A DNA stretch of 42,160 nucleotides, from assembly GCA_964348785.1 (NCBI GenBank), contig CAYGDO010000007.1, forward strand, positions 1 to 42,160, given 5' to 3'. Of this stretch, positions 1-42,160 are shown piece after piece. Source of the DNA: an uncultured Candidatus Saccharibacteria bacterium (lineage in GTDB: Bacteria; Patescibacteriota; Minisyncoccia; Phycocordibacterales; 2-02-FULL-43-11). Numbering within the stretch: the first letter of the stretch is position 1; every line of letters begins with the position of its first letter. The position numbers and the translations under genes are program-made. Under the pieces are notes generated by a model, which worked only from the letters and a program-made list of their open reading frames with translations, had not been told where the DNA came from and ran no database searches.

Positions 1-46
1 AGCTTCTCCGTTCAATTTAGTACTAGAACTGGCTGACAGTCCTAAC

Positions 47-121
47 TGGCTCCGGTGGTAGGACTCGAACCTACAACCAATCGATTAACAGTCGATTGCT
101 CTACCGTTGAGCTACACCGGA
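47..121 (-). tRNA. tRNA-Asn(GTT)
   Basis: Reverse complement TCCGGTGTAGCTCAACGGTAGAGCAATCGACTGTTAATCGATTGGTTGTAGGTTCGAGTCCTACCACCGGAGCCA folds as a cloverleaf; anticodon loop CT-GTT-AA; CCA encoded. Confidence 0.97.
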
Positions 122-134
122 ATATTTTTTCCAC

Positions 135-169
135 TATCTACTCTCTACTTTCTATCCTCTAACTTCCAT
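135..169. repeat. 7-nt periodic tract upstream of tRNA-Asn
   Basis: TATCTAC TCTCTAC TTTCTAT CCTCTAA CTTCCAT. Confidence 0.7.
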
Positions 170-209
170 AATATAAACGATTTTTTTAGGAAATTCAACT
201 GTCTATTGG

Positions 210-863
210 TTATCTTTCCCCTACCCATTCTTTTAAAAACTGGTCAACGTATTTTCGCATAAAACTATCTCTTTTTTCAGCAATCTTTTTGGCAGTTTTT
301 GTATTCATTAAATTCTTAAGCAAAAACAGTTTTTCTTCAAAGTGGTGTAGTGTGGAACTTTGCATTTTTCTATAATTTTTCGTTGTATTTATTTTTTGGG
401 CTTTTTTTGTTGGATCATATAGAGGTCTATCTTTACTTCCTCCATAAGCAAAGGCTCTGGCAATGCCTATTGCTCCAATGGCATCCAACCTATCTGCATC
501 TTGAACTATGTAAAATTCTTTTGAAACACCAGCTTTCTTTTTATTAAGAGATTTGCTAAACGACATATTTTTTATAATAAATATTACTCTGTCAGTTATT
601 TCTTTTGGAATTTTTTGAGTTTTTAAAAAATTTTCAGCAATTGTGTAGTCATCCTCCTCTTTTTTTATCACCTTTCTATCACCGACATCGTGAAGTAAAA
701 CTGCCAACTCAATAATAAAAAAGTCGGCTTTTCCAAATTTGTTTATTTGAAAAGCATTATTCCTTACTCTTTCAATATGCCAAAAGTCGTGCCCAGTCCC
801 TTCTTTTGCCAGTTTTTGTTTTACAAAATTTTCAGTATTTTTTAATATCGTCTGTTTATTCAT
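210..863 (-). CDS. HD-domain phosphohydrolase (YpgQ/YedJ-like)
   Basis: GHDFWH, LLHDVGD and DADRLDAIGAIGIARAFAYGG motifs. Confidence 0.9.
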   Translation of the reverse strand: MNKQTILKNTENFVKQKLAKEGTGHDFWHIERVRNNAFQINKFGKADFFIIELAVLLHDVGDRKVIKKEEDDYTIAENFLKTQKIPKEITDRVIFIIKNMSFSKSLNKKKAGVSKEFYIVQDADRLDAIGAIGIARAFAYGGSKDRPLYDPTKKAQKINTTKNYRKMQSSTLHHFEEKLFLLKNLMNTKTAKKIAEKRDSFMRKYVDQFLKEWVGER

Positions 864-943
864 ATTAAAAAAGTATATATAAATAAAGATTAAAATGACC
901 CTTTCTTTTATTTTGGTTTTATGTTTAAATATGCCTTCAATTT

Positions 944-952
944 TGGTATAAT
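944..952 (+). promoter_or_regulatory. extended -10 promoter
   Basis: TG-G-TATAAT about 45 nt upstream of ATG 998. Confidence 0.6.
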
Positions 953-997
953 CAGTTTAGTAACGATATATATTGAAAATTGGTTTTTGTATTAGAA

Positions 998-1462
998 ATG
1001 GCAGAAAATAAGAAAAAAATTACTACAGTAATGATATTCGGGACTTTTGACGGTATTCATGATGGACACAGATATTTTTTAAATGAAGCTAAAAAATTTG
1101 GTGACAGATTAGTCGTTGCAGTAGCAAAAGATAATACAGTTAAGACTTTGAAAGGGCGTTTTCCAGAAGCTCCATTACCTAACCGTATAATGGCCTTAAA
1201 ACAAGAAAATTTCACTGAGGAGATTGTTCCTGGCGACCAGGAGATAAAAAAATGGCAAATTATCGGTAAAACAAAGCCAGACATAATCTGTGTTGGCTAT
1301 GATCAGGAAGATTTAAAAGAAGCTTTAGAAAAGGCTAAAAAGGAATTAAGCCTAGATTTTAAAATAGAAATTATAAAACCTTTTAAAGGTGATATTTTAC
1401 ATTCAAGCATAATCCGCAATCGAAAGAATAAGCAGAAAGATTCTGCTGATATGCACGATTAA
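998..1462 (+). CDS. cytidylyl/adenylyltransferase (RibL FAD synthase/TagD-like)
   Basis: FGTFDGIHDGH HIGH motif, KPDIICVGYDQ, HSSII; start moved to ATG 998. Confidence 0.85.
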   Translation: MAENKKKITTVMIFGTFDGIHDGHRYFLNEAKKFGDRLVVAVAKDNTVKTLKGRFPEAPLPNRIMALKQENFTEEIVPGDQEIKKWQIIGKTKPDIICVGYDQEDLKEALEKAKKELSLDFKIEIIKPFKGDILHSSIIRNRKNKQKDSADMHD

Positions 1463-1818
1463 TTTTTGAAGACATTGAATGGTTTGAAGGATTTTAATGT
1501 ATGCTTTAAAAGCATTACTCCTAAAATCAAACCAAACCCTAAGGCCGTTTGAACGGTAAGTTCGGTTTTTAAAATTGCAGTTTCCGTGTAGCTAAAAATA
1601 TTTTCAGATTGAAGAAAATTCTGAACAACGTTGCCAAGCGATACCATGCTTTTTATGGAAAAGGCTACGACAAAAAGGCCGAGGATTTCCAAGACAATAG
1701 GATGTAAAACTTTTCTGCCATAGTGAATAAACCGAATTCTCCTCATTATTTTTCGGTTAAAGTTTTTTTGTGTTTCTTGATCCATATTGTAATTGGAATT
1801 GTTTAAATAAATAAGCAT
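1459..1818 (-). CDS. hypothetical membrane protein, possible anti-sigma partner
   Basis: Two hydrophobic segments; starts 8 nt after the ECF sigma stop; alternative start 1785. Confidence 0.65.
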   Translation of the reverse strand: MLIYLNNSNYNMDQETQKNFNRKIMRRIRFIHYGRKVLHPIVLEILGLFVVAFSIKSMVSLGNVVQNFLQSENIFSYTETAILKTELTVQTALGFGLILGVMLLKHTLKSFKPFNVFKN

Positions 1819-1826
1819 TAAAATAA

Positions 1827-2420
1827 TTAATTGAACTCTCTAGCAATCTCCTTCATAGCTTCTTTTGCTCTGTGAACCCTAACTCTTATTGCACCTTCTG
1901 TTGAATCTTCTAATTTGGCAATTTCTCCGTAATCTTTTTCCTCCATAAAATACATTCTGGCGGTTTTCTGTAATTTTTGTGGCAATTTTGATAAAAGATA
2001 TAATGCGGTGTCTAAAGAAAACTTACTTTTAATTTCTGATTCAGAATATAAATCGGCATTTTCCTCACCAATTTCTAAGATATCATCAATCGGAACTTTT
2101 TTAACAGCTGAAGATTTGCTGAGGGCCGTCATTGTTGTGTTAAAAAGAATCCTATATGCCCAAGCTTTGAACGAACCTTCTCCTCTGTTTTCAAATTTGC
2201 TTGCATTTAAGAAAATTTTGACAAAAACATCTTGGACAACATCTTCGTGGTTACTTGAATCTGTGACGGTATAAAAAATTGAAGATGTCTTTCTCAAAAA
2301 AGGCTCCTTGTATCTATTGACCAGTACTTCAAATAAACGAGGGTCTTTTTTGCTCAAAACTATCAATTCCTCATCTTTTAACTCTTTCTTGTCTTCTGTT
2401 TTTGTGTTTATTTCGAGCAT
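1827..2420 (-). CDS. ECF-type RNA polymerase sigma factor
   Basis: Region 2 (EDVVQDVFVKIF, FKAWAYRILFN) and region 4 (YGEIAKLEDSTEGAIRVRVHRAK); start moved to ATG 2420. Confidence 0.92.
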   Translation of the reverse strand: MLEINTKTEDKKELKDEELIVLSKKDPRLFEVLVNRYKEPFLRKTSSIFYTVTDSSNHEDVVQDVFVKIFLNASKFENRGEGSFKAWAYRILFNTTMTALSKSSAVKKVPIDDILEIGEENADLYSESEIKSKFSLDTALYLLSKLPQKLQKTARMYFMEEKDYGEIAKLEDSTEGAIRVRVHRAKEAMKEIAREFN

Positions 2421-2581
2421 TTTTTTATGCCGGCTATGGGGGCCGAAAATCGGCCCCGCCGACACAATTTTACTACGATTCTCTCGACCTTTCTATAGAT
2501 TAAACATTGGTTTTGTGTGATTTGTTACAAACACAATGGACGTCTTTGTTTATTGGTCAGTTTTGTTATAAAATCTTACTT

Positions 2582-3607
2582 ATGTCAGAAAACAAACAAA
2601 AAGTAAGCACAGAGCCGTATAAGGGAGTTAGAGATTTCTTTCCAGAAGATATGGCGGTTCAAAATTATATATTTTCAATTTGGAAAAAAGTGGCTGAAAA
2701 GTATGGTTACGAAGAATACAGCGCTTCTATCTTAGAGTATGCAGATTTGTACAGAAGTAAAGGAAAAGGCAGTGAAGAAATCGTCAATGAACAAATGTAT
2801 GTTTTTAAAGATAAGGGCGAACGTGAAGTTGCCCTTCGTCCTGAAATGACCCCGACACTTGCAAGAATGATTGCCTCAAAAAGAAAAGCGCTTAAATTCC
2901 CTCTTCGTTGGTTTTCTATTCCAAATGTCTTTAGATATGAAAGACCTCAACGTGGCAGGAAGCGTGAACACTGGCAACTCAACTGTGATTTGATGGGTGT
3001 AGTTGATAATGATCCTATAAATGCGGAAGTTGAGATCATTAAATTGGCATACGAAATAATGACTAAAGGATTTGGAGCAGATGAGAAAGATTTTGAGATA
3101 AGGATAAACAGCAGAAAAGTTTTAAACGAAAGACTGGGAAAGTTATTGATAAACCAAGAATCCATACCCCAAGCAATTCGTCTTTTAGATAAAAAAGAAA
3201 AACTATCTAAAGACGAATTTAATAATGAATGGACTAAGATCTCTCAAAAACCATTCGAGGAATATTTTTCTGTGGCTGATTTCCTCAACAAAGAGATGGG
3301 CAATTTAAATGCAGTTATAGAAAAGCTTAACAATCAAAATAATATTTGGAATATTGTGATATCTCCAACACTGTCACGTGGCTTCGATTATTATACAGAC
3401 ATGGTCTTTGAAGTCTTTGATACCAATCCAGAAAATAGACGTTCTTTGTTTGGGGGCGGTAGATATGACAACTTGCTTGAAATGTTTGGCGTAGAACCAG
3501 TTCCAACAGTCGGTTTTGGTATGGGAGATGTCACAATTCGTGATTTTCTTATTACACACAAACTTTTACCTTCAAATCTAAAACCAAGTCAAAACTCTGA
3601 AGAATAA
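2582..3607 (+). CDS. hisS: histidine--tRNA ligase, catalytic core only
   Basis: PYKGVRDF, LRPEMTP, FRYERPQRGR, RGFDYYT, GGGRYDNL, VGFGMG; 341 aa from ATG 2582. Confidence 0.9.
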   Translation: MSENKQKVSTEPYKGVRDFFPEDMAVQNYIFSIWKKVAEKYGYEEYSASILEYADLYRSKGKGSEEIVNEQMYVFKDKGEREVALRPEMTPTLARMIASKRKALKFPLRWFSIPNVFRYERPQRGRKREHWQLNCDLMGVVDNDPINAEVEIIKLAYEIMTKGFGADEKDFEIRINSRKVLNERLGKLLINQESIPQAIRLLDKKEKLSKDEFNNEWTKISQKPFEEYFSVADFLNKEMGNLNAVIEKLNNQNNIWNIVISPTLSRGFDYYTDMVFEVFDTNPENRRSLFGGGRYDNLLEMFGVEPVPTVGFGMGDVTIRDFLITHKLLPSNLKPSQNSEE

Positions 3608-3609
3608 AT

Positions 3610-4185
3610 ATGAGAAAAATCGTTTTTGACATTGAAACTCGAAATATTTTTAGTGATGTTGGGAGCAACAACCCAGCTGATTTGGATATATCTGTTGTTT
3701 GTATTCACGATTCAAAAGATGATAAATATTCTAGTTACACTCAAGAAGAATTGCCCGCTTTGTGGCCCATCATAGAAAAAGCCGATATGCTCATTGGTTT
3801 TAATTCTGAACATTTTGATATTCCCCTTTTAAATAAATATTATTCTGGAGATCTTACAAAAATTAAAAGTGTTGATTTGTTGAAAGAAATAAAAAATTCC
3901 TTAGGAAGAAGAATAAAGTTGGACACTATTGCTGAAGCAACGCTTGGAAAAAATAAAACTGGTAACGGCCTTGATGCTATAGCTTGGTGGAATAAGGGAG
4001 AAATAGAAAAAATAAAAAAATACTGTATTGAAGACGTAAAGATAACTAAAGAAGTCTATGAATTTGCTCTAAAAAATAAATATCTTTGCTATAAAGATAA
4101 TGGGGAGATTAAAAAAATCCCTATAAATAGTACCGATTGGGAGAAAGAAGAAAAGACTTCAACCTTGACTCATACGCTATTCTAG
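3610..4185 (+). CDS. RNase H-like DEDD 3'-5' exonuclease (YprB/RNase_H_2-like)
   Basis: VFDIET, GFNSEHFD, YCIEDV acidic motifs. Confidence 0.85.
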   Translation: MRKIVFDIETRNIFSDVGSNNPADLDISVVCIHDSKDDKYSSYTQEELPALWPIIEKADMLIGFNSEHFDIPLLNKYYSGDLTKIKSVDLLKEIKNSLGRRIKLDTIAEATLGKNKTGNGLDAIAWWNKGEIEKIKKYCIEDVKITKEVYEFALKNKYLCYKDNGEIKKIPINSTDWEKEEKTSTLTHTLF

Positions 4186-4947
4186 AAATAACATTCCAAG
4201 CATTATCAAGAAACCTATTATTATGGCAATAAATTGCTTTAAAGATTTTTTGACGTTAGTTTCTTTATGAAGTTCGGGGATAAGATCGGCACTACCGATA
4301 TACAGAAATCCACCAGAGGCGATTGAGATGGCAATAGGCACTATTCCTTCTATCTTTTCACCTATCAAGAAAGCTAAAAATAAACCGATAAAAGCAAAAA
4401 TAGCTGATAGAAAATTCCACAGAAGAGCTTTTTTAACCGTAAAACCAGCGTGAAGTAAAAGACCGAAATCCCCAATTTCTTGTGGAATTTCGTGTAAAAG
4501 GACAGCAATGGTCGTAGCAATACCTATTTCAACACCGGCCAAATAACTAACACCTACTAAAATACCGTCAATAATGTTGTGAGCGCCATCAGAGATAATA
4601 ACTAGAGCACCAAGAGGTTTTTCTGAATGATCATGAGACTGTAAAGAATCCAATGATTCCTCATCTTGTCCGTGGGAGTGATGCCACCTTAAAAACTTTT
4701 CTAAAATAAAAAAGAAAATAAAACCCGAAAAGATAGAGATAGAAAATGTCAGTCCGCCAATTCCCTCTTCAAAAACTTCTGGTATCAGATGAATGAAAGC
4801 ATCACCAAGAAGAGCCCCAACAGATATAGAGACCAGGTAGAAGATGATTTTTTTTAGTTTATCCTCTTTAAGACTTAGAGAAAAAGCCCCCGCCAAAGAG
4901 ACTAAACTTATAGCCAAAATAGACAAAAAGCCGTAAGTTATTTCCAT
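4177..4947 (-). CDS. ZIP family zinc/metal transporter
   Basis: LLGDAFIHLIPE, His-rich loop, HNIIDG, LLHEIPQEIGDF; multiple TM helices. Confidence 0.93.
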   Translation of the reverse strand: MEITYGFLSILAISLVSLAGAFSLSLKEDKLKKIIFYLVSISVGALLGDAFIHLIPEVFEEGIGGLTFSISIFSGFIFFFILEKFLRWHHSHGQDEESLDSLQSHDHSEKPLGALVIISDGAHNIIDGILVGVSYLAGVEIGIATTIAVLLHEIPQEIGDFGLLLHAGFTVKKALLWNFLSAIFAFIGLFLAFLIGEKIEGIVPIAISIASGGFLYIGSADLIPELHKETNVKKSLKQFIAIIIGFLIMLGMLFLE

Positions 4948-5030
4948 ACGAAGAGTCTATCAGTATTTTGATTTGAGTCAAAATAGCTTTGTGATATTAT
5001 TGGTCAGTATTAATTTAATTTTTAGTTTAT

Positions 5031-5828
5031 ATGGATCAACCAAAAAACAGTTTGAACGTCCCGATGGCAATATTAGCAGCAGGAATTCTTATAGCTCTAG
5101 CTTTGTTTTTTTCTGGTAGTAAGAGTGATGGAACTCCAAACAACCCAGTAAAGCCGGGGAAAACAGCAACTACAAGCATTAACTTGCCTCCAGTTACAGA
5201 AGTTGATCATCTGTTGGGTGATGCTAATGCTCCTATAGTAAATGTAGAGTACTCTGATTTAGAGTGTTATTTTTGCAGATTGTTTGAACCAACGGCTGAA
5301 CGTCTAAGGGAGGAATATGGCAAAAAGGGTCAAGTAGCATGGGTTTACAGACATTTCCCTCTTGAAGACTTACATCCAAGAGCTAAAAAAGCAGCTGTGG
5401 CTTCTGAATGTATAGCTGAACTTGGTGGTAATACTAAATTTTGGTCATTCGTTTCTGAAGTCTTTAAAACCAGTGATCCTAGAAATGGTAGTTTAGAGAA
5501 ATTAAATATGTCAGAAATTGCTAAGAATTTAGGGGTCAACCAAAGCGCTTTTGATACTTGTTTGGCTTCAACAAAGTTTGATCAAAGAATAGCTGATTCT
5601 GTGTCTAAAGGAATTGGAGCTGGCGTAACCGGCACACCTAGGTCATTTATGGTTCTTAAAAAAGCACTGAGTGAATCAGAAAAAGAAACAATACTTTCAA
5701 ATACAGCTGAATACCTAGACCAACAAGGCAGACCGCTTGTAACTGTAAGTAGCGATGGAAAAATAGTTTCATTAAATGGAGCCTTGCCTTATGAAGTGTT
5801 TAAGATGGTAATAGATTTGGCATTGTAA
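5031..5828 (+). CDS. DsbA-family thioredoxin-fold protein
   Basis: N-terminal anchor, EYSDLECYFC (CxxC), VYRHFPL, GVTGTP. Confidence 0.9.
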   Translation: MDQPKNSLNVPMAILAAGILIALALFFSGSKSDGTPNNPVKPGKTATTSINLPPVTEVDHLLGDANAPIVNVEYSDLECYFCRLFEPTAERLREEYGKKGQVAWVYRHFPLEDLHPRAKKAAVASECIAELGGNTKFWSFVSEVFKTSDPRNGSLEKLNMSEIAKNLGVNQSAFDTCLASTKFDQRIADSVSKGIGAGVTGTPRSFMVLKKALSESEKETILSNTAEYLDQQGRPLVTVSSDGKIVSLNGALPYEVFKMVIDLAL

Positions 5829-5875
5829 AACCAAAGACAAATTTTAAAAAACTGTGTTTATAAAATAAAAAATCT

Positions 5876-6262
5876 ATGGAACAAAATGAACAGAAAAAAG
5901 ATTTGTGGAAAGACCGTTGGTATATAGCATACAAAAATTTTCTTCATATCTCTTATTTGGGCGGATTCGTCTTTTTTCTATTATTAATCCTTCGTTTGGT
6001 AAAGGTGGAAGAAATAAATGCCTCGATAACCATTTGGAATATAATAGTAATGTTTATTGTGGCTTGTGTATGGTATTATTTGGCTCAAATTTTTAAAAGG
6101 CGAGACAAAAAAGCGATACCCTTGGGTTACACTGTATTATCTGTAATGCTTGTATTGAATTTATATCAATCCGGTAACCCTTTTGCCATCCTCGTTTTGG
6201 CCTACTTGTTTTATATCGTGTATAAAGCCAGCAAATCAGAACCGAAACCTCCCTCTGTTTAA
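5876..6262 (+). CDS. hypothetical membrane protein
   Basis: 128-aa ORF with about four hydrophobic segments. Confidence 0.7.
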   Translation: MEQNEQKKDLWKDRWYIAYKNFLHISYLGGFVFFLLLILRLVKVEEINASITIWNIIVMFIVACVWYYLAQIFKRRDKKAIPLGYTVLSVMLVLNLYQSGNPFAILVLAYLFYIVYKASKSEPKPPSV

Positions 6263-6327
6263 GGACACTAGAGTTCACGTAGTGGTTTGAATTTTACAAG
6301 ACAAAGGTGACCCTCACAGTAGAGTCG

Positions 6328-9228
6328 TTATATTTTTTCTTTTAGAATTTCCCCCATTTCACAAAACTCACAACCTCTTTCCTCACATTTTTTATCGATA
6401 AATTCTAAATCGAGTAATTCTTTTATCATTTTATTGATATCATTTTTAAGCCCGTCTAATTCTTGAAATTTTAAATCGAAGGATTCTTTTTTAAATCTTC
6501 CTTTGTCATCCGGCTCTACAAATTCGATAACACCCTCTTCCACTTTTTTGTCTTTGAAATAAGTTTCCAGCATTAATTTATAGAAAAGTAATTGTCTGAA
6601 AATGTCGCCGTTAGAATTTTTAGTATTACCTAGGATCTCATTACGAGTTTTTGTGTTGCCGGTCTTGAAATCAAGGACAACAAAATTTCCATTACTTTTA
6701 TTTATCAATTGATCTATATTACCCTTTAGAGAAATCACGCCCTTATCTCCGGAAAAAGGAATGCTACTCATTTTAAACTCTGATTTTGTGTCTTTAGTCC
6801 AAACATGTCCCTTAAAAAATGATGTTAGAGCTTCTTTTCCTCTTTCTTTCCAATCTTTTAATTCTTTGACCGAAAAATCCATTCTTGATATTTCATCATC
6901 AAAATATTTTAAAGCACTATTAAAAGTCGGTTTCTTGTTTAAATTGAAATCGTCAGCCAATTTTCTTAAGGCGTAGTGTATAGCGGTACCAAACTGCTGA
7001 TGTTTTTCTTGAGCGTGAGGAATTCTAATCAGGTTTTGAAAAAAATATTTCCAAGGACAATTGAGGTAGTTATTAAGAGCCGTGACATTTATTCCCTCTT
7101 CAAAAAGGATTTTAGAAACATAATTTTTGAATTCATCTTTTTTTGAAGTAGGATTATCAGTTTTTAGAACCAAAGAAGGTGTGACTTTTTCTCCCTTTTC
7201 TATTTTTAGAAGTTTTTCATCAATATTGTCTATAAAAGTGCTTTTAGATAAAATTTTGCCTTTATAGTCTTTATCACTGTAAGTAATAATCAGTTTTTCT
7301 TTCGCCCTAGTTAAAGCCACATAAAAAAGTCTTCTTTCATCCATATTTCTGCTTTCTCTGGTGTCATCCTTTTGTAAAGGTAAAATAAAATATTCTCTTT
7401 TGGTTTTTCCAACCCATCTTTCCTCGTTAGCTTTTATAATAAACACAACATCAAATTCCAAACCTTTTGACTTGTGGGCGGTCATTAAAATTATGTTACT
7501 GGTATCATTTTCATTTACTAAATCCGAAGTTTTTAAATCAAATTTCTCCAAAAGCTCAATATCTTTAATAAAATCAAATAATCGAGAACCATTTTTTGAT
7601 TCGGCTGAAGATCTGGCAATGGCATAAAAACTCCTAAATTTTTCAATTTTTTCTATGGGTTTATTAGAATTTAAAAGTTTAGATTTAAAACCGCTTTCTT
7701 CAAAAAGCAGGTCTAAAAATTCAAGCAAGGATTCATTCTTGGCTTTTTTTGTCCATTCATTTATTTTTTTACCCAGTTGATTTAACTTGTCATTATCAAT
7801 TTTATTTATACCGACACTGTTTAAATCTAAAGATAAGCTTTCAATAATATTTGATGAATATTTAGAATTTTTTATCAATTTTAGACAACTCAAAAGGGGC
7901 ATATCTAAAAAATCTAAAAATAAAACTTTGCTTAAATTCTCATCATCTGTCGGATCATTGACAACTCTTAATAAATTTAAGAAGTTTTTTATATCGTTAT
8001 CACCCATCACGTCCTCATCGGACTTTATGACAAAATCAGCATTTCTTTTTCTAAGCCTTCTGCCAACTTCTAAAACGTCATCATTGTTTCTATATAAAAT
8101 TGCTACTTTTTTAGTTTTAGCTAAACTCATAGCCTCTTGAATAACAAAATCTAATTCCTCATCTTCGTTTTCAAAAGAAATAATGGATATAAGCTCACCT
8201 TTTTTCAAATTAGAAGATATCAATTTTTCTCTTTTTATTTCCTCTGTTTTATTTAATAAAAGAGAAAGGTGATGAGAAGCGTCTAAAATTTCTTGAGTGG
8301 ATCGGTAATTTTTAACTAGAGTAATAACTTTTGATTTGGGAAATTTGTTTTTAAAATAAAGGAAATTTTCTAAAGATGCCCCTTGGAATCTATAAATCGC
8401 CTGTTTTTCATCACCGACGATAAAAAGATTTGGGTTGTCATCATAACTTGCAAGTTTTTCTAAAATTTTGTTTTGGTTGCCATTGGCGTCTTGATGCTCA
8501 TCTGCCAAAATATACAAATAATTTTCTTGCAAATCCCTAAGAAGCCCTTTGTGTTTGCTAAGTGCTAGAGAAGTTTCAAGCAACATATCTTCATAATCAT
8601 AAAGCCCATTTTTTATTAAAGATTTTTCATATAGTTCAAATAATTCAGCCAATTCTAAACTTCTTTCATATTTAGATTCATCTTTTTCCTCTACGAGATA
8701 ATTTTGTTTTTTAATCCATTTTTTAAAATCTGTGGGTGTGTAACCTTCTTTTTTTAAATGATTAATAGCTGATTTTAAAGAATTCAAATAATGAAAAGGG
8801 CTGTTAACTGTTTTGATTTCTTTAAAATCGTTTTTTTCTAAAATCTCTTTTATTATTTTTACCTGACCAATCTCACCCGATGGCTTACTACCAATAATTT
8901 TTGGAAAAAACTGAGGATAATTTTGGATAATTTCATTAGCAAAACTATGAAAAGTTGATACTTTCACCCTGTAAGCTGACTCGCCTATTATTTCAAACAG
9001 CTTTTTCTTCATTGATGCCACTCCGCTTTCCGTAAAAGTAAGGGCTAAAATCGATTCTGCGGAGGTATCTGTCAGTCTTAATATATTTGCTATACGAAGA
9101 GTTAAAAGGGTTGTTTTACCCGTTCCAGGCCCTGCTATGACCATAACTGGACCGTCTATGGCATCAACGGCCTCTTTTTGCTCTTTATTTAAGCCCTCAT
9201 AAGCTTTTTTGAAGGTGTCTTTTTTCAC
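6328..9228 (-). CDS. UvrD/PcrA-family helicase fused to PD-(D/E)XK nuclease
   Basis: AGPGTGKT, LADEHQD, VGDEKQAIYRFQGA, MTAHKSKGLEF, ERRLFYVALTRA; C-terminal D..LDFKTG, QLLFY and Cys set. Confidence 0.92.
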   Translation of the reverse strand: MKKDTFKKAYEGLNKEQKEAVDAIDGPVMVIAGPGTGKTTLLTLRIANILRLTDTSAESILALTFTESGVASMKKKLFEIIGESAYRVKVSTFHSFANEIIQNYPQFFPKIIGSKPSGEIGQVKIIKEILEKNDFKEIKTVNSPFHYLNSLKSAINHLKKEGYTPTDFKKWIKKQNYLVEEKDESKYERSLELAELFELYEKSLIKNGLYDYEDMLLETSLALSKHKGLLRDLQENYLYILADEHQDANGNQNKILEKLASYDDNPNLFIVGDEKQAIYRFQGASLENFLYFKNKFPKSKVITLVKNYRSTQEILDASHHLSLLLNKTEEIKREKLISSNLKKGELISIISFENEDEELDFVIQEAMSLAKTKKVAILYRNNDDVLEVGRRLRKRNADFVIKSDEDVMGDNDIKNFLNLLRVVNDPTDDENLSKVLFLDFLDMPLLSCLKLIKNSKYSSNIIESLSLDLNSVGINKIDNDKLNQLGKKINEWTKKAKNESLLEFLDLLFEESGFKSKLLNSNKPIEKIEKFRSFYAIARSSAESKNGSRLFDFIKDIELLEKFDLKTSDLVNENDTSNIILMTAHKSKGLEFDVVFIIKANEERWVGKTKREYFILPLQKDDTRESRNMDERRLFYVALTRAKEKLIITYSDKDYKGKILSKSTFIDNIDEKLLKIEKGEKVTPSLVLKTDNPTSKKDEFKNYVSKILFEEGINVTALNNYLNCPWKYFFQNLIRIPHAQEKHQQFGTAIHYALRKLADDFNLNKKPTFNSALKYFDDEISRMDFSVKELKDWKERGKEALTSFFKGHVWTKDTKSEFKMSSIPFSGDKGVISLKGNIDQLINKSNGNFVVLDFKTGNTKTRNEILGNTKNSNGDIFRQLLFYKLMLETYFKDKKVEEGVIEFVEPDDKGRFKKESFDLKFQELDGLKNDINKMIKELLDLEFIDKKCEERGCEFCEMGEILKEKI

Positions 9229-9243
9229 CTCGATATTATATAT

Positions 9244-9277
9244 GAAAATTGCCCCGTTATCTTAAGGGGCAATTTTC
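9244..9277 (-). terminator. intrinsic terminator-like inverted repeat after rpoD
   Basis: 12-bp perfect IR GAAAATTGCCCC/GGGGCAATTTTC, 14 nt after the rpoD stop. Confidence 0.75.
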
Positions 9278-9291
9278 TAGAATTAGATTTT

Positions 9292-10479
9292 TTAATAGTT
9301 TTGCAACTTCTTGGCCTTATCGTTTTGTCTTATTTTTTCGTGTGCCTTTGCCTCAATCTGTCTTATTCTTTCTCTTGTAACACCGAATTGTTGTCCGACT
9401 TCTTCAAGAGTATGAGTGATACCGTCAACTAAACCATGTCTCATTTCAAGAATTTGTCTTTCTTTTTCTGAAAGTTCTGACAAAATTTCTTTAACCTGAT
9501 CAGAAAGAATCCTTCTTGACGTTTCTTGATCTGGTGAAAGAATCTTATCGTCAGCGATGAAATCCCCTAGTGTTGATTTTTCATCTCCATCATCTCCAAC
9601 GGGACTTTCAAGAGAGACAGTATCTTGGTTTATCTTTTCAATTTGATAAATTTTGTCAGTTTCCATCCCCATTTCAACGGCAATTTCTTCAGGCAATGGA
9701 TCGCGCCCTAAGTCTTGAGAAAGTCTTCTGACGACTTGTTTGTATTTAGCAATTGTTTCAACCATGTGGACAGGTACACGAATAGTTCTTGATTGATCAG
9801 CCAAAGCACGAGTAATGGCCTGTCTAATCCACCAAGTAGCATAAGTTGAGAACTTATAACCTTTTCTCCAATCAAACTTATCAACGGCTTTGAACAAACC
9901 AAGATTACCTTCTTGAATCAAATCAAGAAGAGTCAAATCTGGGCTTCTTCCCACATATTTTTTAGCGATAGAGACAACCAAACGTAAGTTGGCTTTAGCT
10001 AACAAATTTCTAGCTTCGGCATCATCTTTTTCTATTCTCTTAGCAAGTTCTTTTTCCTGACTTGCTGGAATGAGCGGATATTGGCCAATTTCTTTCAAGT
10101 AGATTTGTATTGAGTCATAAGAGGCATCTCCGCTTTTAACTAAAAGAGCATTTTTGCCCATATCTTCTTTTATATCCAAAATTCCACCGCCTTCCAAAAT
10201 ATCAACGTTGGCTGAGTTTAATTTAGAATAAAGCTCTTCAAGAAATAAAACATCCTCCTCAATTGTTGGAAATTCTCTCAAAATCTCATCGTAAGTCACA
10301 AACCCTCTTTCTTTACCCTTATTGACAAGCCTTAAGGCCTTAGTCTCCATATCGTTTGCTTTCGTCTTTGGAGTTTTTGTTTTGACTTTCTTTGTCTTAG
10401 CCTTAACAACCTTAACTGGTTTTTTAGATTTTATTTTTTTTACCTTATTTTTATTTTGTTTTTTGGTTTTTTTAGTCAT
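9292..10479 (-). CDS. rpoD: primary sigma factor sigma70
   Basis: [60 protein letters not shown]; Lys-rich N-terminal tail. Confidence 0.97.
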
Positions 10480-10495
10480 TTTTTATTTTTTACTT

Positions 10496-12202
10496 TTAAA
10501 GATTTTTATTATTAGTCTTATCTCTTATTTTGGACAATTTCTGTGTTAGATCTCTAATTTCTTTCAAAATATCATCAGTGTCTTTGCTTTTTTCCTTTTC
10601 AGCCAGAGTTAGTCTTTGCATATCATAATTGAGTTTTTCTTTTAAGCAATCTTCTTCAAAATTTTCTAAAAGTTCAACCAAATCATTTTTTTCTATTTTT
10701 CCATCTCCCCAAAAGACTTCTGCTTCAAACTGTAATCTATCTTTATCTTTAAGACAAAGTTCCATAATCTCATCAAATTTATTAAAACTTCTCTCTTTTA
10801 GCTCTTTTTCTATATCTATATCACTTTCGTTTTTTATTGATCCATTTGAGATAGCAAATAAAAAGCCGAAAATTCTTTCATTTAACGTTGATATTTTTAA
10901 AATAGGCTGTTCTTTAGCACTAACCCTATCTTCAACTTTAATCTTTGAAATTTCTTCTATAAGTAAGTCCTCTCTTAAGCCCAACTTAGAAGCAATGCTT
11001 AATTCTGAAATAACTCGTTGACGTTCAGAGTTTTTTCTTTCGGCAGATAAAAGAGGGACTATTTCCTGTCTAAATCTTGAAAGCAATTTCTCTTTTGAAA
11101 GATTTTCACTTAGCAAATTTTTCCAGAAAAAAGAAATTACCGGTTCTGATTCTTTAATGGCTTTTTTAAACAATTCAACATCTTTTAAAATTAGATCGGC
11201 TGGGTCTTTTCCTTCTTCTATTCTACAAGCTTTAACGTTGAAACCGGCTCTTAGAGCGATTTCAAAAGCTCTACCGGAAGCTTTTACACCGGCCTTGTCG
11301 TTATCATAAGCGATAACTATATTTTCCGTAGCCCTTTTTAAAATGGCTAAATGATTTTCAGTTAAGGCTGTTCCTGAAGTGGCTATCGCGTTTTCCCAAC
11401 CCGCCTGCTGAGCCATAAGCATATCCATTTGACCTTCAACTATAATGGCAAAATTGAATTTTCTTATCGCCATTTTAGCAACATTATAACCATAGAAAAC
11501 CTCAGATTTTTTGAAGACCTCTGTTTCTGGCGTATTGAGATATTTTGCAATATCTTGTTCTGCATTTCCAAAAATTCTTCCGGAAAAAGCAATGACCCGA
11601 CCAGCATTATCAAAGATTGGAAACATTATTCTCGATCGGAAAACATCATAAATCTTTCCCGCCTCACCTTTTTTAATAAGTCCCACATTGAGCATTTCCT
11701 CTCTTGTAAAACCTTTTGAAAGTAAAAATTCTTCGCAGAAATGCCAACCTTCTGGCGCAAAACCCACCCTCCAGTCTTTTATAGTTTTCTCACTAAGGCC
11801 ACGTTTTTTTAAATACTCTAAAGCGTCTTTATTGGAGTTCAGTTCTCTTTCAAAAAACAACGTGGCCCCATTTAAACAATCAAAAAGTCTTTCTTTTCTA
11901 TCTCTGTCACCTTTTGACTCCATTTTTATTTCAACTCCAGCTTTACTCGCTAAAATTTTTAAAGCTCCCATAAAGTCTAGCCCTTCAATATTTTGGACAA
12001 AACTAAAAATATCTCCTTTCGCGCCACAACCAAAACAATAATAGGAATTTCTTTTCGGAGACACGAAAAAAGAAGGGCTTTTTTCGTTATGGAAAGGACA
12101 CTTAGCTTTAAAATTAGAGCCAGCCTTTTCCAACTTTAGATAAGAACCGACAACTTCGGCGATATCTAACTTATCTTTAATTTCGCTTGCCAGATTTGCC
12201 AT
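10496..12202 (-). CDS. dnaG: DNA primase
   Basis: CPFH..EKSPSF..C..C zinc finger, AKYLNTPET, VEGQMD, TOPRIM YDNDKAG. Confidence 0.97.
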   Translation of the reverse strand: MANLASEIKDKLDIAEVVGSYLKLEKAGSNFKAKCPFHNEKSPSFFVSPKRNSYYCFGCGAKGDIFSFVQNIEGLDFMGALKILASKAGVEIKMESKGDRDRKERLFDCLNGATLFFERELNSNKDALEYLKKRGLSEKTIKDWRVGFAPEGWHFCEEFLLSKGFTREEMLNVGLIKKGEAGKIYDVFRSRIMFPIFDNAGRVIAFSGRIFGNAEQDIAKYLNTPETEVFKKSEVFYGYNVAKMAIRKFNFAIIVEGQMDMLMAQQAGWENAIATSGTALTENHLAILKRATENIVIAYDNDKAGVKASGRAFEIALRAGFNVKACRIEEGKDPADLILKDVELFKKAIKESEPVISFFWKNLLSENLSKEKLLSRFRQEIVPLLSAERKNSERQRVISELSIASKLGLREDLLIEEISKIKVEDRVSAKEQPILKISTLNERIFGFLFAISNGSIKNESDIDIEKELKERSFNKFDEIMELCLKDKDRLQFEAEVFWGDGKIEKNDLVELLENFEEDCLKEKLNYDMQRLTLAEKEKSKDTDDILKEIRDLTQKLSKIRDKTNNKNL

Positions 12203-12249
12203 TTTAAACTAACTAGCAAAGCACTATAACTAATAAGGGTTGTATCCGT

Positions 12250-15200
12250 CTATTTTACCTCTTCAGAAGAAACATTTGAAACCCCTTCACCGAATTCATT
12301 TTGGTACTCTGTTAAAAGAGCCTCTCTTTCTGCTTTCATTTTTCTTATTATTTGCTCTTTAGGACTATCCTTAAATCCAGTTCCAGCAGGTATAAGTCTT
12401 CCAATAATAACATTTTCCATGAGACCAACTAAATCGTCTTTGTTGCCTCTAATAGCAGAACTGACTAAAACTCTTGTTGTGTGTTGGAATGAAGCGGCGG
12501 CAAGGAAACTTCTTCTTGATAAGGATACTTCGGAAATACCCATAACCACAGGTTCAGTCTTAGCAGATTCCAATCCTTTTTCTTTGGCTTCAGTATTTTC
12601 TTTATCCAATGTGTACTGATCAACCAAATCTCCAACTGACAAAGTTGTTCCACCTTGAGATACAACTTTTCTTCTAGAAAAGATTTGTCTCAAAATTACT
12701 TCAATATGTTTTCTTGAAACTGATTCTCCTTGGAGTTCGTAAGGTTTAGAAACCTCTCTTACTATGTATTCTAGAGTTTTTTCATTTCCAGCATATTCAA
12801 ACAATTCATCAATATCAGCTGAACCATCGGTTATAATATCTCCTTTCTTCACTTTATCTCCAACTTTTACAAACGGCATTCTGTTGTAAGAAACTTTGTA
12901 TTCTGTTTCTGATTTCTTTTTATTCTTAACTTTGCTTTCTATTTCAGGCAAGACGGTAATAATTTTTTCTGAGCCGTCGGTTTTTATTTCCATGACCATA
13001 CCATCAGCTCTACAAATAACAGCTGGATTTTTTGGTGATCTCTTTTCAAACAATTCTTCAACTCTTGGTAAACCTTGTGTGATGTCTCCGCCAACTGATG
13101 CTGTACCTCCAGAGTGGAAAGTTCTCATTGTGAGCTGTGTACCTGGTTCACCAATGGCTTGAGCGGCAATAGTTCCAACAGCCTCTCCAAGACCAACTAA
13201 CTGATTCTTTCCAAGATCGTATCCGTAACAATGCGCGCAAACCCCTCTTGTAGATTTACAAGTAAGAGGTGATCTAACTTTTACTGAAGCGACGCCAGAA
13301 GATTCAACTTTGAGAGCATCTTGTTTATTGAGAAGATGCCCGGCATCAAACAATTTTTTACCATCTTTATCTTTAACATCATCAGCTAAAACTCTTCCTT
13401 TGATATTTTTAGCCAAAGGAATTTCAATACCTGAAGCGCTTGTCTTGTGAATGAATATACCGTCACTCGTTCCACAGTCTGGCTCGCTGACAATTAAATC
13501 TTGAGCTACAACGAACAATTTTCTAGTTAAGTAACCGGCTTTAGCAGTATTCAAAGCGGTGTCGGTCAAACCCTTTCTTGAACCGTGAGTAGTAATGAAG
13601 TATTCAATGGGAGTTAAGCCTTCTTTCATTGAAGACAAAATTGGGAACTCAATTGTTTCTCCGGCAGTATTCTGAATCAAACCTTTCATACCCATCATCT
13701 GTGTTAGCTGTGAGAATGAACCTCTAGCTCCTGAGTAGACGAGGTCATAAACTGAACCGTTTTTATCTAGAGCGTCAGGAATCAATTTTTCCACTTGGGC
13801 TTTAGCACCGTGCCAAATTTCAACATTCTTTCTCAATTTTTCTTCAGCAGACAAAAGACCATCATTAAACTGATTTTCAACTTCAAGAGATTTTGCTTTT
13901 GCCTGATCGATAACAGCGCTTTTTCCAGCAGGAACATTTACATCATCAATACCCCAGGTAGTTCCTGAGACAGTGGCATATTTGAATCCAAAAGCTTTAA
14001 TTCTATCCAAAATTGGAGGAAGATTATCAATACCATATTTCTCAATAAGATCATCAATGAGCGGTCCCATTTTCTTTCTATCAATTTCTTTGTTGATAAA
14101 TGGATAGTCAGATGGCAAAACGGTGTTGAACAAAAGTCTACCTACTGATGTCTCAAACAATTCCCCATTAAATTCTTTATATTTTGGTTTGTCGGTTGGC
14201 AAAACTTTTATTTGAGCTCTAAAGTCCACAGCATCAAAATCATAAGCGCTGATAGCACTGTTTGGATTTGGGAAAATTAAACCTTCTCCTTTTTTACCAG
14301 GAACAAGTTTTGTCATCCAATAACAACCCAAGATGATATCCAATTTATCGATTGAAACAACAACGTTTCCACTTCCTGGTTTCAAAATATTTTTGTTTGA
14401 AGCCATTATTTCTTTTGCTTCAAGTTGAGCTTCATCAGAAAGTGGAACGTGAACAGCCATTTGATCTCCGTCGAAGTCAGCGTTGAAAGCTGTACAAACG
14501 AGTGGGTGAAGTTGGATAGCATTACCTTCAATCAAAATTGGTCTAAAAGCTTGAATACCCAACCTGTGAAGTGTTGGAGCTCTGTTCAAAAGGACGTACT
14601 TGTTTTTAATGACTTCTTCAAGCATTGCCCAAACTTCTGGAATAGCATCATCAATTAATCTGTTGGCGCCTCTTATGTTGTAAGCAAGTTCTTTTCTGAT
14701 GAGTTCTGAAATAACGAATGGTCTGAAAAGTTCAAGGGCCATATGTTTTGGCAAACCACATTGATCGAGGTTAAGTGTAGGGCCGACGACGATAACTGAT
14801 CTTCCTGAATAATCAACACGTTTACCGAGTAAATTTTGTCTAAAAATACCTCTTTTACCTTTCAAATTATCAGCCAAAGATTTTAAATCTCTCTTTTGAG
14901 AAGAAATGGCACCAACATTTGATGAACCGTGTCTAATAGAACTATCCATGAGAGCATCAACCGCTTCTTGAAGAATTCTTTTTTCGTTTCGAAGAATAAC
15001 GTCAGGAGCGCTGATTTCAATCAGTTTTTTCAGTCTATTATTTCTGTTTATTACTCTTCTGTACAAATCATTAACATCAGAAGTGGCAAATCTACCACCA
15101 TCAAGTGGAACCATTGGTCTAAGTCCCGGAGGAATAACCGGAATTTTTGTTATAAACATCCATTCTGGTCTTTGTTTTGAAGTAATAAGAGATCTAACAA

Positions 15201-15981
15201 GAGAAAGTCTCTTGTTTATTTTTTCTTTTTCTCCGGTTGAAGCTTCGCCGTAAGCCTTTTCAAGAGAAGACAAAAGTTTTTCAAGATCAACTTTTTTACA
15301 AATATCATGAATTGATTCGGCACCAATACCTGCCTCAAAAAGAGTGCTGTATCTCATTGAATAATTGTGATACTGAATTTCATCAATAACAGCACCTTCT
15401 CTGATACCTTCAATTTCTTTTTTGGCTTCAAGTAATTTTTCCTTTAAAGCGTCCTTGGTTCTTTCATCTCCCGCTGACTTAACTTTTGCCTTAAATTCAG
15501 AATCTAAATCTCTTAAAAGTCTGGCTTTTTCTTCATCATAAACTTTGTTGATTATATAACCAGCAAAATAAATAACTTTTTCAACTTCAGTAGCAGACAT
15601 ACCTAAAAGTAAACCGAGTCTTGAAGGCATACTTCTTAGAAACCATATATGGGAAACTGGGCTGGCCAAATCAATATGTCCCATTCTTTCTCTTCTTACG
15701 ATGGAACGAGTTAATTCAACTCCACATTTTTCACAAATAATACCTTTGTATCTGATACCTTTGTATTTACCGCAATAACACTCGTAATCTCTTTCTGGAC
15801 CGAATATCTTTTCATCAAATAGACCACTTTTTTCACTTCTTTGTGTTCTGTAATTTATAGTTTCAGGTTTGGTAACTTCGCCTTTTGACCATTCCAAAAT
15901 TCTTTCAGGTGAAGCTAGTCTAATTGAGATTGAATCAAAATCAGTAGAGTTATTTATGAAGCTATTTAGAGAGTTTTTCAT
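12250..15981 (-). CDS. rpoC: RNA polymerase beta' subunit
   Basis: NADFDGD catalytic motif, KPETINYRT, GEPGTQLTMRTFH. Confidence 0.99.
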   Translation of the reverse strand: MKNSLNSFINNSTDFDSISIRLASPERILEWSKGEVTKPETINYRTQRSEKSGLFDEKIFGPERDYECYCGKYKGIRYKGIICEKCGVELTRSIVRRERMGHIDLASPVSHIWFLRSMPSRLGLLLGMSATEVEKVIYFAGYIINKVYDEEKARLLRDLDSEFKAKVKSAGDERTKDALKEKLLEAKKEIEGIREGAVIDEIQYHNYSMRYSTLFEAGIGAESIHDICKKVDLEKLLSSLEKAYGEASTGEKEKINKRLSLVRSLITSKQRPEWMFITKIPVIPPGLRPMVPLDGGRFATSDVNDLYRRVINRNNRLKKLIEISAPDVILRNEKRILQEAVDALMDSSIRHGSSNVGAISSQKRDLKSLADNLKGKRGIFRQNLLGKRVDYSGRSVIVVGPTLNLDQCGLPKHMALELFRPFVISELIRKELAYNIRGANRLIDDAIPEVWAMLEEVIKNKYVLLNRAPTLHRLGIQAFRPILIEGNAIQLHPLVCTAFNADFDGDQMAVHVPLSDEAQLEAKEIMASNKNILKPGSGNVVVSIDKLDIILGCYWMTKLVPGKKGEGLIFPNPNSAISAYDFDAVDFRAQIKVLPTDKPKYKEFNGELFETSVGRLLFNTVLPSDYPFINKEIDRKKMGPLIDDLIEKYGIDNLPPILDRIKAFGFKYATVSGTTWGIDDVNVPAGKSAVIDQAKAKSLEVENQFNDGLLSAEEKLRKNVEIWHGAKAQVEKLIPDALDKNGSVYDLVYSGARGSFSQLTQMMGMKGLIQNTAGETIEFPILSSMKEGLTPIEYFITTHGSRKGLTDTALNTAKAGYLTRKLFVVAQDLIVSEPDCGTSDGIFIHKTSASGIEIPLAKNIKGRVLADDVKDKDGKKLFDAGHLLNKQDALKVESSGVASVKVRSPLTCKSTRGVCAHCYGYDLGKNQLVGLGEAVGTIAAQAIGEPGTQLTMRTFHSGGTASVGGDITQGLPRVEELFEKRSPKNPAVICRADGMVMEIKTDGSEKIITVLPEIESKVKNKKKSETEYKVSYNRMPFVKVGDKVKKGDIITDGSADIDELFEYAGNEKTLEYIVREVSKPYELQGESVSRKHIEVILRQIFSRRKVVSQGGTTLSVGDLVDQYTLDKENTEAKEKGLESAKTEPVVMGISEVSLSRRSFLAAASFQHTTRVLVSSAIRGNKDDLVGLMENVIIGRLIPAGTGFKDSPKEQIIRKMKAEREALLTEYQNEFGEGVSNVSSEEVK

Positions 15982-16005
15982 ATTTTTTTTAGTTAGTTTT
16001 TTATA

Positions 16006-19000
16006 TTATCTTTGAGTTCTTCTTCTGTATGATTTTCTCTCGACCATTTCGCTTCCCTCTTCTTCTTTATCTTTTTTCAAATCAATGTCTAAACACAAAC
16101 CTCTCAAATTGTTAAGAAGCACGCTAAATGCAGCTGGTGAATTTGAGTGATCTATAGGAATTCCTTTTACAATCGCGTCAAAGGTCGCAGATCTACCCAT
16201 AATATCGTCTGATTTAACAGTTAAGACTTCTCTAAGGGTGTAAGCTGCGCCGTGACCCAAAAGTGCCCATACTTCCATTTCTCCAAATCTCTGTCCTCCG
16301 CCTTGAGCTTTACCTCCCAAAGGCTGTTGAGTAATCATTGAGTAAGGTCCGATTGATCTCATGTGAATTTTATCTTCAACCATGTGATGGAGTTTCAAGA
16401 TATACATATAACCAACAGCAATGTCTTGATTGAAAGCTTCGCCGGTTCTACCATCGTACAAAGTCATCTTACCGTTTTCTTTTAGACCGGCTTTTTTCAA
16501 TTCTTCTTTAATTTCAGCATCAGTTGCCCCAGCAAAAGGAGGAACTATAGCTTGATAATTAAGAGACTTCGCAGCCATACCAAGGTGTAATTCCAAAATC
16601 TGTCCAAGGTTCATTCTTGAAGGCACACCAAGCGGAGTCAAGATAACATCAACAGGAGTACCGTCAGCCATATAAGGCATTTCTTCTACTGGAAGAACTT
16701 TAGCGATAACACCCTTGTTTCCGTGACGTCCAGCCAATTTATCACCGACTGAAACATTTCTTAATTCTGCAATTTCAATGTGAATTCTCTTTATGATACC
16801 GGATTCCAATTTGTCTCCTTTCTCTCTTGAGAAAACTTTTATACCAATAATTCTGCCTTGCTTTCCATTTTCCATTCTCTTTGAAGTATCTTTCACATCT
16901 CTAGCTTTTTCGCCGAAAAGTGACCTTAACAATCTTTCTTCAGGAGTAAGTTGGGTCTCACCTTTGGGGGTAATTTTACCAACCAAAATATCACCAGGTC
17001 TTACTTCTGCACCAACTCTAATTATTCCATCTTCATCCAAATTTTTAAGTTTTATTTCACCAACGTTTGGAATATCGTGAGTTGTAACTTCAGGTCCGAG
17101 CTTTGTATCTCTTACGTTAACAACAAACTCTTCAACGTGAATGCTTGTAAATTTGCTCTCTTTAACCAATTTCTCAGAAAGAATAATGGCGTCTTCATAG
17201 TTTGATCCAGACCATGACATAAATGCCACAAGCATATTTTGTCCGAGTGCTACTTGACCGTTATCACTTGAAGAAGTATCTGCCAAAAGGTCACCTTTTT
17301 TAACTTTTTCTCCAACATCAACCGCAGGTCTCTGATGGAAAGTAGTAAATCCGTTTGTTCTATTGAAATTAGCCAATCTGTATTCTTTTTCTTTTTTTCC
17401 TTCCTTAACAACAACTTTCTTTGCATCAACGTGAGTCACAACACCTTCTTCTTCGGCCAGTACAAGTCTACCACTATCTCTAGCAGCCTTTTCCTCAATA
17501 CCTGTAGCAACAAGAGGAGCTTCAGGAATAAGACAAGGAGTTGATTGTTTTTGCATGTTTGAACCCATGAGCGCTCTGTTTGCGTCGTCATGTTCCAAAA
17601 ATGGAATCATCGAAGTAGCAATAGAAAAAGCTTGAGCTGTGTTTATATCAATATAATCAACTTCATTTCTAGCGACAATCATTGGATTACCATTTAGACG
17701 AATTTCAGCATTTTCAGAAACTATTTTTCCATTCTCATCAACTTCTGTCGCAGCGTGAGCTATTTTAAAGTTTTCCTCCTCCAAAGCATTTAAATATTTA
17801 ACTTCTTTGGTTACTACGCCTTTTTCAACTTTGGCATATGGAGTTTCAACCATACCAAAATCATTAAGTCTGGCGTGAGTAGCTAAACGCAAAATCAATC
17901 CAATGTTTGGTCCTTCTGGTGTGTGAATTGGACAAAGTCTTCCGTAGTGAGAAGGATGTACGTCTCTTACTTCAAAACCAGCTCTTTCTCTTGTAAGACC
18001 TCCGGGACCTAGAGCTGAAAGAGTTCTCAAATGTTCCATTTCAGAAAGAATATTTTCTTGCAACATGAACTGTGAAAGTTGGTTAGTGTTGAAGAATTCT
18101 TTTATTCTTGCTTGAAGAGGTTTAGGAGAAATAAACTGCATAGGCATAGTAACACTCTGATCAATGGTAGACATTCTGTCCTGAATGTTTCTCTTAATCT
18201 GAGTCATACCTACTCTGATCCTCTGTTGCAAAAGTTCTCCAACAAATCTAGCCCTTCTTGAACCCAAATGATCTATGTCGTCTTCAAAAGCATCGTTTGT
18301 ATTATTTAAATTAATTATATGATTTACAACAATAGAAATATCTTCAATACTGATTGTTCTTCTATCAGCTCCTTTACCTTCAGTTGGTTTACCAAATCTC
18401 TTATTAAATCTAAACCTTCCTACTTTTGATATATCGTATCTTTCCTCACTAAAAATAGCTCTTATAAATTCTTTAGCGTTTTCCACTGTTCCAACTTCAC
18501 CGTCTCTAAGTCTCTTGTGAATTTCTAAGAATGATTCGTCAGCTGTTTTCGCGTGATCTTTCAAAAAAGTGGCCTCGAGGTGCGCTTTAGCGTTAGGATT
18601 TTCAGCAAATAAAGCTCTTATATCACTGTCAGTTTCTGCTCCCAAAACACGAAGAAGTGAAGTAACACCGAACTTTCTCTTTCTATCGATTCTTACATAT
18701 AGAGCACCGTCATAATCGGTTTCAATTTCAATCCAAACACCTCTTGAAGGAATAATTTTTCCACCAAAACATTTTTTTCCTTTTACTTCTTCACTTGTAA
18801 AGAAAACACCGAAAGATCTGGCAAGCTGTGGAACAATGACTCTTTCAATACCTGTAATAATAAAAGTACCGTGATTTGTCATCATTGGAAAATCAGCCAA
18901 GAAGATCTCTTGCTCTTTTGATGAACCAAACATTTTGTTTACAAACTGAACTCTGGCTTTCAAAGTTCCTTCATATGAAAGTTTATTTTCCTTAGCGTAA

Positions 19001-19257
19001 TATTCATCATATTTTGGATCCGATAAAGAAACATCCAAAAACTTCAATTCAAATTTTTTCTCCGAGTAGTCCTTTATCGAAGAAAATTCAGAAAACACCT
19101 CTTTGAGTCCTTCTCTCACCAACCATTCAAATGACTTTACCTGTGGTTCAACAAGGTTCGGCATTTTTGCAAGCGGTGGTCTGTATGCTTTAAAAAACTT
19201 CTTTGGCAATCTTGAACCGCTTATTGCGTTTGGCATTGGACTAATGGATGTTTTCAT
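16006..19257 (-). CDS. rpoB: RNA polymerase beta subunit
   Basis: GDKLAGRHGNKG, RFGEMEVWAL, TPEGPNIGL. Confidence 0.99.
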   Translation of the reverse strand: MKTSISPMPNAISGSRLPKKFFKAYRPPLAKMPNLVEPQVKSFEWLVREGLKEVFSEFSSIKDYSEKKFELKFLDVSLSDPKYDEYYAKENKLSYEGTLKARVQFVNKMFGSSKEQEIFLADFPMMTNHGTFIITGIERVIVPQLARSFGVFFTSEEVKGKKCFGGKIIPSRGVWIEIETDYDGALYVRIDRKRKFGVTSLLRVLGAETDSDIRALFAENPNAKAHLEATFLKDHAKTADESFLEIHKRLRDGEVGTVENAKEFIRAIFSEERYDISKVGRFRFNKRFGKPTEGKGADRRTISIEDISIVVNHIINLNNTNDAFEDDIDHLGSRRARFVGELLQQRIRVGMTQIKRNIQDRMSTIDQSVTMPMQFISPKPLQARIKEFFNTNQLSQFMLQENILSEMEHLRTLSALGPGGLTRERAGFEVRDVHPSHYGRLCPIHTPEGPNIGLILRLATHARLNDFGMVETPYAKVEKGVVTKEVKYLNALEEENFKIAHAATEVDENGKIVSENAEIRLNGNPMIVARNEVDYIDINTAQAFSIATSMIPFLEHDDANRALMGSNMQKQSTPCLIPEAPLVATGIEEKAARDSGRLVLAEEEGVVTHVDAKKVVVKEGKKEKEYRLANFNRTNGFTTFHQRPAVDVGEKVKKGDLLADTSSSDNGQVALGQNMLVAFMSWSGSNYEDAIILSEKLVKESKFTSIHVEEFVVNVRDTKLGPEVTTHDIPNVGEIKLKNLDEDGIIRVGAEVRPGDILVGKITPKGETQLTPEERLLRSLFGEKARDVKDTSKRMENGKQGRIIGIKVFSREKGDKLESGIIKRIHIEIAELRNVSVGDKLAGRHGNKGVIAKVLPVEEMPYMADGTPVDVILTPLGVPSRMNLGQILELHLGMAAKSLNYQAIVPPFAGATDAEIKEELKKAGLKENGKMTLYDGRTGEAFNQDIAVGYMYILKLHHMVEDKIHMRSIGPYSMITQQPLGGKAQGGGQRFGEMEVWALLGHGAAYTLREVLTVKSDDIMGRSATFDAIVKGIPIDHSNSPAAFSVLLNNLRGLCLDIDLKKDKEEEGSEMVERKSYRRRTQR

Positions 19258-19418
19258 TTTTTTAATTACTTAACAACAAAAAACAAAACGCATGACTCTC
19301 TGCGCTTTATTTGTTTAATAAATTTTTGTTATTCTTGTTTAGGCAAGAAGATTTAGTACTAAACGGACTTGTAATGCAAGTATTCCCCCGTGACACAATC
19401 TTCTCAGTAGGTGAAGAG

Positions 19419-19447
19419 AACTTACACTATAATTACTTTTTTGTCAA
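19419..19447 (-). promoter_or_regulatory. sigma70 promoter candidate for rpoB
   Basis: TTGACA (19447-19442), 17-nt spacer, TAAGTT (19424-19419). Confidence 0.65.
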
Positions 19448-19465
19448 AGACAAAATTGTGGATTA

Positions 19466-22405
19466 CTACTTTAATCCCATTTTTTCTCTAGTCATCGGTC
19501 CAAAGAGACCAAAAGCTGGCAATCCAACACTTTTTTGATATTTTTTAAGAGCCTCAAAGGTTTTTCTACCAAAATAGTTTGATTCATTTTGAGGAGAACC
19601 GGGACCTTTGATTGAAACAATAAAACCAGATTTATTTAAAAATTTTTGTAATTCTATAATATCTTTCCCTTCATTCCCTATTTTTCTTAAAACAGAAGAA
19701 GGTTTTGTCGAAATAATTTCAGTTTGAAGTAAAGGCAAGGAAACATTTTTTTGTTCTTCATTTTTATTCTCATCATGATAAACCACTCTCCCATCAGGAT
19801 AAATAGTTTGCATTCTTGGTTTGACATAACCTGGCAAAAAAGAAGCGGAGCCTGTAAAAACCGGACCATTGTTGATTGATGTAGTTATAGGGCAACTTGA
19901 AGTGATAAAAGTGGCATCGTCACCATATCCGGTACTTGTAGCATTAGTAGCATATGCCCTTACGTGATATGTGGTAGCACAAGATAATCCGGTAATACTT
20001 GAGGTAAACGCTTCTGCACTGTATGAACCTGTATCAGTTGTGGTTGATGTATATGTAGTTGTTGGACCATAAGCAAAACCTCTTATGGTAATTGTTGCTC
20101 CCCCTGCATTAGAAACTGTGCCGTTAAGTGTTGCTCCTGTAGTTGATAGAGAAGATGCAGTGTCTGTGCTAACTATTGGCGTTGCCACATCAGTGGTGAA
20201 AGACACGATAGAACCATATCCTGTCCCTTCTGTATTAGTAGAGTACGCTCTTACGTAGTATGTGGTGTTGTTTGAAAGACCTGTAATATTTCTTGTAAAA
20301 GAGGTATTCCCTGCAAGAGAACCGAGTGTGGAAGTTGCAATGACAGTAGCTAAAGTTGATGAAGTCCCGTATGCAAAACCATGTTGAGTGGCGTCAACTC
20401 CACCATATGCTGTGACGGTGCCATTTAAAGTAGCGGTAGAAGTAGCGGTTGATGATACTGTGTCTGTGGTGAGAGTGGGAATCGCCACATCAGTGGTAAA
20501 AGAAACAATGGAACCATAACCCGTACCCTCAGTGTTAGTGGAATATGAACGAAAATAGTAAGTAGTATTTGGAGAAAGACTGCTGATGTTGCTAGTGAAA
20601 GTAGTATTACCCGAAAGAGAACCAAGTGTGGAAGTTGCAATAACTGTGGCAAGAGTCGATGAGGTGCCATATGCAAAACCATGCTGAGTGGCATCTACTT
20701 CACCATATGCTGTAACAGTAGCATTCAAAGTTGCAGTTGAGGTTGCCACAGACGAAACCGCATCAGTGGTAAGTGCGGGAATCGAGTACACCGGACAAGC
20801 AGAGGTGGTAAATGTATCACCTGAAAGACTGTAACCAACCCCCCATTCATTCGTAGCATAAGATTTATAATAATAAGTAGTTTCGCAAGATAGACCAGAA
20901 AGAGCACTAGAAAAGCCCCCCGAAACAAATGACCCTGATTCTGTAGTGGTTGCTCCATAGGAAGCGGTGGTGCCATACACAAAGCCCCTGATAGTTGGGT
21001 CGGTATAGACCGTTGACTTTAATATACGACCCTCAGTTGGAGCTACAAATATCTTAGAGCCGTCAGATTTCATAGCAAAACCAGTCCAGAAATTAAAATA
21101 TCGAGCAGCATAAGAAGCAAAATATTCGTATTCAAACCATGACGCACCCCCATCATTAGAAGCAAAAACTTTACTAAAATTCACATCAGAGATAATAATA
21201 GTTTGACCGTCATCTGAAATTGCACTGTCATTCCACCAATAAGACCCTCCCAAAGCATTTCTCTCTGTCCAACTTGTTCCACTATTTGTTGAAGTGTATA
21301 TGCTTGTTGTATTTCCTGCGACAACCATCTTTGTCCCATCAGAAGAAATATCAACAGTCTCCCAAGTGTTCAAACCTAATTCTGCATTTGGAGTCCAAGT
21401 AGTACCAGAATTACTTGAAGTATATACATAACCATCAGCGCTTGCGGCGATTAAGATCTGCCCATTAGCAGAAGAAGCGACGTCAATCCACGGAGTACTG
21501 TCGCTTCGCGCCGTCCAATTAACCCCACCGTCGGTTGAAACATAAATATAATCATTTGTATTACATGCAATAAGGCAGAGACCGTCTCCACCAGCTGTCG
21601 CAACAATAGTAAGACCATCTGAAGATATAGAAACACTTGACCAAGCCCTCGCACCTGAATTAGTCTGTTCTGTCCAATTAACCCCACCGTCGGTTGAGGT
21701 GAAAATATTTCCCGAATATTGAACAGCTGCCAATTTTGAGCCATCAGCAGAAATTGCAACCGCCACCCAAGATCGATTTAAATCGTACAATCGTGTAGTC
21801 CACGTCTCACCTCCATCACTTGAAGTGTATATATAATAATCATAAATAACGCCGACAAGTTTCAAACCATCCGCGGAAGAGGCAACATCAAACCAAGCAC
21901 TTGAAACAGATCCTGTGTCTTCCCAATAATTACCACTATTTGAAAAAAGTGTTCCATTCAAAGTCGCCGCAGCGTGAGTGAGAGATGATTCGTTTGAAGT
22001 CGTCAAATAAGGTGCAGCTGATTTAAGTGTTGTAAATGAGCGAGTTACACCGTAAGCTGTCCCGCTTGGATTTGTTATAAAAGCCCGAACATAATATGTT
22101 GTACTCGCATGTAGACCACTCAACACACTAGCAGAACTACCGCTCCCCGATATAATTGCAAGTGTGCTTGTAGCAATTACCTGAGTAGTGAATGTAGCAT
22201 CAAAACCATAAATTATTCCAACACTTGCTGATACCCCACCCGTACTTGAAATAGTAATCCCTGCTACTGCAGATTGACTCAAAATACTATAAGGTGCGTC
22301 CGTTGTAACAACACCCAAAACAGCAAAAACAAAAAGGGGAACAAGAAACACAATCAAAAATGTTAATGCGAATCTGTTAGTATTAAAATATTTTTTTAAA
22401 CACAT
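19466..22405 (-). CDS. large secreted surface protein: FN3-like repeats, 7-blade Asp-box propeller, C-terminal peptidoglycan-binding domain
   Basis: Signal-like N-terminus; five TTYY.R.Y..N...GYG repeats; SxDGGxxW Asp-boxes; C-terminal DIIELQKFLN...FGRKT.EALKKYQ...GLFGPMTR. Confidence 0.88.
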   Translation of the reverse strand: MCLKKYFNTNRFALTFLIVFLVPLFVFAVLGVVTTDAPYSILSQSAVAGITISSTGGVSASVGIIYGFDATFTTQVIATSTLAIISGSGSSASVLSGLHASTTYYVRAFITNPSGTAYGVTRSFTTLKSAAPYLTTSNESSLTHAAATLNGTLFSNSGNYWEDTGSVSSAWFDVASSADGLKLVGVIYDYYIYTSSDGGETWTTRLYDLNRSWVAVAISADGSKLAAVQYSGNIFTSTDGGVNWTEQTNSGARAWSSVSISSDGLTIVATAGGDGLCLIACNTNDYIYVSTDGGVNWTARSDSTPWIDVASSANGQILIAASADGYVYTSSNSGTTWTPNAELGLNTWETVDISSDGTKMVVAGNTTSIYTSTNSGTSWTERNALGGSYWWNDSAISDDGQTIIISDVNFSKVFASNDGGASWFEYEYFASYAARYFNFWTGFAMKSDGSKIFVAPTEGRILKSTVYTDPTIRGFVYGTTASYGATTTESGSFVSGGFSSALSGLSCETTYYYKSYATNEWGVGYSLSGDTFTTSACPVYSIPALTTDAVSSVATSTATLNATVTAYGEVDATQHGFAYGTSSTLATVIATSTLGSLSGNTTFTSNISSLSPNTTYYFRSYSTNTEGTGYGSIVSFTTDVAIPTLTTDTVSSTATSTATLNGTVTAYGGVDATQHGFAYGTSSTLATVIATSTLGSLAGNTSFTRNITGLSNNTTYYVRAYSTNTEGTGYGSIVSFTTDVATPIVSTDTASSLSTTGATLNGTVSNAGGATITIRGFAYGPTTTYTSTTTDTGSYSAEAFTSSITGLSCATTYHVRAYATNATSTGYGDDATFITSSCPITTSINNGPVFTGSASFLPGYVKPRMQTIYPDGRVVYHDENKNEEQKNVSLPLLQTEIISTKPSSVLRKIGNEGKDIIELQKFLNKSGFIVSIKGPGSPQNESNYFGRKTFEALKKYQKSVGLPAFGLFGPMTREKMGLK
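20200..20790. repeat. 300-nt tandem duplication within the surface protein gene
   Basis: ATGCAAAACCATG at 20371 and 20671; the two 100-aa units are nearly identical; limits approximate. Confidence 0.9.
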
Positions 22406-22465
22406 AAAATAAGAATTTCTTAAAAAATTCCGTCACTCTATTATAAATTATAGTAATTTATTTAA

Positions 22466-23128
22466 CTAATTTTTTCCTCTCCACTCTTCTATTTTTTTGT
22501 GGTTCCCTGACAAAAGCACTTTAGGAACTTTATAATTTTTTCCTTTATATTTAAAGCTTTCCGGTCTTGTGTAAACTTCTTCACTTGCGACCCTATTTTC
22601 CTCAACTGATTCGAAATCACCCAAAATTCCAGGAATTTGTCTTGCTATAGAATCTATCATAATCATAGTTGGCAATTCACCACCAGTTAAAACATAAGGG
22701 CCTACTGAATAATCAATAGTCTTAAAAATTTTTTTGACTCTACTATCAATACCCTCGTATCTACCACAAATAATAACCACATCTTTTTCTTCGCTTAATT
22801 TTTTCGCTTCAAGATTAGTAAACTGCTTTCCTCTATTTGTAGTCCAAATTATTTTTAATTTTTGATTTTTAATTTTTGATTTTGCATATTCAATTGCTCT
22901 TATCACTGGCTCCGCCTGTATAACCATCCCAGGGCCCCCGCCATATGGTTTTTTATCTATCCTGCTTTCTGAGCGAGTTAATTTTTTACCTTTTTTTATA
23001 GAAACAAAATCTCTTGGATTTATAAAAACTACTTTTATTTTTTTATCTTCAATAGCACGTTTTAAAATAGACTCTTTTAAATAAGAATCCATAGACTGCG
23101 GGAATAAAGTTATTACATAAAAAGTCAT
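22466..23128 (-). CDS. trmD: tRNA (guanine-N1)-methyltransferase
   Basis: KPYGGGPGM, CGRYEGIDSRV, GPYVLTGGE, YTRP. Confidence 0.97.
   Translation of the reverse strand: MTFYVITLFPQSMDSYLKESILKRAIEDKKIKVVFINPRDFVSIKKGKKLTRSESRIDKKPYGGGPGMVIQAEPVIRAIEYAKSKIKNQKLKIIWTTNRGKQFTNLEAKKLSEEKDVVIICGRYEGIDSRVKKIFKTIDYSVGPYVLTGGELPTMIMIDSIARQIPGILGDFESVEENRVASEEVYTRPESFKYKGKNYKVPKVLLSGNHKKIEEWRGKN
22853..22880. repeat. heptamer tandem inside trmD
   Basis: TTTTAAT TTTTGAT TTTTAAT TTTTGAT, encoding SKIKNQKLK. Confidence 0.8.
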
Positions 23129-23131
23129 AGA

Positions 23132-23716
23132 TTAATTCTTATTTTCTGAATCTAAAATACCACGTTCCTCTTTATCAATTTCAAAAAAACCATACTTTTT
23201 ATATCCAAAAGTTTTAGCCACAATCATATCTGGGAAAGACCCTATTCTAGAATTAAAAATGCCTATTGAGTTATTAAAAAGCTCACGTCTATCGGCTATT
23301 TGCATTTCAAGTTCAGACAATCGATTTTGTAAGTTCAAAAATTGCTCAGATGCTTTCAAATTTGGATAAGCTTCAGCTAAAATATTAAGCTCTTTCGCAT
23401 ATCCTCCTAAAATTTCATCAAACCTTGTTTTTTCTTCAAAGTTAAGATTCTTATCTTTTAGATTAATATTAAAATACCGTCCTCTAAGTTGAGCTAATTT
23501 TTCTAAAATACCACCTTCGTACTTTATATAACCTTTGCATACGTTTATAAGTTGAGGTATTTCATCAAACCTCTGTTTTAACAAAACATTTATATTGGAC
23601 TCGGCTCTTTCAATGTTATTTTTAATGGCAATAAGACTGTTAAAAATAACAACAAAATAAATTAAACTGCACAACAAAACGCCGAAGGATACTATATAAA
23701 ATAATGTAGTCAACAT
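23132..23716 (-). CDS. lemA: LemA family protein
   Basis: N-terminal TM, LKQRFDEIP.L, EAYPNLKAS..FL.LQ, I...R..FN. Confidence 0.93.
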   Translation of the reverse strand: MLTTLFYIVSFGVLLCSLIYFVVIFNSLIAIKNNIERAESNINVLLKQRFDEIPQLINVCKGYIKYEGGILEKLAQLRGRYFNINLKDKNLNFEEKTRFDEILGGYAKELNILAEAYPNLKASEQFLNLQNRLSELEMQIADRRELFNNSIGIFNSRIGSFPDMIVAKTFGYKKYGFFEIDKEERGILDSENKN

Positions 23717-23729
23717 AAAAATATTTAAA

Positions 23730-24575
23730 TCAAATTAAATCATAATTTTTCAATAAAAAATACCCAAAAATTAACGAAAGCACTATGGCAATAACCAAAG
23801 TTGAAACTGAAGCTATACCACTCAAAATATATGATGCCAAAACTAAACCTGAGTTTATAAGAATAACTCCTAATAAAATCAACAACGTGGTTTTTATGGA
23901 AAACCTATTTTTTTTGACTCCCCTAAGCACAGAAAGAGAATCAGAATTTTTGATAATTAACTCATTCCCAACACTACTATCATTTTTAACATCTTTTTTA
24001 GGAACAGCTTCTGCAATAATTTCTACCTCATCTTCCAACCTTACGACGCATTCCTCTAATTTAAAAATTTTCTTACCTGGAAAAGTAATACCGAACAATT
24101 TATTACTATAATCAAAATTTATTTCCTTTAACTTATTTTCAACGTCAACGGGTATAGACGAAAAAAAATGTTTTCTATTTACAAACGAGTAGGAAGGCGC
24201 AACATCAATTTCAAAACCATCAGGATCAAATTCTATTCTCTGGTCTCCATCATTTATAAATAAGTTTTGCCAAAAACCCAAAAACACAACTTTCCTCCAA
24301 CCAAAAAGAGAACGGCCAGGAGTGAATACTGATAATATTTTCAAAGGTCCTTCTGTTTTCCCAAAAAAACCCTTACGCAAAAAATTAGATTCTAATTTAC
24401 CTCTTAATTTTACAATCCCAGCACTAATAGATCTAATTTTTGAAATGGGTAATTCCATAAAACCCCTTTCTCTCTTTAAAGAAGCAAATCCCCAATACAA
24501 GACAAAAAAACCAAATATGACTAAGCGGACCGCGTGGCGAATTTTATCCGGAGACAAGTTTGGTATATCTTCCAT
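23730..24575 (-). CDS. LemA-associated membrane protein (GIDE-like)
   Basis: N-terminal TM, PISKIRSISAGIVKLRG motif, C-terminal TMs, directly upstream of lemA; family call is from memory. Confidence 0.55.
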   Translation of the reverse strand: MEDIPNLSPDKIRHAVRLVIFGFFVLYWGFASLKRERGFMELPISKIRSISAGIVKLRGKLESNFLRKGFFGKTEGPLKILSVFTPGRSLFGWRKVVFLGFWQNLFINDGDQRIEFDPDGFEIDVAPSYSFVNRKHFFSSIPVDVENKLKEINFDYSNKLFGITFPGKKIFKLEECVVRLEDEVEIIAEAVPKKDVKNDSSVGNELIIKNSDSLSVLRGVKKNRFSIKTTLLILLGVILINSGLVLASYILSGIASVSTLVIAIVLSLIFGYFLLKNYDLI

Positions 24576-24639
24576 ATTTATATTAAATAATAAAAATCAT
24601 TTTTTAGCAAATAAAGGATACCCAGCCACAGCTCTACAT

Positions 24640-24665
24640 AAAAAAACCGCCCCATTCCTGAGCGG
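24640..24665 (-). terminator. intrinsic terminator of the GNAT gene
   Basis: CCGCUC/GGGCGG stem followed by 7 U, 10 nt after the stop. Confidence 0.7.
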
Positions 24666-24675
24666 ATAAAAAATG

Positions 24676-25146
24676 TCACAGTTCCAGTTTCAAATGAGTG
24701 GAATTAAGGTATCCATCCACGAAACCAAAACTTCGGTAAAATCGTCCGAGGTGAATTTTGTCAGTATCGTAAGTTAACCTCAAACGCTCGCAACCGACTT
24801 CCCTTGCCTTTTGGATAAGGGCTTCCACCAAAGATCTCCCAACCCCACGACGTTGGAATTGTTCCTTGGTCACCACTCGTTCCAAATTTCCCAATACCTT
24901 GTCAATTGAACAGCGCACGCTCAAAGACGCAATGCCAACTATAGAACGGTCGTTGTTGACATCTCTCGCCACACAAAGCCAACCTCCAGATGAAAAAAAT
25001 CTTCTAACTCGTTCCAGACTTATTGCTTGCTTTGAGCCACGAAGTTCCAAATGAAGCGAACGAATATCTTCAAAATCTTTCCGTGATCTTTCGTCCATTT
25101 CCGCTGGCATTTGCCAGAACTCAATTTCAAAGACTTTAGTTTTCAT
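24676..25146 (-). CDS. GNAT family N-acetyltransferase
   Basis: VVTKEQFQRRGVGRSL acetyl-CoA motif A; FYRSFGF. Confidence 0.92.
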   Translation of the reverse strand: MKTKVFEIEFWQMPAEMDERSRKDFEDIRSLHLELRGSKQAISLERVRRFFSSGGWLCVARDVNNDRSIVGIASLSVRCSIDKVLGNLERVVTKEQFQRRGVGRSLVEALIQKAREVGCERLRLTYDTDKIHLGRFYRSFGFVDGYLNSTHLKLEL

Positions 25147-25197
25147 TTCTGGGCTAATTATTTCTATTAAAAAAATAACATTTTAAAAAAGGGAGTC

Positions 25198-25227
25198 AAG
25201 AAAAAGCCCCCAAAGGGGCTTTTTCTT
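25198..25227 (-). terminator. terminator after khpA
   Basis: 13-bp perfect IR AAGAAAAAGCCCC/GGGGCTTTTTCTT. Confidence 0.8.
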
Positions 25228-25246
25228 TTAAATTTCAATTTAGAAA

Positions 25247-25561
25247 TTATAGTTTCAAGTCTTCCATCGCCTCGTCTACTGTCTTGTCTGTTCTATCCAT
25301 TCTTGGGGCTGCTCCCTCTGGTTCGTTAATCTTGAGATTAACTCTTGCGTTGTTTTTCATACCTACAACACGAAGAAGGGTTCTAATGGCCTTGGCTGTA
25401 TTGCCTGAACGGCCTATTACCTTTCCCATATCGGCTGGATTAACTGACAAAGAAAGTAGAACGCCCATTTCATCTACAGTCCTTGCGATTTTTACATCGT
25501 TTGGATTGTCGACAAGTCCTTTGACGAGATACTCGAGAAATTGTGCGTCTGCTTCTGACAT
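25247..25561 (-). CDS. khpA: KH-domain RNA-binding protein KhpA
   Basis: LVDNPNDV, DMGKVIGRSGNTAKAIRTLL; start moved to ATG 25561. Confidence 0.93.
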   Translation of the reverse strand: MSEADAQFLEYLVKGLVDNPNDVKIARTVDEMGVLLSLSVNPADMGKVIGRSGNTAKAIRTLLRVVGMKNNARVNLKINEPEGAAPRMDRTDKTVDEAMEDLKL

Positions 25562-25660
25562 CTTAGTTTTCTGTTTCAAATCTTTCTTAAACTGCAGTTC
25601 CGACCGGTGCATCACGCAACCCAAAACTGCTCGATAGATAGTATCATACTAAATAAATAT

Positions 25661-25689
25661 AAAAAAGCCCCAGTAGATTTCTAGGGCTT
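25661..25689 (-). terminator. terminator after the glutamate kinase gene
   Basis: AAGCCCUAG/CUGGGGCUU stem followed by a U tract. Confidence 0.75.
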
Positions 25690-25700
25690 GTAAAAGAAAA

Positions 25701-26513
25701 TCAACTGGCCAAAATATTTCTAGTGCCAATCAAAGTTCCTTTTGTACCTTTGGAAAAACAATCAATTAAATTTGTATCTTCAATTCCACATATTACGACC
25801 CTCATCCCCCTCTTGTGGCAACGCAAAGCAGAAGCAATTTTTGATCTCATGCCACCCGTACCCATGTTACCAACACCTTTTTCAAAAAGATGTTGGGGCA
25901 CGTTCTTAAAATCTATTTCTCTATACATCAAACTTTTAGGATTTTCGATAGGGTTACTTTGAAATACCCCGCCTATCTCTGTAACAAAGAAAACATCTTG
26001 AGGAAGAGTAAGTAAGGCAATCATTGAAGCCAGCCAATCATTATCGCTACCACCCTTCTCCATAGAACGTAATTCTGTATCAGAAACAACGTCGTTCTCA
26101 TTCACGATTGGCACTATTCCCAAACCCAGACTTTCTTCCAGAGATTTTTGGATACTGCATCTTTCTGAATCCTGAAACAAATTCCGATATGTAAGCCAAA
26201 GCTGAGCGACATCTATACCGTGCTTAAGAAAAATATCACCCCAAAAATTCAACAAATGACGCGCTCCAAGACCAGCCAAAATTCTTTTTGAAAAGTGTCC
26301 GGAGTCTAATCCCCGTTTTTTCAAGGCAAAACGTCCAGAAGCCACTGCTCCAGAAGTCACGACTATGACTTCCTTCCCTAAATCCATCATTTGAGCAATT
26401 TGAGAAGAAAGATTTTCAAAATTTATCATTCTTGGCTTTCCGTCTGCACTAAACAAAACTCTCGTGCCCACCTTGATCACAACCCTAGATTGATTCAAAT
26501 TTTTCTTTTTCAT
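25701..26513 (-). CDS. proB: glutamate 5-kinase-like amino acid kinase, no PUA domain
   Basis: VIKVGT, VTSGAV, PIVNENDVV, DNDWLA, GTGGMRSK; start ATG 26513 with AAGGA upstream. Confidence 0.82.
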   Translation of the reverse strand: MKKKNLNQSRVVIKVGTRVLFSADGKPRMINFENLSSQIAQMMDLGKEVIVVTSGAVASGRFALKKRGLDSGHFSKRILAGLGARHLLNFWGDIFLKHGIDVAQLWLTYRNLFQDSERCSIQKSLEESLGLGIVPIVNENDVVSDTELRSMEKGGSDNDWLASMIALLTLPQDVFFVTEIGGVFQSNPIENPKSLMYREIDFKNVPQHLFEKGVGNMGTGGMRSKIASALRCHKRGMRVVICGIEDTNLIDCFSKGTKGTLIGTRNILAS

Positions 26514-26596
26514 TTTTCCTTTCAAAGAACTGAACTTGATTTCGAGAAGGCTTTATACCGTTCTCGTGAAAGTTAAGGAGAGCCAAACTTGCACAA

Positions 26597-26642
26597 AAAA
26601 ATTATAAAACCGCCCCAATCGTGGAGCGGTTTTATAATTTTT
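26597..26642. terminator. strong bidirectional terminator after rpsP
   Basis: 17-bp perfect IR AAAAATTATAAAACCGC/GCGGTTTTATAATTTTT. Confidence 0.85.
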
Positions 26643-26676
26643 ATTTATCTTTTATATATACAAAATACCACCCCAC

Positions 26677-27030
26677 CTAATTAGCTGGGGTTGGAGGTAC
26701 AGAAGCCTCTACTTTCTTTTCTGCCGGAGCATTCTTTGCCTCCTTTCTTTTTGAGACGGCCATTTTTCTCGGTAAAACGTTTATTTTCTTTCCAGAAATT
26801 ATTTTCTTTTCAACTAAAAAATTGTGAACAGTTCCTGTAACTTGTGCACCTTTTGAAATCCAATATTTAACTCTGTCAGCGTCAACTTCTTTTATTTTGG
26901 AAACCGGATTATATGAACCTAAAATTTCTAAAAACTTACCGCTTTTTGTGCTATTTTTTGAGTCAGTAACAAGCACCCTAAATACAGGGATATTCTTTCT
27001 GCCGACTCTTTGTAATCTAATCTTCAACAT
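26677..27030 (-). CDS. rpsP: 30S ribosomal protein S16
   Basis: MLKIRLQRVGRKNIPVFRVLV, EILGSYNP, WISKGAQ; start moved to ATG 27030. Confidence 0.97.
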   Translation of the reverse strand: MLKIRLQRVGRKNIPVFRVLVTDSKNSTKSGKFLEILGSYNPVSKIKEVDADRVKYWISKGAQVTGTVHNFLVEKKIISGKKINVLPRKMAVSKRKEAKNAPAEKKVEASVPPTPAN

Positions 27031-27037
27031 GGCAAAC

Positions 27038-27066
27038 AAGATACCACAGTAATATTTTTTTTGCAA
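27038..27066 (-). promoter_or_regulatory. rpsP promoter, leaderless geometry
   Basis: TTGCAA, 17 nt, TGn-TATCTT ending 7 nt before the ATG. Confidence 0.6.
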
Positions 27067-27092
27067 ACTTTAAATTACCATTTTTTGAGTAT

Positions 27093-27118
27093 AAAAAACC
27101 CGAGATCTTACACCCGGG
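27093..27118 (-). terminator. terminator of the 27128-27454 gene
   Basis: CCCGGG/CUCGGG stem plus 6 U. Confidence 0.75.
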
Positions 27119-27127
27119 GAGCTAGCT

Positions 27128-27454
27128 TCAATCGCAAGAATCCCAGAATTTAGAATCAAATCTGGAATAACGCCTGATAATTTTTCTCTCATATTCATCC
27201 AACTCTCCACGCTTAGCCCGACATTCAATACATTGACACCGAGAGAGATTCCTACAAACACAAAAACAAAAAGCGAACATTAATATAAGTCCAAAGATTG
27301 CCACCCCCAACCCTGTATAAAAAAACTTTTCAGGATCTGTTAGCTCTTCAAACCTATGTTCTGATGGTCCACTGCCCGCGGATTGTGCAAAAACAGAAGT
27401 GAGACTCAAGCAAAAAACCAAAAAGGCCAGTCCAATGTTTCGCGAAGTCTTCAT
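27128..27454 (-). CDS. small hypothetical membrane protein with Cys-rich tail
   Basis: Signal peptide-like start, one TM, CFCVCRNLSRCQCIEC; own promoter and terminator. Confidence 0.75.
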   Translation of the reverse strand: MKTSRNIGLAFLVFCLSLTSVFAQSAGSGPSEHRFEELTDPEKFFYTGLGVAIFGLILMFAFCFCVCRNLSRCQCIECRAKRGELDEYERKIIRRYSRFDSKFWDSCD

Positions 27455-27530
27455 ATCGCTTCCTAATCTCTCCAGTTAGTTGTTAGTGAAGATTTTATAT
27501 TACAAAAATCTTCGTACGTTTTCTAAAAAT

Positions 27531-27559
27531 ATTATAAATGAAAATACATGTCGTGTCAA
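27531..27559 (-). promoter_or_regulatory. perfect consensus sigma70 promoter
   Basis: TTGACA (27559-27554), 17 nt, TATAAT (27536-27531). Confidence 0.85.
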
Positions 27560-27601
27560 TTTTTTAGTTTGTAATAAAACTTAGAAGCTTATAGTTTTTA
27601 A

Positions 27602-27759
27602 AGCGGTATGTACAAGGACGACTTTCTCAAGGTCAATTGGGCTGGAACCAAAAACCGCAAACCTCGCGAAAATAAAAACTCCGGCAACACTGCCAAAGAA
27701 AGCCTTCTGGATTAGTCCCGCCCCCATCATTCGCAAGCCACCAATAAGGTGGCTTTTTT
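27602..27759 (+). ncRNA. putative small RNA or 35-aa sORF transcript
   Basis: GC-richer island between -10-like TATAGT (27590) and terminator 27735-27759; ends complementary; sORF 27608-27715. Confidence 0.4.
27735..27759 (+). terminator. plus-strand intrinsic terminator
   Basis: AAGCCACC/GGTGGCTT stem then T tract; U tract only on the plus strand. Confidence 0.8.
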
Positions 27760-27817
27760 ATCCGCCAGCTGACCGACGACAGTCTACATTTTGGATATTT
27801 GATTTTTAATTTTTGAT

Positions 27818-30097
27818 TTATTTAGCCACAGCAACCGCCTCTTCAAACTCAATAGAAAGCAATTTAGAAAGACCGTCTTGACCCATAGTCACGCCATATA
27901 AAACACCGGCACGGGACATTGTTTCCCTGTTATGAGTGATTAAAATAAGTTGAGATAATTTTGAAAGATTTTCTATCATATCACCGTATTTTCTTGAATT
28001 GGCCTCATCAAGAGCGGCATCTGTTTCATCTAAAATAATAAAAGGTGGCGGATTGACTTGGGAAATAGCAAACAAAAGTGCAATGGAAGTTAAAGCTCTT
28101 TCACCTCCTGACAACATTTCCAATCCTTTAATATTTTTTCTCGGCAACTTTACATCTATCTCAATACCCAATTCGGCTTTTCCTTCTTCTTGTTCATCGC
28201 CAACAGATTCCATATTTATTTCAATACTTTCATCAGATACCTTAATCTTTGGCCCCTCCTCAACAACTTTTATTGATGCCTTTCCTCCTCCAAACATCAA
28301 ACAAAAAAAATCATTGAATTGAAAATTTATTTTTTCAATACCCGTTTTAAATTCCTCTTCCAACTTATTATCCAACTCCTCTATGAGTTTCCTCAAAGAC
28401 TCTGAGGAAAGCTCCAGATCAGCAATTTCTTTAGCTAAAAATTCCTCCCTTTCAGAAACCTCCATAAATTCTTTCATTACATCTTCACCGCCACCAATTC
28501 CAGCATCTTCAATTCTAATTTTAAGTTTTTGAATATTTCGCAATCTTTCCTCTTGTTTAGTTCTCTCCTCAATTCCCAAATTTTCAACAGCACTTCCATC
28601 AATTTTCTTCAATTCCTCATCAAAAAGATAAACATTTCTCCCAATCAAAGAAAAACCTTCTCTGATTTCTCTTTCAAATTCCTCTTTCAGGATAAAATTT
28701 TTTGATTTCTGTTCTTTTAAATTAGAAATTTTTACATACAAATCTTTCTGTTCCGACATTAAAGAAAAAAGTTCTCTCTCTGCGTCTCTAGTTTTATCTT
28801 TTTCTTTTTCTATATCATTCTTTATACCCTCATAAGTTGAATAAAGTTCTGATTCTCTAGAAATTGTATTTGTTATTTTCTCATCTAAATCATTTTTTGC
28901 TCTCAATAATTGATCTATATCTTTTTCAAAAGAAACCTCTTTTACATTACCCGAGGTAGAAATTTTGTTTGAAAAAGAATCTGTTATTTCTACAATTCTT
29001 GAATAAATAACCTTTACTCCTTCTAAATTATTTATACTCTCAAGTTCTTTGGCGGTTGCTTTTATTCTTTCTAACAAACCACGGACTTCTTTTGCTAAAA
29101 CCGTGGCGGTATCTTCAGCCTCCGCCTCTTTCTTGGCTTTCTCTATCAAGCGCTTTAAGCCAGAAATCTCACCTTCTATTCTTCCAACTTCTCTCGTTAA
29201 TTTATCCCTTTCTTGCCTTGTAATGCTAAGCTCACTCTCAACCTCTAGAAGTTTTTTTCTTTTATCATCAATTATTGGCGAATCAGCCATTGCCTTTCTC
29301 TCTTCAGTTATCCTTCTCTCAACTTCCACCAATTTCTGCTCTGGAATCTTAGACTCCAAATCTAAATTTTTACCTTGTCTGTCAACGTATATTTTTTCCA
29401 AAAAAAGATACTCTTTATAAGCCAAAGCCAACTCCTCTTGCATCTGTTTTGTCTTCTCGACTTTCTCCACCTGCTTTTTTAAAAATTTAATATGAGGGGC
29501 AATTTCCCTTCTCAAAGATTCTACCTGCTTTATATTTTCTTCAGTTTTTTCCAACTTCCTGGCACTCTCTTTCTTTTTGTATTGATAAATTTTAAGTCCA
29601 AGAGCGTCTTCAATCATCTCTCTTCTTTCTTTAGAATTGGCTGACAAAATTCTATCGGCTTCACCTTGAGAAATAATATGATGTCCTGACGATCCAATGT
29701 GAGCGCCTGCTAAAGTCTCCGAAATATCTTTGAGACGAACAAGAGTGCCGTTGATGAAATATTCAGACAAAGAATCTCTGTAAACCGCTCTTTCAAGAGC
29801 GACCTCATCAAAATCAACTCCAATTTGTCTTTTTGAATTATCAAAAATTATTTTTACAGAAGCTCTGTTTGAACGAGCGACCGTTCCATTTCCTCCATTC
29901 CAAATGAGATCTTCACCTCTTTTTCCTCTCATGGATTTTAGAGACTGTTCTCCGAGAACAAATCTAAAAGCTTCGGCCACGTTTGATTTTCCAGAACCAT
30001 TTGGACCAACAATTGCGGTAATAGACGTCTTGAAATCAAGATTGGTTTTTTTGGCAAACGATTTGAAGCCTGCTATTTCAAGACTTTTTAAATACAT
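27818..30097 (-). CDS. smc: short SMC-family ATPase
   Basis: MYLKSLEIAGFKSF, GPNGSGKSN, LSGGE, ILDETDAALD; only 759 aa; near rnc. Confidence 0.9.
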   Translation of the reverse strand: MYLKSLEIAGFKSFAKKTNLDFKTSITAIVGPNGSGKSNVAEAFRFVLGEQSLKSMRGKRGEDLIWNGGNGTVARSNRASVKIIFDNSKRQIGVDFDEVALERAVYRDSLSEYFINGTLVRLKDISETLAGAHIGSSGHHIISQGEADRILSANSKERREMIEDALGLKIYQYKKKESARKLEKTEENIKQVESLRREIAPHIKFLKKQVEKVEKTKQMQEELALAYKEYLFLEKIYVDRQGKNLDLESKIPEQKLVEVERRITEERKAMADSPIIDDKRKKLLEVESELSITRQERDKLTREVGRIEGEISGLKRLIEKAKKEAEAEDTATVLAKEVRGLLERIKATAKELESINNLEGVKVIYSRIVEITDSFSNKISTSGNVKEVSFEKDIDQLLRAKNDLDEKITNTISRESELYSTYEGIKNDIEKEKDKTRDAERELFSLMSEQKDLYVKISNLKEQKSKNFILKEEFEREIREGFSLIGRNVYLFDEELKKIDGSAVENLGIEERTKQEERLRNIQKLKIRIEDAGIGGGEDVMKEFMEVSEREEFLAKEIADLELSSESLRKLIEELDNKLEEEFKTGIEKINFQFNDFFCLMFGGGKASIKVVEEGPKIKVSDESIEINMESVGDEQEEGKAELGIEIDVKLPRKNIKGLEMLSGGERALTSIALLFAISQVNPPPFIILDETDAALDEANSRKYGDMIENLSKLSQLILITHNRETMSRAGVLYGVTMGQDGLSKLLSIEFEEAVAVAK

Positions 30098-30098
30098 C

Positions 30099-30222
30099 CC
30101 GTTAGAAGTAGAAAACGAACAAATCGTTTCTACTTAAAATTATAGTTAATTTTTTCTGCCTTACGACCTTAATCATATGTTTATATAAATACTTTAAATT
30201 ATTTTTCCGTGACTTCTAACGG
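30099..30222. mobile_element. MITE-like element with 11-bp TIRs and 8-bp target duplication
   Basis: CCGTTAGAAGT (30099-30109) / ACTTCTAACGG (30212-30222), flanked by AATACATC at 30091-30098 and 30223-30230. Confidence 0.8.
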
Positions 30223-30298
30223 AATACATCCATAAATTATAATCTTTTCTGCTTTAAATAAAAAGTTTGATTTTTATTTATAAATAATAAAAAACAAC

Positions 30299-30327
30299 AA
30301 AAAAGCCCCGAGACCGAAGTCTGGGGC
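30299..30327 (-). terminator. cUUCGg terminator of the 30351 gene
   Basis: GCCCC-AGAC-UUCG-GUCU-C-GGGGC plus 6 U. Confidence 0.85.
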
Positions 30328-30350
30328 CAAATGGGCATGGGGGTGAACGG

Positions 30351-30641
30351 TTAGCTGGTCACCTCCTCGCAGTATTCAGGCCGAAAACAGAAAAATCCAG
30401 AATTGCAGTGATCCGTCCAGTACCGGACGGCAAACATCTTCCTCGAAGCGCGAAGAGCTTCCAGGGCCACCTCTCTGGCGACCACAAAAAGCCCCCTTTT
30501 CTCCGCGACCTGCCGAATTTCATCAGGAACTTCGGTCGCGACCGAAAGTTCCTCTCCAATCCACGCCGCCCTGATCCGCTCATCGGCGATTCCGTTGGGG
30601 ATGGATTTGATACGAATCCGACGACCTTTGCCTGTAGTCAT
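30351..30641 (-). CDS. hypothetical protein, GC-rich singleton
   Basis: ORF between a TGGACT-17-TAGAAT promoter and a UUCG terminator; ATG 30641 has GAGGT upstream (track start 30656). Confidence 0.65.
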   Translation of the reverse strand: MTTGKGRRIRIKSIPNGIADERIRAAWIGEELSVATEVPDEIRQVAEKRGLFVVAREVALEALRASRKMFAVRYWTDHCNSGFFCFRPEYCEEVTS

Positions 30642-30751
30642 AACCACAAACCTCAATGTTGAGAACTCTCCTTAGTCCACCTGTGCCTGTTGATGCGACC
30701 TTGGAGTAACGAATTAAAATTCTACAATACCAAATATAAAAAGTCCACTTC

Positions 30752-30760
30752 TGTGGATAA
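30752..30760 (-). promoter_or_regulatory. perfect DnaA box
   Basis: TGTGGATAA = reverse complement of TTATCCACA. Confidence 0.5.
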
Positions 30761-30789
30761 CCATATACAAAATAGAATTTTGTAAATCT

Positions 30790-31482
30790 TTATTCCTCCC
30801 AATGTTTAGCCTCTAAACCAGCGCTAGCTGCCGATTGCTCAGCTTCTTGTTTAGATCTCCCGTGACCTTCTGCCACTTTTTCAGAACCTAAATAAACACC
30901 GACTGTAAATTGCTTGTCATGATCTGGCCCAACCTCACTTTCCGTTTTGTAAGAAGGAGTCACTCCAACGATCTCTTGGGCTTTTTCTTGAAAATGACTT
31001 TTTGAATCAAGCCACATTTTTTCTTTTACAATCTCGTCAATCATTGGCAAAAGATACTTTGTAATAAATTCTTCAGCTGATTTATAACCTTGATCCAAAA
31101 ACAAAGCCCCTATCAATGCCTCAAAAGCATTAGCTAAAATTATTTGTCTCGCTCTCCCTGTATCTTTTGCCTCACCACGTGATAAAAGCAAAAAATCATT
31201 CATGCCGATTTTTGTGGCCAAATCAGACAAAGTATTAGCGTTTACCAAAGCCGATCTAAAAGCGGTAAGCTCACCTTCTGGTTTTGCTGGATACTTAGCG
31301 AATAAAAATTCAGTGACTATAAGCTCCAAAACTGCATCACCTAAAAATTCCAATCTTTCATTGTGTTCTAGATGCAAACCTCTATTTTCATTTATATAAG
31401 ACCTATGAGTAAAAGACGTCTTCAAAAGAGACTTATTTTTAAAAATAAAATTAATTTGTTTTTCAAATTCAGTAAAATCCAC
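30790..31482 (-). CDS. rnc: ribonuclease III
   Basis: NERLEFLGDAVL, ANAFEALIGALFLD, dsRBD KSHFQE..Q. Confidence 0.98.
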   Translation of the reverse strand: MDFTEFEKQINFIFKNKSLLKTSFTHRSYINENRGLHLEHNERLEFLGDAVLELIVTEFLFAKYPAKPEGELTAFRSALVNANTLSDLATKIGMNDFLLLSRGEAKDTGRARQIILANAFEALIGALFLDQGYKSAEEFITKYLLPMIDEIVKEKMWLDSKSHFQEKAQEIVGVTPSYKTESEVGPDHDKQFTVGVYLGSEKVAEGHGRSKQEAEQSAASAGLEAKHWEE

Positions 31483-31490
31483 AAAATTAA

Positions 31491-31563
31491 ATCAAATATT
31501 AAATATCAAATACCAAAAAAATAAATTCTGTTAATTTTTGATTTTTAATTTTTTATATCTGAT
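31491..31563. repeat. two opposed heptamer tracts at the nusB-rnc junction
   Basis: ATCAAAT ATTAAAT ATCAAAT ACCAAAA (31491-31518) and TGTTAAT TTTTGAT TTTTAAT TTTTTAT ATCTGAT (31529-31563). Confidence 0.65.
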
Positions 31564-32459
31564 TTGGAATTATCTAATAATATATTTATCGCCTTAGTGA
31601 CAATTGGCAGAATATCGCCATAAAAATTTAAGTCAAGTATATCTTGCATTTTAAACCATCTGGCATCATCCAAACCGCCCGAGGAACCCAATTTTATATT
31701 GCTAAACTGTGATTCTGCTAAAAAATAAGTGACTCGTTTTCTAACTTTTCCTTTCTCAGGATCACTAGCTGGATATTCATTTTCGCCAAGTCTATCTTTT
31801 GTAATGATATCCAAACCCATCTCTTCTTTTATTTTACTTACCACACCGTCTTCCTCTTTAGTGTCAGCATCAATTTTTCCCTTTGAAAGAGTCCAGTGTC
31901 CAAAAATATCGTGGACAAGAGCTAGATAAATGTTTCCCCCGTCCTTTGCATATACCACCGCACCAACCAATTTTTGAACAGGCAAATTTTCGTAAGAAAC
32001 ATTATCATCTTTTTTCCTTCTTGAAGGAGCGTCCTTTTCGGGTTCACCTAATTCTTTATAAACAGAACCCAAAACACCGTTCACAAACTTACCACTATTT
32101 TCACCACCAAAACTCTTAGCCAATTCTATAGCTTCATTTATGGCAACTTTAGGAGGCACTTCTGACTTATCTTTGAAAAGTAACTCAAAAAGTCCGACAC
32201 GCAAAACATTTCTGTCCACATTACCAATTTTTTCAATCGGCCATTCTGGGGCAGCTTTTTGTATTATGAGATCTAGATCTTTTTGCTTTTCAAGCACTCC
32301 ACTCAAAAGTTTTTCGCAGAAATCAAACTCAACGCCAGGAGCAAATTCTTCTGCATTTCTTTTTAGTGACTTTTTTACTTCGTCATTTTGACGGTTCATA
32401 AAGTCCCACTCAAAGAGGGTTTGAACAACAACTGATCTTGCAAGGTGCCTATTAGCCAT
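31545..32459 (-). CDS. nusB: NusB fused to a NUDIX-fold domain
   Basis: RHLARSVVVQTLFEWD, VDRNVLR, INEAIELAKSFG, FVNGVLG; C-terminal WTLSKGK...EEMGL. Confidence 0.93.
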   Translation of the reverse strand: MANRHLARSVVVQTLFEWDFMNRQNDEVKKSLKRNAEEFAPGVEFDFCEKLLSGVLEKQKDLDLIIQKAAPEWPIEKIGNVDRNVLRVGLFELLFKDKSEVPPKVAINEAIELAKSFGGENSGKFVNGVLGSVYKELGEPEKDAPSRRKKDDNVSYENLPVQKLVGAVVYAKDGGNIYLALVHDIFGHWTLSKGKIDADTKEEDGVVSKIKEEMGLDIITKDRLGENEYPASDPEKGKVRKRVTYFLAESQFSNIKLGSSGGLDDARWFKMQDILDLNFYGDILPIVTKAINILLDNSKSDIKN

Positions 32460-32513
32460 ATAAAGCTTTATTTTTAAAGCTCCGGACTAATAATTAGAGA
32501 GGTGACTCAGAAA

Positions 32514-32738
32514 CTATTTAGCCGTAGCTCTTTCTTTCTGTTTCTTTTCCTTTTTGGCGATTTTCTTATGCACATCTACCGCCTTTAGGTCTCTATACAT
32601 TCCACAATTTGAGCAAGCTCTATGTGAAAGTTTTGGTGTATTGCAGTTCTTACAAATAGAAAATCTCGCATTTTTCAATGCGTGATGAGCTCTTCTATTG
32701 TCCCGGTGTGCCCGGTTTGCTCTCATTCGAACTACCAT
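32514..32738 (-). CDS. rpmF: 50S ribosomal protein L32
   Basis: RRAHHAL, CKNC...HRACSNCGMY; start moved to ATG 32738. Confidence 0.95.
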   Translation of the reverse strand: MVVRMRANRAHRDNRRAHHALKNARFSICKNCNTPKLSHRACSNCGMYRDLKAVDVHKKIAKKEKKQKERATAK

Positions 32739-32746
32739 ACAAAGAG

Positions 32747-32775
32747 AGTCTATCAAAAAGCCCTTTTAAAATCAA
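32747..32775 (-). promoter_or_regulatory. rpmF promoter, leaderless geometry
   Basis: TTGATT, 17 nt, TGn-TAGACT ending 8 nt before the ATG. Confidence 0.6.
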
Positions 32776-32889
32776 CCCCGTTAGAAGCCACGGGCACTAA
32801 AACAATATTAAGAAATGTTGTTAAAGATTATTTAAAATCTGAAAATTTAGAAACATAGATATACTGTCCGTGCCCTACTTCTAACGGGG
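32776..32889. mobile_element. second copy of the MITE-like family, opposite orientation
   Basis: 12-bp TIR CCCCGTTAGAAG/CTTCTAACGGGG; ends match the 30099 element. Confidence 0.72.
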
Positions 32890-32908
32890 CAAGCCCTTTT
32901 ACTAAAAC

Positions 32909-34660
32909 CTAAATCTTCTGCTTTTCCCACAATTCATAAAATCGTCCTTTATTGCCATATAGCTCCCCAAAACTACCCATTTCAACTATCTTGCCTTCCT
33001 CCATTACAATTATTCTATCCATTTCTTTTATAGTTGTTAGCCTATGAGCAATAACTATAGCTGTTACATCTTTAAAAAATTTATGCAAAGAATCTTGAAT
33101 CTTTTGTTCAGATTCTATATCTAAATGAGAAGTTGCTTCATCTAAAAGAAATAATTGAGGATTTTTAAAAACCGCCCTAGCAATCCCGACTCTCTGCTTC
33201 TCGCCTCCTGAAAGCTTAATCCCTTTTTCCCCTATTACCGTATCAATTCCAAGAGGTAATTTATCCATAAAATCTTTAACATGAGCAATCTCAATAACCT
33301 TATCTAGCAACGAATCATTATTTTCTTCACTAGAGTTTGTAATTATTATATTTTCTCTAAGAGTGGCATTAAACAATTCAGTATCTTGAAGGACAACGGC
33401 GACGTAATTAAAATAATCTTTTTTACTTATATTTTTTATAGAAATATTTTCAAATAACAATTCCCCAGAATCCAACTCATGCTCCTTTAAAATTAATTTA
33501 AATAAAGTTGATTTACCAGCGCCAGACAAACCCACAATTCCTATTTTTTCTCCTCTTTTGATTTCAAAAGATAAATTTTCTAAAACAGGTTTATTTTGGT
33601 AAGAAAAAGATAAATCTTTAAAATAGATTTTCTGCCAATCTTTTGGAAAACTTATCTTACCCTTCTCATCATCAATATTTATTTTGGTATTTAAAATATA
33701 TTTCAACCTTTCAACCCCCTTTTTTGCAATAGCAAAATCTTCGGAAATATCTACCAATTCAGACATAGAAGATAATATCTGAGTGAAATACCCAACAAAC
33801 AAGACCAAAAAACCTACTTCGTAAAAACCATTATAAATACCAAAAGATATAAAAATTATTGAACCCGCCCTAAAAAGATGACCGTAAATATTTCTAAAAG
33901 TATTTCCACTCTGAAACCAAAATACCCTTTTTCTAATACTTAAAAACAAATCATCAGCGTTTTTCTTTAGTCTATTCATTATGCCCTCCAACATAGACAT
34001 CACTTTCACACTTCTGATGTGATCAATTGACTCAAAAATTAAACCAGCTCTTGACTCCTCTTTGGCACTAACAACCTCGTGAGCCATAATGGCCCTTTTT
34101 CTAAAATATTTAGAAAAAAGATAAAAAGTGACCAAGAAAAATACGAGAATTGAAGCAATCTTTAAATCAAATTTAATAAGAATAAAAATAATACCTACTA
34201 AATTTATAGTTATCTCAATAACATTATTTATCCATATTCTTAAAATTTTATGAACACCCTCTGAACCCTTATCTATCCTCTTAAACTTATTGCCTGCATT
34301 TTCTTTTTCCTGCCAAGACATATCCAAACTGACCAAATGTTTCAAAGATTTATACTCAACATCCAAACGACATTTTTCGGCAATTTGAAAAACAAAAATT
34401 TTTGCATAATACAAACCAAAAAATCTAACCAAAACTGCCAAAATCATTAAAAAGAATATTGGATACAAGTATTCGATGGATTTTACAGAACCAATTAGAG
34501 CAGGTTCAGTAAAAAAATTTACCACCAATGATGTAGCATAGTACGGATAAAGCCAAGCCAAATCACCACACGCTCTTAAAAAAGTGCCTAGAAAAAACTT
34601 ATATTTATATGGCTTAACATAAAACCATATATCTGCAGCCAAATCTCTTATCCTATACAT
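32909..34660 (-). CDS. ABC exporter, fused permease/ATPase
   Basis: N-terminal TMs, GLSGAGKST, LSGGEKQR, LLDEATSHLD. Confidence 0.95.
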   Translation of the reverse strand: MYRIRDLAADIWFYVKPYKYKFFLGTFLRACGDLAWLYPYYATSLVVNFFTEPALIGSVKSIEYLYPIFFLMILAVLVRFFGLYYAKIFVFQIAEKCRLDVEYKSLKHLVSLDMSWQEKENAGNKFKRIDKGSEGVHKILRIWINNVIEITINLVGIIFILIKFDLKIASILVFFLVTFYLFSKYFRKRAIMAHEVVSAKEESRAGLIFESIDHIRSVKVMSMLEGIMNRLKKNADDLFLSIRKRVFWFQSGNTFRNIYGHLFRAGSIIFISFGIYNGFYEVGFLVLFVGYFTQILSSMSELVDISEDFAIAKKGVERLKYILNTKINIDDEKGKISFPKDWQKIYFKDLSFSYQNKPVLENLSFEIKRGEKIGIVGLSGAGKSTLFKLILKEHELDSGELLFENISIKNISKKDYFNYVAVVLQDTELFNATLRENIIITNSSEENNDSLLDKVIEIAHVKDFMDKLPLGIDTVIGEKGIKLSGGEKQRVGIARAVFKNPQLFLLDEATSHLDIESEQKIQDSLHKFFKDVTAIVIAHRLTTIKEMDRIIVMEEGKIVEMGSFGELYGNKGRFYELWEKQKI

Positions 34661-34666
34661 AGGTTT

Positions 34667-35281
34667 TTAAATCTTATCACGCCCTAAGATATTTTTTAAA
34701 AAACTCATTCTGTGAATTTTTGATGGTCCTTTTTTCAGAATGACTTTTATATGCGCTTTTGTGCCATAACCTTTGTGCACTTCAAAAGCATAATCCGAGT
34801 GTTTTTTAGCTATTTGCTTCATAAATTCATCTCTTTTAATTTTCGCAACAATAGAAGCCAAAGCGATTGGCAATTCTTTTTCATCACCCTTTATAATCGT
34901 CTTCTGATTCTTAAAATTTACAGGTGCGTACAAAGAACCATCTAAAAGTATTTGGGTATTTTCTGATTTTAAATTAAACAATTTCAAACATTTATTCATA
35001 GCAAACTTAATGGCAAACGAAATTCCCTTTTTATCTATCATTTTTTCACTCGCAAATTGAGCAGTATAAAAAATCAGGCCGTTTTCTTTTGCTTTTTTAA
35101 TTTTTTCCAACCAAAGATATCTTTGATTTTCTGAAAGTTTTTTTGAGTCTTTAAAGTTTTTAAAAAATCTTTTTGATTCTTTTAATTTGTCTTTTTTAAT
35201 AGCACATAATCCGACGCAAACAGGTCCAGCCAAAGGCCCCCTTCCCACTTCATCAATTCCCACAATGTACTTTATAATCAT
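34667..35281 (-). CDS. rnhB: ribonuclease HII
   Basis: VGIDEVGRGPLAGPV, DSKKL, LLDG, ALASIVAK, HKGYGT. Confidence 0.97.
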   Translation of the reverse strand: MIIKYIVGIDEVGRGPLAGPVCVGLCAIKKDKLKESKRFFKNFKDSKKLSENQRYLWLEKIKKAKENGLIFYTAQFASEKMIDKKGISFAIKFAMNKCLKLFNLKSENTQILLDGSLYAPVNFKNQKTIIKGDEKELPIALASIVAKIKRDEFMKQIAKKHSDYAFEVHKGYGTKAHIKVILKKGPSKIHRMSFLKNILGRDKI

Positions 35282-35301
35282 AAGTGATAAAATTTTAATC
35301 T

Positions 35302-36390
35302 ATGTCTAAAAATATAGCACTAATTGCAAGTATTTTAATCCTTATTTCTTTGGGAGCATTTTTTCTATTACAACCACCTAAAAAAATTGAGACTCCCGTT
35401 GTTAACCTTGATCCTATTGAAGAAAAAATTAAAACAATGTCACTTGATGAAAAAATTGGCCAAATGCTCATCATAGGTTTTGAGCATCAGTATGTCGATG
35501 AGCATATTAAAACAATGATAGAAAAATATCATATTGGAGGCATCAATCTTCTAAGGAGAAATATTAAAGACGGAGCTCAAACCATAGAATTAACAAAAAG
35601 TTTACAATTCATTTCGGCCATCCCACTTTTTCTTGCGACAGATCAAGAAGGTGGTGAAGTTTTACGTTTTAAATTTCTTAAGGAACTAACAGGGCAAATA
35701 AATATAAAAAATGTGCAACAAGCTGAGGAGGTGGCTTTCTCAAGAGCAAAAGAGTTGAAAGAGTTGGGTATCAATATGAATTTCTCTCCTGTTTTAGATT
35801 ATGTCTCTGACCAAAAGTCATATCTATACAGCCGAACATTCGGCACAGACGCAGAAAATATTGGGGAATTAGGAAAAGCGATGGTAAAAGGTTACAAAAA
35901 CGGAAAAGTTATTCCTGTCGCAAAACATTTTCCGGGTTATGGGAATCTATCACTTGATCCACATAAAAGTGAAGTTGAAATAAATATTGACGAAAACGAT
36001 TTATCAAAAAATTTGCTTCCCTTCCAAAAAATCATAGATGTTGATCCATCCGGTGCTATTATGACAGCCCACATCATGGTACCTTCAGTCGATTCTAAGC
36101 CCGCAACTTTATCTTCTAAATTCTTAAATGAAATTTTAAGAAAACAAATGGGTTTCAAAGGAGTGATTATTACAGATGATATGGAGATGGTATCAGCTGG
36201 AAAATCCGTAGAGGAATCTTCACTAGAGGCCATAATAGCTGGCGCTGATATGATTATTAGCACCTATACGTCAGCAAAACATATAACAATCTTTGAAAAA
36301 ATTAGGAACGCGGTTTTATCTGGAGAAATCACAGAACAGAGAATCGACGAATCGGTCAAAAGAATTCTGAGGTTAAAAGCAGAACTTTAA
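35302..36390 (+). CDS. nagZ: GH3 beta-N-acetylglucosaminidase
   Basis: DQEGG, KHFPGYGNLSLDPH, IMTAH, IITDDMEM; N-terminal membrane anchor. Confidence 0.88.
   Translation: MSKNIALIASILILISLGAFFLLQPPKKIETPVVNLDPIEEKIKTMSLDEKIGQMLIIGFEHQYVDEHIKTMIEKYHIGGINLLRRNIKDGAQTIELTKSLQFISAIPLFLATDQEGGEVLRFKFLKELTGQINIKNVQQAEEVAFSRAKELKELGINMNFSPVLDYVSDQKSYLYSRTFGTDAENIGELGKAMVKGYKNGKVIPVAKHFPGYGNLSLDPHKSEVEINIDENDLSKNLLPFQKIIDVDPSGAIMTAHIMVPSVDSKPATLSSKFLNEILRKQMGFKGVIITDDMEMVSAGKSVEESSLEAIIAGADMIISTYTSAKHITIFEKIRNAVLSGEITEQRIDESVKRILRLKAEL

Positions 36391-42160: not shown

Follow-up and report, generated by a model that had tools for sequence, protein, structure and literature searches.

Introduction

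Most characterized bacterial small proteins work by binding to a larger partner. Some small RNAs also encode a peptide, as is the case for the dual-function sRNAs SgrS/SgrT, RNAIII/delta-haemolysin and SR1/SR1P, and in type I toxin-antitoxin pairs of the ibs/sib type the antisense RNA overlaps fully. Leaderless and near-leaderless mRNAs are well described in Actinobacteria, Deinococcus-Thermus and archaea. To our knowledge, the small proteins of Patescibacteria are essentially unstudied, and we know of no member of this lineage that grows alone. Reference material for bacterial small proteins is available for E. coli (small-protein sets; bioRxiv 10.1101/511675), and in the GMSC smORF catalogue (PMC11364881) and sORFdb (PMC11796252).

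Here we describe a small transcription unit between smc and rpsP in a genome of the Patescibacteria (792 kb, 11 contigs). The unit is located in a stretch of DNA of 42,160 nt, which was analyzed as a whole and is referred to as the window. A sequence-only reading of the window had called it either a structured RNA or a 35-aa peptide. Our analysis resolves this ambiguous call in favor of a small protein that is confined to one lineage of Patescibacteria and kept by purifying selection: the region 27569–27761 (plus strand) is, with high probability, a monocistronic small-protein gene with a weak sigma-70-type promoter, a near-leaderless ORF and an intrinsic terminator.

Results

Genomic Context of the Small ORF

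All long ORFs between 19.4 and 34.7 kb of the window are located on the minus strand (Table 1). The nearest homologues of the Smc protein in a large protein collection carry the label Candidatus Taylorbacteria. The small ORF is part of a GC-richer island that had already been recognized in the sequence-only reading and is readily found at that place, with a GC content of 46–49% at 27600–27800 vs 21–25% at 27450–27600 and a genome mean of 36%. The element is single-copy in the genome (BLAST and nhmmer); as the complementarity of its ends is not kept either, a mobile or MITE-like element was rejected.

On the other side of the AT-rich stretch, a 108-aa ORF is encoded on the minus strand. It is preceded by a perfect TTGACA-17-TATAAT promoter (27559–27531, minus strand), which points away from the small ORF, and followed by its own terminator (27118–27099, minus strand). 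This ORF is a species-specific insertion; it is missing in the three nearest relatives, has no homologue among 80 related loci, and does not appear in the gene calls for identical contigs of other samples.

Table 1. Features at and around the small ORF in the window, with the peptides encoded at the three related loci.
Feature	Position	Strand	Remarks
RNase III gene	31482–30790	-	
101-aa ORF	between RNase III and smc	-	
smc	30097–27818	-	
Intrinsic terminator	27735–27761	+	AAGCCACC-AATAA-GGTGGCTT followed by T-run; stem-loop 27735–27755
3' untranslated spacer	27716–27734	+	C-rich in the window; not conserved, 31% mean pairwise identity
Antisense ORF, 49–51 aa, hydrophobic	27730–27584	-	GGUGG 7 nt upstream
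Terminator-like hairpin + U-run, antisense in the small ORF	27669–27698	-	possible smc terminator (putative role); also in L115 and L113, not in L114
Second terminator-like hairpin + U-run on the smc strand	27645–27669	-	putative role; antisense of two CGC codons and ACC-AAA-AAC
Small ORF, 35 codons + TAG	27608–27715	+	product MYKDDFLKVNWAGTKNRKPRENKNSGNTAKESLLD; same ORF in L113, L114 and L115
Alternative -10-like box, TAGTTT	27592–27597	+	
-10-like hexamer, TATAGT	27590–27595	+	12 nt 5' of the ATG
-35-like hexamer, TTGTAA	27569–27574	+	putative promoter element
108-aa ORF	27454–27128	-	signal peptide, one TM segment, Cys-rich tail
rpsP	true ATG at 27030	-	
Peptide of the L115 locus			MHKDDFLKINWAGTKNRKPRGNKNSGNTAKESLLD
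Peptide of the L113 locus			MHKDEFLKVNWAGTKNRKHRGHKNSGKVAKENLLY
Peptide of the L114 locus			MNKDDFLRVNWAGTKNRKHRKTNSSGKKAHESRLD

Conservation of a 35-Codon Reading Frame

Closer relatives were identified via Smc (88, 81, and 77% identity; contigs L113, L114, and L115). In all three, the unit is present between smc and rpsP and is antisense to both. The ORF running from the ATG to the TAG, as annotated in the sequence-only reading, is present in the window and has the same length of 35 codons in all four lineages (window, L113, L114, and L115). The position of the stop codon is fixed, with a swap between TAG and TGA among the lineages. Across the four peptides 20 residues are invariant, with NWAGTKNRK-R as the core. 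Mean pairwise identity is 76% within the ORF, 51% upstream of it, and 31% in the next 19 nt of the 3' UTR.

The pattern of substitutions follows the reading frame. The 43 variable columns in the alignment of the four lineages are distributed over codon positions 1, 2 and 3 as 8, 8, and 27, and this third-position excess is significant in a binomial test (P = 7.3e-5) as well as in a chi-square test (P = 2e-4). In the three unsaturated pairs dN/dS is 0.07, 0.16, and 0.17 (Nei-Gojobori). Synonymous sites have reached saturation in the comparisons with L114 (pS 0.8–0.94), and the reading frame is still intact. The observed amino-acid identity was attained in none of 20000 column shuffles, and all four frames remained open in just 1.9% of 20000 shuffles. 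Within a tree of four lineages, which is small, these signals show that purifying selection acts on the protein encoded by the small ORF. The 35-aa protein, one of the two options in the original call, is thus upheld by a length and frame kept in four lineages, three-base periodicity, low dN/dS and a conserved terminator (see below).

The small ORF deviates from the codon usage typical of the genome: it has a high GC3 and contains the rare codons CTC, CTG, TCC, and AGC, as well as two CGC codons, which account for 4% of the Arg codons of the genome. Such codons could reflect additional constraints at the RNA level or a recent acquisition. Of the six third positions that are invariant without being forced, five are found within codons 10–16 (codons 10, 12, 13, 15, and 16).

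The exact peptide has already been gene-called, nameless, in public gene-call collections, and contigs of other samples that are 100% identical also carry it. The small-protein family is a new orphan, conserved and previously nameless.

Putative Promoter and Translation Initiation

The promoter-like boxes of the sequence-only reading do occur upstream of the small ORF, but score under the threshold of the scanner. When TTGTAA is paired with TATAGT the spacer is short (15 nt), and the combination TTGTAA-17-TAGTTT matches at 7/12 positions. In the alignment, the motif T(T/A/G)GTAA is present at a constant distance of 38–39 nt 5' of the ATG in 4/4 lineages. The position of the -10 box is inconsistent among the lineages and the boxes are weak: TATAGT is found 12 nt 5' of the ATG in the window and in L115 (with a TG extension in the latter), and the ATG is preceded at 6 nt by TATAAT in L114 and by TATTAA in L113. 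The TATAGT box implies a predicted transcription start at approximately 27602–27603, and a leader of 5–6 nt. The 6-nt spacing in L113 and L114 would mean that their mRNA is leaderless.

Initiation signals were surveyed genome-wide at the first ATG of 568 ORFs of at least 150 aa. A -10-like hexamer ended 6, 7, or 8 nt 5' of the ATG in 47, 31, and 24 cases, compared to a background of approximately 7 per position; together these represent 102/568 long ORFs, and a shoulder was visible at 10–12 nt. Shine-Dalgarno tetramers were not enriched before these first ATGs, and the small ORF lacks a Shine-Dalgarno sequence as well. The start region of rpsP has the same type of arrangement (TTGCAA-17-TATCTT-7-ATG; 27066–27030, minus strand), which is kept in relatives. 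In the host genome, first genes generally seem to be initiated without a leader. As Shine-Dalgarno motifs are not enriched and the -10-like hexamers peak at 6–8 nt, leaderless or near-leaderless translation is the expected mode here, and we infer that the small ORF is translated in this way.

An Intrinsic Terminator Conserved in Position but Not in Sequence

The plus-oriented terminator proposed from the sequence was confirmed by folding. The stem-loop alone has a z-score of -3.66, with 0/200 shuffles folding equally well, and its U-run is present on the plus strand only. In 4/4 loci a stable hairpin followed by at least six U residues is located within approximately 25 nt 3' of the stop codon. 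The stems have three unrelated sequences, GCCACC and, in the relatives, UCCAAGG and GCCCGCC, with z-scores from -2.6 to -4.5. This terminator is the sole structural feature of the unit that is conserved among the four loci, and the comparison shows conservation of its function.

Taken together, a weak sigma-70-type promoter would drive a transcript of approximately 155–160 nt (from about 27602 to about 27760, plus strand) that has scarcely any 5' leader, continues into the 35-codon ORF and would end at the intrinsic terminator, convergent with smc.

Phylogenetic Distribution

Outside the three close relatives no counterpart of the unit was detected in species-level relatives with an Smc identity of approximately 75% or less. 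BLAST searches with the element against 40 species-level relatives returned noise only, and nhmmer searches found nothing further, either in 80 metagenomic smc loci or elsewhere in the genome. A metagenome scan with Smc yielded only relatives of at most 72% identity, none with the element. At the level of the peptide, a profile gave no match in G001–G004, in 200 genomes of the order or in the whole family, and pattern scans of viral contigs and of 185,579 species genomes were negative as well.

In same-genus species (Smc C-terminus approximately 75% identical), the slot after smc varies: it holds an ORF of 130 or 234 aa in some, and in others a spacer of 75 nt or an unrelated one of 380 nt. 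Relatives at 71% and 69% Smc identity have 75–113 nt between smc and rpsP. The 380-nt smc-rpsP spacer (L009:110–489, genome G003) contains several GC-rich inverted repeats.

The presence in three close relatives and the absence beyond them argue for a gain in one sub-genus clade. Judged by this distribution, the small gene is young and restricted to a sub-genus clade of Candidatus Taylorbacteria. It represents a dated gene gain (present at Smc identities of at least 77%, absent at 71% or less) amid genomes shaped by loss. The possibility that the small ORF is a remnant of a larger gene was rejected, as tblastn searches with the peptide picked up only noise in the genome and in 80 related loci.

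6S RNA and the SRP System in the Host Genome

The sequence-only reading had suggested a 6S-like RNA. Candidates for 6S RNA that score below the threshold of the RF00013 model (23–31.5 bits) were found in three same-genus genomes. These are mutually homologous, and each has a TATAAT promoter, a closing stem, and the motif GCACCCACCUAGA. Their orthologue in the host is located at C4:74574–74760 (nhmmer E = 1.6e-17) and scores 22 bits with RF00013, for which the gathering score is 46.4. Based on this homology, C4:74600–74749 (minus strand; L125:301–450) is the probable 6S RNA of the host, and the RF00013 model under-detects 6S RNA in this lineage. Since the orthologue lies at another locus and RF00013 has no match in the element on either strand, we rejected the identification of the element as 6S RNA. 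The comparison also indicates that a truly conserved sRNA remains detectable at such an evolutionary distance.

In many bacteria ftsY and ffh are located between smc and rpsP (Bacillus-type order). SRP RNA was considered for the element for this reason, and because the order yielded no SRP RNA: RF00169 was found in 0/41 genomes and RF01854 in 0/21 genomes of the order. In the host, smc abuts rpsP at the slot that ftsY/ffh occupy elsewhere. Neither Rfam model had a match in the element region, and no helix-8 motif was found in the host genome. The Ffh M domain (PF02978) was not found. The SRP54-type GTPase domain (PF00448) was not found in the host genome or in 12 relatives, and had a full-length match in only 1/151 sampled genomes of the phylum. 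The DTAGR motif is absent from all ORFs of at least 150 aa, and tblastn with E. coli Ffh gave no match, leaving no Ffh or FtsY detectable in the host genome. By these searches, the host genome and its relatives appear to lack the SRP targeting system. The SRP is usually viewed as near-universal, a view that its absence, if true, contradicts; in the literature, we found no paper that states SRP absence here. SRP RNA was rejected as an identity for the element, which has no helix-8 motif, is not conserved in the genus, unlike 6S RNA, and lies in a genome without Ffh/FtsY.

Alternative Readings of the Locus

From its promoter to its terminator the unit has the size of an sRNA, it forms a GC-rich island inside an AT-rich spacer, and the complementary ends enclosing three hairpins that were pointed out in the sequence-only reading do appear in the minimum free energy (MFE) fold of the plus strand. 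It is nevertheless very improbable that it is a plus-strand non-coding sRNA, novel or 6S-like, in which the ORF is incidental. The plus-strand fold (-41.1 kcal/mol) is no better than that of shuffled sequences (z = -1.66; 14/200 shuffles fold as well), and it is a multibranch structure without a rod and central bubble. RNAalifold on the four transcripts gave a weak consensus of -7.5 kcal/mol with a covariation term of +0.44 and 0 compensatory pairs; the homologues behind smc, the comparison of which had been proposed earlier as a check, show codon conservation and no covariation. When the MFE structure of the window was imposed on the four-locus alignment, 68% of the positions paired vs 67% in shuffled alignments, and 133/500 shuffles were equal or higher. 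The closing helices are approximately 64% paired across the four loci. Complementarity between the two ends has not been conserved, and the 3' half of the closing helix falls in the least conserved segment (31% identity). The substitutions are three-periodic, and the 6S RNA orthologue of the genus sits elsewhere. Rfam at gathering thresholds identified only tRNAs in the window, and a scan of 27440–27830 on both strands, likewise suggested at the outset, found no relevant family at E ≤ 10. The locus illustrates that, in an AT-rich genome, the combination of a GC-rich island, a terminator and a seemingly good fold does not suffice to call an sRNA. The sequence-only reading had also left the strand ambiguous, observing that the minus strand pairs better, and this observation is correct (-56.5 vs -41.1 kcal/mol; z = -2.91). 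The neighboring genes are all on the minus strand too, and the antisense ORF is open in the window and contains one hydrophobic segment. That the minus strand is the functional one, as a hydrophobic peptide, possibly a type I toxin, or as a structured smc 3' UTR, is nonetheless scarcely credible. In L114 the antisense frame is interrupted by a stop (each of the three antisense frames has stops in at least one lineage), and variation gathers at what would be its first codon position. A profile search of 1.8 billion representatives returned one marginal, unrelated match, there was no match in Pfam or NCBIfam, and the G/U-rich composition of this strand accounts for the hydrophobicity. In addition, only on the plus strand is the hairpin at 27735–27755 followed by a U-run. 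A type I toxin on the minus strand was rejected on the basis of the L114 stop and the lack of homologues of the antisense ORF, and the question of the strand is decided in favor of plus.

A further alternative accepts the peptide gene, but has its RNA or antisense act as well, the locus carrying the terminators of smc in an overlap of the mRNA 3' ends. The 3' duplex of the smc and small-gene mRNAs could in that case be a substrate for RNase III, the gene of which clusters with smc. Two hairpin + U-run sites are present on the smc strand in the window (27645–27698), L115 (4235–4288), and L113 (5867–5918), at a chance expectation of 0.3–0.9 such sites per region. The hairpins are made from the antisense of the rare CGC Arg codons and of ACC-AAA-AAC, the unforced invariant third positions cluster in codons 10–16, smc has no other terminator after it, and the minus strand folds better than its shuffles. 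Both sites are missing in L114, however, which keeps the peptide, and where relatives lack the small gene, their smc-rpsP spacer of 75–113 nt contains no terminator, from which it follows that smc needs none. The invariant third positions moreover lie inside the invariant core of the peptide, and with n = 4 sequences their clustering is weak. Mainly because of L114 and the relatives without the small gene, we consider a dual-function locus unlikely. It is likewise doubtful that a gene which arose recently, perhaps de novo, between smc and rpsP serves two purposes, with the plus strand encoding the selected peptide and the minus strand of its codons, the two rare CGC codons and an A-run among them, providing hairpin + U-run terminators for smc; if true, the convergent 3' overlap would couple the stability of the smc and small-gene mRNAs, for instance via RNase III.

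Predicted Properties of the Small Protein

The product of the small-protein gene is a hydrophilic, soluble and basic peptide (net charge +3 to +6). AlphaFold2 modeled a helix at residues 3–15 and an unstructured tail, with low confidence (mean pLDDT 65). In the model, the N-terminal helix is followed by a basic patch (T14-K-N-R-K-x-R20) and a flexible tail. Residues F6, L7, N10, and W11 in the helix are invariant, as is the basic patch. Searches of Pfam, NCBIfam, PHROGs, PADLOC, and PDB sequences gave nothing significant for the peptide; the best PDB sequence match, of 14 residues, is between the basic patch and the basic N-terminus of yeast uL15 (E = 2–10) and is compositional. A RiPP precursor was considered and rejected, as modifying enzymes are absent nearby.

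By analogy with characterized small proteins, the peptide might use its helix and basic patch to bind a larger partner, be it a protein, the ribosome, or a nucleic acid, a suggestion that we make with low confidence. Binding would then involve the F6/L7/N10/W11 face and the T14-K-N-R-K-x-R20 patch.

Discussion

The result is modest by itself and does not reveal a new mechanism. It does provide a target for metaproteomics and binding studies, in the form of the tryptic peptide VNWAGTK and of a peptide of 35 residues that can be synthesized.

Of the described structured RNAs, 6S RNA (RF00013) resembles the element in its similar length and in being a stand-alone promoter-terminator unit. In contrast to 6S RNA, the element lacks a match to the covariance model as well as the rod with a central bubble. 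The similarity to dual-function sRNAs consists of a predicted transcript of approximately 160 nt with a promoter, an intrinsic terminator and a short ORF; the small gene differs from these in having no conserved RNA structure, and its reading frame explains the conservation. As in type I pairs of the ibs/sib type, a small terminated transcript has a hydrophobic small ORF directly opposite to it. Here, however, the hydrophobic ORF is not conserved (L114 stop), and selection acts on the hydrophilic ORF of the plus strand.

With leaderless mRNAs the small gene shares the lack of a Shine-Dalgarno sequence and a -10 box at 6–12 nt from the ATG, a spacing that is enriched genome-wide, whereas the best -10 box in the window and L115 predicts a leader of 5–6 nt, unlike that of strictly leaderless mRNAs. 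The small gene is found in none of the described sORF families, and its homologues are limited to four lineages of one genus. In contrast to the common single-transmembrane small proteins, MYKDDFLKVNWAGTKNRKPRENKNSGNTAKESLLD is hydrophilic and basic, and unlike for the E. coli small-protein sets, the host is an uncultivated member of the Patescibacteria without an experimental system. In its size, its own terminator and putative promoter, its intergenic location and its namelessness in annotation, it nevertheless resembles the stand-alone small proteins of bacteria (at most 50 aa) and, like other sORFs, it is a small gene that can be recognized only by the conservation of its frame and by purifying selection.

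Follow-up and report, generated by a model that had tools for sequence, protein, structure and literature searches.

In the 42,160-nt stretch of DNA analysed here (the window), an intact smc gene on the minus strand, whose product begins MYLKSLEIAGFKSF, is preceded by a short segment bounded by a perfect 11-bp inverted repeat, CCGTTAGAAGT, at 30099-30109 and, as its complement, at 30212-30222, the two arms being 102 nt apart. The segment is enclosed by a direct repeat, AATACATCC, the reverse complement of which contains the ATG of smc. The original prediction, made from these letters alone, had described the inverted repeat, a minus-strand TATAAT and a 9+3-bp hairpin, all of which are present as it said; the direct repeat is likewise exact and includes the smc start codon, but it measures 9 bp and not 8. 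The features of the locus are as follows, with L228 to L233 denoting smc loci of relatives.

30097-30224, minus strand: the 128-bp element proper, a non-coding family member of miniature type, oriented as smc (family comparison and covarying terminal dinucleotides; filled in L228 and L230, empty in L229 and L231-L233)
30097-30109, minus strand: gene-proximal inverted-repeat arm, ...ACTTCTAACGGGA, which ends in the A (30097) that opens the smc ATG (repeat and family comparison)
30212-30224, minus strand: gene-distal inverted-repeat arm, TTCCGTTAGAAGT; family consensus TCCCG..., with C to T at 30223 (L228 and L230 retain TC)
30093-30096, minus strand: downstream copy of the 4-bp target duplication TGTA, which gives the TG of the rebuilt smc start (family register; empty site in L229)
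30225-30228, minus strand: upstream copy of the 4-bp target duplication TGTA (same basis)
30091-30099: direct repeat AATACATCC (exact, 9 bp), first copy, made up of the target duplication together with element-end and native bases that match
30223-30231: second copy of the exact 9-bp direct repeat
27818-30097, minus strand: smc, 759 aa, intact, beginning at the rebuilt ATG (SMC_N match, 1.9e-65)
30194-30229, minus strand: original smc start (30227-30229), now the first codon of an 11-codon mini-ORF, MYSVRSHGKII and stop; SVRSH corresponds to the PVRS(H/Q) N-terminus of the family nuclease ORF
30236-30241, minus strand: native -10 box TATAAT, 6 nt before the original ATG in a leaderless-type arrangement (hexamer and spacing conserved in the window, L228, L230 and the empty L229)
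30139-30144, minus strand: internal -10-like hexamer TATAAT (CATAAT in L228 and L230), which alone is not above chance for the family
30124-30171, minus strand: part of the element with the highest conservation across the three orthologues (identity to the window 44/48 and 42/48)
30106-30135, minus strand: local bulged 9+3-bp hairpin that shares bases with the gene-proximal arm and could form in place of the long stem joining the two ends (retained in L228 and L230, with one U-G pair)
30298-30329, minus strand: intrinsic terminator of the upstream 101-aa gene, where the native smc upstream region starts (sequence)
32776-32889, plus strand: second, younger family copy, 114 bp, ends CC...GG, which interrupts the rpmF promoter within its -35 box TTGATT (site empty in L228)

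Five matches to the 11-mer with at most one mismatch occur in the window against 0.53 expected, and none of 100 shuffles reached five, so the repeat is no chance occurrence. Four of the five form two inverted pairs, the second of which marks the copy at rpmF; this is flanked at 32773-32775 and 32890-32892 by a 3-bp duplication (plus-strand CAA). These are the two family copies within the window, and a blastn-short search of the element against the window returned only noise besides them. Comparison with the family shows that one further dinucleotide on each side is owned by the element, typically TC...GA and in the smc copy TT...GA, which is why we place the element proper at 30097-30224; with these dinucleotides included the arms agree at 12 of 13 positions. 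The smc copy is shorter than 300 bp and encodes no mobilising enzyme, its coding content being the 11-codon mini-ORF, which is also open in L228 (11 codons) and L230 (8 codons, from a GTG start). It had been predicted that the window holds no transposase, and a tblastn search of the window with the family nuclease described below indeed found no related nuclease or transposase.

Relatives of the window organism carry both filled and empty versions of this site. In L228 and L230, whose SMC proteins are 81% and 84% identical to that of the window, the same element sits at the identical position, while in L229 (78%) the smc start lacks it and reads ATTATAATTTTGGGATGTACCTAAAG, and the site is also empty in three outgroups (L231-L233); the uninterrupted site in L229 and the outgroups is TATAAT-N6-ATGTAYCTAAA. 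The empty site of L229 was called by direct reading of its flanks, MAFFT having placed the L229 flank on the right half of the element. In the SMC tree the filled loci form a single clade (support 87/81), nested within a 100/100 clade that includes L229. This comparison across six related genomes dates the event to a single ancestor: the smc element is a true and ancient insertion, acquired in the common ancestor of the window organism and two sampled relatives. The empty sites bear out the earlier proposal that a MITE-like insertion came between smc and the sequence that once preceded it, leaving the locus with two start codons. Contigs from the source sample contain the filled allele only, with no excision joint among them, and the stretch was matched solely in DNA metagenome runs, no RNA run containing it.

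The element belongs to a family that, judged by its shared ends, is very large and widespread in Patescibacteria. A pattern scan of genome contigs for the ends, T or C followed by CCCGTTAGAAG at the left and CTTCTAACGGG followed by A or G at the right, gave at least 120 loci among the matches listed; these and the window together supplied the 129 short copies counted below. The gene-proximal end of the smc copy matches this pattern exactly, and the distal end departs from it by the single C-to-T change. Terminal dinucleotides covary among the 129 copies (TC/GA in 77, CC/GG in 46), which identifies the outer dinucleotides as part of the inverted repeat, and at the repeat position just inside them 120 copies have a Watson-Crick pair, where 66 would be expected. 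GTTAGAA/TTCTAAC is reminiscent of integron attC sites, but we rejected that interpretation, since the cores stand in the opposite order to those of attC and there is no cassette. A full-text literature search found no description of the family.

The most distinctive property of the family is where it inserts. In 92 of the 129 sampled copies (about 70%) an A/G-TG lies two bases past the right end and opens an ORF of at least 50 codons, compared with 45 of 2000 random positions, and these start-codon copies always have one polarity relative to the host gene. The target logo is A|TG[AG][AG], the usual duplication is a 4-bp TGNN, and the last base of the element, A or G, rebuilds the ATG or GTG of the host. 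In 17 of 63 copies the upstream ATG is preceded at 4-9 nt by a -10-like box (a shifted control gave 5 of 63), and in 4 of 63 by an SD-like motif. Duplications flank other copies as they do at smc, but their length argues against the 8-bp target duplication originally proposed: among the 92 start-codon copies the exact register is 4 bp in 57, 3 bp in nine and 5 bp in six, and the outer dinucleotides counted in the longer repeat are part of the inverted repeat. The smc junction, CTAACGG|GA|TGTA with smc reading on, is in the register of those 57. A repeat of 9 bp or more is a family outlier, found in three of the 92. Since the native smc site, GGGATGTACC, itself resembles the element ends, the repeat appears longer here (8-9 bp) than in the family; it is probably the usual 4-bp duplication, TGTA, extended by element-end bases that match the native site, although strictly a truly longer duplication at this one site could also have arisen.

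A pattern scan of metagenome contigs supplied 109 long forms with the same ends. The only coding forms found, of which L045 (278 bp) and L101 had been identified first, are about 278 bp long and contain an ORF for an 88-93-aa GIY-YIG nuclease (Pfam GIY-YIG, 2.1e-17), with 862 clusters of homologues. This ORF starts at the ATG of the host; the left end encodes its first residues, PVRS, and the right end contains its stop codon (TAA), 4-5 nt short of the host start that has been rebuilt. It is intact in 27 of the 109 long forms, 14 of these combining a borrowed start with a rebuilt host start, and frameshifts have turned many long forms into pseudogenes. Among solved structures, those closest to the nuclease in sequence are SLX1 and two UPF0213 proteins, 1zg2 and 1ywl; NCBIfam, which lacks a specific model, and PHROGs gave only sub-threshold generic matches to 'homing endonuclease' or 'group I intron endonuclease'. 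Clear homology between the smc copy and the coding form is confined to about 16 nt at the left end and 12 nt at the right, and for this reason we do not claim it as a deletion derivative. An in-frame KKLTIILSRNDLFVFYF before a stop codon in the smc copy was compared with the nuclease C-terminus, ...YLKNRLKFFFAHDF and stop, and set aside as too weak a likeness. On balance we slightly favour the view that the family nuclease, acting in trans, mobilises the miniature copies by recognising a hairpin formed by their ends. To our knowledge GIY-YIG enzymes are not established as bacterial transposases.

The smc copy appears to be constrained. Element identity is 104/128 between the window and L228, 102/128 between the window and L230, and 121/128 between L228 and L230 (a range of 80-95%), while fourfold sites of smc are identical at only 76/188, 78/143 and 66/131 positions respectively (40-55%), and one repeat pair shows a compensatory difference, T-A in the window and C-G in L228 and L230. 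Some of the 95% identity between L228 and L230, to which a 29/29 match in the first smc bases is added, could come from recombination instead of selection. Because the copy evolves much more slowly than silent sites, we infer that it has become part of the expression signals of smc, and its conservation suggests that the host now depends on it. Transcription of smc would start at the native promoter and read through the element, or start at the internal YATAAT box, or do both. The native TATAAT and its 6-nt spacing are perfectly conserved in all filled loci. In the predicted read-through RNA an 18-bp stem buries the smc AUG, which a transcript starting at the internal box would avoid, and the block containing that box is the best conserved of the element (44/48). 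No -35 box was found for it, and a sigma-70 consensus scan was silent inside and beside the element; we put the internal box as a main smc transcription start at a little short of an even chance. An outward promoter as a property of the whole family is ruled out, -10-like hexamers being equally frequent on the two strands (54 and 52 of 92).

All this leads us to consider positions 30097-30224 an old, gene-less copy of a hairpin-ended mobile family widespread in Patescibacteria, a reading to which we assign a probability of roughly 80%. It has to be weighed against the view that the segment is a native regulatory leader of smc, an attenuator or structured 5' UTR that looks like mobile DNA by chance. 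Its conservation relative to silent sites and its stable predicted fold (z of -4.2 in the window, -5.7 in L228 and -4.9 in L230) would suit such a leader, but that view is barely credible, since both the empty sites and the distribution of the family contradict it: more than 200 other sites, at unrelated genes in unrelated genomes, have the same ends, the closest relatives outside the filled clade keep TATAAT-N6-ATG without the element, and Rfam has no match for the element or its surroundings at the gathering threshold or at E <= 1. The form of mobile element originally favoured was a classical MITE of a DDE-transposase insertion sequence, with an 8-bp staggered cut and the internal TATAAT as smc promoter. 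An inverted repeat within an exact 8-9-bp flanking repeat is what such an element would leave, and the conservation of the YATAAT box and downstream hairpin in three orthologous copies, together with escape from the AUG-burying stem, fits a promoter role. However, no DDE or other transposase gene lay between paired ends in the 227 sampled loci examined, where intervals of 600-2500 bp contained ordinary host genes (FtsI-like, IF3, ParA, XerC-like, DprA and others); the coding partner is instead the GIY-YIG ORF, the family duplication is 4 bp, and the promoter is weakened by the missing -35, the unbiased hexamers and the conserved native promoter. The supposed footprint of DDE transposition is therefore not supported, and a MITE of this DDE-derived kind is quite unlikely.

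Two further possibilities accept the nuclease but differ on what the smc copy is. The repeats might be sites of a host-kept, site-specific single-strand nuclease, as the NTS repeats are for SsnA in Neisseria, spread and retained for modulating recombination or DNA uptake and not as a selfish transposon, the smc copy being one such site. Ssn proteins (clade cd10448) are small single-domain GIY-YIG proteins whose genes are flanked by hairpin repeats in hundreds of copies (Chenal et al., Nat Commun 2025; PMC11893778), and the family nuclease is of the same size and domain when compared at the level of the general Pfam GIY-YIG domain. We nevertheless think this unlikely, since the repeats behave as insertions, bounding discrete 100-130-bp units with target duplications, empty sites and a single polarity on start codons; the nuclease ORF, without its own start codon or promoter and frameshifted in many copies, is more typical of a parasite, and the NTS/dRS3 core is absent from the element. 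Alternatively, a full nuclease copy may have landed on smc and been gutted there, never having moved as a miniature. The mini-ORF does retain a nuclease-like N-terminus, M-x-(S/P)-V-R-S-H, and decay is evident in the many frameshifted long forms, yet miniature subfamilies of conserved size are met repeatedly at unrelated genes and in different genomes (L048, L046 and L044 among them), and all three orthologues are already in the 124-128-bp form. A non-orthologous copy, L011, shares the right half of the smc copy, hairpin included, from which we conclude that the smc miniature type existed as such; decay in place is somewhat less improbable than the other alternatives, but still doubtful.

On the preferred reading of an inserted miniature copy, the target looked like a leaderless gene, with TATAAT, 6 nt and ATG, and the element entered smc directly behind the A of the start codon (A|TGTA). 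TGTA was duplicated on insertion and the terminal A of the element remade the ATG, which left smc intact; the old promoter and old ATG now lead the mini-ORF running through the distal arm. The miniature copies would be mobilised by a GIY-YIG nuclease supplied in trans. More tentatively, the family may be a minimal, nuclease-only DNA transposon (about 278 bp, with a GIY-YIG protein of about 90 aa), directed to -35 boxes or to the opening bases of leaderless genes, which takes over the host promoter and ATG and returns translation through a rebuilt start. The gutted smc copy would then have been long under purifying selection and required for expression, either as an internal promoter and hairpin leader or as a mini-ORF-controlled stem masking the smc AUG; as a whole this account has, in our judgement, perhaps a third of the odds on its side.

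The family is of wider interest in that housekeeping genes, smc among them, are entered at the start codon and yet not inactivated, and in that its only gene is a bare GIY-YIG domain. To this the smc locus adds the comparison of filled and empty sites, an explanation of the 8-9-bp repeat as a lengthened 4-bp duplication, and conservation far above that of silent sites. If the proposed mechanism is true, it would offer a testable model of start-site-directed integration, of 'translation-transparent' mobile DNA in extremely streamlined genomes, and would connect such elements to the newly described Ssn single-strand nucleases as well (PMC11893778).

The structure of the family has analogues among the miniature elements of other bacteria. 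By most generic criteria the smc copy is a MITE, being short and non-coding with inverted repeats, a target duplication, an empty site and a longer coding element with the same ends. Like the Correia elements (CREE/NEMIS) of Neisseria, RUP, ERIC and the Rickettsia palindromic elements, it belongs to a class of 100-150-bp non-coding sequences with inverted-repeat ends, a short duplication and many copies, which lie next to genes, form a long hairpin in read-through RNA and can affect the neighbouring gene. Correia elements have a TA duplication, 26-bp repeats of unrelated sequence and no known start-codon polarity; the ends of the present family differ from theirs, and the duplication is not TA. 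Classical MITEs are tied to DDE insertion sequences, whereas the sole coding relative here carries a GIY-YIG ORF and the last base of the element rebuilds the host start. IS200/IS605 and REP/RAYT systems use HUH tyrosine enzymes and subterminal hairpins, with no terminal inverted repeats and no target duplication. The resemblance to them, also drawn for Ssn in PMC11893778, is of a small nuclease that recognises DNA hairpins, as we propose for the family nuclease, and of many gene-less hairpin copies. The smc element differs from both in having terminal inverted repeats and a target duplication. Free-standing GIY-YIG homing endonuclease genes, such as the seg genes of phage T4 (PMC2988022), are likewise selfish genes whose only product is a GIY-YIG nuclease. 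Homing genes are larger, have an added DNA-binding domain and use repair to spread into a single cognate site; they are not known to have the inverted-repeat ends, target duplications and miniature derivatives of the present family. In the same bacterial group, GIY-YIG ORFs are also described within rRNA genes of CPR, in insertions that are not introns (Tsurumaki et al., J Bacteriol 2024; PMC11270868); the passages of that account considered here mention no inverted-repeat ends, target duplications or targeting of start codons.

The closest likeness is to Ssn and its NTS/SRM repeats, where a tiny GIY-YIG gene is bracketed by hairpin-forming inverted repeats and gene-less copies are dispersed, mostly outside coding sequence; purified Ssn proteins cut single-stranded DNA beside the hairpin, and an IS-like architecture was remarked on by the authors (PMC11893778). 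The NTS/dRS3 core, ATTCCC-N8-GGGAAT, had no match in either element of the window, and the four two-mismatch matches elsewhere in it are at chance level. Unlike in Ssn, the repeat pair of this family bounds a discrete unit of 100-130 bp or about 278 bp, with a 3-5-bp duplication and empty sites, and it lies on start codons in one polarity, its ORF borrowing the ATG of the host and ending within the right repeat.

The insertion at the start of smc is a start-codon-seeking hairpin element, and the enzyme mobilising it is likely to be a GIY-YIG nuclease, not a DDE transposase. The original prediction was confirmed in what it observed at smc and partly supported in how it interpreted this. Read on the plus strand, the copy with its flanks is AATACATC^CCGTTAGAAGT...ACTTCTAACGG^AATACATCC (carets mark junctions throughout); the repeat finder recovered the perfect 11-bp inverted arms and a direct repeat containing the smc ATG, and the TATAAT and bulged hairpin are present as described.

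27818-30097, minus strand: smc, 759 aa, start MYLKSLEIAGFKSF, SMC_N match 1.9e-65
30091-30099 and 30223-30231: exact 9-bp direct repeat AATACATCC (repeat finder)
30099-30109 and 30212-30222: perfect inverted arms (repeat finder)
30106-30135: bulged hairpin within the smc copy
30139-30144, minus strand: internal TATAAT
32776-32889, plus strand: copy 2, 114 bp, CC...GG ends, in the -35 box TTGATT of the rpmF promoter, 3-bp duplication

Because the sole long ORF ending at this copy is the one matching SMC_N, the ATG at 30095-30097 (minus strand) is the smc start, and it lies within the direct repeat. The arm 11-mer, with at most one mismatch, occurs five times in the window against 0.53 expected, a number reached by 0/100 shuffles, and two further matches form the inverted pair of copy 2. 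In the family frame the minus strand reads TATAAT-TTATGG-A TGTA TT^CCGTTAG...CTAACGG^GA TGTA TTTAAAA, which is the standard 4-bp register: the element proper occupies 30097-30224, the duplication is TGTA, and the smc ATG consists of the terminal A of the element and the duplicated TG. The duplication had been put at 8 bp; the repeat is in fact exact over 9 bp, and looks longer than the family's four because the native site had G's ahead of its ATG and because, in the gene, the bases after TGTA are T(C/T).

Scanning genome contigs for CCGTTAGAAG-N80-110-CTTCTAACGG gave at least 120 loci, nearly all in Patescibacteria genome bins, and the family counts refer to 129 copies among the matches listed, window included. 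In one orientation, 92/129 have A/G-TG two bases past the right end with an ORF of at least 50 codons, compared with 45/2000 random positions; the flanks are then ...A TGNN TC^CCG on the left and CGG^GA TGNN.... on the right. Since the outer dinucleotides covary among these matches (TC with GA in 77/129, CC with GG in 46/129) they belong to the inverted repeat, and the next pair inward is Watson-Crick in 120/129 copies against 66 expected. Of the 92 start-codon copies listed, 57 have, with these ends, an exact duplication of 4 bp, 9 have one of 3 bp and 6 one of 5 bp, and the target logo of the 92 is A^TG[A/G][A/G]. The CC...GG copies turn the host ATG into GTG, so that it is the element's last base, and not the target, that begins the rebuilt start codon. 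Among the matches listed, a -10-like hexamer stands 4-9 nt ahead of the upstream ATG in 17/63 copies, against 5/63 in a shifted control, and SD-like motifs are rare there (4/63), so many targets are leaderless-type starts; TTGAC -35 boxes are the site of a minority of the listed copies. There are also stacked insertions (L108 ~1000-1139; L067 ~6490-6612; L070 ~7570-7691; L196 112-514), in which a copy has for its left flank the right end of an older one, ...CTAACGGGATGAATC^CCGTTAG..., and new copies therefore land on start codons rebuilt earlier. Copies with the family ends were seen too on contigs (L017, L026, L063, L064) binned as Syntrophobacter, Planctomycetota, delta proteobacterium and Pirellulales, through either spread past Patescibacteria or binning contamination.

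The inverted ends and duplication had been read as a DDE footprint, but no DDE or other transposase was found between more distant end pairs in the 227 loci sampled, and the coding form carries a GIY-YIG ORF. The coding locus L045 (6223-6500, 278 bp, same ends) reads ATGAACC^CCGTTAGAAGT..., translated M-N-P-V-R-S-H-W-W-Y-V-Y-V-L..., and ends ...GAC TTC TAA CGG^GGTG; its ORF matches Pfam GIY-YIG at 2.1e-17. L101 is a second coding case, with a TGA stop that shares bases with the rebuilt host ATG. Scanning metagenomes for these ends at a spacing of 240-270 nt yielded 109 matches in 107 loci; 27 of the matches hold intact 88-93-aa ORFs of one family (consensus M[NS]PVRSQxWYVYVL...YIGST...HNxGKNxSTK...PW..IYCE...DARAREKYLKSGxGRRYLKNRLKFFFAxDF, then stop), while several others are visibly frameshifted versions of it. 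The ORF has no start codon of its own and borrows that of the host, with PVRS encoded by the left end and the stop in the right end; a borrowed start and a rebuilt host start with a long ORF after it are both present in 14 of the 27 intact copies. The window's own mini-ORF, MYSVRSHGKII and a stop, is this N-terminus cut short. Homologues form 862 clusters, named 'GIY-YIG nuclease family protein', 'putative endonuclease' or, wrongly, 'excinuclease ABC subunit C', and the nearest solved structures by sequence are the UPF0213 proteins 1zg2 and 1ywl, and SLX1. On four different contigs an intact nuclease copy interrupts one and the same host gene after five codons, ATGAGCACCAATATAAA^CC... (L159 2174-2452; L165 11203-11481; L195 4866-5141; L213 4871-5149); past the element, the reading frame of the host begins again at GTA or GTT, no canonical start, and yet is open for 524-567 codons. 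A related GIY-YIG ORF (41% identical; L111 7155-7373) sits between two tRNA-like sequence copies, not CCGTTAGAAG ends.

The sequences show that the element inserts with a duplication and in one polarity, that it rebuilds start codons, that it has a coding form borrowing the host start and that the smc copy has been retained for long. In the mechanism we propose, the GIY-YIG protein would act in trans, its substrate being the hairpin that the two ends form. Miniature copies would be propagated as such, since size-conserved miniature subfamilies recur at unrelated genes (e.g., L048, L046, L044), and target choice would be made at the integration step, not by later selection, since gene-less copies show the same bias.

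Six SMC homologue loci from a search with SMC (L228-L233) bear on the age of the insertion. In L228 (SMC 81% identical) and L230 (84%) this element occupies the identical junction, ATGTATC^CCGTTAG...CTAACGG^GATGTATCTAAAAAG; L229 (78%) is element-free, ATTATAAT-TTTGGG-ATGTACCTAAAG, and the site is likewise uninterrupted in L231, L232 and L233 (~62%). Relatives do, then, have an empty site, and family copies elsewhere do show duplications, the two points on which the original prediction had staked itself. The SMC tree joins the window with L230 (100/99), then L228 (87/81), then L229 (100/100), and fits a single insertion that preceded the split of the three filled lineages; judged from these comparisons, the smc copy is a real and old insertion, long retained, and only the filled allele was seen in the source sample. 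The smc orthologue of the closest relative (L230 2547-4800) is called as two ORFs of 136 and 599 aa, which is a frameshift or assembly error. P0114, a 1326-aa SMC homologue of the smc clade, has the additional Pfam domains PF14528 and PF14890 (LAGLIDADG and intein-splicing), missing from the other SMC homologues listed, and so may hold an intein.

Copy 2 resembles the smc copy only at its ends, has the opposite polarity toward its downstream gene, and is predicted to form a far more stable hairpin (-45.7 kcal/mol, z -7.3). It is the younger of the two because L228 has an empty rpmF site, CTTGCTTTT..., which the window flanks reproduce when joined with one TTG. The 11-bp direct repeat AAGCCCTTTTA (32758-32768, 32891-32901) was rejected as its target duplication, an imperfect version of both repeats being already at the empty site. 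The minus-strand order is ABC transporter, copy 2, rpmF, nusB-NUDIX, rnc, a GC-rich 101-aa ORF with its terminator, the smc copy, smc and rpsP. The 101-aa ORF stretch (30351-30745, minus strand; genome ~35% GC), which has no Pfam or PHROG match for the ORF and no Rfam match, includes a GC-rich leader, GGTACTCCAAGGTYGC...GGACTAAGGAGAGTTCT, ahead of the ORF; both are kept in L228, L229 and L230, and the first may be an unrecognised structured leader. Between this ORF and smc, L229 (1397-1771) and L230 (1963-2337) have a 124-aa opposite-strand ORF missing from the window and L228, and the rnc-smc spacer is a variable spot.

Orthologous copies of the element are identical at 104/128 positions (window-L228), 102/128 (window-L230) and 121/128 (L228-L230), with fourfold-degenerate smc sites at 76/188, 78/143 and 66/131, and the native upstream 60 nt at just 26/60 between window and L228. 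The best kept block, 30124-30171 (44/48, 42/48), takes in YATAAT together with the local hairpin's 5' arm, and one long-stem pair differs in a compensatory manner (T-A in the window, C-G in L228 and L230). Such conservation argues for constraint, and the smc copy has probably been co-opted into smc expression; because the very high L228-L230 similarity reaches into the first 300 nt of smc, some recombination may be part of its cause.

Less certain is the claim that the internal box supplies the main smc transcription start. The conserved block favours it, as does the predicted structure: the first 15-18 nt of a read-through RNA from the old ATG would pair with the proximal arm and the smc AUG (-30.6, -40.8 and -36.0 kcal/mol in the three lineages), whereas RNA begun after the box would lack this partner, form the local hairpin only and leave the AUG open. 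However, the box has no -35, -10-like hexamers show no strand preference among the listed family copies (sense 54/92, antisense 52/92), and L011, the nearest non-orthologous relative among the matches listed, has AATAAA in its place. The three filled loci argue against the box as the only promoter: each has the native TATAAT intact, still 6 nt from the old start, and each keeps an open mini-ORF across the distal arm. We rate the internal box as main start at a little under even odds and, because the evidence divides in this way, consider that internal and native starts are both possible.

A full-text literature search found no description of an element of such kind. The closest published system is Ssn/NTS, in which small single-domain GIY-YIG nucleases cut ssDNA beside hairpin repeats; these bracket the nuclease genes and also occur scattered, in hundreds of copies, an IS-like layout remarked on by the authors (PMC11893778). 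The likeness lies in nuclease and hairpin repeats, and the NTS core is absent from the smc copy and copy 2. Tsurumaki et al. (PMC11270868) report that rRNA genes of CPR bacteria contain non-intron insertions with GIY-YIG ORFs, which do not resemble homing. In form the smc copy is a MITE, a known kind; what sets it apart, and is new, is its partner enzyme, its target and its rebuilding of the start codon.
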